A stretch of 14,512 nucleotides of DNA. Source: Planctomycetota bacterium (GTDB lineage: Bacteria; Planctomycetota; GCA-002687715; DRQF01). Below are positions 1-14,512 of this stretch, one piece after another. The notes under the pieces are model-generated. The model made no database searches. It saw nothing but the letters and a program-made list of their open reading frames with translations, and was not told where the DNA came from. The stretch spans positions 1-14,512 of the forward strand of contig JALTLO010000119.1 of the NCBI GenBank assembly GCA_027001995.1, in the 5' to 3' direction. The translations under genes were made by a program, and so were the position numbers. The stretch's first letter is position 1. Every line of letters begins with the position of its first letter.

Positions 1-835
1 ACATGTCTTCGTCGCCGTACCCTGAGGCGATCAGGGTGTCTTCGGCTTCCGCCACCAGCTTGGTCAAACGCAAAGAAACGCCCAGCTCTTTCCCTGCTTC
101 CAAGGCAATGTTCAAATCTTTCCGGTGGAGGCTCAGGCGAAATCCCAATGGATATTCGTTGTTGATCATGTTGTCCGAGCGATGATCCATGACCCAGGAG
201 GCAGCTGCACCACCGCAGATGGCTTCGACGACTTTCTTGGGATCTATGTCAGAGCGGGACGCCAAGACTAATCCTTCGGCGATGGCCCGGTAGGTTCCTG
301 CAATAGCAATCTGATTGATTGCTTTTGTGACTTGGCCTGCTCCTCGTGGGCCCACATGGGTGACGTTCTTTCCGATCACTTGAAGAATGGGCATAGCCCG
401 AGCCATGTCTTCCTTGGTTCCACCGCACATGATGGCCAGGGTTCCATGTATGGCACCTTCTGAACCCCCAGAAACTGGAGCATCCACATAGCCTACTTCT
501 TTGGCGGCGAATTGTGTCCCCAAGTCGCGGGTGACGCGGGGAGAAATACTTGAGCAGTCGATAACCAAGCTGCCGGGCTGGATGGTGTGGATGACCCCTG
601 TTTGTTCTTGGGTCAGCACATCTTGAACATCAGCCGTGTCCGACACGCAGACCAAGACCACGTCGGCTTGGGCTGCGGCTTCTGCTGGGCTCAAGGCCAC
701 AGTCGCTCCATCATTCACAAGGGCCTCTGCCTTCGTCGTGGTGCGGTTGAACACACAAACTTGATGATTTGCTTTGAGGAGATTCTGGGCCATAGGGGTA
801 CCCATGGTACCCATACCGATGACAGCGATTCGCAT
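1..835 (-). CDS. NAD(P)-dependent beta-hydroxyacid dehydrogenase (3-hydroxyisobutyrate dehydrogenase / tartronate semialdehyde reductase family), truncated at the window start
   Basis: Not in the ORF track; translated manually. ATG at 835 with AGGA upstream. Reads MRIAVIGMGTMGTPMAQNLLKANHQVCVFNRT (Rossmann GxGxMG), DCSSISP, VDAPVSGGSEGA, GAGQVTKAINQ (catalytic Lys), GFRLSLHRKDL and GYGDEDM, open to the window edge. Substrate cannot be assigned. Confidence 0.93.
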   Translation of the reverse strand, partial: MRIAVIGMGTMGTPMAQNLLKANHQVCVFNRTTTKAEALVNDGATVALSPAEAAAQADVVLVCVSDTADVQDVLTQEQTGVIHTIQPGSLVIDCSSISPRVTRDLGTQFAAKEVGYVDAPVSGGSEGAIHGTLAIMCGGTKEDMARAMPILQVIGKNVTHVGPRGAGQVTKAINQIAIAGTYRAIAEGLVLASRSDIDPKKVVEAICGGAAASWVMDHRSDNMINNEYPLGFRLSLHRKDLNIALEAGKELGVSLRLTKLVAEAEDTLIASGYGDEDM

Positions 836-954
836 ATTGGAGTCCTGTTCCCTGGGGCCTCGCTAGGCCCATCTCTAATCTATGGTTAACTTTTCTATCT
901 TATCTGAACGAGGCGAATCGTATCACGCTCTTGATTGGCTGGCCAATGAGGTTT

Positions 955-994
955 GTGGGACTTCCCATGGCGGCGTGGGACTTCCCATGGCGGC
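955..994. repeat. Perfect 20-bp tandem duplication (GTGGGACTTCCCATGGCGGC x2), each unit with an internal palindrome TGGGA-CT-TCCCA
   Basis: Directly visible at 955-974 and 975-994, in the intergenic region between divergent genes. Confidence 0.95.
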
Positions 995-1248
995 GCATCT
1001 CTCGCGGTTAAAGTGAATTGGCGCAAATCCAGTGGTTCTGTACTGTTGGCTGGAAGCCAGCAACGCCAATACCAATACTTTGATAAATCTGCAGCACTCA
1101 AAAAGCAGGAATCACTTGCGCTAGGCAGTCGATGGGTGTTTTACTCTGTTTTTTTTGATTTTTGCCGATGGAATCTGACTTCGGCGGGCTCTTTGAAGAG
1201 CAAGCCCCATGATGTCGAGGGGTAATTCCACACACACGGAGAATACGA

Positions 1249-2829
1249 ATGACCCGCAGAATGATCCAGTTGGGGCTATACCATGCCATGATCCTTGTCC
1301 TCGGCGGCAGCCTGATGGCCCAATATAACTATGGTGTCGGTCATCCCGGATCGGGAGGCCTGACGCCACGCATCTCCTGCGGCCAAGCCTGGATGGGCAA
1401 CGCCAACTTTAGCATCAAGATCGATCAGGCTATCGGTGCAGGAACTGGATACCTCCTGGTCTCGCCAACTCCTTCCAACACGACGCTGTTCGGCGGACTT
1501 CCTTTTTACGTTGACGTCAACAATCTTTTTAGCGTCTCCTATCTGAGTCTGGGCGGCACACCCGGTGTAGCAGGAGATGGTTACATTGACTTTCCGGCTC
1601 CACTTGATTCTTTTGGAGTCAATCCTTCTCTCGCAGGTGTGCCGTTCTTTTGCCAATCTTTGGTCTTCGACAGTGCTGCTGTGGGAGGTGCCGCCATGAG
1701 CCCCGGTCTCATTCTCTATTTGACCATGCCCCCGGAGGTCTTCGTTGGCAGTGCCCTAAGTGGGTCCTCAGACCCAGCCTGGCTGGTTGATCCCCAGACC
1801 GCTGCGGTCAAATCTCAGAACAATTCTGTCGGCGACAACTGTGACGGCGCTGTCTTCACTACTGACGGACTCGATCTCTACATAAATTCCTCCATAACTC
1901 CAGCTATTCGTCACGCCGACTTGTCGGTCAACCCTCCGAGTTGGTCGACTCTCATGACCTTCGCGCCAGGAACGAATTCTTACGGTCTGGCGATTGACGA
2001 GTTGAATGGAATTCTCTGGTGCGTTGCCGATCTCGGAGGGGGCTCAGGTCTTGAATTTGTTGGCATTGATGTCAACGAGAACAGCCTGAGTTATGGCATT
2101 GTTCTCTATTCTGCTCCGACGACAGCGTTGGGTGGCAGCGTTGGCATCTGGCACCTGACGTCAGACTTGAAAATTGTCGCGCCAGAAATATTCAGTGGCG
2201 ACATCGAGATCTTCGACATGGATCCCACCAGTGGGACATTCCTCCAGAACATTTCTACCATCACCCCACCGGGAGCAGCAGGTGGTCCATTTGGCGGCGG
2301 CGCGGGAGCAACTGCTGTGACAACATCCCTGGATGGAGACCAACTCATCTTCAGTCTTCAGGGTCTCAATTTTGGTCTCGCACAAATCGCCCGTTATTCC
2401 CAATCTACCGGGGCCTGGTTCGACCATGATCTTTCAGCCCCTGGGATCCAAAACATGGGGCCGTCATCTTCCCCACCGGTTATTCTGGGCTCGGCGGCCT
2501 CATGTTTGTCCAGCCCGCGATTCGGAGATTCAGATTTTTTCGTGGTTTCAGGTTTTGGGGGGAATGGTTGGGCGGCACGGATCGATTTTGATGTGCAGAA
2601 TCCTAATTTTTGGTCTGTGACCCCAGCGTCTGGGACAAGTTTGAATGCCGGGTGGTTCTGCGCTGTCAACCCAGAGGGGACCATGGTGGCCATCACAACC
2701 CTCAGCGGATCATCACCGCGCCTCAGATTCTTCGATGCCAAGACGATGTCCCACCAATTCACTGTGCCCCTGCTTGGTGGTTCTGGTTATGTCAGCGGCG
2801 CCAATCTCAAGAACCCGATTTGGCGTTGA
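1249..2829 (+). CDS. Secreted protein with an N-terminal ~135-aa beta-rich domain followed by a probable beta-propeller (YncE/lactonase-like)
   Basis: 526-aa ORF with GGAG upstream and a signal-peptide-like start (MTRRMIQLGLYHAMILVLGGSLMA-Q). Repeated blade-like motifs: GAVFTTDGLDLYI, YGLAIDELNGILW, AVTTSLDGDQLIF, CAVNPEGTMVAIT. Followed by a strong terminator. Confidence 0.85.
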   Translation: MTRRMIQLGLYHAMILVLGGSLMAQYNYGVGHPGSGGLTPRISCGQAWMGNANFSIKIDQAIGAGTGYLLVSPTPSNTTLFGGLPFYVDVNNLFSVSYLSLGGTPGVAGDGYIDFPAPLDSFGVNPSLAGVPFFCQSLVFDSAAVGGAAMSPGLILYLTMPPEVFVGSALSGSSDPAWLVDPQTAAVKSQNNSVGDNCDGAVFTTDGLDLYINSSITPAIRHADLSVNPPSWSTLMTFAPGTNSYGLAIDELNGILWCVADLGGGSGLEFVGIDVNENSLSYGIVLYSAPTTALGGSVGIWHLTSDLKIVAPEIFSGDIEIFDMDPTSGTFLQNISTITPPGAAGGPFGGGAGATAVTTSLDGDQLIFSLQGLNFGLAQIARYSQSTGAWFDHDLSAPGIQNMGPSSSPPVILGSAASCLSSPRFGDSDFFVVSGFGGNGWAARIDFDVQNPNFWSVTPASGTSLNAGWFCAVNPEGTMVAITTLSGSSPRLRFFDAKTMSHQFTVPLLGGSGYVSGANLKNPIWR

Positions 2830-2844
2830 TTTCGATTGTGTTTT

Positions 2845-2870
2845 GAACTCATCGACGCATCGGATAGTCT
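2845..2870 (+). promoter_or_regulatory. Candidate ECF-type promoter for the sigma factor gene
   Basis: GAACTC (2845-2850), 16-nt spacer, GTCT (2867-2870), resembling the sigmaE-type GAACTT-N16-GTC consensus, ~33 nt before the ECF start codon. Confidence 0.4.
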
Positions 2871-2889
2871 CCGATGCGTCGTTTTTCTT
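2853..2889 (+). terminator. Intrinsic (Rho-independent) terminator
   Basis: Perfect 12-bp stem CGACGCATCGGA / TCCGATGCGTCG, 5-nt loop, followed by TTTTTCTT, 23 nt after the stop at 2829. Confidence 0.85.
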
Positions 2890-2902
2890 CGTGAGGCTAG
2901 GC

Positions 2903-5900
2903 ATGAACATGTCCCATGACAATGTTGATCTTATTCGAGATCACGCGCGCTTTGTGCGAAACTTAGCTCGCCGACTTGTCTTTGATGAAAATGCAGCTGA
3001 CGACATTGCCCAGCAGGCTTGGCTCACCGCTCTACAATCTCCTCCGTCTGACTTTTCGCGTATTCGTTCCTGGCTTCGCACGGTCACTGGCAATCTGGCG
3101 AGGCGGCAAAGTCGCGACACAACGCGACGTGTTGCTCGGGAACAACGCGTAGCCGCGTCGGAGGGAGCTCCAGCAACAATCGACCTCGTGGCCCGTGAGT
3201 CTATTCTTGAGAAAGTAACCGAAGCGGTTTCGGAGTTACCTTCCAATCAACGGGAAGTTATTTTGCTTCGCTACTTTGAAGACCTCCCTCCTCGCAACAT
3301 CGCCAAGCGCCTGGGTGTTCCCGTGACAACGGTGCAAAGCCGCCTCCAACGGGGCTTGACTTCCATGCGCCGTATCATGGATCGCAAGTACGGCGAAAAT
3401 CGCCAGGAATGGCAGCGCTCCCTGGGGCTTCTGCTGGGTCTTTCTCTGCCCGAGCCACGACCCTGGTTATCCTTCAAGTCATTGGCATCTGTGGCGGTGA
3501 TTGTATCCAGTGTACTCCTGTGGACTTTTCTCCGTGAGGCCGGGGACTCAGACCTTGAACTTCCTGTGGCCCAAAACAGCACCGCAGGAACTCGAGTCTC
3601 CAGAACAGCTGATCAGCCTCCCATCCCCGATCCGACTTTGGTCTCCCCAGGAACCACCACCGTTTCTTTCTGGCCACGGCCCGCTCGAGAACAACGCAAT
3701 TTCAAGGGACGTGTTTCGGGTCTTCCCGAATCAGGAGGCTCAACCGTCGTGCTGCGGGCATTTTGCGGCACGGACAGCACAAGATTGGCCGTCGATCCAA
3801 AGGGTTGGTTCACTGGCAGTACCTCCAGTTGGCCGAGACGCTTGCCTGGTCTGTGGGCATCGTCGGAGGATGGCAGCATGGCCGCTATTCGAGCTCTGCT
3901 CCCGGTACAGCCGACGATTCAGCAACCTCACCCATTCACCATGGCGCTCAGACCTGCGGCTGAGATTGATATCTTCACCAGGAATCTTGCTGGGGTTAGC
4001 GAGTCGGCAGAAGTGGCCCTCTATGCCCTGGGAATCCCCATTGTCGAAATGGAGATGACCATGCGGCAGAACGTGTTTTTGGGGATACACAAGACAAACA
4101 GGGATGGCCGCCTTAGCCTCGGTGGGCTGATTCCGGGTGACTATCTTATGCTGTGCCGCAGCAAGGGAACTGGGCTTGTGGGAGAACTTTCCTTCAGCCT
4201 TGACGGGGGAGCTTCTCTTCAACGATCAGTTATTCTCACTGAGGGCAGAGTGCTGAAGGTCAATATCACGCCTGTCCGTGGTGCAAAACATAGGCTGCCT
4301 TGCCGCTTGGCTATGAGTTTCTTCGTTTCTCGGGGCATCGATAACATGGAACTCCCGTGGCCATGGAAGAACCCTATCGTTGATGTCGCCCGCCCAGGTT
4401 CTTTGACCTTGAAGGGGCTCCCTAAGAATAGGTTTCTGAAGTTGCTTGCCCATCGCTCGCCCTTTGTACCCTACGTAGCCGAGATACCGGGTGGTGCTGA
4501 GACATGGGACCTGAATCCCGGTTGGTCCATGAGCAATTTGATTCGCTTCAGCTTGAAAGGCTCTGGACCACTTCCTCCTCTCGAACTGTTGAATACGGAT
4601 TCCCTCATTGGGGTACGCGCTCTTTTATTCGATAACCAGGTGGTCCTTGAGGGGCTCCAGGATCTGGACGAAAGTCTCCTGATTCTCTCCGCCGACGGTC
4701 GCGTTGCTCGTGTTGATGCCCAGGCGATTCGAGATCGCTCTCTTTCATTCAGTGAGCAGCATTTCCTCGAAGTGAGGGTCTTGGATGAACGTGGAAAGCC
4801 ACAGCCTGGCGTCTTGTTGACGGCCACAAGCGATCAGCCCCATAAGGCTATTCGCCATGTCAGGACTGATTCTTTGGGTTGTGGGAGGCTTGGCCCCTTT
4901 GCCACGGATGAGGTTTACCTTTTTGCTGGCCGTCCTGATTCTTGGTTGATGAATCATCTCTCTCTCGGAACGGCAAAGCTCGGCGAAGAAACGAAGGTCG
5001 TCACTCTCCGCTCGCCCCGTCAAGTTGAGCTACAATTCACTATTGACGGACGTCCCGGACTGCCTGCTGACTATCGGCTTGCAGTCCGGGGAGCCTTACG
5101 TTCAGATCTCCAGACCCAGGATGATGCCGGTTTGATTCGTTTTCACGTTTGGCCGGACTCGGGGTCGAAGCGATGCACAGTAGGAGTCGTGACGAGCCAG
5201 TACGGTGCCAATCAGGTGCTGCTCGACTTGACCCAGACTGGCCTCTTGAAAGGGGAGTTGTCACTCAAGCGGCTGAGCAGCGCTGTTCTCACGGTTCAGG
5301 AACCAGATGACGGGCTCTATGAACCAGCGATTGCTCAGTGGGTACCTAAGCGAGGCATCTGGCGTCGTGTGGGGCGGGGTGGAGCACTGCGCATAGGCGA
5401 ACATCAATATCGCTGGTCCGAACTGGCCCCGGGACGTCATCGGGTTTTTGATGCCCAAAGTGGCTGCATAGGTCCTGAGTTTGTGATCGTGCCTGGTGCG
5501 AACGACAGAAGCATGACCCTCGATCTCACCGAGTGCCGCAATCTGCCAGTCATTCTTGATCTGCCAGAACAAGTGAGTCGTGAAGACCTCAAGATTGAAC
5601 TTTTGAATAGGGAAACACCTTGGAATGTCTCCTTGAAGCAGGATGACAACGGCAACTACCATTTTCGTCTTCCGGGTAGAGAGTTCTATCGTATTCGCCC
5701 TTACCATCCCCTTTGCCAACTCGACTCCGGCGCCGATTTTCTGGAGATCCCCCAAGGAGCAGGATCTGTGAAACTAAGAATGGTATTGGCTCCTATGGTT
5801 CAGGTTGCAATTGAGGACGTGCCTCCTCGGGTCTTGAAACTCAAGAAAAGTCGCCTGTTCTTGCGCAGTGTGGCTACCCCGGAAGAGACCATTAGCCTCC

Positions 5901-6304
5901 CATTGCAGATCTTCGCCGATAAGCTCGTTGCCGGGAACATTCCTGAAGAAGAACAGGATATCTGGTTAGACACGGGAGAAGGGCCGGTTGCATTTTTGGG
6001 GCGCCGTCGACTTCTTCCCGGTGAAATTTTGAAACGGCCAGTGCCCACGGAGGGCAGCACACTCAGCATCGATCCTCCTGAACATGTGCTGCCCGGGCGC
6101 AAAGTGACCCTTATCTTGCGGGCTCTTGAGGCACCCTTCCAAAAACGAATCTATAAAGTTCCGGCTGACAAGAAGGTGACGTTGGACAATCTTAGTCCGG
6201 GGCGGTTCGAGTTGAAGATCAGTCCAGCCGGGTTTCAGTTCGGCATCATAAGAACACACAAGATCTTGCTGCGGCCAGGCCAGACAACAACTGTTGTTCA
6301 GTAG
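2903..6304 (+). CDS. ECF-family sigma-70 factor fused to a transmembrane helix and a ~900-aa extension of probable carboxypeptidase-regulatory-like beta-sandwich repeats
   Basis: Likely start ATG 2903 (GAGG 6 nt upstream; ATG 2909 is an alternative), 1133 aa. Region 2: HARFVRNLARRLVFDENAADDIAQQAWLTAL and IRSWLRTVTGNLAR. Region 4: ELPSNQREVILLRYFEDLPPRNIAKRLGVPVTTVQSRLQRG. Hydrophobic segment LASVAVIVSSVLLWTFL. Repeats such as TNRDGRLSLGGLIPGDY, VRVLDERGKPQPGV..TDSLG and LDNLSPGRFEL. Confidence 0.92.
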   Translation: MNMSHDNVDLIRDHARFVRNLARRLVFDENAADDIAQQAWLTALQSPPSDFSRIRSWLRTVTGNLARRQSRDTTRRVAREQRVAASEGAPATIDLVARESILEKVTEAVSELPSNQREVILLRYFEDLPPRNIAKRLGVPVTTVQSRLQRGLTSMRRIMDRKYGENRQEWQRSLGLLLGLSLPEPRPWLSFKSLASVAVIVSSVLLWTFLREAGDSDLELPVAQNSTAGTRVSRTADQPPIPDPTLVSPGTTTVSFWPRPAREQRNFKGRVSGLPESGGSTVVLRAFCGTDSTRLAVDPKGWFTGSTSSWPRRLPGLWASSEDGSMAAIRALLPVQPTIQQPHPFTMALRPAAEIDIFTRNLAGVSESAEVALYALGIPIVEMEMTMRQNVFLGIHKTNRDGRLSLGGLIPGDYLMLCRSKGTGLVGELSFSLDGGASLQRSVILTEGRVLKVNITPVRGAKHRLPCRLAMSFFVSRGIDNMELPWPWKNPIVDVARPGSLTLKGLPKNRFLKLLAHRSPFVPYVAEIPGGAETWDLNPGWSMSNLIRFSLKGSGPLPPLELLNTDSLIGVRALLFDNQVVLEGLQDLDESLLILSADGRVARVDAQAIRDRSLSFSEQHFLEVRVLDERGKPQPGVLLTATSDQPHKAIRHVRTDSLGCGRLGPFATDEVYLFAGRPDSWLMNHLSLGTAKLGEETKVVTLRSPRQVELQFTIDGRPGLPADYRLAVRGALRSDLQTQDDAGLIRFHVWPDSGSKRCTVGVVTSQYGANQVLLDLTQTGLLKGELSLKRLSSAVLTVQEPDDGLYEPAIAQWVPKRGIWRRVGRGGALRIGEHQYRWSELAPGRHRVFDAQSGCIGPEFVIVPGANDRSMTLDLTECRNLPVILDLPEQVSREDLKIELLNRETPWNVSLKQDDNGNYHFRLPGREFYRIRPYHPLCQLDSGADFLEIPQGAGSVKLRMVLAPMVQVAIEDVPPRVLKLKKSRLFLRSVATPEETISLPLQIFADKLVAGNIPEEEQDIWLDTGEGPVAFLGRRRLLPGEILKRPVPTEGSTLSIDPPEHVLPGRKVTLILRALEAPFQKRIYKVPADKKVTLDNLSPGRFELKISPAGFQFGIIRTHKILLRPGQTTTVVQ

Positions 6305-6473
6305 CACAGCTCGGTGCTGATATTCTCACCTTGTTCAACAGCAGGACGACAAAGCCTTCGCGAATTTCTTCCCGCCTACCATCATGGTCGCCAACATTGT
6401 TTCGATATTCTATAGTAGAAACCTATAGCCTGGTTTAGGGGCCAGGAACAGCAAGCCAAGAATACCTAAGAGA

Positions 6474-6691
6474 TCAGAAATTAGCCCATGGACCTCCATG
6501 ACCTCATGAACTAGCCGGGTTAGGGATGAGGAATATCATGTTTCATCGTGAGTTTGGACATTGCCCTCGTGAAAAGTCGTCGGATGCGATAGAACGAGGG
6601 TGACAACTCATGGTAGGTGGTATTGGGTAAAAATTTACTTTCGCACTTCTTCTTGCGCTGACTAAGATCACGGGGCCGTTTGAATTTCTGA
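6474..6691 (+). ncRNA. Candidate structured RNA or structured 5' leader of unknown family
   Basis: Manual pairing: terminal stem TCAGAAATT/AATTTCTGA and a long imperfect hairpin at 6532-6624 (stems of 8, 10, 10 and 5 bp) in which all non-Watson-Crick pairs are G-U on the + strand. Further hairpin at 6502-6531. No known family recognised. Confidence 0.45.
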
Positions 6692-6700
6692 GATTGTTGT

Positions 6701-7654
6701 ATGGACATGAGCCGCCTGAGCGGACATATCTGGACTGTGGTGTCCCGCCTGATTGGGAACGTGACCATTGGGCAAACCCAAGGGGCACCATGGAGTACGT
6801 CCTACTACGATGATGGCCATGAAATCGCCATCTCCGGCTACCTATTGGGTTCGAATCACGCGAAGAATCTTATTGTTCTTTTGCATGGCCTGGGGGGGGG
6901 GGCAGCTAGCCCCTATTGCCGAGAAACCATGTCCCGATTAGGTGGGGATGACCTGGCGATCCTTTCTGTTGACATGCGGGGCGCAGATCGCTCGGGGCAA
7001 GACTTTTATCACTGTGGCCTGACTTCAGACTTGCATGCCCTCATTCGGGATTCCTTTATCCAGAAATTTGACAATGTTTTCATCCTTGGATTCTCTGTGG
7101 GTGGACATGTGGCTCTCAAATTTGCCACCGAGCCAGGTGCCGAGTCTGTTCGTGCAGTGGCGGCTATTTGTTGCCCCATTGACTTGGGCGCTTGCTCTGA
7201 TTGGATGGATGGTGTTGGGAGAAACTTCTATCGGCGTCATGTCTTGAAAGGGCTTAAAGAGATCTATGCCCATGTCGCCGAAGTGGGGCATGAGGTGCCA
7301 ACTCCTGTGGAAAGAGTCTTGGCCATTAAGACGTTTCGGGAATGGGATGAACTGACCGTCGTACCTCGCTTCGGTTTTAACTCAGTTGAAGAGTACTACC
7401 GGACCCAGTCTGTGTCTCATAAGTTGAGGGATCTTCGAATCCCATCCCTGTTGATCGCCGCTGAGAACGATCCTATGGTCCCGGCTTTCACCATTCGCCC
7501 TCACTTAGAAAACGTGGCTTCTTGTTTGAAAGTTTGCTGGGTCGAGCGAGGGGGGCATTTGGGATTCCCGAAGAATCTTGATCTGGGCTTGGGTGACCCT
7601 GAAAACCTGGGATTAGCGAAACAGATATTATCCTGGTATCAAACTTGTGAATAA
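6701..7654 (+). CDS. Alpha/beta-fold hydrolase, YheT-like esterase
   Basis: 317 aa. LLHGLGGG oxyanion motif, DMRGA, GFSVGG nucleophile elbow, FREWDELTVVPRFGFNSVEEYY, AENDPMVP (Asp), GGHLGF (His). Start could be 6701 or 6707. Confidence 0.92.
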   Translation: MDMSRLSGHIWTVVSRLIGNVTIGQTQGAPWSTSYYDDGHEIAISGYLLGSNHAKNLIVLLHGLGGGAASPYCRETMSRLGGDDLAILSVDMRGADRSGQDFYHCGLTSDLHALIRDSFIQKFDNVFILGFSVGGHVALKFATEPGAESVRAVAAICCPIDLGACSDWMDGVGRNFYRRHVLKGLKEIYAHVAEVGHEVPTPVERVLAIKTFREWDELTVVPRFGFNSVEEYYRTQSVSHKLRDLRIPSLLIAAENDPMVPAFTIRPHLENVASCLKVCWVERGGHLGFPKNLDLGLGDPENLGLAKQILSWYQTCE

Positions 7655-7662
7655 GTTGAGTT

Positions 7663-8772
7663 TCACGAAAGCGTGAAGGCTTGGCTTACTTTTTCGTCGC
7701 CATTGACGATGATGGCAATCTTGTGCTGGCCTTTGTGATGTTTGCGGGTGGATAGGTCGTGAAACTTGTGGCAGCGTTCAACGACTCGCAGAGAATCTTC
7801 GCTGTCAAACTCGCTGATCTTGAAGACCTTGGGGCTCAGAGTGCCATTCTTCTTGAGGTAATAAACAGCATACTCTAAGCGAATCTTGCCTAATCCTCCC
7901 TGGCAGTGAATTGAGAATGAGAAAGATAGCTCTCCGCCTCGTTTGATTCGGGCCGGGGCGAGTGCCAGATCTTTGACTTGGATGGCAGTGGGATTGCGAA
8001 AGCCGAACATTCGGAGTGCCCGTGAGTTTCCTTGCTTCAAGAGGGTTCGAAGGGCATGTTTGACCAGCTTGTTGCGGTTGCTGTTGTTTGGCTCTTCTTG
8101 GAGCCAACGAGCTGCGATGTTTAGGATAACTTCAGGATGGTCCTTGGAAATATCGTTGAGGTTGTTGGCCACGCTTCGCCGCACGTACTCTGAATCGTCG
8201 GATCGAAGTTCTTCTAGAATTGGAAGAATTGGCTGTGGGTCCTTCTTGAGGGTTGGCAGGGACATGGCCCAGGGCAAGCGAGGGCGGCATCCTTCACTGG
8301 CTAACCTACGAACATGCTCGTTCTTGTTCTTGGTCCAAGCGAGCATGACTTTCAACATGCGCTCTTGGTTTTGGATAATCATGGGGCGAACGGCGAATTC
8401 TGAGCTGGAGTATTGAGTGTAGCGTGCCAGCGCCTTGCAGACTGGATGCCAGTTCTTTGATTCGTTCTCGGCGAACTTCAGGGCGACGAATTCTGGGAAG
8501 AACATGGCCAAATAACCATCGAAATGACTTACCGCTTGATCAACGATTTTGATGGCAGATGAAAAGCCTGATGGCAAGAAAGCAACTATGGAATTTGCGA
8601 TCCGATACATGCGATCTTTGAGTTCCAAGTCATTCCAAGGTGCTTGAAGTACGTTGTCGATGAATCCTTCCTGATCAAAGTTTTCATAGACATCCGCCAA
8701 AGCCTGGCTCAGTTTCCGAATGTAAGCCTTGTCATAACCGAACTTGAGGGGGGTGAATTTCTTGTCAGACAT
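7663..8772 (-). CDS. alkC: HEAT-repeat alkylpurine DNA glycosylase, AlkC-like, with a C-terminal Ig-like domain
   Basis: Motifs LELKDRM, SSEFAVRP, HVRRLASEGCRPRLPW, DDSEYVRRSVANNLNDISKDHP, HALRTLLKQG, and a beta-rich C-terminus (LEYAVYYLKKNG..KVFK..STRKHHKGQHKIAIIVNG). Start ATG 8772 preferred; ATG 8814 is in frame. Confidence 0.88.
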   Translation of the reverse strand: MSDKKFTPLKFGYDKAYIRKLSQALADVYENFDQEGFIDNVLQAPWNDLELKDRMYRIANSIVAFLPSGFSSAIKIVDQAVSHFDGYLAMFFPEFVALKFAENESKNWHPVCKALARYTQYSSSEFAVRPMIIQNQERMLKVMLAWTKNKNEHVRRLASEGCRPRLPWAMSLPTLKKDPQPILPILEELRSDDSEYVRRSVANNLNDISKDHPEVILNIAARWLQEEPNNSNRNKLVKHALRTLLKQGNSRALRMFGFRNPTAIQVKDLALAPARIKRGGELSFSFSIHCQGGLGKIRLEYAVYYLKKNGTLSPKVFKISEFDSEDSLRVVERCHKFHDLSTRKHHKGQHKIAIIVNGDEKVSQAFTLS

Positions 8773-8798
8773 GTGTTTGGTGGGGGGGGGGGAAGAGA

Positions 8799-8831
8799 CT
8801 CCCCGGGCATTCATATTGATACCCCGGGGAG
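8799..8831 (-). terminator. GC-rich hairpin after the AOR stop (weak terminator or RNA stability element)
   Basis: CTCCCCGGG / CCCGGGGAG inverted repeat 8 nt after the stop at 8840. The minus-strand tail TCTCTT is a poor U-tract. Confidence 0.45.
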
Positions 8832-8839
8832 AATGCGGA

Positions 8840-11473
8840 TTAGATGCCTTCTTCGATGAGCATTTTGTCGAGGGTTTCTGTCACCTTGCCTTGTAACTCT
8901 GCAAAGAACTCGGGAGTGTTGAAGTGCTCCATTTTCATGTGCTCTTGTTTCTTTAGGGCGTCTGCTGGCATGGCGTAGTCCAAGTCCGTGAAGCCTTGTT
9001 TCTTCTCCAAACGATAGCCTCGCAAGAAGGTGCGCATGACAACGCGCTGCAATTCTTCTTCGGTTATTTTGAGGTCAGAGAGGGCACCTAAGGCCATAGT
9101 CATGTGCTCGTCGCACATGGCAGCGAACTTGCAAACGCCGATTAAGTCGTCGCGCATGATCATGGGGCCCCGCTTGGTTATCGCATCCACCCAGTAATCC
9201 ATGCCGGACTCTTTTTCGAAAACGTAGAGCAAATAAGTCTTCATGGACATATGGCCACCGGCCAAAGCCCAAGGATAGCCGGGATTGACGTGGGGCATGT
9301 AGGCTGGGAACTCCATGCCTTTGCAATGCATGGCGTAGTCAGTTTCCCCCAAGGCTTCAGACAAGCGCTTGGTCCCCTGCCCTAGAACAGGCAATTTCCC
9401 TCGCCCGATTTCTTCGATGGCCCGCTTGGTGCCTTCGAAGTTGCCGTATTCGATGTAATCAGGAAGGATCGAGGAAAGTTCAGCATCCTTGCGGCGTTTG
9501 TTGTATTCCATGGCATAGGCCAAAGTGACACCAATAGAGATGGAATCCATGCACAGGTCATCGACCAACTCCACTAATACAGCTGCTTCCCCAATGTCGT
9601 AGATGCCGATGTTCGACGAGAGCAGGTTGAGAGGTTCGTAGTCAAATTTGGCGTGGTATTTGCCTTTCTTGCCGTCTTCGTTGGTGTACATGTTCTTGTG
9701 ACAAGCGATTCCACAGGCGTAGCAGGCTTCATCTTTGATCAGATACTTGCCTTCTTTTTCGACCTCTTCCCGCCACAACTGCCGCGAGACCTCTGTGCCT
9801 GTGGGGTTGAAGTTGTATTCGGGCATGGCATTGAGAGGATCCAAGGCAATCATGTTGGCCCAAGTACCCCCGCCACCATCGCCTTTTTTCTTGTCGCGGA
9901 ACCGACGGCTACCTTCGCCCCTGGCCACCCATTGGTTCATCTCTTTAAGACCATCGACTTTTTCTTTCTTTGGGTCTTTGACATCGGCCACGATGCCCAA
10001 GAGGTTCTTTGATCCCATGACCCCGCCGATGCCCCCACGTCCACAGAAACGACTTTTCATGTCTCCGCTACGCAGTTGGTTCATGGTCGAAAGAGCAATG
10101 GCCGCATAATTCACGCTGTCGTAGTTTTCACCAGCGGGCCCGACCACGGCGAACTGACCTTCTGGGTATTTGCTGTAGAGGTGTTGGATCTTCTCGTTGG
10201 CAGGTTTGTCCTGAAGGTGTCTGCCATTTTCGAATGTGAAGGTGGGTTCTGTGGCTCCGTCTTCCAAATGAATATGTAGGTAGACCGGCATCACTGCGCG
10301 ACCTTTGAAAATGACTTCGTCGATTCCCAGGGATCGCAGCTTGGTACCGAATTTGCCGGACCCCGCTGTCCACATGGCGCTGGGTTTGTTTTCCAATGAA
10401 GATTTGAGTGGCGAATAAGCATGGAAGTAGGTGCGTAAGGCGGTCATGAATTGGCTACCGCTTAGACACCCCAAGTTCAGGACTAATGGGGCCTCCGGAG
10501 CATAAGCATCGTCAACGTCGTAGTTCTCCAAGATCTTGAAGCCCCGAGCAGCACCTCCCAAAACGTCTTCTAAATCTTCACATTGGAAGGGGATGTGTTT
10601 GACGGTATAGGTCGAAAGGTCAATCTCGTAGCGGTTGACGGTAAATTCCTTCGGCTCCTTGGTCCCGGCTTTCATGGGGGGGATTTCAGGGAGACTTGCT
10701 TTCTTCGCTTTCGGAGCTGGTTTTTCTGAGGCTTCATCGGCCTTGGGAGTTTCTGTCTTTTCCGTCGCCGGTTCGTCCGGCGCTTGGGGCTTAGGAGGGA
10801 CAACGACCTTTTGAGCCTCTGTGGGTTCTTCCGTCGCTGCTACTTTTTCTGGGGCCGATGGGATTGTCTGCTGTGCTTCCGTCGTTTTTTCTTTGACGGG
10901 TTGGGGGGCATCGCTTACCGGGGACTCTTGTGCCTCGGTGACACTTTCGTCGGGCACCTTTGGGGCCAGGGGGGCCGGTGTGACGGATTCTGGTTTCGGT
11001 TGTTGCGGTGTGACGGATTCTGGTTTGGAAAGCTGGGTTGCGTCGTCTTTGGCTTCGTCAATTGGAGTCTGCGTTTGGGCTGCAGCTTCTCCATAAGGGT
11101 GAATGGGTTGAGGTTCGGTTTTTGTGCCCCTGGGAGCAGCTGCTTTTTCCGTTTTCGCGTTCTTGGCGGAGGGCTTCATGATGACTTCAATGGCACACTT
11201 GCCAAGCATCAATTTGAGGCCATGGCCTAAGCGGTGCTGTTCTCCCTTCGAGAGGGCAGGGCCATCTTCGATACGAGTCTTGTTGGAGCTCCCCAAGTCT
11301 TGAATGGCAACGCCTTCGCCTTCGGCAACGATTTGGGCATGGCGGCCGGATGAGTTGGGATCCATGATGACAATGTCGCAACGAGGGTCGCGGCCAATTT
11401 TCATACCCACCCTAATGCGCTCTTCGCGGCTCGGTTGACCGGCTTCCGTGATCTTGAAAATGATCTCAGTCAT
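8840..11473 (-). CDS. Fusion protein: N-terminal FHA domain, Pro/Glu/Lys/Ala/Thr-rich linker, and tungsten/molybdopterin aldehyde:ferredoxin oxidoreductase (AOR family)
   Basis: 877 aa with AAGGAG 5 nt upstream. FHA aa 1-99: IGRDPRCDIVI..SSGRHAQI..QDLGSSNKT. AOR from about aa 277: GPAGEN, GRGGIGGVMGSKNL, CYACGIAC (CxxCxxxC), DYEP, DDLCMDSIS, MHCKGMEFPAY, DLIGVCKF (fourth cluster Cys). Confidence 0.93.
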   Translation of the reverse strand: MTEIIFKITEAGQPSREERIRVGMKIGRDPRCDIVIMDPNSSGRHAQIVAEGEGVAIQDLGSSNKTRIEDGPALSKGEQHRLGHGLKLMLGKCAIEVIMKPSAKNAKTEKAAAPRGTKTEPQPIHPYGEAAAQTQTPIDEAKDDATQLSKPESVTPQQPKPESVTPAPLAPKVPDESVTEAQESPVSDAPQPVKEKTTEAQQTIPSAPEKVAATEEPTEAQKVVVPPKPQAPDEPATEKTETPKADEASEKPAPKAKKASLPEIPPMKAGTKEPKEFTVNRYEIDLSTYTVKHIPFQCEDLEDVLGGAARGFKILENYDVDDAYAPEAPLVLNLGCLSGSQFMTALRTYFHAYSPLKSSLENKPSAMWTAGSGKFGTKLRSLGIDEVIFKGRAVMPVYLHIHLEDGATEPTFTFENGRHLQDKPANEKIQHLYSKYPEGQFAVVGPAGENYDSVNYAAIALSTMNQLRSGDMKSRFCGRGGIGGVMGSKNLLGIVADVKDPKKEKVDGLKEMNQWVARGEGSRRFRDKKKGDGGGGTWANMIALDPLNAMPEYNFNPTGTEVSRQLWREEVEKEGKYLIKDEACYACGIACHKNMYTNEDGKKGKYHAKFDYEPLNLLSSNIGIYDIGEAAVLVELVDDLCMDSISIGVTLAYAMEYNKRRKDAELSSILPDYIEYGNFEGTKRAIEEIGRGKLPVLGQGTKRLSEALGETDYAMHCKGMEFPAYMPHVNPGYPWALAGGHMSMKTYLLYVFEKESGMDYWVDAITKRGPMIMRDDLIGVCKFAAMCDEHMTMALGALSDLKITEEELQRVVMRTFLRGYRLEKKQGFTDLDYAMPADALKKQEHMKMEHFNTPEFFAELQGKVTETLDKMLIEEGI
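10976..11026. repeat. 21-bp perfect direct repeat with 30-bp period in the FHA-AOR linker (KPESVTP x2)
   Basis: CGGTGTGACGGATTCTGGTTT at 10976-10996 and 11006-11026. Confidence 0.92.
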
Positions 11474-11494
11474 GAGAACTCCTTAAATGGAAAG

Positions 11495-11520
11495 ATCGAC
11501 GCCGCGTTTGCGACGTCGAT
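11495..11520 (-). terminator. Intergenic hairpin between the ThDP enzyme gene and the FHA-AOR gene (terminator, attenuator or stability element)
   Basis: Minus strand ATCGACGTCGC-AAAC-GCGGCGTCGAT: 11-bp stem with one G-U, followed by CTTTCCATTT and then the AAGGAG RBS. Confidence 0.55.
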
Positions 11521-11610
11521 TCAAACCTTCTACTCACCGATGGGGGCTCTAATTCCAACGTATTCGCCACCAGGCCCTCGATGAGTTCCTTAGATCCCAG
11601 GTCCTAACGA

Positions 11611-13254
11611 TCAGAGCTTGCAGGTGATCGAACCCAGTTTCTCCGTCAGTTTGCTGTTTTCGCTGTAGTCGACAGGCATCACAATAACCGCCGGACCGTC
11701 TTTCGTGAATGCCTCTTCTAAAGTCGATTTGAGGTCGCGAGAATTCTCGACCCGAGCCCCCCAGCAGCCGAAGGATTCTGCCAGCTTCACCCAATCTGGG
11801 TTGGTGAAATTGAGCTCAGAATGGCGGCCAAAGGTGTTTTCTTGCTTCCACTTGATGAGCCCATAGTGGTGATCTTCCCACACCATGACCACGATGTTCA
11901 GTTTACGTCTGGCGGCAGTTTCCAAGTCTTGGATGTTCATCAGGACCCCAGCGTCGCCGTTAATGCAGAGGACTTTGCGGTCTGGGAAGACGGTCTTGGC
12001 GGCCATAGCCCCAGGAAGAGCGAATCCCATGGTGCAGAATCCGTTGGAGATAAGGCAGGTATTGGGCTCGTCGCATTGATAATAGCGTCCGATCCACATT
12101 TTGTGAGCACCCACATCCGAAAGCAGGATATCGTCCGGGCCCATGACTTCGCGGACGTCGTAGAGTGCCTTTTGGGGTTTGATGACACCTTCTGTGTTGT
12201 CATTGGCGAACTCATTGAGGTCTTTGAGCATCGCCTCCCGCAAAGGTGCCATCTTGCTGATGTCAAAGAGGGGCTCCGAGGGGAGAATGTCATTCAAGTT
12301 CCACAAGGAATCGGCGATGTCCGCGACGATTTCGACATCCACATTGTAGGCTGCTTCCACTTCTGCTGATTCGAAGTCGATATGGATGATTTTCTTGTCC
12401 CGGCCGCTATTCCAAAATTGAGGATGGTATTCCACCAGATCGTAGCCCACAGCCATGATAAGGTCGGCTTTCTCCATTTCACAGCTAATGTGGTCTCTGG
12501 ACTGTAACCCCATGGTGAATAGGCAGTGAGGATCGTCCCGGGGGATCACACCTTTTCCCATGAAGGTGCTGACGACGCCAATGCCGCTTTTCTTAGCGAA
12601 TTCTCGAAGTTGGGCCACTGCTCGTTTCCTCAGAGAACCGTTTCCTGCCAAGACAATGGGGTGTTTGGCGGCTTTCAGCAATTCCATGGCCTGGGCCACG
12701 GCTTTGTGGTCTGCCCCTGGACGACGGACTTTTCTGGGAATCATGGGCTCCATGTCGAGCTCAAGCTTGGCGATGTCTTCGGGGAGCTCGATGTGGCAGG
12801 CACCGGGCTTTTCTGCTTGGGACACCTTAAACGCCTTGCGGACGACTTCAGGGATGTTGGTCCGGTGGACGATGCTGAAGTTCCATTTCGTCACGGGCTT
12901 GAACATGGCAACCACGTCCATGTTTTGGTGGGATTCTTTATGTAGGCGTTTGGTGTCTGCCTGCCCGGTGAGGACGACCATGGGGGCACGGTCCATGTTA
13001 CCGTCAGCAACTCCTGTGATGAGGTTGGTTGCACCTGGGCCCAAGGTGCCCAGGCAAACCCCGGCACGTCCAGTGAGCCGCCCATAGACGTCGGCCATAA
13101 AGGCCGCAGCTTGCTCATGGCGACAAAGAACGAAATCAATATTCGATTCTTCAAGGGAAATCATGATGTCTGCGTTTTCTTCCCCGGGCAGACCAAAGAT
13201 GTACTCGACACCTTCCGCTTCCAAGCACTTGACGAATAGATCTGATGCCTTCAT
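11611..13254 (-). CDS. ThDP-dependent acetolactate synthase large-subunit-like protein, resembling the clade of cyanobacterial 2-oxoglutarate decarboxylase
   Basis: 547 aa with AGGAG RBS. GVEYIFGLPGEEN, RHEQAAAFMADVYGRLTG (catalytic Glu), TLGPGATN, HKESHQ, SDVGAHKMW, CLISNGF, GDAGVLMN..WEDHHYGLIKWKQ (ThDP motif variant), PVDYSEN. No small regulatory subunit or ilvC nearby. Confidence 0.93.
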   Translation of the reverse strand: MKASDLFVKCLEAEGVEYIFGLPGEENADIMISLEESNIDFVLCRHEQAAAFMADVYGRLTGRAGVCLGTLGPGATNLITGVADGNMDRAPMVVLTGQADTKRLHKESHQNMDVVAMFKPVTKWNFSIVHRTNIPEVVRKAFKVSQAEKPGACHIELPEDIAKLELDMEPMIPRKVRRPGADHKAVAQAMELLKAAKHPIVLAGNGSLRKRAVAQLREFAKKSGIGVVSTFMGKGVIPRDDPHCLFTMGLQSRDHISCEMEKADLIMAVGYDLVEYHPQFWNSGRDKKIIHIDFESAEVEAAYNVDVEIVADIADSLWNLNDILPSEPLFDISKMAPLREAMLKDLNEFANDNTEGVIKPQKALYDVREVMGPDDILLSDVGAHKMWIGRYYQCDEPNTCLISNGFCTMGFALPGAMAAKTVFPDRKVLCINGDAGVLMNIQDLETAARRKLNIVVMVWEDHHYGLIKWKQENTFGRHSELNFTNPDWVKLAESFGCWGARVENSRDLKSTLEEAFTKDGPAVIVMPVDYSENSKLTEKLGSITCKL

Positions 13255-13324
13255 CTTTCTCTCCTAAGATCGAAACCCCTCAGTCGAGGTTTCCCGTTCC
13301 TGTATTTCTGGGTCCTGAGCCCCC

Positions 13325-13372
13325 TTGGCGTATTTGATTAGATAGGCGTAAACTATTTAATCCCAATTGGGA
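13325..13372 (+). promoter_or_regulatory. Divergent promoter region with sigma70-like boxes and a perfect 12-bp palindrome
   Basis: TTGGCG-N18-TAAACT (13325-13354) or TTGATT-N16-TTTAAT (13334-13361). TCCCAATTGGGA at 13361-13372. Confidence 0.35.
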
Positions 13373-13421
13373 AGGCTGTGGTCATGATTGAGAGCCCAAA
13401 GGTATTGGAGGACGGTGAGTT

Positions 13422-13892
13422 ATGGAGATGCTCAAGACGCTCTTTCTTCCTAAGCAACTGAACCAGGACTTGCTGTCTATGAGTCAGCTTCACGCCCCCC
13501 AAGAGGCCTGTGGATTGCTCCTTGGCAAGCGGAACAGCGCTGATGCCGCGGTGGATCAATTCATACCACTTTCCAATGAGGCATCTGAAGTCGACCGATT
13601 TCGCATTGACCCCAGGGATTACCGAGAAATAGAGCGGCGAGCCTTGGTTTGTCAAAAGGAAATCTTGGGCGTGTTTCATTCTCATCCTCAGGGGCGTTCT
13701 GCCCCTTCCACCACGGATTTGCGCCATGCCCGGGACTCTTGGGGTGCGGGATGTAGCTGGGTCTATGTGATTTGTGGCTTAGAAGAACGGGACGGCGAAG
13801 AAATCCGTAGCTGGCAACTGAGAAAAGGAGTGTTTACGCCAGTTTTAACGGGGATTTCCGGTGTAAGTGGTGAATTTTTGCATGGGTATTAA
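13422..13892 (+). CDS. JAMM/MPN+ (Mov34, M67 family) zinc metallopeptidase
   Basis: 156 aa with GGAGG upstream. PQEACGLLLG (catalytic Glu), FRIDP, and the complete JAMM motif GVFHSHPQGRSAPSTTD. Confidence 0.92.
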   Translation: MEMLKTLFLPKQLNQDLLSMSQLHAPQEACGLLLGKRNSADAAVDQFIPLSNEASEVDRFRIDPRDYREIERRALVCQKEILGVFHSHPQGRSAPSTTDLRHARDSWGAGCSWVYVICGLEERDGEEIRSWQLRKGVFTPVLTGISGVSGEFLHGY

Positions 13893-14002
13893 CCCAGTGA
13901 TTGAAAGGTCGTCCACCTTTGGCAAGATACTCTATCGGGTATGTCATGGCCTTCCATGGAACATGCCTCCGACTTCATTCGCACATCCTGGAGATTTCGA
14001 CC

Positions 14003-14512
14003 ATGCAACGCACTTGCCGCCTCGTGGCTTTGGTCTTGGCATTATTTGCCATGCCGGTTTTCGCTCAGCAGACAACCTTTACCTTTGACCTCGACGCTGC
14101 CCAAGTGGCCGGCGGAGGCTCAACTTCTACCGCCATCGGCAAAGCATTCGTGACTTTGGATGCTGGTGACCTGGTTACAATCACAGTGCATCACAATGTC
14201 CCTGGCGCAGCGCTGATCACTTTGGAAACTGGCGCTCCTGGAACGAGTGGTCCCATTTACAATTTGTTCAACATTGCCGCGAGTCCGGCTAAGGCATCCA
14301 TGACCTTGTTTACGGCTGCAGACGCAACAATGATGTTGGCAGATGGTTTCTACCTTCAGATTTATGGCCCAGGCGGCATCACACCAATCATTCGTGGTCA
14401 AATCACCAACGGTTTCCCTGGCCAGGTGTTTATCTCCGAGTGGTGCAATGATCCGATTCCACCCGCAGCCTCTGTGGGCATTGACACCAACTTGGATGGT
14501 GTCCTGCCCACC
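14003..14512 (+). CDS. Secreted multidomain protein: degenerate CHRD-like domain followed by the start of a lamin-tail-like domain; truncated by the window end
   Basis: Not in the ORF track; translated manually. ATG 14003 with GGAG upstream, signal peptide MQRTCRLVALVLALFAMPVFA-Q, then FDLDAAQV..STAIGKAFVTL..GAPGTSGP..LADGFYLQI..IRGQI, then VFISEWCNDP..DTNLDG. Open for 170 codons to the edge. Confidence 0.85.
   Translation, partial: MQRTCRLVALVLALFAMPVFAQQTTFTFDLDAAQVAGGGSTSTAIGKAFVTLDAGDLVTITVHHNVPGAALITLETGAPGTSGPIYNLFNIAASPAKASMTLFTAADATMMLADGFYLQIYGPGGITPIIRGQITNGFPGQVFISEWCNDPIPPAASVGIDTNLDGVLPT

Follow-up and report, generated by a model that had tools for sequence, protein, structure and literature searches.

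An FHA domain fused to a WOR-family oxidoreductase beside a decarboxylase-like gene in Planctomycetota: a possible tungsten-dependent shortcut through central metabolism under kinase control

Why should an aldehyde oxidoreductase of the WOR family carry an FHA domain at its N-terminus? The window, the whole 14,512-nt stretch of DNA that was analyzed, contains at 8840..11473 (minus strand) a single gene for an 877-aa protein (FHA-WOR) in which a disordered linker connects an FHA domain to a WOR large subunit. Together with the decarboxylase-like gene of its operon, it suggests that central metabolism here has a tungsten-dependent shortcut tied to kinase signaling. The first-pass annotation described an uninterrupted ORF with a strong ribosome-binding site, and both features were recovered: the ORF had no internal stop, and a Shine-Dalgarno AAGGAG (11479..11484, minus strand) lay 5 nt 5' of the start ATG. 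Pfam gave matches over cut-off for FHA (aa 25–91, E 4e-13), AFOR_N (aa 283–497, E 7e-35), and AFOR_C (aa 535–845, E 2e-40). The low-complexity linker, previously put at about 175 residues, comprised 176 aa (residues 100–275), mostly P, A, K, E, and T. Its disordered part (aa 104–258; 10700..11164, minus strand) showed AlphaFold pLDDT values below 50 and includes a 30-nt tandem repeat at about 10976–11035. Between codons 96 and 300, in-frame ATG, GTG, or TTG codons were limited to M99, V173, and M267. An internal start at Met267 (10675) was rejected; it has no ribosome site, as had been noted before, and Met occupied this position in just 6/11 relatives.

The fusion was conserved as one ORF in 7/9 genomes of the family; of the remaining two copies, one was frameshifted in a linker repeat (G004) and one was cut by a contig end. 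PF00498 was found in 9 of the best 11 of the 120 listed homologues, and in none of the other 109. The fused forms made up one clade within FHA-less planctomycete WORs (FastTree support 99), and the WOR gained its FHA once. The claim that AORs are normally stand-alone held for the planctomycete WOR clade studied here, but WOR fusions of other kinds exist. FHA and WOR domains occurred together in 0/16 Pfam-scanned proteins, 3 of them from the homologue list and 13 from the 150 proteins listed by a profile search of 50%-identity representatives. No longer forms of 1062–3030 aa were found, which is weak evidence. Each domain is familiar by itself; their fusion is limited to one family of uncultured planctomycete genomes.

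In the AFOR_N domain (9983..10627, minus strand; PF02730, 121 bits), R347 and R475 aligned to PfAOR R76 and R182. The AFOR_C domains (8939..9871, minus strand; PF01314, 139.5 bits) contributed C584, C587, C591, C781, E613, Y725, H741, D638, D643, and D776. Each of these residues, both arginines included, was kept in 121/121 aligned homologues, which bears out the earlier description of a complete AOR with four [4Fe-4S] cysteines. By alignment, we take the four cysteines to correspond to the cluster ligands of PfAOR. C787 was rejected as the fourth ligand because it was not conserved among the aligned homologues. E613 and Y725 aligned to PfAOR Glu313 and Tyr427. The second-shell residues of AOR sensu stricto are Thr243, Glu313, Tyr427, and His448 (PMC12096430). 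T537 and H741, invariant in 11/11 fused proteins, aligned with second-shell sites against WOR83 and fell 2–3 residues off against PfAOR; in one alignment, H741 was displaced by two positions from PfAOR His448.

The protein has the N-terminal as well as the C-terminal WorL domain and the four Cys of one [4Fe-4S] cluster, features of WOR/AOR Class I. The WOR was flanked by the ThDP enzyme gene and a DNA-alkylation-repair-like gene, with no adjacent WorS/N/ABC or small Fe-S subunit gene. Directly 3' of the WOR in G004 and G006 lay tupABC-like genes (TupA 182 bits, under the 400 cut-off), and moaD-moeA or moeA was located near the WOR in G001, G002, G003, and G007; both gene sets were present elsewhere in the studied genome. 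From its residues, the WOR is predicted to be catalytically intact and of Class I type, it is very probably an active enzyme, and its metal would presumably be tungsten.

The gene upstream (11611..13254, minus strand) encodes a 547-aa ThDP enzyme, a 2-oxoglutarate-decarboxylase-like member of the PRK08322 family (NF006187, 771 bits; cut-off 509). The first-pass annotation overlooked this conserved decarboxylase gene, the strongest functional clue at the locus. It stood directly upstream of the FHA in 9/9 family genomes, with a gap of 13–22 nt in four. Two loci (L061 and L062) showed the same ThDP-WOR order without FHA, the genes being about 110 nt apart; the decarboxylase–WOR pair probably predates the fusion. 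Here the two genes are separated by an 11-bp hairpin (11495..11520, minus strand), which may be terminator-like or stabilizing. A similar intergenic hairpin was present in G002 and missing where the gap was 13–22 nt. In a scan for promoters and terminators, the numbers of matches were those expected by chance.

The ThDP enzyme kept 15 of the 17 MaKGD active-site residues at matching spacing, A408 being replaced by C and G436 by A. Of these 15, many are contacts to ThDP of a generic kind. The kept residues included those matching Gln254, Lys386, and Lys471, which were docked to 2-oxoglutarate on a model of MaKGD (available part of PMC10418658); catabolic ALS carries F, Y, and Q at these three positions. 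Both docked lysines (Lys385 and Lys470 here) were found in all full-length ThDP homologues checked. The Gln254 position was Gly in 9/24 non-family loci, among them the majority of the loci whose genomes carry the WOR. No KGD structure was among the 25 PDB matches of the ThDP enzyme at E 1e-60. The studied genome (92% complete) showed no ilvC, ilvD, or acetolactate decarboxylase, which makes an acetolactate-synthase role for the ThDP enzyme unlikely. SucA (TIGR00239) and succinate-semialdehyde dehydrogenase were not found there either, and the three ALDHs of this genome matched models of other functions above cut-off. Within the family, ilvC was present in 1/9 genomes, ilvD and acetolactate decarboxylase in 1/5, and SucA in 2/9.

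The neighbors of related ThDP genes bear on the product. Plasmid homologues adjoined succinate-semialdehyde dehydrogenase (3 of the 40 listed rows), an ALDH, or gdhA. In the non-family planctomycete loci an ALDH adjoined the ThDP gene in 12/24, and all eight full-length ones tested were ALDHs. This WOR occurred in 0/12 genomes with an ALDH-flanked ThDP gene vs 8/12 of the other genomes, an exchange that rests on four families, with five genomes from one of them. The ThDP gene was missing (E 1e-120) in 5/19 WOR genomes, and in several genomes the ThDP and WOR genes were on different contigs. Judged from operon order and this exchange, the WOR probably acts on the aldehyde of the neighboring decarboxylase. 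We lean slightly towards succinic semialdehyde as that aldehyde. For this planctomycete WOR clade, so far unstudied, the operon and the ALDH/WOR exchange point to a specific substrate that can be tested.

The same gene pair could instead serve amino-acid catabolism: the ThDP enzyme would then decarboxylate a wider range of 2-oxoacids, and the WOR would oxidize or detoxify aldehydes in general, as PfAOR does, with the FHA regulating this role. Most Class I WORs that have been characterized oxidize a broad range of aldehydes (PMC13328260, in the part available). The three ALDHs of the studied genome passed cut-offs for lysine, proline, and aromatic catabolism, ilvC and ilvD were not found, and the ALDHs beside the ThDP gene had lactaldehyde dehydrogenase as best match, below cut-off, rather than being clear succinate-semialdehyde dehydrogenases. 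Against this stand the two lysines kept in every full-length homologue checked, and the strictness for 2-oxoglutarate reported for cyanobacterial KGDs in the available text of PMC10418658. We regard this explanation as unlikely.

The FHA core (aa 25–91, in a folded unit of about aa 2–101; 11201..11401, minus strand; PF00498) lies in a region, residues 1–100, with AlphaFold pLDDT values of 85–92. Foldseek matched it to pThr-binding FHAs, and the phosphothreonine-binding residues named in the first-pass annotation were present on the FHA fold (G27-R28, S42-x-x-H45, N64). R28, S42, H45, and N64 were invariant in 11/11 aligned fused proteins, while the FHA part overall had 18 invariant columns of 100. 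The usual FHA motif is N-G-T, at whose place FHA-WOR has N-K-T. A basic residue after the FHA Ser is common in pThr-binding FHAs, not universal; it was absent from all 11 aligned fused proteins, in which the residue was G, A, or S (Gly here). In the available parts of PMC6733907 and PMC10415282, this residue is Arg in DgcB (R76) and OdhI (R87), respectively. The genome had 49 Pkinase and 29 FHA matches, and there was no kinase gene in the 14,512-nt window. On balance, the FHA is reasonably likely to be used in a pThr-dependent manner. The proposal of the first-pass annotation, recruitment or regulation of the enzyme through Ser/Thr kinase signaling, is supported in part.

The linker varied from 56 to 342 aa among relatives and was also highly variable in sequence. 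Thr made up 10% of residues 100–275 vs 4.7% of the enzyme part. Two FHA-proximal motifs, K-T108-E and K-T119-E-P-Q-P-I-H-P-Y (11093..11155, minus strand), are candidate phosphosites. [KR]TE occurred 16 times across 7/9 linkers vs 1.7 expected from shuffles, and TE(P/A)QPIHPY was found in 6/11 aligned fused proteins, the patterns having been picked after the alignment was viewed and the sequences being related to one another. The linkers showed no enrichment of motifs with Ile, Leu, or Val at pT+3 (5 observed vs 8.6 expected). Set against the shuffles, the linker Thr motifs appear non-random. The partner of the FHA may be its own linker, as the first-pass annotation proposed, the upstream decarboxylase, or a membrane redox cluster.

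The WOR FHA grouped with the first FHA of two double-FHA membrane proteins of a multiheme-cytochrome cluster (support 98/96), which are the likely donors of the domain. This kinship suggests that the FHA might be an address label, binding the same phosphoprotein as the double-FHA protein and bringing the WOR to a membrane multiheme-cytochrome/cNMP-2x[4Fe-4S] redox complex as electron outlet. In the same direction, the WOR-FHA group took in long FHA paralogues of G003 and G007 (90/85, short of the starred level), the cNMP-ferredoxin gene was found in 13/19 WOR genomes vs 14/282 others, and the WOR lacks a flanking small Fe-S subunit gene. However, the co-occurrence tracks a few families, the multiheme cluster adjoined the WOR at no locus examined, G004 (81% complete) yielded no close FHA paralogue, the FHA tree had only 98 columns for 59 rows, and common ancestry is no proof of a common ligand. 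An address label is improbable, to about the same degree as the catabolic role.

Less probable still is a passenger, an FHA-linker captured once in an FHA-rich lineage and left without regulatory role, and tolerated thanks to its disordered tether. The 29 FHA matches in the genome, the wide variation of the linker, and a separate WOR subclade with an unrelated 165–189 aa N-terminal extension agree with it; an atlas search with that other extension (P0054 1–135) gave no usable match. Possible FHA loss or split was seen in P0010, which sits in the fused clade without FHA in its called sequence, and in G004; the G004 break, however, lies in a GC-rich repeat and its nearest relative P0012 is intact. 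The FHA was moreover kept across 5 genera, at 44–69% identity to the studied one and with its phosphate-binding residues invariant.

No RNA sequencing run was listed as containing this DNA. Contigs from four DNA sequencing runs were compared, none of which spanned the whole stretch. Those of the probable source run end at the 30-nt linker repeat, so that no single piece crossed the FHA-WOR gene. Mapping across the linker had been proposed as a check; a contig of a second study covers 10610–11079 and differs only by an in-frame 30-nt deletion. An assembly artefact fusing two separate genes is extremely improbable despite the broken source-run contigs, and is ruled out by independent data, as 6 more genomes of the family and further database proteins carry the same fusion in a single ORF. 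The fusion proposed in the first-pass annotation is virtually certain to be real.

The explanation we prefer is an FHA-gated 2-oxoglutarate bypass. The upstream ThDP decarboxylase would supply an aldehyde and the WOR would oxidize it, the likeliest route being 2-oxoglutarate to succinic semialdehyde and CO2, and then to succinate. Electrons would leave via the [4Fe-4S] cluster to a ferredoxin-type acceptor, not NAD(P). In the family ancestor, the WOR would have acquired the first FHA and the Thr-motif linker of a double-FHA membrane protein, and this FHA, its phosphothreonine pocket retained, may serve, at the end of its long tether, as a docking arm that is switched by kinases. KorA was found in 9/9 family genomes and succinyl-CoA synthetase in 5/5, so the bypass is not needed for closing the cycle. 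It would omit the ATP step of the co-present oxidoreductase/succinyl-CoA synthetase route, and the FHA would make it conditional on Ser/Thr signaling. Taken whole, this explanation is tentative, a little short of an even chance. A fuller version is rather doubtful: a tungsten/ferredoxin 2-oxoglutarate bypass switched by Ser/Thr phosphorylation, in which the FHA arm docks either the decarboxylase for handover of succinic semialdehyde or the membrane multiheme complex for electrons, and is freed by phosphorylation of Thr in its own linker. If true, it would mean that kinases control a tungstoenzyme, that the WOR family has a new physiological substrate, and that GarA/OdhI-like control of the 2-oxoglutarate node evolved independently.

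The literature searched, in which most subscription journals were outside coverage, yielded no description of an FHA-WOR fusion, which brings a signaling module to a tungstoenzyme, or of a tungsten/AOR 2-oxoglutarate bypass. The terms FHA, forkhead, and Planctomyc were absent from the main text of PMC13328260, as were FHA and Planctomyc from three of its supplements, its main dataset Table_1 being outside this scope. According to the available part of that paper, a defined physiological role exists for only five of 92 WOR clades.

FHA-WOR resembles the Class I WORs (PfAOR 1AOR, BmWOR, HvWOR83 9Q1T, and CsWOR87; PMC13328260, available part) in both WorL domains, the four cluster Cys, the Glu313/Tyr427 equivalents, the lack of a small subunit gene, and the tup and moeA genes near its relatives. 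It is distant from them (phmmer E 1e-32; Foldseek 23% identity), has Val in place of the PfAOR Fe-bridge Glu332, and differs in its own N-terminal FHA and linker and in its pairing with a decarboxylase. For the cyanobacterial KGD and SSADH bypass (MaKGD and ScKGD; PMC10418658, available part), the likeness is in the upstream gene (547 vs 550 aa, 15/17 active-site residues); in the second step here, a pterin/ferredoxin enzyme would take the place of the NAD(P) dehydrogenase, and KorA is co-present. Bdellovibrio DgcB, an FHA-GGDEF protein (PMC6733907, available part), also has an FHA fused to an enzyme and binds Thr in its own disordered segment, thus providing a precedent for self-binding in FHA-WOR. 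DgcB is a signaling enzyme in which the Thr tail precedes the FHA and the Ser is followed by Arg, whereas FHA-WOR is a metabolic metalloenzyme with Thr motifs after the FHA. Actinobacterial GarA/OdhI share the fold and place an FHA at the 2-oxoglutarate node of a kinase-using cell, but they are small free proteins (about 140–160 aa) that bind an E1o-type enzyme (PMC10415282, in the text available), whereas the studied FHA is fused and of other origin. It scored 22.4 bits on the OdhI model vs the 200 cut-off, and SucA, the target type of GarA/OdhI, was not found in the studied genome. Any likeness of FHA-WOR to GarA/OdhI would be convergent. Should the FHA indeed gate a bypass of 2-oxoglutarate, control of this node by kinases would have arisen twice, on unrelated enzymes.

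The FHA-WOR gene (8840–11473, minus strand) is a stop-free ORF of 877 aa, and its product is a member of the tungsten-family aldehyde oxidoreductases (WORs) with a new N-terminal module. Pfam matches, each over its cut-off, placed FHA at aa 25–91, AFOR_N at aa 283–497 and AFOR_C at aa 535–845. The start codon is preceded by AAGGAG with 5 nt spacing, and an 11-bp hairpin (11495–11520, minus strand), similar to one in the relative G002, lies directly before this ribosome site. As the first-pass annotation had noted, the Met near the start of the enzyme part (Met267) has no AAGGAG-type site. In an AlphaFold model built from an 11-sequence alignment, the FHA domain showed a confident fold (pLDDT 85–92), aa 104–258 were disordered and the enzyme part reached only moderate model confidence (mean 59). 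Foldseek ranked WOR structures on top for this model and pThr-binding FHAs next.

The fusion is real and conserved. The claim of a single-ORF fusion was borne out in 7/9 genomes of the planctomycete family studied. The homologue search found 560 proteins among 7997 scored; among the 120 listed, PF00498 was present in 9, all within the best 11, and in 0 of the other 109. Those with names belong to Planctomycetota. In a FastTree phylogeny of 85 rows (60 of the 121 proteins comprising query and listed homologues, plus 25 loci), the fused proteins formed one clade (support 99) nested among FHA-less planctomycete WORs. This clade includes P0008, whose called start falls within the last FHA strands, and P0010, whose called protein sequence has no FHA. 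A WOR of this type occurred in 19/301 sampled Planctomycetota genomes. No FHA was found with our own query within 1.5 kb of 14 non-family WOR loci; the upstream flank is short at two of these. A separate WOR subclade (P0032, P0054, P0063, P0073, P0084; support 100) carries an unrelated 165–189 aa N-terminal extension with linker; that of P0054 gave 0 Pfam domains and 0 Atlas matches. FHA-less orthologues at loci L064, L119, L120, L122, L123 and L130, mostly from one family, adjoin a common ORF, identified at L120 as the tRNA sulfurtransferase ThiI.

The WOR part looks intact from its sequence. The four [4Fe-4S] cysteines noticed earlier (C584, C587, C591, C781) were each present in 121/121 homologues (best-listed set and query), as were R347, R475, E613, D638, D643, Y725, H741 and D776. 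The second-shell residues of the reference enzyme PfAOR are given as Thr243, Glu313, Tyr427 and His448 in PMC12096430; Glu313 and Tyr427 align with E613 and Y725, and T537 and H741 are probably the counterparts of Thr243 and His448, with a register that varies among alignments. In the relatives G004 and G006, genes resembling tupABC lie directly downstream of the WOR; four relatives have moaD-moeA plus moeA close to it, and in the own genome both sets lie on contigs other than the window's. These genes make tungsten the likely metal. The protein fits the Class I WORs as described in PMC13328260, since no small-subunit gene accompanies it. A Prok-JAB protein (13422–13892, plus strand), divergent from the upstream ThDP gene and also near it in G002, G004, G005, G006 and G008, may recycle a MoaD-type sulfur carrier.

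The operon with the ThDP gene (11611–13254, minus strand) offers the substrate clue. This gene preceded the FHA in 9/9 family genomes, with a gap of 13–22 nt in four. Loci L061 and L062 have the ThDP gene and an FHA-less WOR in the same order, separated by about 110 nt, which makes the pair older than the fusion. Its product passed the PRK08322 'acetolactate synthase' model and was the only TPP_enzyme_N match in the own genome. It keeps 15/17 active-site residues named in PMC10418658 for MaKGD, the 2-oxoglutarate decarboxylase of the cyanobacterium Microcystis, and their spacing corresponds. Among those kept are one Gln and two Lys to which 2-oxoglutarate was docked. Catabolic acetolactate synthases, in contrast, have F, Y and Q at these three positions. 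The searches found ilvC in 1/9 family genomes, and ilvD and acetolactate decarboxylase in 1/5 each; none was found in the own genome. Comparison with 24 non-family loci, drawn from 42 non-family genomes with a ThDP match, showed an aldehyde dehydrogenase (ALDH) adjoining the ThDP gene in 12/24, confirmed in 8/8 full-length neighbours tested. This WOR was present in 0/12 genomes with that ALDH and in 8/12 of the others; the eight come from four families and are thus not independent. SucA was found in 2/9 family genomes. The own genome has three ALDHs, whose above-cut-off matches are to the dehydrogenases of piperideine-6-carboxylate, glutamate semialdehyde and dehydroadipyl-CoA semialdehyde.

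Several findings count against a 2-oxoglutarate/succinic semialdehyde route: KorA in 9/9 family genomes, succinyl-CoA synthetase in 5/5 examined, neighbouring ALDHs outside the family that are not clear succinate-semialdehyde dehydrogenases, a substrate-docked Gln that is often Gly outside the family, and absence of the ThDP gene from 5/19 WOR genomes. General aldehyde oxidation in amino-acid catabolism is an unlikely alternative role for the enzyme. Also in the window, a beta-hydroxyacid dehydrogenase (2–835, minus strand; within the fetched region in 6/8 relatives) could reduce the succinic semialdehyde of the proposed route; its G002 copy best matched tartronate semialdehyde reductase, below cut-off. 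The window also encodes a protein of 526 aa that begins like a signal peptide and has 0 Pfam matches (1249–2829, plus strand), and an ECF sigma factor carrying a long fused extension of carboxypeptidase-regulatory-like type (2645–6304, plus strand; 1219 aa as listed), whose true start probably lies later.

In a tree of 59 FHA domains, two membrane proteins with double FHAs each contributed a first FHA that grouped with the FHA of FHA-WOR (98/96); both are encoded in a conserved cluster, together with multiheme cytochromes and a cNMP-2x[4Fe-4S] protein. The long paralogues of G003 and G007 were placed within the WOR-FHA group itself, at lower support. As these paralogues also show an FHA and a long linker with Thr motifs, the N-terminal extension probably derives from one of them. 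The cluster (own-genome contigs C94:1–5351 and C182:630–12574, loci L140 and L139; also L164–L168) comprises a long double-FHA membrane protein, HbpS-like and LVIVD-repeat proteins, a short double-FHA protein, two cytochromes of the multiheme type, of which one is fused to an FHA, and the cNMP-2x[4Fe-4S] protein; no description of it was found in the literature searched. The cNMP-ferredoxin gene occurred in 13/19 WOR genomes vs 14/282 others, a difference confounded by kinship. That the FHA tethers the enzyme to an electron outlet is improbable to a similar degree as general aldehyde oxidation.

The pThr-binding residues recognised earlier held up, as R28, S42, H45 and N64 were invariant in 11/11 fused proteins; 18/100 FHA columns were invariant. 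The pattern [KR]TE, picked after inspecting the sequences, occurred 16 times in 9 WOR linkers vs 1.7 expected, and pT+3 hydrophobic motifs were not enriched there. A passenger FHA is less likely still than the electron-outlet tether or general aldehyde oxidation. Pkinase and FHA matches number 49 and 29 in the own genome. A domain scan covered 17 further FHA proteins (five in part); those among them with additional domains were cyclases, sigma-54 activators, kinases or a phosphatase. A Ser/Thr kinase-TPR gene directly follows korA-korB (C43:44569–50936, L141).

Most likely, the decarboxylase would yield succinic semialdehyde, which the WOR would oxidise to succinate while reducing a ferredoxin-type carrier. 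Such a route would duplicate that of KorAB and succinyl-CoA synthetase minus its ATP, and this would be a reason for gating. The candidate gate is the FHA with its long tether, which would bind phosphothreonine on a partner or its own linker; the decarboxylase, the membrane redox cluster and the linker itself are candidate partners.

The fusion is no artefact, and misassembly is highly improbable. A contig from a second study reads through the linker, where it shows a 30-nt deletion that keeps the frame and not the stop or frameshift that the first-pass annotation had proposed to look for. In the probable source run, contigs end at a 30-nt linker repeat. In G004 both parts are present with a frameshift between them in a GC-rich Pro-Ala repeat, and in G008 the contig end cuts the gene after the FHA.

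FHA-WOR is probably undescribed so far; no description was found in a literature search that covered few subscription journals, or by term searches in the text of a 2026 WOR classification. WOR fusions as such are not rare, since P0169 is an Fe-ADH-WOR (1092 aa) and P0185 a WOR with an OMPdecase/HUMPS-family domain (992 aa); the Pfam scan that included these two paired WOR with FHA in 0/16 proteins. FHA-WOR is distant from every solved WOR. The FHAs of DgcB and OdhI carry an Arg directly after the Ser (PMC6733907 and PMC10415282), whereas that of FHA-WOR does not. DgcB is a precedent for an FHA that binds a Thr of its own disordered segment. FHA-WOR is no GarA/OdhI protein, scoring 22 of 200 bits on the OdhI model, and it may work like them.
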